A DNA stretch of 64,000 nucleotides from Dicyema japonicum (taxonomy: Eukaryota > Animalia > Dicyemida): positions 124,001 through 188,000 of the forward strand of contig RDEW01000035.1 of assembly GCA_011109175.1 (NCBI GenBank). The letters run 5' to 3'. Of this stretch, positions 1-64,000 are shown one piece after another. Under the pieces are notes generated by a model. It was not told where the DNA came from. It saw nothing but the letters and a program-made list of their open reading frames with translations, and did not search any database. The first letter of the stretch is position 1. The number at the start of each line of letters is the position of its first letter. Both the position numbers and the translations under genes were made by a program.

Positions 1-239
1 GAAACATACTTCAACCAATCTGAAATTCTTTAATGATTCTGTAATTTTACAAAGCTTAGTAATGTTAATAATAACATCATAACAGTCATCATTTGAGAAT
101 ACTTTCACCTTTATTGTTCTCCCTGGTAATTGCACTGATATTACTTCATAAGATCCCATTACTGATTCAATTTATTATTTTATTTTATTTTTTTAAATCC
201 TTTTTGAATTTTAATATTATTATTATTAAATATCTTTTA

Positions 240-800
240 ATCCAACGACTAGAAAGTCGAAAGGAGTTGGATACTCTCCTGACATTCGGCCAACATGTCA
301 ATGACGTTATTACCAAAGTCAGGAAGAGGACCAACATATTGAAAATTTTGTCCCGATCACCAATCGGGCACAACACCTTCTTACTACAGAAAATTTACAG
401 ACAATACATACTGCCAGTAATCGAATATGCATGTCCCTCCTGGAGCTCGATGATTTCTAAATCGTCGTCTCAAAAATTAGAAGCCGCACAACTTGCTGCC
501 TTGAAAATAATAAATAAGAAAACTGTGGATAACGTATTGAATGTTAAGAACACCTAAGATAGAGAGTGAAGTCATTTCTACAGTGGGCAATAAAAACCGG
601 CTGTCCGCTTTCACTCTCTATATCTGACTATCTAGAAAATGCGGGAAATCTATGGAGAATGAGACCGTCCTCGTTTCTACCAATTCTGTTGGATCTTCGA
701 GGACCCCGAACGAGAGCCTGAACATGGAAAACCGGGATCACTTAGTTAGTAGTTAACTTTTAACTTTTCTAATCCGGTGATCTTGGGGTAAAAAAAAAAG
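240..800 (+). mobile_element. 3' part of APE-RT LINE (I/Jockey group)
   Basis: ORF 93..557 C-terminal LINE motifs (KIYRQYILPVIEYACPSWS); ends with GGGATCAC..GGTGATCTTGGGGT(A)n. Confidence 0.8.
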
Positions 801-817
801 TCGAAAGGACAAGATTT

Positions 818-832
818 ATATTTATAATTTAG
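818..832 (+). repeat. 15-bp target site duplication ATATTTATAATTTAG (partner 3948-3962)
   Basis: Identical 15-mers flank the 833-3947 insertion. Confidence 0.85.
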
Positions 833-843
833 GGTTAGGGTTA
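829..843 (+). repeat. Short interstitial telomere-type repeat TTAGGGTTAGGGTTA
   Basis: 2.5 perfect TTAGGG units at an insertion junction. Confidence 0.7.
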
Positions 844-1047
844 TGTCCTCTGATGGGGTTTGGGGGAGTTAAATCCTTCCGCAATGAATTGTGTGAGGGT
901 TGTAAGGTGTGTTGTTGTCGAATGGTTATCCCGGAATCCGTGCTGGGTCGGAGGTATTGAGATTGAGTCTTGTATTTTTTCCAAAATAAGCCTTTCAAGG
1001 ATCCTTGAGACCGGACTTAGAATAGATATTGGGCGATAGGAAGATGG
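844..1047 (-). mobile_element. Inverted copy of LINE RT segment 2701-2903
   Basis: Reverse complement is near-identical to 2701-2903. Confidence 0.9.
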
Positions 1048-3947
1048 TTCTGCATATCAGTATTGCTTATTTTGTATCTAAATTAGCCAAGTCTCTGCTA
1101 TTTTCGGAAATCTCTTGTGGCTCGCCGACGACGTGCAGCATTTGAAAAAAAGAAACACACTTTCCCCTATCTTCACGGGTGGACCAATAAGGAAGGCCTG
1201 CGCCGCTGCGGAGACGTTGAGACAAACCCTGGACCAGCCAGAATAGTCCAACTGAACATAAATGGAATCAATAACAAAATATTTGAACTTCGGTCATTTG
1301 TGAAAGAAAATCACATTGATCTGTTGCTAATTTAAGAGTCTAAACTTTCTCCAAAGAGTTCAACACCAGTATTTCCGGGATTCACAGTAATTCGCCGTGA
1401 CAGAATTGGCAAACTTGGTGGGGGTCTTCTCACAGTTATCCGCAACGGCATTCCGTTTGAGGACTTAACCAACAGTGCTTACACTATGCTTAAAGGATAT
1501 GGAAATCTCGAACTTTTGGTTACCAAAATACGATTCCCAAGACTATCAATAATAATTGTCAACGCATATCTCCCACTGCTGAGTTCCTGCTCGTCCAGTG
1601 CCCCCAGACTCACTCCTCTCGCATCACTAAAGGATGTTATTATCTATGGTGACTTCAATGCGAAGCACCTACTGTGGCTGACAGAACAAACCTACGACAA
1701 AAGAGGGAAGATCATAATTGAGGACCACCACAGCCTATGTATACTTAACGATCCTGTATCTCATACAAGAACACCTACTCGACGTAATGATAAACCTTCT
1801 TCTATCAACATCTCATTGTCATCACCGTCCTTGGCCCCACTTATTGATTGGTCAGTGAAGTATGACACCAGGAGTGATCACAACCCAATATTTTTGGAGG
1901 TCAAAACAAGGTCACGGATAAAAGGACAACAATGCCCAACAATAATTAACTACAGCCTTGCGAATTGGAAAGGATTCAAGGAATACGTCGATAATTGTAT
2001 TGGACTATTAAATTTCCTCACTTTTCCCTCCGTTGAACAATTAGTGAAATGGTTCAACTCCATTATAAACGATGCGAAAAAGAAGTACATTCCTATGGGG
2101 AGACAACTAACGTCATCAAAACGTTTCAACACAACGACGAAACATCTGATCAGAGAACGAAATAATCTAAAGATGGTAAAATCGCCAACAGAAGAGAACA
2201 TCAGGAAAATACGAGAGTTGAACACAGAGATCGACAACAACATAAAGACAGAAAATGCCAATAGATGGACGAGACTATCGAAGGCTCTCTACAAAAACCC
2301 CCCAATGCAGAGAGTGTGGAAGTGGATCAAAAACATCAAAAGATCCTACCCAGAGAGAAAAGTCGAAGTCTACATAAAACCAGACACTTTGATAAAATAT
2401 TACACATCTATACCCTACAGGAAGTTTTCAAAAGAACACCAAGTATTCCTGAAAAAGATTGAATCGAAACGCTCCGATGACTGGATCCTATTTACTAGTC
2501 AGGATGTTCGCAGAGGCCAACAACTCAGAGGCCAAAGACCAGATAACATAACCACATGTGAACTGAAGCACCTAGGCCATCGAGCCCTGGAACTATTAGC
2601 CTATATCTTCAACCTATCCATTAACACAAATACAATCCCTGAAATATGGAAAAAGTCTCTAATCAGACCTATCCAAAAACCCAACAAACCAATAGATTAA
2701 CCATCTTTTATCGCCCAATATCTATTCTAAGTCCGGTCTCAAGGATCCTTGAAAGGCTTGTTTTGGAAAAAATACAAGACTCAATCTCAATACCTCCGAC
2801 CCAGCACAGATTCCGGGATAACCATTCGACAACAACACACCTTACAACCCACACACAATTCATTGCGGAAGGATTTAACTCCCCCAAACCCCATCAGAGG
2901 ACAGTACTTATATCCGTGGTCTTCACAAAAGCGTTCGACTCAGTCCCTAGGAAACTCCTAACAAAGAAAATATACGAAACCAACATCCATCCGAACCTAA
3001 AACTTTGGCTTGGAAACTTCCTAAATGGAAGACGAGCACAAGTACTCTGCAACAACGTCAAATCAAGATCTCGCTATTTCCCAAATGGAGTCCCTCAAGG
3101 CTCCCCACTATCACCCCAACTCTTCAATCTCTACATAAACGACATGCCACAAACCTGTAATGAAAACTGTCTAATCCTCTTCTATGCCGACGATTCATTC
3201 TTGCCTCCAAGAACAGAAGCATTCAATCATCGACTCAGTTGGCTCAACAATTGCTCGACAACCTGGAACTATGGCTCTCGAGCGGAGACTCGACACATCA
3301 GCAGCAAAGTCCTTTGTCACACTGTTTACCACCTACAAGAGACAGCTCTGTATCGAACCAAAAGTCTTTATGAAGAACGAAGTATCTCTATTAACAAAAC
3401 ACCGAAGATTCTGGGAGTATCCTTTGATCAGGGACTCACCTTTATCCGGCATGTTGAAAACAAAGTAACTTCTACGCTGAAAAAAATGAGAATTTTAAAA
3501 GTGCTCTCAAAAACACTTAGAGACCAAACTGGTGTCTTTGCCACGATTTACAAACAATTTATCCGACCAACGATGACGTATGCAAGTCCTTCATGGGCAA
3601 TGCAAATGTCACGATCTTCCTCATTGAAATTATTGGCAATCGAGGAGACTGCAATAAAGTTAATTGGACCAGATCACAATATCCAACCCATTGAAAACTT
3701 TTTAATCGAACTACAACGGAAACTATTAAAGGAGGCTATTCTACCGAGCTGCCCTCTATTCCAAATACTATCGAATTATCTACAATCATACAGAAATTTT
3801 GAGCCGATGCCATGTCCAATGAAAAGAGTTGTTCAGGATTCTCGACCCCGCCGGACTTGTCCTCACCTTTGTCGGTCTGGGCTCACTTAGTTAGATGAGA
3901 ATTTTTATTTCTTTCTCTTTGACCCAGTGATCCTGGGGGTAATAATA
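1048..3947 (+). mobile_element. Near full-length APE-RT LINE (family 1), degenerate, with 2A-like peptide
   Basis: GDVETNPGP then QLNINGI..GDFNAKH..SDH endonuclease; RT PQGSPLSPQLFNLYIND, YADD; (TAA)n tail. Confidence 0.92.
1210..1236 (+). other. 2A/StopGo motif GDVETNPGP
   Basis: Perfect D(V/I)ExNPGP consensus immediately before the APE domain. Confidence 0.85.
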
Positions 3948-3958
3948 ATATTTATAAT

Positions 3959-4043
3959 TTAGCGTGGCGTCATGTGGCTCACCGGATGCAACAATTCTGG
4001 AGGCGCTCAAAATACTCCTAAAGCATTTCCAAAAAGAGCCATT
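3959..4043 (+). ncRNA. Candidate structured 5' RNA element (pseudoknot), copy A; others at 7302-7375(-), 11665-11757(+), 50563-50630(-)
   Basis: Manual fold with compensatory changes across four copies. Confidence 0.6.
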
Positions 4044-6045
4044 AGCTCTCTTCCACCGGAGGTACATGTCTTCTCCGGTAATGGATAACTGGTCTGGCTA
4101 CAACTTCTCAGATTCGCAACCTACACAAGTCAAAGGACCGGATCTCAGTTATACAACTGAATGTGAACGGAATAAAAGGAAAAATTATTGAACTTAGAGC
4201 TCTGATTGTTAAACTTAAAGCTGACATCGTGCTCATCCAATAGTATCTTTTTGCTATCAGCAAAAGATACTACGCCCCTCTTTCCCGGATACAACATAAT
4301 GCGTGCCGATCGCACTAAGAAACGTGGAGGAGGACTACTTACATTACTCAGAAAAGGCATAAAGTATGAGGACCATACACTCGAAGCGAAGAAACTTTTG
4401 GGAAGTGATGAAACCACGGAGACAATCGGAATATCTGTTCGCACAACAAAAGGAAGACTATATTTTGTAAACATGTATATTCCGCCTCCGAGCTCATGTC
4501 CGAAACATTACATTATGCCGGACTTATCAGCACTGGAAATTTGGAACGAAGTTGTGATATGCGGCGATGTGAATGCCAAACCCTCTCTGACTGTTAAATT
4601 AGTCTGCAGATACAAGAGGAAATTTGCTGTTTACGCAGTCTGGCAATCTGACAATCATCAATGACCCATCAAAAAACACAAGAACACCTCAAAGGAACTC
4701 TGACAATCCTACCTCCCCAGATATCACACTCTGTTCACCACAGCTTTCAACAACGATTAATTGGTCCGTTATCTAAGACAACCGTAGTGATCATGACCCT
4801 ATTCTGCTAAAAATCAAAAGCGAAACTACCAATGGAAAGAAGAAACCTGCATATATATATATATACAATCGTGCAAATTGGCAATTATTCCGATCAGTTA
4901 CGGACCAACATTTGGCTAATATACAGCTGGAAAACTTTACCTCCCTTGATATAGTCGTTGCCTACGTCAACAAAGTCATCCTGGAAGCAAGAACAATGGC
5001 TGTCCCTAAAAGATATGTCGTTTACACGAGAGAGTACGAAAGGAAGGCTTTGGTCAAGGAACGAAACCGTCACAAAAAATCAGGGATCCGTTCCTCCGAA
5101 GCAAGGATCCGTCTAAAAGTGCTGAACGAGGGAACAAAAGCCAATGAATTCAAAATAACATTGAAAATCTACCAATCAGATATCCCTGAAAACCTCAAAC
5201 GCTGGCTGAGAAACTTCCTTAGCGGACGGAGAGGTAGAGTGTACATTGGAAACATTCATTCTGTCTCCTGTTACCCCAGGGTTCTCCGCTATCACCATTC
5301 CTATTCAACCCATATACAGCTGACATTCCGACGCCGAATGGAGAAGACGACCTGCTTCTGGCTTATGCAGACGATATCGTCCTAGCCTCACGGGATCAGA
5401 ACACCCAAACAGCGACGGAAACAACACCACATAGATCGACTACTTAAGTGGTTTAATGAAAATCGGATGTCAATCAATACCGAAAAATCTGTTACAACTC
5501 TATACCTTGGACAAAAGATTGTCGAACAGGACAATAGAAGTTACTGCGGAAAGAAGAGCATTGCCGTTCAGCAAATGGCAAAAAATATTGGGTCTGATTT
5601 TCGATAAACACATGAACTTTACGAGACACGTCACTAACGTGCTAAACAAATGCGAGAAGAAAATCAACCTTCTGAAATGCATAACAGGTCTATGGAAAAT
5701 TGGACATCACCCTATACTTAAAACTCTCTACTCACAGTACATCGAACCATGCATTTCATATACGTGTACTTCATGGGGTTCACTGATCTCTTATACGAAC
5801 ATCCAGAAAATCTCTGCAACCCAGAAAAAAGCCTTCAAACTAACCGAGAGATGGTATACAGGGGAAAACATTAAATCACCGACACACATGGAGAAACTAA
5901 TCGAAAAAAAACAAAAATGGACACCAATTCCAGCAACGAACTTGTGTAAGCTCAAGGGATCAACACCGAGCAAAGATGAGAGCCTTGATCCAATTCGTCG
6001 GGATCACAGTTTAGTTTTTTCGGTTTAACAGTGGTCTTTGGAATT
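3959..6045 (+). mobile_element. APE-RT LINE copy A, internally deleted
   Basis: QLNVNG endonuclease (4206..4664), RT pieces (4912..5385, 5456..6028), 3' stem-loop. Confidence 0.85.
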
Positions 6046-6059
6046 AATTTTAATTTGAA

Positions 6060-7090
6060 TTTTTACGGATGCGTGTCCTTCTGGCTGAACGACATCGGAT
6101 TTGAAAGTTGTGGGTTTGAGTCTGAAAGATGGAGTTTTCAGCGAGAGTCAATTCTTGTCAAACAGATCCCACTCGTTAGGCGTAAATTATTCCGCTGAAA
6201 AATGAAGTGATGTTTGCGATGGTACGACTTGCGATGAAAATGGAAGAAGGACCTACTTATCTACCTCTCTTCAGAATCGGAAGTTTTTAATAGAATATCG
6301 AAAATAGAGAAGAAGCAGAAAACTCAGTGCCGACCAGAAACACATTTCAAGAGTACTCATTGCAGACTATAGTCCCAATTTCTCTAAGTAAATTATCGAA
6401 AAGATTCATACAAGAAACCGATTCAAAAAATCAAAAATTTATACGGCCAAACAATCAAACCTTAATAGTGAAATTACAGTGGAATATAATCAACAAGAGG
6501 AAATTGGACCGATGAACAATTTCATCACCAAAATTAACCACCGAACAAAACTAAAGGATTTTTTGGATACTTTACGTGGAATTCAGTCGAAACAAATTAG
6601 AACGGAGACAACCTACGCCACTAGAATTGACAGGAATCAAACACCAAGTGATTTCACTCATCAGCAGATGTCATAATGGACCACTACGCAAAAGTGAGTC
6701 ACATCGATATGAACAAATGATCCCGTCAATGAAAATTGAAAAACGTTCAAACTCCTCAAGGAAAACCAATTGATGTCGAAAAACTCATCAAAAACGCCAA
6801 AAACTCTTCTGCCAAAGGGCTCCATGGAATCCAAAGAGTTCCATGAAAACACCAGGGAATCCTGGGACTCAAAGAAATAACAACGATAATTTCTGTTTCA
6901 CTATTATCTGTAGTATCGAAAATTGTTGAACGTGTTGTATCAAAACTAATATCAGAGTATCTACCCTTCCCAGATTTTCAACATGGCTTTCGTCCACAGT
7001 ACTCCACACCAACACATCTCTATACACTAACTCAATATATCGCTGATGGTTTCAACAATCCTCCCAAACAGACTTCCTTTCATCGACTTA
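6060..7090. mobile_element. Heavily degenerate LINE fragments, both strands
   Basis: 6100-6290 resembles 51690-51840; RT-like 6900-7090 (QHGFRPQYSTPTHL). Confidence 0.55.
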
Positions 7091-7375
7091 CCTAGCCAAG
7101 GCGTTTGATCGAACATCAAGGCAGGTTCTAAGTAACAAAATATTACCTGTGACTTCATTAATGCTTAGACTCAGTAAATTCAGAAAAGTTCTGTGTCCAG
7201 GATTCTGTTTAACATCTCCAAAAGTGACAAGTCGCACCAGAAAAATGCTCGACGTGTAGGCAGTGCATTTTAGGATGAACTCTTCTGGATGGTTGCTCAT
7301 TAATGATTCTTTTAGATACAATTTAGGATTGTTTATAACGCCACCAGAGATGGTGAACTACATTACGGACGCTAA
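7090..7375 (-). mobile_element. 5' end of LINE copy C with degenerate 2A
   Basis: TTAGCGT 5' motif, GDVKQNPGH, start of endonuclease-like LNLLSLSINEV. Confidence 0.7.
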
Positions 7376-7522
7376 AATTTTTATCGTAACATTTTATAAA
7401 TAATTTTCAATCGCTTTAATAAAATAATTTCTAAAATAAAATAATATTTTTTAACTTTTTAAAAAATTTCAATTAATAATATAAATTAATGTCACGTTTA
7501 ATATTTTTTGTTAATTCTCGTT

Positions 7523-8830
7523 ATGCATAAACTGAGTTTGCATTATTTATCAAAGATAGAACATAATGAAGAGAATAAAATTTCGTTTAATTCTGATTAC
7601 GACGATGAAAGGTTTTAGTTGTTCTGGATTTAAATTTTATGATCATTAGTTTTGATATTTTACTTTAGTGTTTGTTCCGGAATTGAAAGAGTGAAGGAAT
7701 TAGAGATGACAACTTCTGAACGTTTAATATAATATTTATTATTAGCGAAAAGGGTTTCCCAGTTCATTTCTCATAATGATTTTCAATTAGAAAATGATTC
7801 TACTAAATCAACTTTATCTCAATTTGGTTTGAATTATATATATCTAACTCTATTGTAGAAATATATGATGTTCTAATAAAATCCAGAATCAAACTTCACC
7901 AAATAATTATTTTGGCTAATTCATTACCACATACTCTACAGTATGATTACATTATTAAAAAAGTAAATCAAGACGTTACTAATAATATTGACTTTGTAAT
8001 TTCTATTTAATCAAATATTTAGTGCAGACTCTGTTGAATCATCGATAAGTACTTCTTCAGATATTGCTGATTTTCTATCAAAGTTTGTTAGCGAAAAAAG
8101 AATGTAAATTTTGTTTTGTATTTAATTCTAGTGATAATGAAATGTCCAAAAATCCTGATAACACATATAAGATTATGACGGATTATCGGTTCATTTAATG
8201 ATTTGATGTAGTTCTTTAATATTACAAGATTGGTTTGATAAAACAAGATTATCAGTCACTAAAATGAAGAAAAATGATTTTTCTATTTTTGAAAAGTCGC
8301 CAGTTGTACAGATAGAACAAGTTGTATTTTAATACACGAATATAGATCATGTCCGATCCTGATCGCTTGATAAAAAGAACTCAAATGAATCGCTTAAAAA
8401 TTTTTTCTATTGGGAGCGCTGAAAGAAATATTAAGATTAGTGATGTTCGAGATTTGAAACAAGACGGAACTCTGTATCATTTCGATAATGAAATTTTTGA
8501 CGAATCGGATTTTTATCAAAGTCAACTTAGTGATTTTATTAAACAAAAAAGCAATTCTAAACAAACTGATCGGTCATTTTTTTGTGATCGTAGAAAATCT
8601 CTCCAGTCTCAAACTCATTTTAAAATGGACCGCCCTGTTGACTTAAGAGCTACTAAGTCTAGAAAAATAAAGTTATTTTTATTTAACTGTTAGATACAAT
8701 GTCATTAAGAAACTTGCTGGATTCTGCACTCCTGTTGATACTAGCATATGGATTGATGAATCAATGTATTTTATTTTAGTAGTTTTATAGGAATGAACTT
8801 TTTGATTCTTTGTTTGGTAAAATTTATTAA
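7523..8830 (+). CDS. AATF: AATF/BFR2 (SSU processome factor), multi-exon
   Basis: IYDVLIKSRIKLHQ, LQDWFDKTRL, DNEIFDESDFYQ, VDLRATKSRKIKYNV, NELFDSLFG after splicing introns 7722-7745, 7827-7858, 7996-8022, 8104-8131, 8189-8211, 8321-8345, 8672-8693, 8766-8790. Start codon and one frame junction near 8000 are unresolved. Confidence 0.88.
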
Positions 8831-9678
8831 ATTTGTTGTTTCTACAAATTTTTTTGTATTTAAATCAATCTTAAAATGAAAATGTGATATATTTAATTTT
8901 CATGACTCGTTTATTATATCATGAACTGGTTTATGGTTTCCATGCAACAATTACTCAATAATAATTATTGGACTTTCATTCAACAAAATGTAATCACAGA
9001 TGTACCAAACTCGAAAATATCTTTTCCACTAGCTTCTTCCAAATCTTCAACATTAGGTCATACCTCCAAGCATATTAATTTTGTCTAGTTTTTAGATATT
9101 TTAGACTGTTTCATGCTTTGTAATGAGGTAGCTTTTTAGTTATCTTGACCAAACTGATACCAATTGGCAATTTTAGTTATCTTCTATGAAATACTTCAGG
9201 AGTTGGTTAGTTAGTTCAGATTCTGAAGCAGTTCAGATCATTGAATGCGAATGCATTTAAAAAACACCGGCTAAAGAAGCAAACAAAAAAATGTTGTATT
9301 CGCGACAGCCTTTACTATCTAAAACGAGGATCTGTTATTATGTCGACTAATAAATTACAATTTGTAATGTTACTTGTAGAAAATATCCATTTAAAAAAAT
9401 AAATCTCAGAAAGTTTTTGACCTTTTGTGTGTAACAATTGTTTTCCTCTATGAATTCGACCGTGCAGTGGCTGCGATTTCTACTTACTCCGGGATGTCTC
9501 GGTCATCCGACTCGAAAACGCAATTTTTCTTGGCTCTCTATATACTACAGTAATTTGTCAATTTTCCTGGAGGAAAAATGCATCCTTTCAACATTTCACA
9601 TCAAATTTAAAAACCCTGGAGTCCCAACGTCTTTATTCTTCCTCAGGAATTTTAACCTTACGCCCCCTTCTTTTTTCT

Positions 9679-9792
9679 ACGGACAGCCATGTTTCACGGA
9701 CATAAACTTCTTAAGAGTCATCAACGATACTCTTCTCTTCAACGGACAGTCCCATGTTTCACGGACATTAACTTTTTAAGAGTCATCGACGA
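9679..9792 (+). repeat. Two-copy tandem duplication, ~63 bp period
   Basis: acggacag..ccatgtttcacggacat..ttaagagtcatc.acga twice. Confidence 0.8.
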
Positions 9793-10085
9793 GCAGCTAA
9801 GGACTGCCGTTGAAGAAAACACTCAACATTTCTTCTGATGAAACTGGTTGGATCAAATGCAAACTACCGCTTCGCTTCGGAGAAATCGGAATACGATCAC
9901 CACCAGAACTCGGCATTTCTATCTTCGTCATATGCTTCCAGTGGTCTTAAAAACCAGATCCTACGCTACATTAACGAATCGGATGCTGAACCAGTGGCAT
10001 GCTCCGGATTTCCTGTCCAATTAAAACCTCTTGGATTTGCCCCTGCCAACCGAAGACCGGACGGAACTACTTTCTTCCTATCGTT
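9793..10085 (+). mobile_element. CRE-type REL retrotransposon remnant
   Basis: GWIKCKLPLRFGEIGIRSP and ANRRPDGTT resemble the element at 21593..22837. Confidence 0.65.
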
Positions 10086-10860
10086 TGAGCGCATTTCCTT
10101 TAAGTCAGGGGAAATGTGTTCTCAATTGAGGGCAGCAAGTAGTTTGAAATGTTTGCTAAGTCATTTCAGTCTAGGCCATTTCTACACGCGAAGAAAATAT
10201 TGTATTTCTTGTTTTGTCAATGACTGGGAGTGCAATGGAAAAAGTGATGTGCGATAAATGTGTTTTATTCAAAGAATTACTTAATCGATTGTGTCTCCCT
10301 GAACGTCATATTTCTTTGTTTCGCAGCTTTTACATTCAGATAATTTCTTATAAAGTTAAAAAACATACCTTTATTTCTCTCCCCTGAGACAACTTTTTTG
10401 TATTAACTTTTTTTTTCATTAGGCAGCCGAGCACACTTGTAATATCTCTTCGACGACATCTCTTGGAATCAGACCACACTTTCCGTTAGATTTGGTGGCC
10501 TTTGAAATTCGTTCTTCTCTAATCTAGAGGATTCTGCACTCCTTTCATTGATTTCTTTGACCTGGACGTTTGTAGCCTACAGGAGATCTAGATTAGTACA
10601 TATTCATTCTTCCATTTCCAATTCGAAGAGAGTCTGGACAAGAAATCTGCTTACAAGAAATCTTTCAAAAAGCTGATGGAGTCCTTGAACCAACACCACT
10701 CTGCTTGTCTGTTGCCGGAGCGTCTCCTGAAAGTGGTCTGGCTCAACGCCATTTCAAGTGAAATATTATGAGTTTTTCTGGAGAGACTTAGTTAGAGTTG
10801 TGAGTCTCACTTTGTTTAATCGTTTATTCCTGTAAATAAGGTATTAATTATCATATAATG

Positions 10861-11359
10861 TTAAATATCGAATTTATTCCTACGTTCATATTCATCTATT
10901 GATTTTTTATGCTTCATTCTTCTGTTCTGGAACCAGATTTTAACTTGTTTGTCCGTAAGATTAACATCTTTTGAAATTTCATATATCCTTTCTTTAGAAG
11001 GATATTTATTTGTAAAATATTCTTTTTCCATTTCCAATACTTGTTCATGTTTATGACAAGTTCTTGAAGAATATGCATTAGCTAATTTCATGAATTATAC
11101 GCTTTTACAATTTATTTTTTGAGTCATCCATGGATAGATTTCTGTTTGATTTTGATAAATTTGTTCACTGATTTTAGTGAATTCAGTTGAATTTTCAATT
11201 AGAGACGTCAGATTTGGTGGAAATGAATGCGGGTCTATATTTTTTTTATTTTTAGTTTGAAAGGAAGTATCTTTTGTTTGCTTCTAGAATAAAAAAAGTT
11301 TATTTTGTAAACCTTTTCAGAGTTTTTAAAATATTTTTTCTAAACGACCCGTCTTGCAT
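10861..11359 (-). CDS. Divergent Hox-class homeobox gene with YPWM hexapeptide
   Basis: EIYPWM, a 27-nt intron (11082-11108), then in-frame homeodomain ..[25 protein letters not shown]; intron 11284-11312; exon 1 needs one extra A in a homopolymer. Confidence 0.9.
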
Positions 11360-11664
11360 TAAAAAAACAATGAAAATGAATTTATGATTTATTATAATTT
11401 CAAAAGTTTAATTAATCATACTGCCATAATTTTTCAAAATTTTTTTAATAATGCATTGTTTGAATAAATTGTATTCACATTGCATTTTAAAGTTTCTCGT
11501 TTGTTCTTTGATAAGATTTTTACCTTTTAATAATTTTATAGTTATTTTAATATAAAATATTATAATTTAAAACTAAACAAAAAGTTTGATTCACGATATT
11601 TTTAAAGTGAGTCTACTTTAAAAAATTTATTCAATTAAATTCATATTTTATGATATTTTTATTT

Positions 11665-13935
11665 TTAGCGTGGCGTTATGTGGTCCACCAAGTCAAAAAA
11701 TTCAAAAGGATTTGGCAACGCCCAGAGGCTTCTAATGCCTTCCCGAAAAGGATCATTAGACCCTTTCCTCCCGGGGTCATTATCGACCCGTCGACGTGTT
11801 TCAAAAAAGTCCAAACATTCCCGGAGAAAACCCTCAGCCCACTGTGGAGAAAGGAAATTTACTGCTCTCCAATTGAACATCAACGGAATTAAAGGCAAGG
11901 TCAGGGAACTCCGTTCAATCTTGGCAAAGCAGAGATCGACGTGGCTATGATCCAAGAAACTAAACTCCGCATGAATGATCCCACTCCTTCATTCCTTGGA
12001 TGCGAGGCTATCAGGATGGACCTTAAAAAGAGAAGAAGGGGCGGACTACTTACTCTATTCAAAAAGAAACTGAAATGCAGAGATATTACTTCAAAACTGA
12101 GGAAACTTGTTGGAAATGACGAGGTTACTGAGGCAATCGGAATCTCGCTTGGGACAACAAAAGGAAGTCTGTGCCTCGTAAATATCTACTTGCATCCTCT
12201 TGGCTCCTGCCCAAAGGACTATGTTATCGCAAGCCTATCAAGATTGGCTATCTACGAGGAGATCATCATATGTGGAGAAGCACCCCTTATGGTTGTCAAC
12301 CCAAAAGGCCGACACGAGAGGGAAGCTATTGTTATGGAAAACGGACTCCCTGACGATACTTAACCTTACGCCCCCAGCAAAAATACAAGGACCCCACTCA
12401 GAGAGACGGATCAGCCAACCTCTCCTGACGTAACACTCTGCTCCACATCACTTTCATCGAAAATTACCTGGTCAGTCTTCTACGAAGCAAGAAGCGATCA
12501 TCACCCGATTGTGATGAAGATCAAGAGACAAGTCAAAGAGAGGAGAACACCCACTAGTTATAATTACAAAGCTGATAATTGGGAATTGCATCGCGCAATC
12601 TCGGATGATAGACTGAAAAATTGTTACTCGGACAGCTTCAAATCGTTAGAAAAAGCGATCAAATATTTTACTTGCAAAATCCTAGAAGCAATATCATTGG
12701 CTATTCCCAAGCATCGCCTAAATTCGGTCGAGGAAGTCGGCATTGGTAAAAGAAAGAAATCACCTCAAAAAATCTAATTGGTGTTATATTATTATTATTA
12801 GAAACGATACTCCGGATCAGAGCTCTAAACAACGAAATAAGGTCAGAGACTTCAAGGCCCAGAAATTGAAGTGGAATCGGATTCTTACAAAGTAAATCGC
12901 AACCGTAGTACCGGAGAAGTGTGGAAAGCCATCCGAAATGTTGCAAAGGACGAAGAAACTTCTCCGAGGATGACTATACTCAACGAGACGTTAACAATTT
13001 GATAAAATTCTACACAAAAATTTCGTACAAAGAACACATGAAGTCGCAAGTGCTTCTCTCTTCACGCAAAAAACTGAAGAAGGATTCTAACCCAGTTTAC
13101 TTCTCGGATGAAGACGTGAAGAATGAGCTGCGTTTTACAAGAACAACGTACTCTGCCGGTCCCGACAACATTCCAGTAGTGTTATTGAAGAACCTTGGAG
13201 ATATGGGAGTCGGTTTTCTAACGTCGGTCTACACTATTCAATTAATTGGAATATAATACCGTTGTTATGGAAGCAAGCCAACATCCGACCTATACTGAAA
13301 CCTGGAAAACCTAAGGAAGATCCGGCATCATTTAGACCTGTGTCATTGTTATGTTCCGTATCGAAAATCCTGAAGAGGCTTGTGCTTGGGAGAATCAAGG
13401 TTTTCTTACCAGAAAAGGATTTTCAACACGGATTCAAGAGCGATTGTTCTACATTAACGTACCTACAGAAATTAACAAACTTCATTAGAGATGGATTTTC
13501 GAACAAACCAAGGCATTTGAAAACAGTCTTATGTTCCATTAATATTAACAAGGCCTTTGATTCTATTTCGAGAAAAATATTATCAAAGAAAATTTTCCAG
13601 TCGGAGATCCCGGGGAAGCTTAAACTTTGGATAACAAATTTCTTAAGTGGACGGAGGGGACGTGTATGCCTCGGATGACTGAAATCAGTCTCGCGTCTTC
13701 TCCCAAACGGTGTCCCCCAAGGATCTTCTTTATCCCCCGTCTTATTCAATTTATACCTGGTCGACCTACCGACACCGGAATCCAATAACGATGTTCTACT
13801 CTCATATGCGGACGACATTGTTTTGGCCTCGCGTGATCGGGATATCCAAAATGCTACAGAAAGATTACAAATTAACCTGGACCGACTCAACGCCTGGTAA
13901 TGGTTTTACCGTGGTCTTAGGTGTTAAATAAATAA
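11665..13935 (+). mobile_element. APE-RT LINE copy B, degenerate
   Basis: ORF from ATG 11678 runs into LQLNINGIKGK; RT FQHGFK..VPQGSSLSP..YADD; 3' ccgtggtcttagg(taaa)n. Confidence 0.88.
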
Positions 13936-13988
13936 ATAACAAAAATAATTATAAATTTTTAGAATATGCACTATTACAGGATAATTTA

Positions 13989-14142
13989 TGCCATTCAGGA
14001 TGGCGAGCGAGATTCGCTCAAATATCCAGCAGCGATCACGAGGGTCTCCTGTTCGTTTAGCGATCCGATTCCCTAGACGACTCAAGAATTCCAGCGTCGC
14101 GTCTTAACGGCGAGTAGAACAAACAAAAAAATCCTTGGGTAG
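13989..14142 (-). mobile_element. Short CRE family-2 3' fragment
   Basis: Homologous to 33990-34158 and 41610-41779. Confidence 0.8.
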
Positions 14143-14172
14143 TTCCGCGTACGGATCGCTACACGAACAGGA

Positions 14173-15260
14173 AAAAACAATCGTCTGCTCGATCGATTTA
14201 CAAAAGGCCTTCGACTCTGTCTCAAGGAAAATCCTAACCCGGAAATTGTTTGTTCTCCCCGTCAACCCCAATATAAAACTTTGGCTTGCTAACTTCATAA
14301 ATGGAAGAAGGGCCCGGGTATACATGGATGGGACCAAATCAAATTCAAGATTACTACTCAATGGGGTCCCACAAGGTTCTCCTTTATCACCAACCTTATT
14401 TAACTTATACATGTCCGATTTACCACAACCCGTTAATAAAGACGATTTCATCCTATCATATGCTAATGACTTATTATCGGATCCCGCGATCAAGATATCC
14501 CAAAGGCATCAGAAAGACTACATGAATACATTCTCAAGATTCAATTTTGGCTAAATTATAACCGGCTTGATATATCTACTGAAAAATCTTCTTCGTCTTT
14601 ATTTACATCAGACAAACGACTTGGACAAATGACAGTGGATATATTTATCAACCAGACAAAAAATACCTTTCACGAAAAAAACTGAAAATCTTGGGGATCA
14701 TTTTCGACACATATATGTCTTTTTCATTTAACATCGACGCTGTCTCTGGAAGCTGCTCAAGAAAGCTAGGGATAATCAAAACTATTTTCGGTGGCATTAA
14801 AACCCCTTTCCCAGCTTTGAAATTGTTGTACAAACAATTTATTGAGCCATCTGTCAGCTATGCCTGTACGTCATGGGGAATCAATCTGTCCTGGACGAAC
14901 AAACAAAGAATCCTGGACATTCAGGCCTTAACAGCCACTACTATTAGTATTCTCGGGAAACTAGAAAAACTAATACCCTCATCACTTGAAGACCTTATCC
15001 GACAAAATGGAAAAGGGATTTGCTACCCTTTGCAGGCAGTGCAACTCTCAACAATACACAGTCACGACGTGTCTCATGAGAAGGGTATACATCACCCCTC
15101 TCTAATTCCTATTCCTGAAACCACCCCGCCCACAGAGAAGTTGTGTTGGATCCCAGAAGGCGCACAAGGAGAAAATGAGAATTCTGATTGAGGCCTTCGA
15201 GATCACTTAATTAATTTAGTAATTAAATTAACTATTGGTGTTCTTGGGTTAATAATAATA
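14173..15260 (+). mobile_element. 5'-truncated APE-RT LINE
   Basis: IDLQKAFDSV, VPQGSPLSPTLFNLY, YANDL; 3' stem-loop and (TAA)n. Confidence 0.85.
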
Positions 15261-15279
15261 ATTAGAAGAATAGTTGAAA

Positions 15280-17290
15280 GGCACCTGCTGGAAGCGTATT
15301 CCCTGTGTCTCTAAATAGCATTAAAAGAATTAACATTTGTGATTAACCGGTCAAGATCGAGTCATGACTACATCAAAACCATGATGTTAAAGAATGACCG
15401 GAAATCCTATTCAAAATTCTTAGGGACGTGTTCAATGCAACTCTAAAGATTAGACAGATTGTAAAGAAGACAAACTACCGTCCGATCAACTTAATTTGCT
15501 TTACTTCTAAAATAATTGAACAGGTTGTTTTCTTTGCCAAACCCAGAGACTCCAAATGTTTTTTGAATGTCATATGTTTAACTGATAGTGTAAAGCTTTT
15601 GATAGTGTAAGCCACGAAGCTTTCCGGAGACTCCCTTGTTGATTTCTGCAGCACAATGGGCCTATATCTTTTTAATATGAGTTTTGAACACCCATCTAAA
15701 CACAGGAAGACTTGGGTGGAGTACCGATACGAGATTAATGGGTAGCCTATAACAATATTCAACCTGATTGACTACATCCTCTGCACAAAACCACTAAAGA
15801 GATTACTACTGGATTCGAGAAGTTACGGAGACACATTACATGACAGTGACCATAAACTGGATAAATATAAACGTTATTTTGAAATAATGGACGGAAAACA
15901 GAAGGTTGCAGCTACGGGTCGCCGACTGGCTACGAAGGCTCTAACTGAGAACATCACAAAAAGAGAGTGTTGCCATGACCCAGTCCTGAAGCACTTGTGT
16001 GAAGTTGACACTACCAAAACCAACACTTGCACTTGCTACGTTTTTGAAAGGGCTTAAATCAACAGCGCAGGAATTTGTTAGATATCGAGGAAAGAGCCGG
16101 AAGAGACACTTGCTATATGACCATACAATCAGACAGTTCAAATTCATTTGAAACTGGGACTGCCGAATAGTCAAAAAGGGGACATTTTAAGAAGAATATG
16201 GAATAAAATTCTACACCAAATAGAAAAACAAGAAAAGGAGTTAATGAATCAATACTTGGATGACAAAGCATACAAACTCAGTAGCACACAATATGGGATT
16301 CGAATGTTTGCTGCAGTCAAACTACTAACGAGAGGGTCACCTAGGTCATGTGTCAAAGTGTTTGACAAGTTGGGCCGCCTTATACAAGAAGACAAAGCAA
16401 ATCATATTGGTTGCTATTTCAAGAAACTATTCCAAGTTGGCAATTCAAGGTTCAGTCAATTCATTGGAACACCGAAACCACTTGCGACCAGTATTACAAA
16501 AGAAGTGATCAGTGCATTTAATCGGCTGAGAAATAACTGTTCGACTAGCTACGACGGCGTTCTTGGTGAGCTGTTAAAATATGTTTCAGAATGCGTTGGA
16601 ATAACTACCTCGAAAATTTTAAACAAATGCTTTGAACGGCACAGCCTCCTCCCCATAAGACACGGAGTACTTCACAAATCTGGAAAAAAAAGAACGATTG
16701 TTAGAAAATCTGTTACCTATTATCTTATTTACTACTGTTAGAAAAACAGTATCTATCATCGTCCTAAATCGTATACAAAACACAGTAGAATACATGTCAC
16801 ACAGTCAGAGTGGCTTCAGGCGCGGGCGGTCAATTTCCGATGTTGTATAGAGTCATCGTTGGTATGCAGCTGCATGTCAAAAATATGCGAAGATCAAACA
16901 CGTCCTGAGAATTAATCTGAGCAAGGCATTCGAAACATCAACAGAGAAAAACTGATGAACACACTAGCCAACATATTGATTGAGGACTAACTGAGGCTAG
17001 CGAGATTCCTTCTTGCTGAAAAAAGCTAACTGTAATAGTTGGCATGAAGCACTCTGAAAAGTTCTTTACGCACATTGATACTCCGCAATGAATTCTTTGT
17101 CCTCCGTTTTGTTTGGAGTATATTTGGAGGTGCGTTTAGAGATCTGAGAAAGAATATGGGCCCAGTTATTACCAAATCACGCGGATGATGTAGAGTTTGT
17201 ATTCATCATTAAGGAATTGCTTGATTCCTCGCTACGTACAGCAGAGATATCACTCGCGAAATAGAATCTTATGATAAATCTCAACAAAAC
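15280..17290 (+). mobile_element. Degenerate RTE-clade LINE
   Basis: ORF 16148..16741 and QSGFRRGRSISDV..SHRW motif shared with the RTEs at 24.3 and 42 kb. Confidence 0.7.
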
Positions 17291-18150
17291 ATGCTATATA
17301 CAAATTGGACGTACACCGTAAGAAATGCTAATGAGGACCTTCACAGTCTCTGCCATCTTTCCATACAGGAACACCTAATCGACATAACGATAAACCTCCA
17401 TCCCTGGCCCCTCTTATTGACTGGGCAGTAAAATATGACACCAGAAGTGACCACAATCCACTATTTTTGGAGATCAAAACGAGGTCACGGATAAAATGAC
17501 AGTCCGACGATAATTAATTACAGCCTTGCGAACTGGAGAGGATTCAAGGAGCACATCAATACTTGCAATAAACTCTTGAATTTCTTCACTCCTCCCTCCG
17601 TTGAACAATTAGTGAAATGGTTCAACTCCACCATAAACGCTGCGAAAAGGAAGTATAATCCAATATTCAGGCAACTTACGTCATCAAAACGTTTTAACAC
17701 AACGACGAAACGTTTGATCAGAAAACGAAATAATCTAAAGATGGTGAAATCGCTAACTGAAGAGAACATCAGAAAAATATGAGAACTGAACAGAGAGATC
17801 GAAAGAACATAAAGGCAGAAAATGCAAATAGATGGACGTGACTATCAAAGGCTCTCTGCAGTAAGCCCCAATGCAGAGAGTCTGAAGTTGATCAAGAACA
17901 TCAAAAGATCTTTCCCAGAGAGAAAATACGCAGTCTACATCAAACCTGACAGCCTGATAAAATAGTATAAAAAGTTTTCAAAAGAACACCAAGTATTCCT
18001 GTAAAAGATTGAGCCGAAACGCTCTGAAGATTAACTTTACTATCCAGGATGTCCGCAGAGCCATATTTAAAGAAACTAACTCAGAGGCCAACATAACCAC
18101 ATGTGAACTGAAGCACCTAGATCATTGAGCCCTGGAACTATTAGCTTATA

Positions 18151-21100
18151 CAGTAAACTCTTTTAAATTTGCCAATTCTCAGATTTGCCATTTTTTAAAG
18201 AAATATTCTAATTTTAGTGGAAATTTGCCATAATTTTTTTTAAAATTAAAAAAAATTACTGAAATTTAAAACAATAAAACTTTATTCGCGTAGCATGCCT
18301 GTTGTGTTTCTAGTGGTCGATATACATGACTCACTAACGAACAAAAAGTGGAAATATTGCGTTATAAAGACGACAACAGCTTATTATCATTCCAAAAAAT
18401 TGCCGACAAATTTTCCTTTTTGTTTAAAGTGAACATTTAACGCATCTTAAAGAGTCGTGAGTCGATTTTGGAACAATTCAAAACTAAAAATTCCTTAACA
18501 AAAACAGTCAAAAAGTTAGTTCCCGCAACTTGATGAAAAACTTGTTGAGTGGATGGATTCGATGGAATCAAAAGGTATTCTTAATGGTTTTAAATTTTAA
18601 GGTACATTGTTGAACGATGCATTAATATCCAGTAAAACAGAATTCTTCGTTAAGCAGAATTCCACTATTTCAAAAACTCTTATATATTTTATCCAAATTT
18701 AAGGTGAGAAAATTACATGGGCAAATGTGCACTGAGAAAAGTGTCGATATTGAAGGGTTTCTCAAAGAATTTCAAGAAGTTTCAAAATCATATACCTGCA
18801 AGCAGATTTATAACCTGGATGAATCTGGGATCTCTACAGGCTTATTTTATCCAGAAGTATCTGCAAGACGACGCTCTGAGGATACAAGAACTTCAAAGAT
18901 AAAGTAGCTGTGATGTTATGCACAAATATGTCTGGAAATCATAAATTAAAACCTTTATTGATTGGAAAATCAAAAATGCCAAAGTGTTTCAAAAAATATG
19001 ATTAACTGTGTTCTGTTTCGTATTACAGTTCCAAAAGAGCGTGGATGACCGCATTAATTGTTATTAACTAGATGATAAAATTCGATAACCTTTTAAAGCA
19101 GAGAAGTCAATTTTGCTTCTTATAGATAATTGTCCTTCTCATTGCTTGCCATCGAATTTGGAAAATATTAAAATACAGGAATAATTCAGTCAATGGATTT
19201 GGGAACTATTAAAACATTCAAAGTGCACTATAATAGACACAAATTGGAGTTTCTTACTGGATTATTGAAAAAAAAAACATGTCAGTTTATGAATCATATA
19301 AAAATTTGAATCTAAATACATTGTTCTATTTACAAAATGGCCTAGGATGATGTATAACTAAAACAATCAAAAATTGTTTTAAAATTCTAAAAAAAGTCGG
19401 GTATTAGTACACCATAGTAAATGTGAACATAAGAAATATTATCTAGTACGGATGTTCACGATCCGATTGAAATCGAAGAATTTATATCTATAAATTCTTC
19501 TGAAAAAGATGCAATATATGAAGAAGAAATAACATCATTAATTTATGATGATGAGATTCTCATCCACGAAGAAACTACTGTAATGACCCTCCTAAACAAG
19601 AATGAAATGACATCCAATTTAAGCGAAATTGAAAAGGATCTTTTTGAGAAAGTTGAAAACGAACAGGTTTCATTTTTGTTAAATGCAAATACTAGAGATA
19701 TCAAAAAGAAGCAAATGGAAATTGAACTTTTTTCGATAAAATTTAATAATCCACTTTTTAAATAATTTTTATCGTGATAAAACCAAATTTTTATCGATGA
19801 GAAGTTACCCAATAACTATCCAGGATGTCCGCAGAGCCTACATCAAAACCATGATGTTAAAGAATGACAGGAAATAATTCAAAAAACGTGGTGTGTGGTG
19901 GTGTGGTGTAATTGAGAAAAAGAAGAAGTAACCAGAAGCGATATGCACAAGATCGACAAAAGAGAAGAGCTTGTGAATTTTGCAATAAAATTAACAAAAG
20001 AAAGCGGCTGATATGTTGTGTCGTTTGTTCGTCGTTTTTTCACATGTCATGTGTTGGAATGACCAAAAAAGCCCTTACCACCATTACCAACTGGTGTTGC
20101 CAGGCATGCCTCCTCCCTGGGACGAAAGCACCATCGACTCCACCTAATTCACCTGAACGAATACCAATAGATTACCAGAAAACCCTTGAATCAATTGCAA
20201 ACCTGGCATCTACACGAAGGATCATGATCAAAATTCCAAAAGCAGCCCGTGTCCTGCCGCCGACTGTTTACACGATTGTATTGAAAGGGCAATTTCTTCG
20301 ACTGACCCAGTTGATTGGACACGATTATTCTACTTTGCACCATACACGCTATGTATGCCCTGTCAGAAGAGGAAAGATCAGGAATCGCTCACGTCTATTG
20401 TAAAGGAAAATATTTGCTTGTTTTCTTCTGGAAATTTGTTCAGTGACTCCCGAGAATATACCTTCAAGCCCTCAAACCACGAGAACCATGCCTCAGAAAC
20501 ACAAAGATTGAGAAGAGCGATACATCGCAAACTATCTGAAGGTGGAGTCCGGGCCGCCGTGAGGACTCTAGAAGAGCATAACCGTCTAATTGAGCCAACT
20601 GAACACTCCTACGATGCACTGGTTGAACGACATCCTGGTCCGCCAGTGGACGAGCAGATCCCTACTTGCTCTGGAGAATTACCTAGTCTGATTATTTCTG
20701 AGGGGGACGTGAAAGATGCGATCCTCTCATTCGCCCCGAGCAGCAGTGGCGGACTCGACGGACTCCGTCCAGGACACCTAAAAGACTTAATTGATCAGAA
20801 TACGGGGAACTCTGGTGTTCGGCTATTATCGGCTATAACGAGGTTAATCAACAGAATGCTTTCCGGAAGATTACCAGAAGCAATCCGTCATATTATGTTT
20901 TCCGCCAAGTTAATTGCCTTTGATAAATGTGGAGGAGGAATTCGTCCTATTGCTGTTGGGTTTGTTTTTCGTCGACTGGCTTCTAAACTTGCTAGCAGAG
21001 CAATCCTTCCGATGCTTGTCAAACAACTGCGACCAACCCAAGTAGGGGTCGGTACTCCTGGTGGATGTGAGGCGGCGGTTCATGCCGTTCGGATGTTTAC

Positions 21101-22914
21101 TGGAAACAGAACGAACATGCCTTGTGTGGTCCTCAAGATTGACATAAAAAACGCCTTTAATACCATACGGCGCGATGTAATTTTGGAAGATTGTCTTACC
21201 CATTACCCGTCTATATATAATTATGTTCATTGTTCGTATGGAAAACCGTCCAGTCTTGTACATGGGAAATACTTCATTCCCTCGTCATGTGGGGTTCAAC
21301 AAGGAGACCCACTAGGACCGGCATTGTTCTGCCTCGGTGTCGACCGTGTCATGAGATGCCTTACTACTCCGCTGAACGTGTGGTATTTGGATGATTGCAC
21401 CCTGGGAGGTCATCCTAACAATGTATATGACTGTCTACAGAGATTACAAACACAATTGGATACGCTTGGTTTAAAGCTAAACGCAGCCAAATGCGAAATT
21501 GTTAATTATGGATTCTCCCGATATGAATGGAATCGGATCCTATTAATGTTTCGGGGGATTATTCCTAAAATATCGGAAATCAGCCGGATCATTTGGAAAT
21601 ACTTGGATGCCCTCTGGCTGAAACTGGAATTAACGACACTCTGTTGGCTAAAGAACAGCAACTAAGAAAAACTTTTTTACGCCTTGGGATGCTGGATGCA
21701 CATACCTCTCTTTTTCTCATGAAAAACGCTTTATCCACGCAGAAATTAAATTACGTCCTTCGAGGGGCTCCATGTTACCTGAAAATGCAACAACTCGGGG
21801 CGATTGACTCCCTATTCCGGTCTACGACCGAACGTATTACTAATGTCGAATTCGACGAACAAGGATGGGAACAAGCAACCTTGCCCGTTCGCTTTGGTGG
21901 ACTCGGAATTCTCTCACCATCTGATTTGGCACACCCGGCATATCAATCCTCATTGGACTCCAATCAGAATTTGATCATGATGATTCTCCAGCTCCCATCA
22001 GAGTCGTCAAAGATCGAAGATTTGGTACACCCTAAAGTCAAACAACTCGGGCAGAGAGACCTTTATGAGTCTGTTTGCGAGGATAAATACGAGAGGCTTT
22101 TGAAAATATCTAACCAACACCGACGAGCCTGTCTTTTAACTGCAAGATGCGAGTGGAGCGGGGCTTGGATCAATGCCCTACCCATTGGAAACGTGGGAAC
22201 TCACCTAGACGATGAAACGGTCCGCACCGGAGTCTCCATCAGACTTGGATTGAAAGTTTGTCAACCCCATGAGTGCCGATGCGGCCGGAAGGTCGACTGC
22301 TATGGACATCATGCCCTTTCTTGTCGAAAAAGCGCAGGTCGATTCGCTAGACACAAGGCTATAAATGAAGTGGTGAAGCGCGCCCTCGAGTTGGCGGGAT
22401 ACCCATCCATTCTAGAGCCAACGGGCTTGAGTAGGGATGATGGGAAGCGACCCGATGGAATTACTGTCTTCCCCTTCTCTCGGGGCAAATGCTTAATTTG
22501 GGATGCTGCCTGTACTGACAGCTTTTCCCAGTCGAAACTTTTGAGGTCGGCAATGAAAGCGGGAGAGGCCGCCCGTTTATATGAAAACTCAAATAAAGAA
22601 ATACAGCAGCCTCATAAACCGTTTCATATACAGCCAGTGGTCGTCGAGACGAGCGGAGTCTTTGGCCCCAAGACGGTCTCTTTCCTTAGAGCACTTGGGT
22701 GTCTATTGACCAAAGCCTCGAGGGAGCGTCGGGAAACCGAGTGGCTTTTCCAAAGGATATCCCTGGCAGTAGTCAGAGGTAACAGCCACTCGATCATATC
22801 CGCTGGACCCAATAACTATTATAAAATTATTAATTAAATTCTGAAATTTGCCAATTCCCGAATTTGCCGCAAAAAATGCTGGAACCAAAAATGGCAAATT
22901 TGGAGAGTTTACTG
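18151..22914 (+). mobile_element. pogo/Tigger DNA transposon, degenerate transposase, containing a CRE element
   Basis: TIRs CAGTAAACTC..AAATTTGCCA, TA duplication, CENP-B/DDE_1 motifs (QIYNLDESG, VMLCTNMSGNHKLKPLLIGKSK). Confidence 0.9.
19880..22845 (+). mobile_element. Near-intact CRE-type non-LTR retrotransposon (PHD-RT-REL)
   Basis: C4HC3 PHD (19912..20403), RT VQQGDPLGP/WYLDD (20355..21665), CCHC knuckle, RH and RPDG REL (21593..22837); about three frameshifts. Confidence 0.9.
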
Positions 22915-24249
22915 TATCTTCAACCTATCCATCAACAGGAATAAAATCCATGTAATATGGAAGAAGTCTCTAATCAAACCTATTAGAAAACCTAACAAGC
23001 CAATAAATGAACCATCTTCCTATCGAAAACCTAACAAACCGATAAATGAATCATCAATATCTCTATTTTGAGTCCGGTCTCAATAATCTTTGAAAGACTT
23101 GTTCTAGAAAAAGTACAGGATTCAATCTCAATTCTTTCGACCCTGCACGGATTCCGAGGGTAACCATTCGACCACAACACATCTCACAACTCTCACACAA
23201 TTCATTGTGGAAGGATTTTACTCCTCCAAACTTCAAAGAACAGTACTTATATCCCTGGACATCACAAAGTATTCGACTCAGTCGCCAAGAAACCTATTAC
23301 AAAAAAGATATTTGAAACGAACATCAACCCGAAGTTGAATCTTTGACTTACCATTGTAAGCCCATCAAAAACAGTCATAACTAACTAATCAAAGGAAGGA
23401 ACCAAAAGGAGAACATCTGCTTGTGCCGACCAAATCCATCTTCCAATACTTCATTACATGTTTCCGCTTCCGAAAAGAGGTGGAGAAGTAGGTTCGCCTC
23501 TTCCATTTTTTGTGATACCTTCCAAATGGAGTCCTTCAAGACTCCCCACTGTCATCCCAACTCTTCAACCTCTACATAAACAACATGTCACAAACCTTTA
23601 ATGAGAACTGTCTAATCCTCTCCTACATCAACGATATCATCCTTGCTTCCAAGGACAGAAGCATTCAATCAGCGACTCTGTCCGCTCAAAAATGTTTGAT
23701 AAGCTGGAACTATGGCTTTCGAAACGGAGGGTCGACATATTAGCAACAATGTCCTCAGTTACGCTATTTACCACTTACAAAAGAGAGCTCAGTGTCGAAA
23801 CGAAAAATCCTTATAAAGAACGAGGCTATTCCTATTAACAAAACACCGAAGATTCTAGGAGTCACCTATGATCAGGAAGTCTCTTTTATCCGACACGTTG
23901 AGAACAAAGTGTTCTCTGAAGAAAATGAGAATTTTAAAAGTGTTCTTGAAAACATACTGGGAGTCTTGCCACACTTTATGAACAATTTATACGACCCACG
24001 ATGACGTATGCAAGTCCATTGTTTGCGATTCAGATTTCACGCTTTTAAATTTTGGGAATGAAGAGTAGGTAGAAAGTCAAGACTCACGAACGAGGTGAAT
24101 CAGCTCGGCGTGTTTTGGTTTAATTCCATTAATGTTGAGTTTTTTTTTTGGTTGAGGTGGTGACGTCCCTCTATAGCACATATGTCTATCTCACGTCTAA
24201 TATCTAACTGCCCTTTTTCTGTGGGTACCCTGAATGTAAGAGGAGTCAA

Positions 24250-25985
24250 TCCAACATACAAGAAGCTTCAGCTGTCACGTGATTTGGATCACTATAAGGT
24301 ATCAGTATGCTGCCTACAGTCAATTAATTAATAAGAAAAAGAGTGCAAGCCCCATAATAATCAATGACATTCTTGGCAGAATAATTATCGATGAAAAGGA
24401 CAAAGCAGCTACTATATCTGCTTATTACTATCATATGCTCAACTGGGACAACGAAATAGGCTATAAATTTGGTGCACAAGTCAAGCATGGTTTGGACATC
24501 CCAATAAACACACAAGAAACACTGGATGCAATTAAAAAATTGAAAAATAACAGATCGGCAGGACCAGAGAATATCCCAGCCGAACTTATAAAGTATGCCC
24601 AAGTGAAGTTGGTAACAATCATTACCAATATACTCAACAAAATATTTGAAGAAAACACTACGTTAGACATTGGCAAGGGTTGGTTAATTCCACTGCAAAA
24701 ACCGGGAAAACCCAAAGGGCCCCTTTCCAACCTAAGACCAATCATCCTACTAACTACGCTACGAAAAATCTTGTCAATCATTACATTAGAAAGAATCAAA
24801 GACAAGGTGGAGTATTTTCTGTCACCAGGACAAAGTGGTTTCCGGTCAGGCAGATCCACTGCCGATGTTATTTGGACACTATGCCAAAAATATAAAAAGT
24901 GCATAGATGTCTCGGAATAGACATGTCCAGAGCGTTTGACTCAGTTCATAGAGGCAAACTTCTTGAAGTACTCACAAGCTTCCTAACAACGGATGATGTC
25001 AAAATTATACAAAAACTACTGCAGAATACGCAACTAGCAACCAAACTCGGAAAAACTACTTCAGAATTCTTTTATACTTCACGTGGAATTCCGCAAGGAG
25101 ACTCTTTGTCACCAGTTCTATTCATAATCTACCTGGAGGCTGCACTGAGAGATTTCAGGCCTTTAATTGAGAACAACAAAATAAGCGAGTTAATATATGC
25201 AGACGATCTTGACTTTGTTTCTGAAGATGTTGAAATTCTTCATCACGTTCTCAAGAACTTACCAAGTGCCTTTTCTAAATGGTTCTTAGTTGTCAACCAA
25301 GACAAAACTGAATATACAAAACTTGTACGAGTTGTACGCATTTACGATGAATCATGGAGAAGGCATAAAAAAAGTTGGTTCACTACTTGGAGACTCAGAA
25401 GATGTTACCACAGAAAAATCCTTTCCACTGCTGCATATAAAAATTCTTAACTATCTGGCGTTCTAGGAAGAGCATAACTACGAATACAAAGCTAAAATTG
25501 TATAAAACATTCGTGGTTCCAGTCCTGACATACAACTGTGGGACATGGGGGATTACGAAACGGGAAATGGACAATCTGGATCAATTTCATAGAAATCAAC
25601 TAAGAAACATCTTAAGAATACATTTCCCGAAAAAGATATCAAATTCAGAACTGTACAAAAGATGTGGTTTAAGGCCATTATCAGAGGAGATTCTCAAGGC
25701 TAGGTGGAGACTTTTAGGTCACATCTTACAAATGGATATGTTGACTCCACCAAACATTGCAATGGAGAACTATTTCGCACAACTGAAGGGATCATTTCGT
25801 GGCAGGCCTAGAGTGACGTTGCCTTCTGTACTAAATGATGACCTAATCCGAATAAACAAAACTCTACGAAATGGTGAAGATCTTGACTCACTACGAGCAA
25901 TGGCCCGGAACAGGGGAACATGGAAGAGGATGTGTGGGAGGATACTGGACGTGGCACAAGGGGAGCTTAATTAATCTAATTAATT
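24250..25985 (+). mobile_element. RTE-clade LINE, 5'-truncated
   Basis: ORFs 24279..24920, 24899..25450 (PQGDSLSP, YADD), 25498..25974 (VLTYNCGTW..RWRLLGH..FRGRPRVTL). Confidence 0.9.
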
Positions 25986-26164
25986 TTTGATTTCCCGGGA
26001 GTGCTTTAAAAAAAATGTTGAGTTGAATGATTCTGATCCGTTTGTTGAGTTCAATATCTTCCAACGTGAAAAATATCTTTTCAGATAGAAAGATTTTTGC
26101 CCACTCGATAGTCGCCATCGAAATTTCCTTTAGGAGGTCCGATAGGGAGGGTGAGCGGTTCTTT

Positions 26165-26560
26165 TTATTATGCGCTGTCTAGGTATAAGCACGTACACAT
26201 TAGACCCGAACAACCACATCTGTTATTATTATTGTCATAAGTCGTGACAAAGCATGTCCAAAATGGAAAATTAAATACTAGTTAGCTTCTTCCATTTTTT
26301 GGCGGCCTTGTCTGTAACCTGTCAAGGTCCATACGTCCCTGATTTCTTTAAGGTCTTCATCAAGGACGGTTGGTAGGGTTGTCCTTGTCGACCACGGAAC
26401 GTCCAGAACAAAGTAGTCATCCATAGTTACGTTCGCATGGGTCCCCTGGTCCAGCAGAAATATATGTCCAATCAGGTTACATCTTGCTTCCAGTATTTCC
26501 CTGATATTGAAAAATCAAGAGGGAGAAGTCTATTCCTTGAATTCTGTGTTTTCCAGACAT
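26165..26560 (-). mobile_element. RTE 3' end remnant
   Basis: Reverse strand FRGRQ.TTLPTVLDEDL; (TAA)n tail. Confidence 0.7.
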
Positions 26561-26765
26561 AGTGTTGCAGAGACACGTAACCAAATCAACCAAAAAACGA
26601 TTAATTAATTTATTTATTTAAAATCAGATTCTACCCAATACTCAATACTAAAATTGCATATTTCTATATTTTACTTAACAAATATTTTTAAAAATTTTAA
26701 TCAATTTGTATTTCAATATTTTTTTGTGGTTATTATCTTGTTAATAATTTTAATACAACGTTAAA

Positions 26766-27253
26766 ATGAAAAAGTCACACAAAGAAAACTCTGATTATGA
26801 AGATAATTTATCATTAGAAAAAATAATAGATCTTGAAAATAAATGTCTCCAAATAAAAGAGATTACGAATAACATTAACAATCTGATTAAAAGAAATGAG
26901 GAAATGGTTAATACAATCGAGACCAATACAGAAGAATCTCATCAATTAATAAAAAGGAAGAAAAAATATTGTTAAAGTGAAAAAAATAATATTATTAACG
27001 TTTCAGGCTTCACTATTAAAAGCTTCTGGAGCAACTGTGTCTGGAGCCGTTATTGGTGCTACTTTAGGGGGACCTCTTGGTTGCTTTGTTGGACTTAAAA
27101 TGGGTTCTTTTTATCGGAACCATGTCTGGGTTTGCGATTTTTGCAACTGGTTTTATTTCTAATTATAATGTTCTAGGTTTAACAGGTGGAATCTATACAT
27201 CTAAAAAAATTCGTAAAAATATTGCAAATCAAAATTCAGATATTGATTTCTAA
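26766..27253 (+). CDS. STX17: Syntaxin-17-like SNARE (short form)
   Basis: SNARE coil plus the tandem Gly-rich TM hairpin SGAVIGATLGGPLGCFVGLKMG..GLTGG; introns 26977-27006 and 27150-27176; two homopolymer frameshifts. Confidence 0.72.
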
Positions 27254-27559
27254 TTTAAAAAATGATTCATAACTATGACGATATAAAAACGTAAAAGACA
27301 AGAGCATTTCATTTGTATTTTAATCAAGCTCCAATGATTAGAGAGCATTTCCTGTAACGATTTGTCTCCTTTTTTGCTATCAATGATCAGATGGTACGAA
27401 GGAAAGCGATTTAAGTACTATGATCCCCGAGGTTTTGGCGGCTACGGGGTTGAAGACGAATTGTTCCATAAGGTCGCATATTTTGTTATTTGAGTTTCGG
27501 CTGTCGTTGAGACTGAGTGAATCAGTGTGAGGTTGGATCCTAAAAGCCACCACACACAG

Positions 27560-28030
27560 GCAGCTTCCCATTTTTAAATGAGAAACGAATTTCAAAACGT
27601 TCTTGGTCTTCCGCGAAATCCATCTCCTGTGTGTGCGAAGTAGTTGACCATTGCGAAATTTGAGGGGACCTGGTCATTTGGACGTCTTAACTGAAAATAT
27701 CATCTGACCTCACGTCATATTTGCATTTATTATAAAGGTTTGCATCAGAGATCTTCATAGACCAGTTAATCTTGATTTTTGAGTTGAGCTCTGTGGAAGT
27801 TGTAGGTTAGTACCGGGATGACAAAAGATTTGTATTTTCTAAACCTGGTGATAAGTTCTATCCTCTTCTTGTGGCTAGGTCGCACATCAGTTGGTGTTTC
27901 TTGTGAGGTTGTTTAACTCCTCTGCAATTGAAAGTTCCCAGAGTGAATAGAGAAGTCGGTAAAGAATACGAATAAAACATAGTCAATAGAGATGTCGTCA
28001 CCACCTCAACCAATTCAGCACAATACTTCT
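27560..28030 (-). mobile_element. RTE remnant
   Basis: Reverse-strand similarity to the RTE 3' region (TYNFHRAQL..LRGHL). Confidence 0.55.
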
Positions 28031-28450
28031 AATTAATTTCAACTTCTTAAAAATAAATTTTAAGGTGTGCTGCTGGAAATCTTTTTTACGCCAAGTGTGC
28101 CGCATGAAAAAGTCTGATAAGGCTATATTATTAGCAGCTCTATCAAGCGAGTAAATAACCATTCGTTTTATTTGATATATTATCTTAAAAATAGTAGCTT
28201 AAAATGGAATAACGACATATGAAATTCATTAGGTCTAATTTTATTTTTGTATATTAATGTAAAGAATTTTTTGTGAAATCGAATCATGTTAGGGACCAAA
28301 TGAACAAGAATCAAGTTAAAGGGAAATATCTGCCTGTGGGCCACGATAATTGATTATTTTTAGCTGCCATAATGAGAATTAATAAGTGATTATTTAAGTA
28401 AATTAAAACATTAACCCAATTTAACCGAAAGAGAATCACAATTAGCTTAA

Positions 28451-29530
28451 CTAAAGGAATGGCTCGGTGTAGATTGATTTATTACGGAATTCATTTTGAT
28501 ATAAATATTAGCAATGACGGCAGTAAGTGTTATAAATAGTATCAATGACAACAGTAGTCCGACAACTCCACATACGATTCCAATTATTTGACGTTTCGTC
28601 AGTTTTTTTAAAAATGTGCTTTCAGACGAAATTAGTTCTTCAAAACTAATTTTGTCTAAAATTTAGTCGGTTTTATTACGATGTTTAAATATGGTTTTTT
28701 TGTCTTTGATTTCAGTCGATATTGGTTCTTCAAAGCATCCTTCATCTAAAATTCAGCCGAATTTATTTACCATCTCCAATAAATTCAAAACTCAGATCAT
28801 TGCGGAAAATTTGTAATTTAAGAGATGAAATTTCGATAGTCACATTTTTATAGTTTTGTGAGATGAATCCACATTGATAGTATCCTCCCATTTTAATTTG
28901 TTTAAATTGCTTTTCAAGTAGAACGCATTTATCTCCTTTATGCCCAACACAAACATAAAAATTATAAATAATATATTTTCCTTCATCTAGTTTATCCGCC
29001 GTAATAAATATTGTAGATTTTACAGCATTAAATATATATTTATGGTTTCTATAAACACGTGTTAACATATTATAGTTATGATCACTGAAATGTTTATCTG
29101 TTATCTAAGAATCAATGGAAACGAGTACAATTCTGTTATTGTGAATATATGATATTTTGATAATTCCACTGATTACTGCTCGGATTTTATTTTTGTAAAA
29201 TAAAAACCAAATCGGCGTATTTGGGTCATTATTTGGGTTACAGTCATTAGCTAAATAAATTTTAATAAAAACCTTTTCCAGTAAAATAATAAAAACTACC
29301 ATCACCGTGATATTGCAACTTGTTTGAATAAATTGTGATAGATAAATTATTCGAAAAACTAATATGAGTATAACCACATCGGTAGTAATCCCCATAATTA
29401 GTTTTAGGAATCGTTGTGATATTAGTATAACGCTTACCACCTTAAGTACAACAAAAAACGTACCATAAACTATTTCTGTTATTATGTCAATAGTATAAAA
29501 TTCATTGTAAATGTGTGGAATAAGTTTAAA
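28451..29530 (-). CDS. Type I membrane protein with tandem YYxCG[YF] domains; 5' end not found
   Basis: Open frame across introns 29441-29463, 29251-29272, 29105-29128, 28746-28770, 28656-28679; C-terminal TM QIIGIVCGVVGLLLSLILFITLTAVIANILY and short tail. Confidence 0.8.
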
Positions 29531-29544
29531 ATTTACATTATCAA

Positions 29545-30348
29545 GAGAAATATACCAAAAGTGGACGTATGTAATTCACCCAAGGAGTTAAGACCAATTA
29601 CTTGTATGCCTAATCTCTATAAACTATTGACAAAGTGTGTGAACAAGAAATTATCTGAATATATTGAATCGTACGATCTCTTAAGTGATAATCAATTGGG
29701 AACTCGGAGGATGTGTCAAGGAGCCAAAGAACAAGCTTTGGTGAACCAATATTTAAATCAAAGAAATGGAAGTAACTTATGTTCTACCTGGATCGATGTT
29801 AAAAAAGCATTTGATTCCGTTGACCACGAGTTTTTGGGCGAAGTGCTCCAGAATTCTGGCCTGCCTTTCTGGATTGTGAGTTTTATCACGAAACTTGTTG
29901 GGAAATGGAAAATACGACTGAATTTGGAAGGAAAAGTGTTGGGGGAGATTAGAATAATAAGAGGAATTCTACAGGGGGACTCTCTTTCGCCACAGATCTT
30001 TGCTTTGTTAATGGACCCCCTTAGCCGAATATTGAATGGAAAATTTCCTAAAGTAACTATGGGAAGCCCGGGAAATGGAGAGCCAACATATGCCACTAAT
30101 CACCTTCTGTTTATGGACGATATAAAGTTGTTTTCTCACAAAAGTGATTCAATGGTTATGATGATGGAAGAAGTTGATTCGTTTTTTGATGCAGCCGGGT
30201 TGGAAAGGAACTTTGACAAATCTGCAACAAATGTCAAGTCCTTGTCTGGGAAAGCTCGTTTCCTTGATGGATTGGATGGATACCGATATTTGGGAGTTCT
30301 TGAAGATAAGAACAGCAATGTTCTTAAAGGAGAAATTATGAATAAAAT
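29545..30348 (+). mobile_element. R4/Dong-type retrotransposon RT fragment
   Basis: LRPITCMPNLYK, WIDVKKAFDSV, GILQGDSLSP, LFMDD. Confidence 0.88.
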
Positions 30349-30384
30349 GCAATGTTCTTATAACCACAAAAAAATATTGAAATC

Positions 30385-30563
30385 TTTTTTTCTTTTTCTT
30401 GTGTGAGTGTCCTTTCTAGACAATCCAGTTCCGCAGTGAGTATTCACTGATGACGGTGTCACTCGTCAAACCATTTCTGCATCGTAGATGCGTGGAACCT
30501 TCCACCAGGTGAACAGCAGCGAGATTCGAACCCGTAGCCTAAGCCACTTAAGCCCGACACCTT
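30385..30563 (-). mobile_element. tRNA-derived SINE, partial
   Basis: B-box GGTTCGAATCTC; body matches 38589-38917. Confidence 0.85.
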
Positions 30564-30589
30564 TATTTAAATAAATTAATTAAAACTTT

Positions 30590-32140
30590 CTTAAAACCAT
30601 ATTGGAAGTATACGTCCAGGAGGTAAGGTTTAATCTGATCGAGAATTTTTTTTCCATAATTTTTGAAGAGACACTCAGAGGAAATGTAGGTCTGTAAGAG
30701 TACGTTGAGTCCTTCGGCCGTCCTGGCTTTAAAATTTGTCGTATAATTTCCATAGGGTAGGGATGGATTACCTGTTGATGGAAAGATTGAAAATACGGGT
30801 GAGGGTCATGATAGCATATAGGTCTATCTTCATCAATACTACTGTAGGGATATTATCTGAACCGTTGGAGTATGACAATTTTTGTTTTGAATCGCCTTCT
30901 GCACGTCATCCATAGAAAAATTATTATTGGAACCTATCTACAAGCATGGGGAGTCTTAAGGCCACCCAGATGCAAAAAAACCCCAATCTTTATTGGTGAG
31001 ATGGTGAGTTGACTCGTTTCTCGATTGATGACAGTCGAAATAATGTCTAAAAAGCAGTTGAAATGTATCCCGTCTGAAGCTCCTCAAGTTAAACGTTATA
31101 GGTATACCCTTGTCGAGAAAGATTCTCTGTTATGACCTGGAGAGATATAAAATTTTCATTGGTTGTCAGCAGAAGATTTTCTGCAGTCTCGAAGAGAACT
31201 ATGGAAAAAATTGATTGATATGTCTACCATTTACTCAATACACTATCGACTAAGATTTGCTACACTTTCAAGGGTGGCCCTTGATTTCATTATTTTCCAT
31301 GTAAGTGACAATATTGTTTAATTCAAATATGACGCCAAAAGTCTCATGACAATTAAGAATGAGTATATGCCACATTGTGAGTGAGTGGCGAACGATCCGC
31401 ACAAATTGGACAAGCGGTTCAGAGTTTCTCCGAGTAACAGTCTTTTTTCACGTATAGCTCTTCCCATGCATTTATGGTGATTGGGGATCCAAAGAATATA
31501 AGTTCTTCATCGGGTGTATAAATACTTCCAGGGAGTAAATCTCCGAAACATGACAAAGCTTTTGAATACTTCTTTTCTAAAAGTCCACAATTGTAGATTT
31601 CGCATTTAGTGTAATTTAATTCCAGTCCAGCTTCCAGCAGTGCTGGAATTGTCATTTCCAAATCGGAAAGTCGTGTCTGGGGATTTTGGGCAAGATCCTT
31701 GTGGTGGAATATATAGGTTAATCAAGTTGATCCAAAAAGTCGGGTACAGCTCCATTTTGATAATGATGGTATCGTCTGAGTTCAAAAGATCTGAGGTCCA
31801 TCGACTCACGTCAATGAAACGTATACCGTTCATTATAATTGTGAGTAGTCGTCCACCTGGTTTTCCATGATGGTCCTTAGGGATTACTGTGTATCCTGGG
31901 AATGAGAGTGTTGGCCTAGAGGATGAGAGATTGGATTCCTGGATGAGAGCAAGGTCAACTCGAGTTTTGGAGAGCTCGAAGTTCCAGGATTTTCCTTTTA
32001 ATTCTATTTGTATTTATTAGTTATAGAATTATTAAGTCTCCGCGTGGACCAGGGTTTTTTCAAATGTCACTACAACACAAGACGGAGTCGGATGCATATA
32101 GCTTGCGGGAACCCCAAAGAGGTGGGGAGAAGTTATGGAC
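30590..32140 (-). mobile_element. Mosaic of LINE and CRE remnants, including a LINE 5' region with SDI*KNPGP
   Basis: ORFs 31419..31661 (CRE RT-like) and 31606..31833 (NLYIPP endonuclease); 2A-like codons 32045-32071. Confidence 0.65.
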
Positions 32141-32940
32141 GACTTTTCGCGTTATCATAGACTTAAAAGAATACAATTCGTCGTCACTGATGTTCATTGC
32201 TGGTGACCTAAATACAAAAATAGGAGTAAAAAGTAACTCAGATGACATTTTATGTAAAAACGTGGCTATCAATAATACACTGAGACTCCTACCTGATGTA
32301 TCAGCGGATGTCTCACTAAGAGATTCCTGGGACTCTATAATGAACATTATGAATGAAGCAGATGGCAAATATCTTGGCACAAGAAAAAAGAGTAGCATGT
32401 TTGATGCCGTTTCACCCTGAAATTGCAGAACTAGGGAGGAACTTGAATACATATGCAAGAGAAAATGGAATGCGGCATAAGACAATTACTAACGACCACT
32501 CACACTGCTTCGTTAGTTCTGATAAATATCGTGCTGGAATGAATAAGAGGACCCACTCAGATACTAATAGGAAAACCAAAGTGGATTTCGATGTGGTATG
32601 AAGCCACAGATGGAGGTGTGGAAATTATCAAAGATCACTTACTCCATTAATATTCTTAGGATAGACTTATCAATACTCCATGACAGTTAATAAACTAATG
32701 TGGTACTGGAACAATTTCTCGATGAGCCAACCCTAAGAATGATCTACTATCCAATACCGAGCTCTTTGTGAGAATCGGAAAGACCTACTCAAGAAATTTA
32801 ACATAAACATGGGTGCCCCTCGAAGAGACTCTCTTTCCATTACAATTGACGATATATTTGAAAACAGCAATAGGAAACTCTGACCGCTATACCAAGAGAA
32901 TATACTATCAGCATAGTAAGGATGTTGCTATACGACATAC
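32140..32940 (+). mobile_element. Degenerate RTE-like LINE remnant
   Basis: FIAGDLNTKIG endonuclease motif; SHRW and YDI RT remnants. Confidence 0.55.
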
Positions 32941-32944
32941 TTTT

Positions 32945-33510
32945 AAACATTTATTTTGATATACAATAATAGGACAAAGGCACCTCAGAGAAAAAATTGC
33001 AGATGCTGGACTGTTTCCAATGATTTACCTGAGAAAAATCTTTCCTATCTATTTTTCCAAAAAAGACCGTATCTTTTAAATTCAATTCTTTTAAAATTGT
33101 ATACCGAAATATTTTGAGTTTCACTAAACCTTGAGACATCTTACTAAATATTAAATCGGCTTTTCTGGGTATTGTGTGGATTGCATTATTTGCTAAAAAT
33201 ACTATAAAGAGAACCTCGTCCAGTATAATATCCAGTGAATCATTCAGATAGTATTGTATCTTCATTGAATAAATAATAAAAGAAAAATGATTAATAAAAT
33301 AAAAATACGTATATCCGCATCTGTAGTAATCGGCAAATTTGGTTTTACGAATCATTCTAACATTAGAGTAATGTTTAAGAGTCTTACGTACAATTATTTC
33401 AGTTTTTAATTCAATTTCATAAAATTCCAATATGCAATAGTATCGCTGTTTGCTAAATATGAAATTTGACAAGAATGCTTACGATGAATAATCTCTCCAC
33501 CAAATACTAG
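32945..33510 (-). pseudogene. Further copy of the YYxCG[YF] surface-protein domain (paralog or detached exons)
   Basis: EFYEIELKTEI..KTKFADYYRCGYT aligns to EFYTIDIITEI..KTNYGDYYRCGYT; same phase-1 intron (33193-33214); one frameshift. Confidence 0.72.
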
Positions 33511-33539
33511 ATTCCATTCAGAATTCTTCTGACCAAAAA

Positions 33540-33832
33540 TAATAATAAAGCCTTTTAAAGAGAGTCATAGTATTTATAGCTTCGATAGGCAGGACACACA
33601 ATTTATTTAAGTAAATAACAGTTAATTTTAACTAATCGTAGAACTAAGGAATGATCTACAATCCTTTTTTTCTTGTTTGAGTGTCTTTTCTAGACAATCC
33701 AGTTCCGCAGTGAGTATCCACTGATGACGCGTCACTCGTCAAACTCTTTCTGCATCGGAGATGCGTGGAACTTTTCACCAGTTGAACAGCCGCGAGATTC
33801 GAACCAGTAACCTCAGTAACCAATACCTAACT
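33540..33832 (-). mobile_element. tRNA-derived SINE, full-length
   Basis: Head, body and RTE-like tail with (TTA)n. Confidence 0.88.
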
Positions 33833-33844
33833 AATTCTCTTATA

Positions 33845-33905
33845 TCTTTTGCTGCACATGCGGGGCTATAAATATTATGGTGCTAATAATAATAATAATA
33901 ATAAT
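33845..33905 (+). mobile_element. Isolated RTE 3' tail with (TAA)n
   Basis: cttttgctgcacatgcggggctata matches the reverse complement of 41925-41948. Confidence 0.75.
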
Positions 33906-33909
33906 ATTT

Positions 33910-34830
33910 ACTTTTTTAATTAGTCTTTAAAATTAAAGAAAAGAAAGTAAACGGTTATATAGCGGCTGCCCTGACTGCGTGACTATTCTCTTTCATGATA
34001 GCGAGCGAAATTCTCTTGAATAAACAGCAGCGCTCACTAGGGTCTCCTATTCGTGTAGCGATCCGATTCCCTAGACGACTCAAGAATTCCAGAGTCGCAG
34101 GCACAAGGGAACCAGACGTCTCAACGGCGAGTGAACAAACAAAAAATCCTTGGGTAGGACCTCGTACTTTTCTCGTTTCATTTTCTCGGCCTTTTCAGCG
34201 GCAGAAGAGGCTTCAGAGTAACTCTATAGTATGTTGCAAGAGGCAAATGTATCGGTGCAGGAAACGCCTTAGACAAGAAGTTTCCCAGCTTCAAAGGGGA
34301 ATAATGTCCCGTTTTTCGTCCTGCCTGCAAAGAACGACTGGTTCGAGCATGTATGGCTGTCCGGGGGCGTCCAAAGCTCATCTAACGACTTCGTTCAAAG
34401 CCATGTGTCTGGGAAATCTGCTTGCAGTGTTGTAGTGAAGTCTTCGCATCGGCAAGGATGTGGAACACAAACTTTTAATCCACTCTCAATGAGATCCCGT
34501 TAAGGACGCATTTATCATCTAGGAAGGTACCCAGAACTCCATTGGGAATGGCGTTGAGCTCTTTTGAATTGAGAGTTCAACCTACTAGCGATGATAGGCT
34601 TGAAGGGAGATAAAGGTCCACAGGGTTTTGAATTCCAAATCCTCCAGTCTCACTGGCAGCCTAGCTGGCTTCCATGAGTAATCTGTGCGAGTTGGTCATA
34701 CAGAGTGAAATATGGAGCAGACCTCAGGACATGTGCAAACCTCTGTACGTTGAAACTGTTTTTCTGGAGGAATAATGCTTTATGTATGTCAAGTAGACAC
34801 AAGCGGTTCAGAGTTTCTCCGAGTAACAGT
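33910..34830 (-). mobile_element. CRE family-2 element, 3' portion
   Basis: Reverse strand LAVETSGSL..EFLSRLGNRI..LFKRISLAI; ends at N 34831. Confidence 0.85.
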
Positions 34831-34831
34831 N

Positions 34832-35862
34832 GCTTGAGGCAGTTTTGGGACGTGATCCCAATTTCAACGAGAGTAATCGTATTACGCACCTTATCATGAA
34901 CGAAAATATCGGGTTTGTTATTCTGTACAGCCGTATCTGTACTAATCGTTGTGTCTACACGAATCTCCACAAATTCATTTGAGACAACAGATTGGACTGA
35001 GTGGGTCTTCAGTTTCTTAGTTTTTCTTATTCCATATTGACGGCAGAGGTGTAAGTGAATACATCTGACCACCTCGTTATGCCGCCTGAGATACGAGCTA
35101 TTCAGCATTCTCCCACATCTAGTTGCAAGGTGATCAACGGTCTTCTTTCCTGAGTTACAATGTTTGCACTTGGCTTCTCCATTATCAAAAAACATGTTAC
35201 GATCCTGAAGCAGACACAGCCTTCCTTCGGTTACAGGAGAATGATTTCCATGAACTAACCACCCTGAGGATTCAGCAATATTCACTTCGGTATCTTTCAG
35301 ACACTCAAATAGAATAGAGTGCAGCGATTTCTCTTCAATTTTTCCCAGTAGATATTCATGTTGTATTTCCATCAATTTCAACATTGTCAAATCCTTCACA
35401 TTTTCAATGTTGTACTTTCTTGAGATGAATTTTACGATAGTGGCCATGTGTATTTTCTTTGAATTAATGACCCGTAGAATTCCCGCTCTTCTTAGGCAGT
35501 AATTTGCCTTATGTTCCAAATCACTATAAAATTGGAGGAGCATTCTTTCTGCTTTGTTACTGACTAACTCGAGGCCTCTTCCAAATTTATTTCTTGGTAG
35601 ATAAAGTCTTTCTTTGTTTGCCGGTTGCAAGTGGATATGACTGTCCATAAGAATTCTGCGAATATTTTTATCAATCTGTTCAAACTCTCCAGGTTCGATA
35701 TCAATCAATCCAATGTAATAGTTGTAAAGGGAGATTGCATACTCATTCATAGCTTTAAACAGGTTCACTGAGTTTAAATCCGTCTTCGTCAAATTTTTGA
35801 TCCGCTTAGATACTTCTCCATAGATTTTATTCATAATTTCTCCTTTAAGAACATTTGCTGTT
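34832..35862 (-). mobile_element. R4/Dong-type element, C-terminal zinc knuckle and REL
   Basis: CKHC..HLATRC, RRHNEV, NNKPDI..VEIGIT. Confidence 0.9.
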
Positions 35863-36149
35863 ATTAATATTTAAAATTATAAAAAATATTTTATTTCTGC
35901 AAATGGTTTTAAGGTTCAGGTTGAACATAAATAAGTTGCGCTAGATATCGAATATCTAAAAATGGATTTCTTTATGCGTTGCTTTCCAGATAGTGTAAAC
36001 AGCGTATTTGGACACTGGCCCCATTGTTATTGATAGAACTGAAACAACTATAGTATTTTTTTCTATTAATCAGTAGAGTTAGAATAATTTTGCTCATTTG
36101 ATCGTTCATTCAGTTATCTAAAAAAACGATCTACAATTTAACCCGTGAC

Positions 36150-36960
36150 GAATTTCCAAATGATGTGAAGAAATGTGTCTTATGTCAGACCTAAAGGCTA
36201 TCTGAGACGAGGCCTCCAATTACGGCAACCATTGCTGAATATCTGCGTGATAGATGATCTGATAGATCTTAGAAGATATTCCTGATTGAACAACGGATAT
36301 TCTTGGGTATTTGTTCTTCATTTTATATTTAATTGTAATGGTCGATTCTTTTTCAAACTCTTATGGTAGATGAAGAAATATCTCACTAACAAAAAGCTAA
36401 ACTAAACAGCTGAAGAAATATCTCAGATTTTCCATCAATTTGTTTATATCCATGGATCACCTATTATATTTCAAACAGAAAATGGTCTGGAGTTCAAAAA
36501 CTCTTTTCTCAGGGATACATATTTTCGAAAGACCTCGAGCACGTGGGTTAAAGGTCAGGTTGAGAGGTATAATTTATATAACAACGTATAGGTTAAATCA
36601 ATCTCTAATAAATGGGGTTATCGTTTCAGCTATGAAGGAACTCTTGAAAAATATAAGTGTAGACTTTGTGATATGTATTCATTACACCATTACAAATCAT
36701 ATGATAACAAAACATTATCCGTTCAACACATTTATGGGAGCTGATTACCCGCCACTAATTTCGGATGAATGATTGAATGATTTAATGCAGTATAAGAAGA
36801 CTTTTCGTTGTCAAGGGACTCTGATCGAAGATATATTTTGTTAGCTTTGAAAAAGACTGCGTAAGAAAAGAAGCATGAAAATGATGAGGAATCATTGAAT
36901 GTAGGAGATAGAGTTATTATACGGATGGATTGTGATTTCAATCAATCAACAAAAAGGTGT
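36150..36960 (+). mobile_element. Ginger/Tdd-4-like DDE integrase remnant
   Basis: DLIDLRRYS..NGYSWV..VMVDSFS..KTAEEI..HGSPIIFQTENGLEFKN, the rve core pattern. Confidence 0.6.
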
Positions 36961-37179
36961 TTTATATAGCACTTGGACACTACAATTTATCAAGTAGTGG
37001 ATATATACTGCATGTAGATGGTGGTAACTTTCAAACAATGATAGTCCACCAAAGCAGAATAAAAAGATTGTTTTAAATGTCTATTCTAGAAAAAATTTTT
37101 ATCTTTTTTGGCTTAATGTGGAGATTAGAATTAGTTGTTGATTAGGAATGAAAGTAGGTATTGATTATGGTTGAGACTA

Positions 37180-37280
37180 CACTTAGGTATGTCTAGGGAA
37201 CGGATTAGAGATTGACAAGTGAAGGGATAGGGTTATGGTCAAGGTTTGGGTTAGGGATTAAAGTTAGGGTTAGAGATATA
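37180..37280 (+). repeat. Degenerate TTAGGG-like repeat patch
   Basis: atagggttatgg..tttgggttaggg..gttagggttagag. Confidence 0.55.
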
Positions 37281-38243
37281 GATTGACTATTGATAGGTAG
37301 CCAACTAATATAATCAATTTCCTCCTTTCGATAAGTTATCCATAAGCTTCAGCAAGATCAATGGTCTACAAGATCAATGGTCCAATAAATCCTGATGTTT
37401 CGACGCCGACTGGTTTAAAAATGAACTGTCCACCAAGACAGGACAATATGCCATTAATATTATTCCAAATAAGTATTTTTGTATTTATAGTTCAATAGAA
37501 ATAAATATTATTTAATTCCTACAGGTACGTTGAAGTCCGTGGAAAAAACTGAGATGGCCAGAAAGAAGAGATAAAAAAAGCTTCTAGACAGGTTCACGTT
37601 CCGAATTGTCGTGGTTGAAATAACTGGATGAATTGCGAGAAATTGTTTCACTTTCCAAGAAGTATGGACGTCTGGTTACAATCAAAAGTCATGAAATACG
37701 TGAGGCACAGAGGCTTCTGCAGTTTGTCTCCGTCGTCGTAAGAGACGTCAATTAATCGACGGAGAGCATCTAACTATTTATTAAAAGTTATAATAAAAAG
37801 TTGTTTTCTCAAATTAATGCAATTGAATTGACGCCTGCTTTGTACACAAAACAAGATGTTTTCTGATTTTTTTACAGGCAATTAAAATAAATAATTTACA
37901 ATCAAAGCAGTTAAGTACTAGTATAAATTAGTGGGTCAATAATTCTTTTGATGGGACAGATAGTGGTTGAATTGATGATGAATTTGCATAATTACCGGTA
38001 AATAAATATTTTTGTTTATTAATAAGAAAAGTATAGCTTACGGTATGCAAATCAGGTACCCTGGAAGAGCTGGTACGCTTATCACTTTTCAATAAGCCAT
38101 AAATCTTTAAGGGTCGTACTCAGATACTCCAGTTCACAGATTTCTTCCCATTTATGCTATTTGAAGAAAGACTGCCAGATTAACATGACACTCTAAAGTT
38201 AATTGTGGAAACTCTTTTAATAGAGTTACGAGGAGCACATGAT

Positions 38244-39033
38244 ATTATTTCAGATCATCCTATGACTGAGATTCCTACCTTGAATGTCGGCTCTTGAAGG
38301 CAAATTTGTTAATTTCACGATGATTGACGATGTCGAAACCTATATCTTGAAGAATGTTGGCGAATTTTGCACATGTGAATGTCAAATGATACTCCAAAAT
38401 TTGAAGTTATCGCATTGGTGAGTACATTTTTTCACAGATTAATAGAATTGATGGTGGAGAATAGGTCTAGCAAACTGTGTAGCAATCTCAACTATAGTTT
38501 TGTGATCTCTCATCCTCGCTGTTTTCACAATCTATTAAAATGTATTTCCAAATCACTAACTTTTGATTTTCGGAAATACAATCCCGAAGCCGGGTGGCTT
38601 AGTGGTTAGGTGTGGGGCTTAAGTGGCGTAGGCTACGGGTTCGAATCTCGCTGCTGTTCATCTGGTGGAAGGTTCCACGCATCTACGATGCAGAAATGGT
38701 TTGACGAGTGACGCCGTCATCAGTGAATACTCACTGCGGAACTGGATTTGTCTAGAAAGGACACTCACACAAGAAAAAGAAAAAAAAAGAAGTGAAGATC
38801 ATTCCTTGGTTCTACGATTAGTTAAAATTAACTGTTCTTTACTTAAATAAAGTGTGTGTCCTGCCTATGCGGAGCTATAAAATACTATGGCTCTCGTGAA
38901 AAGGCTTTATTATTATTAATCCCGAAAATCGCTTATCCAAGTCTTCGTTCCGATATAGTGCATTATAGAGAGGACGAATGATCTGGACACACTTACGTTA
39001 GTCCATTTTTGAGTAAATAATCGTCCAGAATTA
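38244..39033 (+). repeat. Segment duplicated at 40054-40498; this copy carries the SINE
   Basis: Direct alignment; only a few substitutions and small indels apart from the SINE. Confidence 0.9.
38589..38917 (+). mobile_element. tRNA-derived SINE, full-length, 9-bp TSD AATCCCGAA
   Basis: A-box TGGCTTAGTGG, B-box GGTTCGAATCTC; TSD 38580-38588 / 38918-38926. Confidence 0.93.
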
Positions 39034-40050
39034 GGTGGAGTATTCATCTGAAATATAATAGGCACCGGATAGGCGAGGTAAAACCACAGCAGATAGTTGC
39101 GGAGTCATAAGGTGCAATCTGTAGTAGAGAACACCAGGGTCCAAATTAAGGTAGACAGTGTTATCCGTACCTCGGTGCTAGTCAAGCACAATAAACCGGA
39201 CATTGTGGTACACGATAAGGAGTCTGGCCAAGTCCCTATCATAGAGGTTGGCATTGCGTCTTCAATCGATCAATGAAATAGCATTCGTCCACGTAAATAA
39301 TTACTGTCTTATTATTAAGTCAATAATCACCATGATATTAACAATTTCTACGGGAAGGCCATCAGCAGATCCCATCCTCTCTTAATATTGACCATATTTT
39401 TTATGATGTTTCTCTCTCTTCAAAAATACAGTAGTAGTCTGCAGAGGAAAGTGCTTTTTAAGGGAAACAGCTTTTGCTCAAACAGCACGACAGTGGATGG
39501 TAACCATATGGATCGATCAAACGTCCTCGGCAACATCTTCGCTCAGCACTTACTTTAAGGTCAAAATGGATGGAGGGTTGTATTCTCACTTCTTCGATTC
39601 TTTTGTTGATCAACACTTTTATTTATAAATTCGAGTATTCGATGTCTCTTTAGTCTTCAAGAGACGAAGGAAGACACGGACTTTACCCATCATTATGCCA
39701 CGTCGACTGTATTCGTATAAAAGAACAATATTAACAACAAACACACAGATGCACTCAACTTTAATATCAAATAGAATAAATAAAATATTTCGTATAAAAG
39801 AATAATGGTAACAACGAGCACACAAATATACACTCAGATTTGGAGTTTATTAAATAGATATGAGGAATATTGTACATTTTGTATAGATAGTCTCGATAGT
39901 TAAGCATTATTGGGTATAAAGAAAGCTTAATTGACTCAAATGCATTATTTCTGAATGTGCGTTATGTGAATGGAAATAATCGACAAATATTCAAAATATG
40001 TTAGGCGGAGTCTATTTTTAGAATTTTCTATTGTTTTATGTATATTTTCA
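39032..40050. repeat. ~1 kb segment duplicated at 43209-44210 (R4 REL remnant + CRE remnant + AT-rich DNA)
   Basis: Direct alignment; KHNKPDIVVHDK on plus, CRGRLIDPYGYHPLSC on minus. Confidence 0.9.
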
Positions 40051-41399
40051 CGNATTATTTCAGATCATCCTATGACTGAGATTCCTACTTTGAATGTCGG
40101 CTCTTGAAGGCAAATTTGTTAATTTCACGATGATTGACGATGTCGAAACCTATATCTTGAGAAATGTTGGCGAATTTTGCACATGTGTATGTCAAATGAT
40201 ACCCCAAGATTTGAAGTTATCGCATTGGTGAGTATCACAGATTAATAGAATTGATGGTGGAGAATAGGTCTAGCAAACTGTGTAGCAATCTCAACTGCAG
40301 TTTTGTGAGCTCTCATCCTCGCTATTTTCACAATCTATTAAAATGTATTTTTAAATTACTAACTTTTGATTTTCGGAAATACAATCCCGAAAATCGCTTA
40401 TCCAAGTCTTCGTTCCGCTATAGTGCATTACAGAGAGGACGAATCATCTGGACAAACTTACGTTAGTCCATTTTTGAGTAAATAATCGTCCAGAATTATA
40501 TTTTGTTTGGAAAACAGACTTTCATCTGTTACTACTATCATTCCTTCACCACCGTTAATTAAACAGATTTTATCATAATGAAATGCTTATGCGAAATACT
40601 TTGTAATATTATCTCTTTGATGAGACAAATTTTGAATTTGCATAACTTTTTCTTAACTCACACATGTTTTTGACAATTTAAGAATTCAACGTGAGACTTA
40701 AGTATATAAAATATTCATTATTCACTCTAGAAAAAAATTAAATTTTTGTTGACAGTCGTTTTATTCTGCCTCGAAGGACTACCATGTTTTGTAAGTTACC
40801 ACCGTCTATGTGCACCATTTACTGTTATATGTCCACTACTTCAGTCTCGACAACTAGCAATTGGGCAAATCTTCAAATGAACTTTCTGGAAAGCGACGTA
40901 TGAAGAAATCAATTTTTTAATACTCGAGTATCTGGCGCAACTCTTACTTGTTCAACCTGAACTTTAACACCATGTGAGAAATAAAATAATTTTTTTAATT
41001 TCAAATTACAAAGGGAACTTAAAGTAACAGTTAACAACTGCTGGCTGTTCCGTCCGGTCTTCGGTTGGCTTGAAAAGTCAAAGTGACTCCAATTAGACAG
41101 GAAATCCAACAGCCTCAATCCTCAAGCAATAATTCCGTTGATTGTCGCGTGTCTAGGACTCCTTACGGCACTCCTCCGGCAGTGTGTCATTTTAAATATT
41201 AATAATGTTTTTGATGATTAAAATCAACGAAAATTAATAAAGAGCCGCTCTATTGATTTGAGTTGCTTTTAGCTACTTTAAAATATCAACTATTTTAACA
41301 AAAAATTGCAGCATTCAACTCAGAAAATTCTGAATTTTACACTGTACTAGTTTTTTTCGTTCTAGTTAAGTTCCACGTAGGGATGGTGATAATAAATAC

Positions 41400-41880
41400 A
41401 GTTAACCCTCTAGAAACATTGAAAATGACAGAATTATTCTCTAGAAACATTGAAAATTATCTTCTAGAAAACATTGAAAATACTAAGAGGATATAAGGAA
41501 AATATTTAAAATTCTAATAAGAGGCAATTGGGAATTAAATAAATCTTTTTATTAAGGAAAATAAAGAGAGTAAACGATTATATAGTGGGTGCCTTGACTG
41601 TGTGGTTATTTCAAATCAGGATGGCGAACGAGATTTGCTCAAATAACCAGCAACGCTCACGAGGATCTCCTGTTTGTGTGATATGATTCCCTAGACGACT
41701 CAAGAATTGAGCGTAGCAGGCGCAAGGGAACCAAACTTCTCAACGGCGATTGGAACAAACAAAAAATCCTTGGGTAGGATTGGAATTGAGTATTACTTTA
41801 AAATAATTTATTGGAAATTGAGTAATACTTTGATAAAATTTAATTAATTTTTGTTTTCTTGGTTAAAAATATTATTTTCC
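41400..41880 (+). mobile_element. pogo 3' region fragment interrupted by CRE family-2 (41528-41779, minus)
   Basis: Matches 57165-57335 on both sides of the CRE; ggaatt repeated at the junctions. Confidence 0.8.
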
Positions 41881-43110
41881 TTATTATTATATTATTTAAG
41901 CACTTCACAAGAGCCATACTAATTATAGCCCCGCATGTGCAGCAAAAGAAACAAGGTTAGATGTCATTTTCCATGCTCCCCTGTTCCTAGCCAAGGCTCT
42001 CATGCTGTTCAGGTCGTCGGCATTTGTTAGGTTTTTTTTGATACTGACCAGGTCTTTTTGTAAGACTATTGGCAGTGTTGTTCTTGGTTTCCCCGATAGC
42101 GGCCTTCTTGACTAACATAGTATGTTTCCATAGATATGTTCGGTGGGGAAGTTAATTCCATCCTCAGCACGTGTCCGAAGAGCCTCCATCGGGATTCCAG
42201 TACTTCTAAGCTGATAGGTCTAGTGCTGCATCTCTTATATAAAGCATTCCTAGATATTCTCGTAGGCCAAGTAGTTCCTGTTATTTTTCTCAGCTGACCT
42301 CTGTGGAACGAGTCTAGTTTTTTCATATCCGCTGATGAGGTCGCCCAATTCCAGCGTTATATAAAAGTACGGGTTTTATGAATGAGTCGTATAGTAGGAT
42401 TCTCATTTTCGTGTCGATGCCTTTTTGATTGAGCCATAAATTCTTCAGTTTATATAACGCAGCATTGGCTAGAGTTTTCCTACGTAAAATATCTTCGCTA
42501 TCTCCCAAGAGTGAACCGAGTTTCTTTACTTGTCGCCACTTCTCTTCTAGGACGTTACTCATCCTTCTTATCTCTGTGAGTTCTGTTTTTTCTCTGTTCA
42601 CAGTAAGAAACCATTTCCCTAGTACATCTGGTGCTTTTTCTAATAGGTTTTCTAAGACCTCTTTGTCTTCAGAAATTAGGTCTACATCGTCCGCGTAGAT
42701 TACTTCTTCCGTCTTTCCTTGGTATGACGGTCTAAGTTCCCTCATAGCGGCTTCCAAATAAATTGTGAATAGTAGAGGAGAAAGAGAGTCTCCTTGTGGA
42801 GTGCCCGTATTTGTTTCAAATTTTCTTGAATAGGTTTTTCCGACTCTCACAAGGAGCTCAGTGTTAGAAAGTAGAATTCGGATCATCCTTAGACTCGATT
42901 CATCAAGAAATCCGCCCAGTACCCCCATTAATTTGTTCCTGTTAACCGTATCAAAAGCTCTTGATAGATCAATTCCCAAAATATTGGTGGCGTTACGGTA
43001 TCTTTGATATGTTGCACACCTCCATCTGTGACTCCAGACCGCATCAGCTGTGGATCTCCCTTCTCGAAAACCACTTTGACTATCTGGTAGGTATTTGTAA
43101 GCAGGTCCTT
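41880..43110 (-). mobile_element. RTE-clade LINE, 5'-truncated
   Basis: ORFs 42323..42979 (PQGDSLSP, YADD) and 42066..42326; 3' UTR and (AAT)n. Confidence 0.9.
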
Positions 43111-44249
43111 TTATTCGTTCATGTTTCCTTATAAATAAAATTAATTAATTTAAATTTTTTAATTATCTTAAATAAATTCTTCATCAGTTTTGTAGTGGCT
43201 GTGATGAATAGGTGGAGTATTTATCTGAAATATAATAGGCACCGGATAGGCGAGGTAAAACCACAGCAGATAGTTTGGGAGTCATAAGGTGCAATATGTA
43301 GTAGAGAACACCAGGTAGACAGTGTTATCCGTACCTCGGTGCTAGTCAAGCACAATAAACCGGACATTGTGGTACACGATAAGGAGTATGGCCAAGTCCC
43401 TATCATAGAGGTTGGCATTGCGTCTTCAATCGATCAATGAAATAGCAATCGTCCACGTAAATGATTACTGTCTTATTATTAAGTCAATAATCACCATGAT
43501 ATTAACTATTTCTACGGGAAGGCCATCAGCAGATCCATCCTCTCTTAATATTGACCATATTTTTTATGATGTTTCTCTCTCTTCAAAAATACAGTAGTAG
43601 TCTGCAGAGGAAAGTGCTTTTTAGGAGGAAACAGCCTTGCTCAAACAGCACAACAGTGGATGGTAACCATATGGATCGATCAAACGTCCTCGGCAACATC
43701 TTCGCTCAGCACTTACTTTAAGGTCAAAATGGATGGAGGGTGTATTCTCACTTCTTCGATTCTTTTGTTGATCAACACTTTTATTTATAAATTCGAGTAT
43801 TCGATGTCTCTTTAGTCTTCAAGAGACGAAGGAAGACACGGACTTTACCCATCATTAAGCCACGTCGACTGTATTCGTATAAAAGAACAATATTAACAAC
43901 AAACACACAGATACACTCAACTTTAATATCAAATAGAATAAAATATTTAGTATAAAAGAATAATGGTAACAACGAGCACACAAATATACACTCAGATTTG
44001 GAGTTTATTAAATAGATATGAGGAATATTGTACTTTTTGTATAGACAGTCTCGATAGTTAAGCATATATTGGGTATAAAGAAGGCTTAATTGACTCAAAT
44101 GCATTATTTCTGAATGTGCGTTATGTGAATGGAAATAATCGACAAATATTCAAAATATGTTAGGTGGAGTCTATTTTTAGAATTTTCTATTGTTTTATGT
44201 ATATTTTCACTGAATCTCTAATTATAATCTCAGAGTTAGGGAGAAAGTA

Positions 44250-45480
44250 GTGAAACAATAAATAACTATGAAATGTGGAAAATTAAATGATCAAAGAAAA
44301 TAGAAAAAATTAAAGTTTATTAATGCTACTAATTAAACTTTTTCCACTATCTTTCCTCTTTCTGCTTTTCATGTGTTCAAATAAACAGATATTATCTGAA
44401 CGTTTTCGTATTTTACTAATTCTAAATTATTAATCAAGAATACAATATGAGGAAGAGTGTTGTAAGCAATACGATCAAACTGATACCCGTAATTATCCAT
44501 ACAATTAAATGTTTGATAACAACCATTCTTAACCCCATTTTGAGTGGTTTGCGAGTCATTCGAGGCATTCAAAGCCAACTTCTCTGACTTAAACGAATTG
44601 CGTCTTATTAAATCTTCCCCAATCATATGATTGTCTATGTTTTTTGAGGGTTGACGAGCTGAAATAGATTTCGATAGATTTTTTGTAGAGTTTTGAATTG
44701 ACCTCGATAATTCCACTGTAGTTGTTTGTCTTGTTGAAAGTGTTTCAGTTGGTTTTGTAGGTTTTATAGTCGCTGTAGATGATTCACTCGTTGTAGTTAC
44801 TGATCTTGTGGGTTGGAATGATTCAGTTGAGTTTGTAGGTTCTAATTCGCTGTAGATGTTTCAAGAGTAGAAGTTGACTCGGTACTTTTTGGATCAAAAA
44901 TTGTAGAAATTTTACTTGAATTAGCTTTCTCTGACTTAGTTCCCGTTGTTAATGTAGAAATATTCGATGAGTACGTTGATTTTTAAAACCCAACAGGTCT
45001 AGGCAGGGCTGGAATTTTAGGTGGCAATCCTATAAATTCAAAAGTGAAATAACTGTATTGGCAGATAAATCCATGTTTAATATTGTTTGGTTCACAAATA
45101 CATCGAGATATTAGCCATTTTGATTTTTTTCTTTAATACAACGGCAAGGATTTATTATGTACTTGTAGCGTCCTATTATCTTGTCTATATAATAAATTTT
45201 TGTATTTGAATTTAATTTTGTTAATAAGTCCGTGATGGACGTAAAAACATTTTCATTGTTTACTATTGCCTGAAAATAAGATCAAAATTACAAGCAATCC
45301 TCCTTCACTTAAGCATGAGTGAAATGATTCATGATAATTAAAAGTACTTTCTTTCACAGAATAGCATTTTCCATCAATTTCCAAATCTCCTGAAGGGTTA
45401 CTGAAGTAGTTAGGACATTGACAAGAAACTATAATAAAAACTAAAACAACCAGCAATATTAATGCTTGAAAAGCAATCAT
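44250..45480 (-). CDS. Signal peptide + C-type lectin domain + Ser/Thr mucin-like stalk; damaged frame
   Basis: DGKCYSV..SCLSEGGLLAIV..KWLISRC..GFICQ; introns 45270-45291 and 45030-45053; stop codon and frameshifts in the stalk; 3' end approximate. Confidence 0.75.
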
Positions 45481-45899
45481 TAATAGTTCGATGACATTTT
45501 GTTATAAATTCTAATATTATTTTTATTTTTTCTATTTTATATATTATTTTAAAAATAACATATTTTATTTTATTTATCAACAAATCTAAAAATCTTGTTT
45601 CTTATTTATTAATGATCTATCATTATTTAACGTTTGTCATTTTATTTTATATGTATGATATGCCATTAACCTTCGATCAGTTATTACTTTATTTAATTTT
45701 ATTAAAATAGACATTATTATAAGATATATAGTTATAATTAATATTAAATGACCTTTGACCTTGGTTTACCAGAAGAATACATTCTTTACTACTATTGCCA
45801 GATAATCACAAATTATACATCTTTTCCTCGCATGGTTATGTTCGTCTTTATTATTATCAAAAGCACTTTCACAGAACCAAAGAACGTTACATTAACTAA

Positions 45900-46310
45900 A
45901 GTCCCGTTTGCTTCACTAGGCGTCTACTTTGTGCATCTGTCCGTAATCTTATAGGTCTCTCATATTTAAGTTTTCTTCCAATCCATTAAGATCCTTGTTT
46001 AGAGCCACTGGTAGAGTGACTTTGGGTCTTCCTCTGAACGATGGTTTGTTCTCATTGTTAAAGTAATTGTCCATTATTATATTTGCAGGGGCGTTTATGT
46101 CTATTCTAAGCACGTGCCCAAACAGTCTCAATCTTGATTCAATAATGTCAATGCTTATTGGCCACGATTGTGCCACAGAGTATAATTTCTTATTTGAAAT
46201 CTTTTTGGGGCAACCTAGACCCATTAAATTGCGTAATTGTTTTCGATGAAATATATTCATTTTTCTTGAGCTCTAGCTCCTTGACCCCATGTACCCCAGT
46301 GTGAAGATCA
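45900..46310 (-). mobile_element. RTE 3' remnant
   Basis: FHRKQLR..RLRLFGHVLR..FRGRPKVTLP. Confidence 0.8.
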
Positions 46311-46329
46311 TTCGACATGTGTTGAAAAA

Positions 46330-46760
46330 ACTGACAGTTAACAACTGCTGAATGCTCTCATAATTGAGGAAATATTTCTCCTGACGATTTGCAAGGGAAT
46401 GCGGTAAATGAACCAACTACTTTTTCTCCTATAATTTTTTTCCTGGCTATGAGCGAGCCAATTCTGTTTAGCAGGGCCAGTGACCTGTTTCTTATGATTC
46501 CTGGCGTTTCTACGGAGACTAGTTAAAAATGAACTGTCCACCAAGACATGCGTATTTCTTATCTTTAGGATCTCAGCCTTCTCCGAAGGAGAGCCTGGGT
46601 TAGTTACTGTCGTTACAAGGTTGGAAAGAGAGAGGCTATCGACACAGGTGGCGTCCCATGCAAGGTATATTCCGCTTTCCAATGAAAAGAGAGAAGTCCG
46701 TCCGGTCTTTGGTTGGCTGGGACGAGTCCTAGGGACCAGACTGCCCGAGCCATGCATTTC
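46330..46760 (-). mobile_element. CRE REL remnant
   Basis: LAWDATCVDS motif; similar pieces at 41030-41190 and 37410-37450. Confidence 0.75.
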
Positions 46761-47339
46761 AATGGTTCAGCGTCCGATCGGTTAAATTAGCGTAGGATCT
46801 GGCGTGTGAGACCACTGGAAGCATATGTCGAAGATAGAAAGGCCGGAAGGGCGAGTTCTAGTGGTGAGCGTATTCCGATTCCTCCGTAGCGAAGAGGTAG
46901 TTTGCATTAGCCAGTTTTATCAAAAGGAATGTTGAGCGTTTTTTCAATGGCTGTATATTTGATTAACCAAATTTACAATATTCACATTTTCAAACAAAAT
47001 CATTTTTTTGCTTTTCGTAGCAAATATGACATTTTTACTTTGAATGAACGCCGTCTTTGATTCAGTGCCTTTAAAACCTTTTGATTTTATTTCTCATCTC
47101 TTTTCTTAACGGACATATGGGAGGTCAGAAGCATGAAGTTTCTAAATTGGCATACTATTATACATGCAATAGTCTGAATTCAAATCCTGAATAACCCAAT
47201 TATAGTGGTACTTTGATTATAAAATGCATGCTCTGCGAAGAACGACATGATTATTTGTTTATTTTCAAATATGTCGCGAGCGCTGAGAGTGATCCATCAA
47301 TGTCAAAAATAAAATAATCTATTATATCAAAGTTAACAA

Positions 47340-47990
47340 AAATGCTCGACAAATTCTTATCGGGAAAAAGATCTTATAAATTCTTATCGCCTGGACAAAG
47401 CGGTTTCAGGGAAAAAAGATCAACCGCCGACATAGTATGGACGCACAGATGGTCTGGCGCTATATGTCAGAAATACAAAAAATGCAATAAAAGTTCTGGG
47501 GATCGACATGAGTCGTGCATTCGACTCTGTACACAGGGGACTACTTATTAACATTCTGAATACATTTCTAGACACGGATGATGTTAGAATTATTTCCTTG
47601 CTCCTAGAAGATACTCACCTGGCTGTCAAAATCGGAAATACCGCTTCCAATTTTTTTAAAACCACTCGGGGAGTTCCACAAGGGGATTCGTTGTCTCCTA
47701 TTCTATTTATTATTTATCTTGAGGCTGCACTGAGGGATTTCAGATTATCCATTAAAGGACAATATTATGAGTTGATTTACGCAGACGATCTGGACTTTGT
47801 ATCGGATGATTCTGAATTTCTCAAGTATACATAAACGACTCCTCGATGAACTAAGAGATCTTGCGGAACGGAGAGGCCTTTGGATGTGATTGGTGCAAAG
47901 GGTGGCCGGCGCGGCACAAGGGAACCTTAATTGACTTTTGTTTTTTTATGTGTTCTCGGCAGTGCTGATAATAATAATAATAACAAAAAT
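47340..47990 (+). mobile_element. RTE remnant
   Basis: SPGQSGFR..THRW, VPQGDSLSP, YADD; (TAA)n. Confidence 0.8.
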
Positions 47991-48271
47991 GCTAAGCACT
48001 TCTGCGTTGACATAAGCACGTAAAATTCCTAGGGTTTCGCTGGTGCAGAACACACACTTTATTTAAGTAAATTAATAGATTAGAGGGAGAACCAAGGAAT
48101 GCTCTTCACTTTTTTGTTTTCTTTTTTTTGGCTGTATGTCCCTTTAGACTATCCAGTTCCACAGTGAATCTCCACTGATGACGGCGTCACTCGTCAAGCC
48201 CTTTTAAACTTCCACCAGGTGAACAGTAGAGAGATTCGAACCCGTCACCTAAACACTGCGACACCGGCTAC
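47972..48271 (-). mobile_element. tRNA-derived SINE, divergent subfamily with a different tail
   Basis: B-box and body conserved; internal deletion; alternative 3' tail. Confidence 0.8.
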
Positions 48272-48359
48272 AAAAGTGCAAATTAAATATTATTTTCAAT
48301 GATATCGATTTTTTGTCGTTGTGAATGAACCACTCCCATCTTTCTATTCATTTTTTAAT

Positions 48360-50630
48360 AATCGAGAGGTTTTACTTGTGTTCTTCCAGAGTACCCACGG
48401 CTTTCCTGTATCGACGACGATCATCTTTCATTAAGAGTTGAAGGGGGGTAGGTTTTTCTCCCAATTTACGTGTATTTGAGGCTTCTAGTCTTAAATGGAA
48501 GAAACGACTTGTCTCATGACCACTCAGACCGATGAAACCGGAGCCGTTGTTTTTGATTGAGGCGTGATCAAGAATTGGGGGAAAGATCGGCAGGTAGATT
48601 TGTTTGACGTGCAAGTTTGCCTGTTAGGGAATTGATCTTGTATAAATTGGATATTGAAACTCCATAAGCCCATGAGGCACAAGCATACTCTACCGTCGGT
48701 TTTAGAAATTAATTGTACAAGATGACAGCGCATTCCCGTGACGGCCTGGACTTTAAGAGCGGTTTCATTATATTCAGTTTCTTGAGATCCTTTGTCATAA
48801 AGTTCTTCACATGTTGAGAAGATGTCATCAAAAGGTCAAAAGTCACTCCCAGAATAGTTGGATGAATCTGTAAAGGTAAAGAGTATCCATATATGCTCAA
48901 ATCCAATGTATATTTTTCTTTTCTGTCTGTGGTGAAGATAGCATACGTTGATTTATCCCTGGATATGGAGAGACGATTCAAATTCAACCAGGCTCCCAGG
49001 TCATCAATATGTGACTGAAGCTCTGATTTTGCCATTTCCACGTATTTGCTCCTACTAGCGATAATTAAGTCGTTAGCATATGTGTGAAGCATTGAATCTA
49101 ATCCTCCAATGCAGGGTAAATCGTTTAGGAATTAATTGAATAACGCCGGAGAGAGAGGCGATCCTTGAGGGACGCCATTTGGTAGAAGACGGGACCTCGA
49201 TCTTGCATGGCCTATATAGACAAGTCTTCTTCCGGAAAAAATTGGCTATTCATCTTTTCAAAGTCAGCTGAATGGTGGTGTCAAAAACTTTTTCGTGAGT
49301 AATGTTCTCGGGACAGAATCAAACGCCTTCTGTGTGTCCAGGAGACCAATTTTTTCCGTAGATGGCGTTTCGGTTCGTTGAACCCTTCTGTTATAAATTG
49401 AGACAGTGAAGTCAAATATGTCGTAGTTGAACACTCACATTCGAAACCATGTTGGAATTGGCATTCGGGCAAATGGAGTTTAATTTTCCAGAGTACAAGT
49501 TTCTCAATTAGACGCGAAAATACGCACGTCAATGAAATGAGGAGACGCTTCTCCGAGTCCAGAGTAGGCTTGTAAAATTTGTAAACTGCACGTGGGACAA
49601 ACAACTTATCAGCTCGAAGGATTACATGGTTTAGATGGTCCACTGCTTTGTCGATGGAGCAAAATGAGCTGGGATCAAAATGTATTAGGTTATGGTCAAT
49701 GAAGAGCTTGAAATTTGACAGTCAGCTTTCTTGTAGACCTTGAAGGTTGCTTTTTTTACGTGAGTTATTGAATCGGCTCAGATTTATTATAATCGGATTA
49801 TGATCACTATGAAAATCGTAGGAGACGTTCCATGAAATCTTCGGGGCAATCCTAGAGAAGGCAAATGGATATGTCGGGGGAGGTTAGGTTGTCATTTCTT
49901 CGGACTGTGTCCTTAGAAGATGTTCGGGTGATTCAGAATCGCCATTTTTTCGAGAGAGTTGATAATTAGACTCCCCCTTTGTCTGCTGACTGGGTATTGA
50001 ACCATTGCGGATGTTTGGCGTTGAAATCCCCACATAGTAAAACATTTCGAATTTCGTGCTGTTTGTCGAGCTTCGGAACATAGTTATTAGGACAGGATCC
50101 CGGCGGGGAATGTAATTGTTGATTAGAATAGGATGTTCTGACCCATTAATAAGATCAATTGAAATTTGTTCCGCGGTCCTGTCGTGTAGAATTAAATCAT
50201 CCACTTGCGAGCTCACATCATGGATGGATAAACCGTTTTTAATAATAGTAAGTAAGCCCCCACCACGTCCAATACGGTCTTTCTGATAGAGATGTATCTA
50301 GGAAAAAGTGGGGTTGTACTCTTTGTAGAAAGTTTTGACTCCTGGATAAGGCAAATGTCACTCTTGTGCTTCGTTGATAGACATCGTAACTCCAGAATCT
50401 TTGTTTTATACCGTTAGCATTGAGTTGCATAATAACAAGGTTTTTGGTCCTGGGTTTTGTTCAATATCTCCAGAAAGCAATAGAATCCAGGGGAACAAAC
50501 AACATCTCGAGTCTCCAGTTGAGGTATACCATCCAGGCATACGAAAAGTCTGGATAAGGAAAAATGGTTCTTTGGGTATTATTCGACACTGAGCCCCACC
50601 ATAAAAGGTGAACCCATGACGCCACGCTAA
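48360..50630 (-). mobile_element. APE-RT LINE copy D with 5' RNA motif and 2A
   Basis: ILLLSGDIEQNPGP (50445-50471), NNYIP endonuclease, FQHGFE, VPQGSPLSP, YAND. Confidence 0.87.
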
Positions 50631-53600
50631 CATTACAAAACTTAACCAACAAAAATTGGTGTAAATCTTTTATAAAATACTTTCACACATAATAATTACT
50701 TAAGATTAATCTCTATTAGTAAAAATAATGATTTTATATAAAAATGAACAAATTATTCCGAAACTTAAGTATTGATTAATTTTCAATAAACATGACAGAT
50801 GTTGGCACCTGTCAAATCACCTGTCATCACGCTCAACGCTCGATCACTCTCAGCGCTAATGGCATAATAATTTTTGCTCTTTCGCGATTCCAAGTTCATG
50901 ACTCATTATGTCCAGCAATGACCAGAGAAAACAATGTCATTATAAGACATGGCAAAAAATTCTGGAAGTGATCTATGATACGCATATGTGATTCTCTCGG
51001 CTTGTTGAAGTTAAAATTAATGAATTAACAGTTGGAAATGTGCTAAACAAATGTGAGAAAAAAATCAACCTGCTGAAATGCTAACGGGCAATGAAAAATC
51101 AGAAACAATCCAATACTAAAAACACTTTACTACAATCATATTGAAACTTGGATTTTCTATGCATTTGCCTCAGAGGACCTTACATCTCTTGGACTAATGC
51201 ACTGAAAATCGCGCTACACAAAAAGGACTTTTGGAATTACAAAGAAATGGTCTACGGACAAAAGGAACGTGATACCCACACACTTGGAGATCCTTATCTG
51301 AAGGAGTAACGGAGGAAAACTGATCAAACGTTATTAGGAGAAATCCTGACCTAACGAGTTGTGTAGAACCGAGGGAGAGCATCGAATCGAGTTAAGAGCC
51401 TGGATTAATTTGTCGTGATCACATGTTTGTTTTCCGTTTTAACGATGTCTTGGAATAAATATTTGATTTAAGTTTGAGGCAATGAATCAGATTCCAATAA
51501 ACTAGAAGAACCACGGGAGAATCAGTTAGACTGTAAGCTTTGAGAGTCAATATTTTGTCACTACACTTTCACTCAGTTTAACTCTTTTTGTTATTAATAA
51601 GCACGTGTTAGAATAAAAATAGGTTTTTTTGGAAGAACAAAATTTCAAATGAAATCGTATGCAACAGACTAGGGATCGAATCGGAATAATGACTTTTCTT
51701 GTCAAACAGATCCCACCCGTGAGCGACGAATCCTTCTGACACAACAAGTAGTTGGAGGAATCTTCTTACTTTCAACCTGGTAAGACGTGTGATGAAAATG
51801 GAAGAAGGTGGATCTACTTTTGCACTTCTCGTATGAAGCGAAACCAATAATAAACTATTGTAGAATAGATTTGGTCATCATAAACATAACTTCTTTAGAT
51901 CATTTATCCGTGAATGTTTGTGCTGGGCTTACTAAATATTGTTATCCTGGGGTTAATAAATATAATGAATATAAGACTTTCTTGTGACAAAATAAAAAAC
52001 AATTTCTATCTAATAATTCAATTATAAATAAAACCTGAAATCGCATTATTAAAATTAACTTGTGTATACTTTGTCACACGTGTCGTAAATTTTTTGAAGA
52101 ATTTTACTTCCATTGAGGGGGATGTCCATGAAATAGTCTCCAAGCCTTCGGTGAGTTGTGAATAAAGTCAAAGCTGACTTTTCTGCATTTGTAAGTGATT
52201 TTTTGTAAAGCCATAAACTAAGATCATAAGATATAATAGAAATTGTGTTTGACGCCACTATAGGCAAATAATCGAAATTGTAAATATGCATCCACATACA
52301 CCACGTGGTAGGTTTTCTACAATTGGGTTTTAGTTTTGGTTATATTAAGAAATTCACATACCGCTGAACGATCATAATTTTGGGTTAATGACTCATCATG
52401 ATTTTTTTAATTTAAATGAATTTTTTAACTTTTCTAACGATCCTTGTATAAATTCAATCAGTTTTCTTGATTTACTAATGTTTTCAGTCTTGTTAAAAAT
52501 AATATTGTCATCCAGCATAACTCATATAATATTGCATATAAAACATTTGGTAAAACATTATTTTAACTTTAAAAAGAATTCAGTACATGTTAGCACGTGT
52601 TACTGCTATTATTTGGATCATTGATGGAAAGACTGGAAATTTTTTTTAATATCTATGAAAGGATTTCGAACACTCGGGGAATTGATTTTTGTCATTTTGT
52701 TGAATGAATTTTAAGATTATAATTTGTTAGATTTTTTCAATCTTATACAACACTGTGACCGAATGGTTAAGTGAAAGAAGTTCCGGATCAAAATCCAGTA
52801 GGTTAATGTTCAATTTGGTTGAAGATTCTACGCATCTACTACCTTCTGGCAATATCTTGACTGTCTTCAAGTAAACAGCCAAGTTTGTTGGTTTTTCGCT
52901 ATGTTTCATTTGATCTACTTGAATTTCTCTTGATTTTCACAATGTCAGTTTTTGCGGTGTTCATTCCATGGAACCATCGGTTCAGAGCTTTGTGTTATAT
53001 AGCAACTCTCTGATCATACTGACAGAATCAGGGTACAAGAATTGTTCCAGTATTCTGAGTTTAGACCACGGCGGACCGTGTCAAAGGTCTTGGAGAGGTC
53101 TATTCCCAGGACTGTTGTTGCACAAATGATTAGTTATTTAAATAATATTTTGTATTTTAATTTAGTTAATATTTTGTGTTGTCTGCTGGACTTACGTACC
53201 ACTCTATTACTTAGAGATGCCTTTTCAGTACACAAATTAATCTATCTCTTTGGAGGCACCTTGCTACTTAAAAATGCAACAGCTCAATACGGTCGATTCC
53301 CCATTCAAAATTAAAGGAAAACACAGATAGCTTTCCAGCCAAGGTATCTACCACTTTCCCATTAGAAGAGAGTTGTTCCGTCAGGTCTTTTGTCGGCTTG
53401 TGGAACTCTAAATAAATCGGGTTAAAAATTATTCCAAAAACCCAGAGTGACAAACTAGCTAACTCTTTGATGCTGACTGTCTCCAGGTAACGAAGTTGTC
53501 CCCGGGGAAAGAATATGTGGATCCTCTAGATGCCGGCGTCTCATTAGTAAGGTCGATCCAATGACGCCATCAGAAAGAAGGAAATAATTATTACCAACTA

Positions 53601-55139
53601 GCCACATAGCACCACATGGCGGCACGCGGCTTTAAAATTAAAATAACTTTTAATTTTAAAGCCAAATTATTATAATTCCGGATTTGGGCTTAAAACATGC
53701 ACTTTTTATGGTTGCTTTTGACTATCAAATTCATAGGATTTAACTTAATTTGCCTAAACTTTTCTGGGTTCCACACTTGCACATATTTTGGCTCTGCAGG
53801 ACTTGCATACAATGTCTGAAACTTAAGTCCCCCAGGGACCAAAAAATACAACTTTGAGTTTTTGCATTTATTGATTGATGTGGCGTGACCTTGAATGCTA
53901 ATTTCCAAAGCTTTAACTTAACTTTAATTCAATTTCCCACTCCAGGCCATCAATTATTATAGAATAAACTAAGTTTATGCTTTGGGAAAATCAATTGACT
54001 GCTAGCCCGGAAAAGTCGGTGTTGACCTTATTCACGACAAACAGAAGACTAGGGAAAGTATCAATTGAATTTTGTCTTTTAATGAGTTTCGATTGTCGCC
54101 TGAAGGCGTTCTTGGGAAACTTAAGAGACAAAAAAGATCTGAGTGGACTGGATGTCATATACAAACAGTTCATCGGGGCTACAATAGGATACGCATGTAA
54201 TGTCTAGGGATCTAACCTTGCTGCAACGAATTTGTACAAGATCTGCAATATTCAACTGAAGGCAGCGAACCTACTAAGGATATTTTCAGAAACCTTGAAA
54301 ATATGCAATAAAATATTTAATATTTGAAATCATCATACTCGCGTATTGTATCACTCATCTGACTATTTGACTTAAATTTTGAATTATATTATTAATGAGG
54401 TCAGAGATGAGTCACATATTATTTAATATGGATCTTGCTTCTAAGGGTGTGAACTCATCATTATGTTTCTTTTTAGCCGGCCAATCAGCAGCTAGGTGAA
54501 CATATAAAGGCACGTCACAACCTTATTTTTTTCTTACAGTCACCTTCACTAGTCTCGTATATAAACATAGTCATCATTTTAAGGTTAAAATTGTCTCGAT
54601 ACTAATCACCTGGGATGACCTTGTAACATCAAGTCCGTGAGTATACGACAGGTCACTGAATATCAGCGAAAGGACAAATATTCAACCTCTCACAACAACA
54701 ATCAATGTTTTGCGGCGGAATAGAGAGCTTAATGAAGTAATCAATGAGATTCACTCTCGGTTTGATAGGAAAGAATTTTATGAGAATAGTGAAGGAGATT
54801 GTGCTGGATCGCATAATCTTCTAGCATGGTATTTACATGTGGTCTTATGAATTAAGATTGCTTGTTTATCAAGTTCATAGATAATCCTAGCGTTCGATTT
54901 GTAGAAATGTTTAGCTGGTCTACTATGGCAAAGCTCTAATGCACTCAATTTCTTCATCCTCTCAAAGTGATTGTAACCCATTAATGGTTCAGGAGGTATC
55001 GGGTATGCAAACATTAGGAAATAAGGAGACATTAACGTTTGTTGGAATCTCGTCTGTCACAAAAATAGTATAAAATTTGTTATTGCAATCAATATTGAAT
55101 ATAAATCAATGTTGAATTGGCTTATTTGATGTTAAATTT

Positions 55140-55600
55140 ATAATTACTATCCCAGTAGAGACCGGTTCCCGAGGAATGGCACCATCAACGAGATCGTGAA
55201 GCGCTCTCTTGAGGCTGGTGAATTCACGTCATCTCTAGAACCGGTGAGACTGGATCATGGAGATGCACCTGGACGGGGTAACTGTATTCCGCATCTCTCG
55301 GAGAAGATGTTTGATTTGAAATGGGGCATGCAGCGACACCTTTTTACAGTTGATACTTACTGGCTCCGCCTTGAAAGCTAGGGATTGCTCGAACATTCGA
55401 GAGTTTCAAAATAAGAAAATATGACAGCTTCTCAACAAAATTCTATGTATAGCCTGTAGTCGTCAAAACGAGCGCACTTTTCGGGACCAAGATCGCTCGG
55501 ATTCATGATAACGAAAGCGAGTAACAAACTTTGCGAAACCGAGTGCTATTCCAAGAATTCTCTGGCAGTTATCAGGAGAAACAGCCACTCAATTAGCTCA
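55140..55600 (+). mobile_element. CRE REL remnant
   Basis: INEIVKRSLEAGEFTSSLEPVRLD..PDGVTVF. Confidence 0.7.
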
Positions 55601-55637
55601 AATGGAGTATTTTGATTGTTTTGCTACATAATAAATA

Positions 55638-57562
55638 CAGTAAACTCTCTCAAATATGCCAATTCTAAAATTTGCCAACATTTTTAAAAATTATTTTTAT
55701 TTTTTAAAATATGCCAACATTTTTTAAAAATTATTTTTATTTTTTAAAATATTTTTAAAAAATTAAATAATTTAAAGAAGATATGGTCGGAATGTTCTTG
55801 TTGGGGTTTAACCAGAGTTTCAATTGCTCAAAAAGTGGAAATATTGGGGAATAAAGAAGCCAATAAATCAGCTTCATGTCAGACGACATGCAACAGATTT
55901 TCTTCTACTTTCAAATAGAGAATCTCTAGAAGAACAGTAAATTAAATATTAAATGCAGAAATGCATCTATTCTGTTCAAGAACAGAAATCCTAAACTAAA
56001 AACTTGTAAAAAATTAAAATACCCAGAGTTTGATGATAATCTATTAGATGGATTCAATGGAATTCAAAAGGTACACAATTTACTCTAACATTTAAGGTGC
56101 TTTATTAAACTATTCTCTATTATCACATAAGGCAGAATTTTTCGCAAAAAAAATTTCGTAAACTAATTTAAAAAATTCTTACGGGTTTTTGGAGAAATTT
56201 AAAAAAAGACATGGATTTCGAATGCGTGAATTACACTGCGAAAAGCCACTGAAAAACATGTTGATATTGATGACTTTTTAAAAGAATTTAAAGAAGTTTC
56301 AAAGAGTTAATTGTCTGAAACTATTTATAATTTGAATGAGACAGTAATATTTTTTAAATTGATTCCTTCTCGGTGCATTTGCAAATTTCCTTTCGGGGGA
56401 TATAAAAATTTCAAGAATAGAGTTTCAATAATGCTTTGCGCCAATATGTCAGGGATACATAAGTTAAAACCATTATTGATTGGGAAACCAAACATGTCCC
56501 GATGTTTCAAGAAATATGATTATAATTTCTTAGTTACTTGTTACAATTCTCAAAGGGCATGGACGACTTCATCAATTTTTGCGAATTGGATTACAAATTA
56601 TGACAATCTATTGAAAATTGAAAAAATATCAATTTTGTAATAAATGGATAATTGCCCATCTCATTGCCCACCTCTTTATCTGGAAAATACTAAAATTATG
56701 TTTATTCCAAAGTACAGGACTTATTCAACCTATGTATCTGGGAATCATAAAATATTTCAAAGTTCATTTTACAAGGCACAAATTACTATATTTAACGGAT
56801 ATGTTGGAATGCGAGAAGAACTCAGTATATGAATCATACAAGAGGTTAAATCTTAGAGATACTACATTGTTTGTAAAATTGGCATAGGATGATATGGAAT
56901 CTAAACAATTTCAAACTGTTTTGAAAGTCTAGAACGTACATAATGCGAATCAGAACTTACTAACATAAATGCAACAGAGAAATCGTATCCAGAACATATA
57001 TTTATGATCCTATTGAATTAGAAGAATTTATTTGATTACAGTGAAAAGGAGGCAATTGATGATGAAGGATAAATTAATTGCTATTGAGGAACAAAAAGAA
57101 TCCGGTAGTGTAGAAGTACATGAGTCATTAAACAAGGCTAAAATGCTTTTAAAATTAAGAAAGATTGAAAATTATCTTTTAGAAAACATTGAAAATGATA
57201 ATAATGCAGAATTCATTACTTATATAAGATATAAAGAAAATATTACAAATTCTAATAAGAGGCAATTGGGAATTGAGTATTATTTTAATAAAATTTAATT
57301 AATTTTTGTTTCCTTGGTTAAAAATATTGTTTTCCTTAAAAATAAAATTTATTAATTTAAAAAAGTTTAATTATCCTTTTATAAACGGGAGCCGTTGGTC
57401 CAATGACGGCTGAATTCTTGCAAGAACTCGGAGGATTGCTTGCCAGAAAGTTTAATAAATTAATTAAAAATTCAAATAAAATTTTATTCTGAAATCTGCC
57501 AATTCTCAAATTTGCCACAATTTCGCTGGAACCAAAAATGGCAAATTTGATAGAGTTTACTG
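55638..57562 (+). mobile_element. pogo/Tigger DNA transposon, degenerate
   Basis: TIRs CAGTAAACTCT / AGAGTTTACTG with TA on both sides; DDE_1 motifs (ETIYNLNET, RVSIMLCANMSG, MDNCPSH). Confidence 0.9.
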
Positions 57563-57735
57563 TATATAATTTATTAACCACTTCACTTTAATCATGGACA
57601 TATTAATTATTATCCAAGTATACAAAAAGACGTGCGGGAAGCGATCTGGCTGAGGCAACGAATTGGGATTGCAGTTGTCAGCGGAAACGCTTAATCCGTA
57701 ATGTCAGCAGCCGCTGTCCCCCATAGTTAATAAAT
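57385..57735 (+). mobile_element. CRE C-terminal remnant split around the pogo right TIR
   Basis: TGAVGPMTAEFLQELGGLLARK (57385-57452) continues as DVREAIWLRQRIGIAVVSGNA (57626-57735). Confidence 0.75.
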
Positions 57736-57921
57736 AATATTTTATTGTTAGAAAATAAAAAAATGACAAAAGTTAAAAAAAAGTATACAGAATAACTAAT
57801 AACTATATAAAAATGGTATCAATAAATATTAAATTTAATTGGCCTACTCTACTTGATCTCGACAGTTTTGCGATTGCAATTGAAATTAATCTTCATCCTA
57901 TAACAAAAAATAATTTTTGTT

Positions 57922-58012
57922 CCACTTTGATTTTGGTAAGACCCACTTTGCTTTTGGTAAGTACCACTTTGCTTTTGGTGAGACCCACTTTGCTTTTGGT
58001 GAGACCCACTTT
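57922..58012. repeat. 21-bp minisatellite, 4.3 copies
   Basis: ccactttgcttttggt(a/g)agac units. Confidence 0.92.
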
Positions 58013-58269
58013 AAACCTGAAATGGTATAGTTACATATTGCAATCAATATTGAAGCAATAATAGAACAGCACTGTATAGAATGGTCCACTGTGTTCAGAG
58101 GCGGAAGAGATAACTTTCTTGTAATTTTGCAAAATAATAATAAAAAATCAATACAACTAAACTACAAGAGCAATCCCACGTGCAGCAACCATTACATCAT
58201 AATTACCTAATCATATGATCACATTAATAAAAAAACAAATAAATTAAACAGTAAAATTACCAATATCAT

Positions 58270-58914
58270 GCATAATATGCCCATTCTTCATCTTAACCAA
58301 CTGCAACACAGAGTCTAGGAGTACCCCATGTGTATCCATCATATCATCTCTCACATTGACAAACTACAGTCATCAACAGCACAGCCTTCATTCTCTCAGA
58401 ATACAGCTATTTGAAGGTGGAAGTGATCTTGCTTTGCATTTCCTCATTTTCATATCTCTCATGATTACAGTTCAAATCAGGACAACTCTTCTCTAGGAAA
58501 ATACAAGGTCAGGTTCTGGCATTCCCTGGTCTGGGGACCTACACCATTCCACAGAAAGTCCCTTCGCACGGAATAGGACACTCCAGAATAGTAATAACGA
58601 TCAAGAATCACCACAGTATCTGCTGACAAGGCAGACTGGATTTTCTCACTAAAACATTAAGATTCGGGTACATTAGTTCCCATCGATTCGCTGAGAAGAG
58701 GAGATGAATGGCTCTATCGTCTAATTCTATCTCCTTCTACCAATATGGGTGTCCCGAGCTGTTTATTAGTTAAATGAAAACCAGGAAATGACATTAGCAA
58801 AGTATTTATTCCCAATTTACTTAAAGATTCAGACAAAAGTAGACATTGAGTTGATTTTCCCACTTTGTCTATTCCTTCCAAAACAACGAGAAACCCACAA
58901 AGTCTACTTTTCAT
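58270..58914 (-). pseudogene. DTYMK: Thymidylate kinase, disrupted
   Basis: VLEGIDKVGKSTQ P-loop, FPARDTHIG, IHLLFSANRWE, ILDRYYYSG, PEPDLVF, HERYE; 23-nt introns 58759-58781 and 58649-58671; short deletion, frameshifts and an in-frame TAG; 3' end approximate. Confidence 0.82.
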
Positions 58915-59214
58915 AATCAAATTGTGGCGGTTGATTTTAAATTTAAATAGTCTCAAAATTAATCTTTTGAATTAATTAATATAACTTAAATAAATTTAAC
59001 AAAATGACAATGATAAACAAATTTAAAACTAACTAAGGATTTTAGATGCTGTTTTCAGAGAAGGTGGTCTTGAAAATTTCGGCAGCCGTCCTGTACGTTC
59101 ATGTGCGGGCACGAAGGAAGAACACCGGGCAAAGATGAGTTCTTTGTTAGAATGCATCGGGATCACGTGATTATTAGTTTGCTTTTACCGTGGTCTTGAA
59201 TTAAATAAAAAAAA

Positions 59215-60690
59215 GTATGCCGACGATGTGGTTCCATTTGGAAAAAAAGCTATACTTTTATCCTTACGAAATGGACCAACAAGGAAGCCTGTGTCGATGT
59301 GAGATATTGAAGCAAACCTAGTCCAGCCAGAATAGTTCAACTCAAAAATAAATGGAATCAAGAACAAGATACTTTAACTTGGGAGTTATTTGAAAGAACA
59401 CCGCATCGACATGTTGTTAATTCAAGAAACAAATTTTCCCAAAAAAATGCCACACCAAGATTTCCGAGATTCATTCATTCGTCGTGACAGATCACGGAAA
59501 CTTGGTGGACCTCATAGTAATTCGAAACAGAATTCCTTTGAGAATATAACTGACAATGTCCACACTATGCTTCACTAGTATGGAAATCTCGAATTTGTGG
59601 CTACCAAATCCGATTCCTAAGACTTTCAGTAACATTTTTCAACGCACATCTCCCGCCTTTGAGTTCCTGCTCCTCTTGTGCTCCCAGATTCTCTCACTTT
59701 ACTGAAAGATGGGATTATCTGTGATGGATTCAATGCGAAGCACCCATTGTGGTTGACGGGACTAGCCCATGACAAAAGGGGAAAGATGAGAATTGAGGAC
59801 CTTCATAATCTCATAATAAAACTTATTCAAAAAACCTAACTAATAATGAACCAATGTCCTATCCCAAAATCTATTCTGAGTCCGGTCTCAAGGATCATCG
59901 AAAGGCTTCTTCTGTACAGATTCATCTCAACACCTCGACCCAACACGGATTCGGGAACTATCGATCACAACCCTTACGTAATTCATTGCGGAAGGTTTTA
60001 ACTCCCCCAAACCCCATCAAATGACAGTATTTATATCCGTGGACATCACAAAAACGTTCGACACAGTCCCCAGGAAATTCCTTAAAAAGAAGATATTTGA
60101 AACGAACATCCACCTGAACTTGAAGCTCAAGTACTCTGCAACAACATCAAATCAAGATCTCGCTATTTCCAAATGGGGTCCCTCAAGGCTCACCACTCAC
60201 ATTTACATAAACGACATGCCACAAACTTGTAATGAGAACTTTCTAATCCTCTCTTACAGCGACGATATCATTCTTGCCTCCAAGAACAAGTGCATTCATT
60301 TAGCGACTCAGTCGACCGACAAATGTTTGAAAATGGAACTGTAGCTCGAGAATCGAAGATTGATACATCAGGTACAAAGTCCTCTGTAACCCTGTTTACC
60401 ACGTACAAAAGACAGCTCTGTGTCGATCCAAATATCCTTATGAAGAACGAGGCTATTCCTATTAACAAAAACAATTCTGAGGTCACAAATGATCAGGGAC
60501 TCTCATTTATCGACATTTGAGAACAAAGTAAATTCTGCTCTGAAGAAAATGAGAATCCTAAAAGTGATCTCAAAAACAGTCAAAGACTAAACTGGGAGCC
60601 TTGTCAGTTTATGAACAATTTATCCGACCCACGATGACGTATGCAAGTCCTTCATAGGAAATGTAGATTTCACACTCTTTGTCATTCAAC
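59215..60690 (+). mobile_element. Family-1 LINE copy, heavily deleted, with degenerate 2A
   Basis: Collinear with 1120-3600; GDIEANPSP-like 59301-59325; preceded by another LINE 3' stem-loop at 59160-59210. Confidence 0.85.
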
Positions 60691-61654
60691 TACCCGTAGT
60701 CCATGAGCAGCAATAAAGTTAGACATTCCTGAGTCGAATAAATCACATGAAGCAATTGGCTTAAGTGTGATATCCAACCACTATCAGTACTTTCCTGATA
60801 AATTAGATTATCATATAATTCTGCATATAATAGAGCGAAGATTATAATTCCAATAAAATGGTTGTTTTGTTGTGTTAACAAATTCAGGTAAAACCTCCAA
60901 TAAATTATAAAAATAATCAAAATAGGATGATAATAAGACGGCCTCGTTTTTCGATTTGGAGTCTATTTTGATTCCACAGGACTCATACGAAGAGGCGATA
61001 TATAATGCTATATCATTCATTAATAGGTTAATCAATATGGGGGAACACCGAGATTATGTTTGACTTTCATTTATTTTAGGGAATCGATCCGAATATTCCA
61101 CATTAATTTGGTTTTCTTATCTGTCAGGTTAGTTTGGTTTTTTATTACAATCGATTTTTATTTTCAATGAAAATTAGTATTATTAATTTCAATCTAAGCT
61201 GCTTGAATGGGTGGGCTATTTCCGCTGACAATGGCTATAGAGACACGCTCTCTAGATCCTTGGACACCTTTTGGATCATTGAGTTGTCTCACGTAGACCC
61301 TTGGTGACCTTTTCGATTATTATCCAGTTTCACGTTACTCCTAGGTGACCTTTGGATCATTTAGCCGATCCGACAACTAGATCTTGTGGGCCAAGGATTC
61401 TTGACGTCTCAAAAACAAATGATCCTCCGAAATGCTTCAGTACTTCCTTCTCTTTTGATCCTTGACTTGGTTAGAAACATAACCTAGATCTGACACTAAA
61501 ACAGCCAAATTAATCGAAGAGTACGTCACAGCACACGTAGCGCTCCATATCGGGTTTCGAAAATTAGCGAATGAGAAGATCATCATCCCATCGGGCGCTT
61601 ACCATCACTCAGGGGAAGACCAGATTAAAAACTAATTGTATTTGGATATTAATA

Positions 61655-61680
61655 CAGTAAACTCTCTTACTTGCCAATTA
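61655..61680 (+). mobile_element. Solo pogo TIR-like end
   Basis: TA-CAGTAAACTCTCTT..TTGCCAATT. Confidence 0.55.
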
Positions 61681-63499
61681 TTATTACTTCTGAGCGACTA
61701 ATTCGGACACTTGGATTACCTACCTAGGCAAAGCTATATTTTGAAGAGAATTTTCAGTATTGGAATTTCCACTGTCATTAAGGTATCCAGAGGATTACCG
61801 ACCCCTCCTATTAGTTAATGAGGCAAAGTAAATTATCATTATTTTCTTAGTGTTTATCTTTTTCTTAACAAATTACCTAATCTCTGACTTGTTTAAATAT
61901 CTCCACCTAAATCAATATTGTCGATTTTCTAAAATTCTATGATTTTAAAATTAGAACTTTTGGATACTGCTTTAAAAAATCCTGATAAATTTTTGAAATT
62001 TTTTGGAGGGAACTTTTTTTCGAATATTTTTGTAAGAATTAAATCTAAACTTTGCCAAATGCAAAACATTAATATGAGATTTTCAAAACCTTTCGCTATA
62101 CTTTAGCGATTTCCCACTTTCTTCACTGAATTTATGTTACTAATACTAAATTCGCAAATTCCTCCGCTCTTTTTGATCTCACATGAAATCTCAAATGTCT
62201 CAGAAAATTGAAGTCGCACAACGGTTCTCCGATGACATGCCATTTCTTGACTTATTTTTTTTCCTACAAAATATTCAGGACTCTCCCTTGCTCTATGGAC
62301 CCAAATTTCTTGAAAATCATCTACAAGGAGAAGATGCAAAATAAAAGAAAACTTAATGTACCTCTTTATGACAGTAAATGAGCTTTATGATTAATTTTTA
62401 TCAGTTCTTCCTCTAACTCGCTTTTTATCGCGACACGGCAGGTCTCATTAGCCAAATTCTCAACCACCTCACGGATCGCATGCTGAACTCTCTGGGAGGC
62501 TCAACATTTTTAGACACGTGTGAACTTTTGAACGCCATAAAACTTTGAGAAACAAGATCTGTTTTTACAATCAAATTTACCAAACTGAAATTGGACCAAC
62601 ACCAACATTGATGTCTTGCCCCAAATCGATAAATAAGGCTCTTTCCGTCGCCTTCTTTGGAGCGCTTCTAAATAATTACTAAACACACATAAGAGTCCTC
62701 TCCTGTCGAATGAGCAGAAAACTTCACATCCATATCTGTCGAATAGAGAAAACTATAAGGAGACTGTCCACAAGACAATTAACGAACTTATCTCGATGCT
62801 AAAAAGACTAAAACGTTGAAAAAGGAAAAATATAAAATTCTTTTCTTTTAATTTGTCTATACCTTAGTTAAAACATAATCGGGATGTAATTCTCCGACCT
62901 CCATAAATAGCCTTTGTATCAACGACCTTCTGAAGAGTCTCCGCAGAATTGACAGAAGCAGAAGTTCTCTGTTTCCGAGAGTTCTCATCAACTTGGTGTA
63001 TTTTCACAGCGGTCGTTATATATCTTGACAGAACTATATGAAAAATCTGACTATGGAATTCGTCTCAGTCCGTTTCCTTCCACATTTACTGTGTTTAATT
63101 AGTTTTCAGTTTCCCCGGAACATAATATGTCGCGTCCCGTGGTAATGACGCGTCCCACACTGGTTACATGTCACTGTCAAACCAAATGCCAGATGTCATA
63201 TTAATATGGCTTTGATCATTTTTAAGGTTGAGCAGATTTGAATCTCCATTTTAAGAGCCAAGTAAAATGACTCAAATTTTGTCAAACAACCGAATAGAGG
63301 TTTATTTAAATTTTTTATCACAGATTAAGGCAAGATCAGAAGAATTGAAAATAGTCAACATGAATCGAGTCAAGAAAATATAGACTTAAAAAATACATTC
63401 TTTGATTTTTGATTAGAAACCAATTAGTGTTGATTTGATGTGGGTGACATGTCGTAAATTCTTTGATTTTTAGATAAGAAATGACAAGTGCATGTGAAA

Positions 63500-63960
63500 T
63501 GTAACCCGCAGTGGATGAGTAACCCGTGCGGGACATAATATACAGCTGGTCTTACCACTGAAAGCGTCTTTTTTTAATTGTTGCTTTCATGTTACCCACT
63601 GGTTTGCTTTATTTGAGGAAGCGATGGATAATAATTAAAGTTCTCGACATATCTACTCCAGATTTACCATCTAAGAAGAGAAGAATACTATTTATTTATA
63701 ACCACTGTATCACCCGAAAGAAAGACATAAATAACGTTGGACGGTTAAATAATCCCAATTCCCGCAATCAGCTGAGCCATTTAAAGTCTGTTGTCTACCA
63801 TTGTCTCCACTACCATATGAAAATGCCTTCTCTTCATTCCTGCAGAGCAATCCGATTGGAGGAGGCAACTTTTATACCAATCGGTTTTCTTTTGCAAAAG
63901 GCATAGAAGAGTTGTATTCTACAGTAAATGGATATTGTTTATCCTAGGTTCGACTCCCCT
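63500..63960 (-). mobile_element. Degenerate RTE-like remnant
   Basis: Reverse strand VVRPAVLC-type C-terminal motif; many stops. Confidence 0.4.
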
Positions 63961-64000
63961 ACTTTTTGCACGTCGAAGGTTTATCTTCATTTCCTCGGTT

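Follow-up and report, generated by a model that had tools for sequence, protein, structure and literature searches.

A conserved, high-copy structured head at the 5' end of LINEs of Dicyema japonicum, with the helix order of HDV-like ribozymes

The head motif and its host LINEs

The window, that is, the whole stretch of 64,000 nt of Dicyema japonicum DNA that was analysed, contains four copies (A to D) of a head of about 85 nt, each located at the 5' terminus of a decayed APE+RT LINE. A first reading made from the sequence alone had proposed these four copies and a layout common to them; all are present at the expected coordinates, our segmentation reproduces the sequence exactly, and the segments follow one helix order, P1-P2-P3-P1'-P4-P2'. 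The layout starts with TTAGCGT, continues through a 6-nt P1 strand of the GGCGTC type, AT, a 7-nt P2 strand, an A and the P3 hairpin with its CC..GG closure, and ends with one base, P1', CA, the P4 hairpin, a C-C-A-A-A strand, P2' and (C)ATTAG.

Copy A lies on the forward strand (+). Its leader TTAGCGT (3959-3965), identical in A-D, stands upstream of the P1 5' strand GGCGTC (3966-3971), whose partner GGCGCT (4002-4007) pairs with it over 6/6 positions, with G.U at both ends, and is the unique best among 67 windows. The J1/2 segment AT (3972-3973) spells, with the start of P2, the conserved ATG. The P2 5' strand GTGGCTC (3974-3980) pairs 7/7 with the P2 3' strand GAGCCAT (4036-4042). A single A separates P2 from the P3 hairpin, made of CCGGA, a 9-nt loop and TCTGG (3982-4000), helix 3 being paired in 100% of its cells in the CM-fitted alignment; the CC..GG at the base of P3 is conserved and the remainder varies among the copies. 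The P1 3' strand is preceded by an A and followed by the J1/4 segment CA (4008-4009), the P4 hairpin AAAT, 11-nt loop, ATTT (4010-4028), which fits flush between CA and CC (p ~0.009), and the J4/2 strand CCAAAAA (4029-4035). The C-C-A-A-A strand recurs in B, D and most copies of the C family.

In copy B (11665-11756, +), P1 pairs 11672-11677 with 11717-11722 and P2 pairs 11680-11686 with 11750-11756, the hairpins P3 and P4 occupying 11688-11715 and 11725-11741. In copy C (7303-7375, -), P2 pairs 7361-7355 with 7309-7303, P3 lies at 7353-7344 and P4 at 7332-7318; the strand homologous to P1 (7368-7364) has lost its pairing, but AGCGTC at 7373-7368 pairs 6/6 with 7342-7337. In copy D (50564-50630, -), P1 pairs 50623-50618 with 50597-50592 (5/6) and P2 pairs 50615-50610 with 50570-50565 (5 bp); P3 lies at 50608-50599, P4 at 50589-50576 and the J4/2 strand CCAAA at 50575-50571. 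A possible fifth, much-decayed head, GCCGCGTGCCGCCATGTGGTGC (53610-53643, -; nhmmer E=0.25), stands ahead of a decayed LINE-like ORF; only its first ~22 nt resemble the motif, and the fold is not recoverable there.

The proposal that these heads are the 5' termini of divergent LINEs is borne out by the coding context, with RT downstream and APE-like starts and 2A-like peptides just after the head. The host LINEs are decayed and single-ORF. RVT_1 domains were found downstream of copies B and D, and endonuclease-like starts of the LQLNINGIKGK type lie within 200-300 nt after the head. Three 2A/StopGo-like peptides, each just ahead of the endonuclease domain of an ORF1-less LINE, read GDVETNPGP (1210-1236, +), GDVKQNPGH (about 7215-7190, -) and GDIEQNPGP (about 50470-50444, -); such peptides stand upstream of the endonuclease in copies C and D. 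The nearest database RTs are 33-41% identical to those of the window LINEs. No head was present at six other RT-relative loci, and a search with the N-terminal peptide found no further copies.

A relative in the octopus and the genomic copies of the head

An HMM built from the four copies matches a contig of Octopus sinensis, reached through an RT relative (VCDQ01001570.1, 23887-23783, E=2.6e-7). The octopus head is 72% identical to copy B and presents the full layout: P1 GGCGTT with AACGCC, P2 GTGGTCC with GGACCA, a 7-bp P3, P4, and the J4/2 strand CGAAAAA. It reads ACG in place of ATG and TTAGAAA in place of TTAGCGT, so that neither the AUG nor an alternative 5'-terminal P1 (AGCGT) is needed for the fold. 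About 150 nt beyond the head lies a LINE-type 3' end, 78-82% identical to the window tails at 5996-6038 and 59153-59217; the whole (23660-23887, -) is an ORF-less, non-autonomous head+tail element of ~230 nt. A second candidate on the same contig (13528-13592, E=0.16) was not counted, having neither P1 nor P2, and the 120 loci returned by a metagenome scan with a 16-mer were all chance matches. The window, in which a Hox gene is present, resembles a dicyemid genome. Since D. japonicum was collected from O. sinensis (PMC6736024), the family may be common to parasite and host by transfer, or by cross-contamination of the assemblies; a related head in a contig of the host octopus would, in the former case, point to an exchange of retrotransposons between the two.

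The octopus copy bears directly on one function suggested by the sequence-only reading, that of a translation element. The pseudoknot would present the AUG at the P1/P2 junction, or recruit ribosomes to the ORF just after it, and the 2A peptide would then remove the junk leader. The ATG is indeed conserved in all four window copies; in copy B (11678) it is a true start, opening an ORF of 90 aa that continues into the start of the endonuclease, and the LINE ORF of copy C, with its 2A-like peptide, starts at 7300, 3 nt after P2'. HDV-like folds reportedly promote the translation of LINE ORFs, a result said to be that of Ruminski et al. in 2011. The role is not general, however: the motif ATG is the start of the LINE ORF in B alone; in C a TAG comes directly after it, in D it begins a 12-codon uORF, and in the octopus it is replaced by ACG, in an element that keeps the fold though devoid of any ORF. 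We consider a translation-start element unlikely.

Contigs from four runs of the source sample were mapped onto positions 7250-11800 of the window. The B head reaches 70-120x the single-copy depth and the C head about 17-20x. A repeat between them (9378-10137) stands at 8-60x the single-copy depth, and its genomic copies show many internal deletion joints. In most copies of the B family position 11753 is C, which converts the G.U of copy B's P2 into G-C. Most C-family copies carry, in the sense of the element, A at 7319 and C at 7314, which gives them the CCAAAA strand of the other families. In one variant of the C family P4 reaches 8 bp, with U-A in place of a C-G pair.

The two families differ in what precedes the head. 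In the B family the flanks diverge before 11666 (agreement 0.57), giving a sharp common 5' boundary with diverse flanks, from which it follows that the repeat includes (T)TAGCGT; the bases upstream of P1 are kept in A-D and in at least nine B-family contigs. In the C-like family, 16-21 contigs extend upstream of TTAGCGT with a shared sequence (7376 onward; agreement about 0.8) that ends ...GCTTGAATTG and whose median loose length reaches up to 161 nt. This sequence is absent from the 64-kb window and may represent either the head of a SINE-like element or an extended 5' UTR. The head is thus mostly internal in the C-like family, which comprises a long form with the shared upstream sequence and a short form beginning at the head.

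The 5' junction of copy A abuts a neighbouring 5'-truncated LINE (818-3962) flanked by a perfect 15-bp TSD (818-832 = 3948-3962). The right copy of the TSD ends at G3962, inside the leader of copy A (TTAG|CGT), so that TTAG overlaps the TSD. The left duplicate also closes with TTAG, and a filler of the TTAGGG type (GGTTAGGGTTA) runs on from it in the same register. Judging by a weak resemblance, a decayed duplicate of those TSD bases may follow the 3' tail of copy A near 6040-6052. TTAG may be derived from the target or represent a junction microhomology, the element proper then starting at AGCGT or CGT; either start leaves 3-7 conserved bases ahead of P1. A T-rich stretch ending in TTAG precedes all five heads (3959, 11665, 7375 and 50630 in the window; VCDQ01001570.1 23880). 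This junction also resembles a 3' splice acceptor and matches the right TSD end of the neighbouring LINE; it may reflect a preference of the endonuclease, a microhomology at the junction, or a part of the transcript.

Conservation of the RNA fold

In the four window copies, P2 forms 7/7 pairs in A and B, 6/7 in C and 5/6 in D; P1 forms 6/6 in A and B and 5/6 in D, and in C it can be formed solely through the upstream AGCGTC, as the sequence-only reading had it. In A and B no other downstream window, or hardly any, complements the 5' strands as well as the designated P1' and P2' do. The same reading had announced covariation in P2 and the persistence of P3 and P4 in spite of changes in sequence and length. 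Compensatory double changes do occur in P2, at two positions, and both hairpins hold their place in A-D; the extension of P2 had been described as ATG with CAT, and it actually consists of G.U, U-A and G-C (GTG with CAT).

In a hand alignment, 46/50 cells of P1 and P2 are paired, versus 18-29/50 when the partners are slid. Column shuffles of this alignment reach the observed value in 149/5000 cases for pairing and in 108/5000 for covariation, and P1 alone is not significant by these shuffles. In the CM-fitted alignment, 93% of the cells are paired, versus 80% in the shuffles, 0/500 of which reach the observed value, and 35-48% after sliding. Nine pairs of that alignment change on both sides; a displacement of copy D by one column inflates three of them, so that about seven pairs, distributed over P1, P2, P3 and P4, show genuine compensatory changes, the basis being four window copies and one close relative, the octopus head, and hence few independent events. 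The strongest single feature for the fold is P4: four sequences unrelated to one another each form a hairpin there that fits flush against the conserved CA and CC on its two sides (p = 0.002-0.024 each). A CM built solely from B and the octopus copy, which scores its own members at 109.7 bits (B) and 124 bits (octopus head), recovers A at 60 bits, C at E=0.026 and D at E=0.39, with no other match in the window.

These results have to be weighed against the possibility that the head functions only as DNA, as an internal promoter or transcription-start region with target-site bases, the pairings being coincidental. The topology itself is common: a loose double-pseudoknot descriptor finds ~700 clusters per strand of the window and a tighter one ~70, and generic RNABOB-style descriptors were dropped from the cross-species search as unspecific for this reason. 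The nested MFE folding of the heads is no better than that of shuffled sequences (z -0.4 to -1.3), and the case for the fold therefore rests on conservation at homologous places. The first 16 nt (TTAGCGTGGCGTCATG) are nearly invariant, beyond what pairing requires; the P1 5' strand is fixed while its partner varies (GGCGCT, AACGCC, GGGGCT, GGCGTT) by wobble-preserving changes, which suggests that the sequence of the head is under a further constraint. The indels between copies are not multiples of three, so that coding does not account for the conservation. The near-invariance of the first 16 nt, the commonness of the topology, the folding energies and the failure of P1 alone to reach significance would suit a purely DNA-level role. 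Against it stand the hairpins P3 and P4, which keep their place despite a complete change of sequence and length, the compensatory double changes in P2, and the recovery of A and C by a model trained on B and the octopus copy. We give little credence to a function confined to the DNA. The head is a real, conserved, high-copy structured 5' head of LINEs.

A possible role of the head and its relation to known systems

The sequence-only reading had compared the fold with HDV-like ribozymes, and both halves of its comparison stand: the HDV-like helix order holds in A, in B and mostly in D, and in C via the upstream AGCGTC only, and the P1.1 pairing is missing in A-D and in the octopus copy. In the five copies, L3 offers no complementary letters for P1.1 that span the copies, and J1/4 reads CA in A, B and D, ATAA in C and GA in the octopus. 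P3 ranges from 2 to 7 bp, with loops of 4-18 nt devoid of any shared letter, a departure from the canonical 3-bp P3 and 6-8-nt L3; in A, B and the octopus it closes over L3 as a hairpin of 4-7 bp. By its letters, J4/2 starts with the C equivalent to C75, followed by purines, in A (CCAAAAA), B (CCCGAAAA), D (CCAAA) and the octopus (CGAAAAA); copy C reads ATCT, and most of its family has the C at 7314. The base of P1 is G.U in A and D and G-C in B and the octopus. A hand search for a canonical HDV core in other registers, with P1 taken from AGCGT or CGT and P1.1 formed with the UG of L3 or of the AUG, found none. Rfam, to which the earlier reading had pointed as a check of novelty, gave no family at the gathering score in the window and no ribozyme family at E<=10 for any of the five copies (HDV, drz-Agam, CPEB3, twister, twister-sister, pistol, hatchet, hammerhead). 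Twister, hatchet and pistol are excluded on this ground, and twister also by comparison with its core letters (PMC8501958). As far as its sequence tells, the head is not a canonical HDV-like ribozyme and appears to be a new variant of the HDV-like theme, sharing its helix order.

Could such a variant still cleave? An active self-cleaving ribozyme, either HDV-like without P1.1 and with an extended P3, or of a new class with the same helix order, would release the LINE RNA from read-through transcripts and define where it begins. The helix order and the junction letters are HDV-like, and ribozymes of this kind occur at the 5' ends of six LINE clades, among them Ingi, which has a 2A peptide (PMC5786205, PMC3185411); 2A-like peptides are present here too. 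The sharp boundary of the B family with its diverse flanks would be expected of such a cut, the long and short C-like forms look like precursor and product, and in the octopus the bases before P1 differ (AAA versus CGT) while P1 is intact. L1TcRz, furthermore, is active with a single-pair P1.1 (PMC3185411). On the other side, P1.1 and any conserved L3 letters are missing, P3 is a longer hairpin in A, B and the octopus, and Rfam recognizes no ribozyme family. The position at which HDV-like ribozymes cut does not vary: it is the 5' base of P1, adjacent to the critical L3/P3 site (Eickbush and Eickbush, PMC3774820), so that an RNA cut there could not transmit TTAGCGT; the bases upstream of P1 are nevertheless conserved in four families and in the B-family contigs, whose repeat boundary is at 11666 and not at the P1 base (11672). 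Moving P1 to the terminus does not help, as the alternative strand AGCGT is less well paired in A, B and D, and the octopus copy has no such strand. The shared sequence upstream of most C-like heads also argues against efficient cutting at the head. Of the earlier proposal of an aberrant HDV-like ribozyme or an undescribed fold, the helix order is retained, and the ribozyme part is at odds with the unconserved P3/L3 region and with the bases kept upstream of P1. We regard self-cleavage as possible, though doubtful. A bolder form of it, a ribozyme of a new kind with the HDV helix order and a different active site (no P1.1, a P3 of free length, the CCAAA strand lying on P1), cutting a few bases upstream of P1 at the true 5' end and common to the LINEs and SINE-like elements of both a parasite and the cephalopod that it inhabits, seems unlikely.

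The model that we tentatively prefer, ahead of these, is built by analogy with other LINEs and sees in the head a 5' recognition module that acts in cis and is related to the HDV-like fold; its first 16 nt, which are invariant, would have an additional, sequence-specific role. The ~85-nt head would form the 5' end of the transcripts of a superfamily of single-ORF APE/RT LINEs and of the short head+tail elements derived from them. Its RNA would fold as a nested double pseudoknot in which the 6-bp P1 interlocks with the 7-bp P2, the variable P3 hairpin standing at the P2/P1' junction, and the variable P4 and the C-C-A-A-A strand lying in the long loop before P2'. This fold would mark the full-length template for the element's own protein, thereby allowing head+tail derivatives to be copied; the recognition by the protein is modelled on that of the R2 5' pseudoknot, and Vingi-type template RNAs likewise carry a 5' UTR. 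The fold would descend from, or converge on, the HDV-like ribozymes of other LINE clades, and the first 16 nt would probably fulfil a second job, such as the start of transcription or the formation of the 5' junction. The recognition model agrees with the reuse of the head, which is kept in the ORF-less octopus element, joined directly to a LINE 3' end, and is internal in most C-like copies; such reuse and internal position are argued by Kojima to be incompatible with an efficient 5' ribozyme (PMC5786205). Counter to the recognition model, the HDV-like details of the sequence (the AU of J1/2, the CC/GG base of P3, the C and As of J4/2, the G.U of P1) leave some probability to catalysis.

Either outcome would matter. 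Were the head to cleave, the requirements of the HDV fold for catalysis would have to be drawn more widely. Otherwise, an HDV fold would have been retained for another cis function, for example template recognition or 5'-end joining, which is relevant to the question why head+tail parasites arise from some LINE clades and not from others, and to the presence of 5' UTRs in engineered Vingi/RTE 'writers'. HDV-like descriptor searches, furthermore, require P1.1, and a family like this one would be missed by them.

The closest parallels are the HDV-like ribozymes of R2, R4, R1, RTE, LOA and Ingi/L1Tc, which share with the head the location at a LINE 5' end, the P1-P2-P3-P1'-P4-P2' order, a GC-rich 6-bp P1, a short J1/2 (here AU), a CC/GG base of P3, a variable P4, a J4/2 made of C and then As, and, in A and D, the G.U at the base of P1. 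They differ from the head, known from its sequence, in possessing P1.1, a conserved L3 and a match in Rfam, whereas here P3 extends over 2-7 bp and the genomic copies conserve bases upstream of P1. The R2 5' pseudoknot offers the analogy for the proposed mechanism, being a pseudoknotted 5' RNA with a cis role in integration; R2, however, is site-specific with a restriction-like endonuclease, and its 5' RNA is a proven HDV-like ribozyme that binds the R2 protein, protein binding being ascribed to the head by analogy. In Schistosoma, the twister T-variants of Perere-3 (PMC8501958) are likewise a structured, possibly catalytic 5' RNA of an ORF1-less LINE, with microsatellite-like tails and in a parasitic spiralian; their core letters are absent here, no Rfam twister match is found and the fold is different.

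The reuse of the head in the octopus head+tail element recalls the pieces of Vingi and RTE 5' UTRs found in SINE bodies and in bipartite non-autonomous LINEs (Kojima 2018, PMC5786205). Among LINE 5' ends, those of RTE and Vingi alone recur in SINE bodies, where a working ribozyme would truncate the SINE (PMC5786205), and Vingi template RNAs are built with both UTRs, 5' and 3' (PMC13708176). In the literature examined no structure is described for the Vingi head, and the likeness to Vingi is one of analogy. Finally, Pr77/L1TcRz of the trypanosomatid L1Tc/ingi elements is, like the head, a 5'-terminal module of ~77-90 nt common to LINEs and to their short non-autonomous derivatives, followed in some families by a 2A-type peptide and conserved beyond the needs of pairing. 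Pr77 differs in that it cleaves at its own first base, with a 3-bp P3 and a P1.1 of 1-2 bp (PMC3185411), and the host here is an animal, the likeness being one of description and not of sequence comparison. In Pr77/L1TcRz the head is both promoter and fold (PMC3383444, PMC4748587), and the conservation of the Dicyema head beyond the needs of pairing would fit such a combination of promoter and fold.
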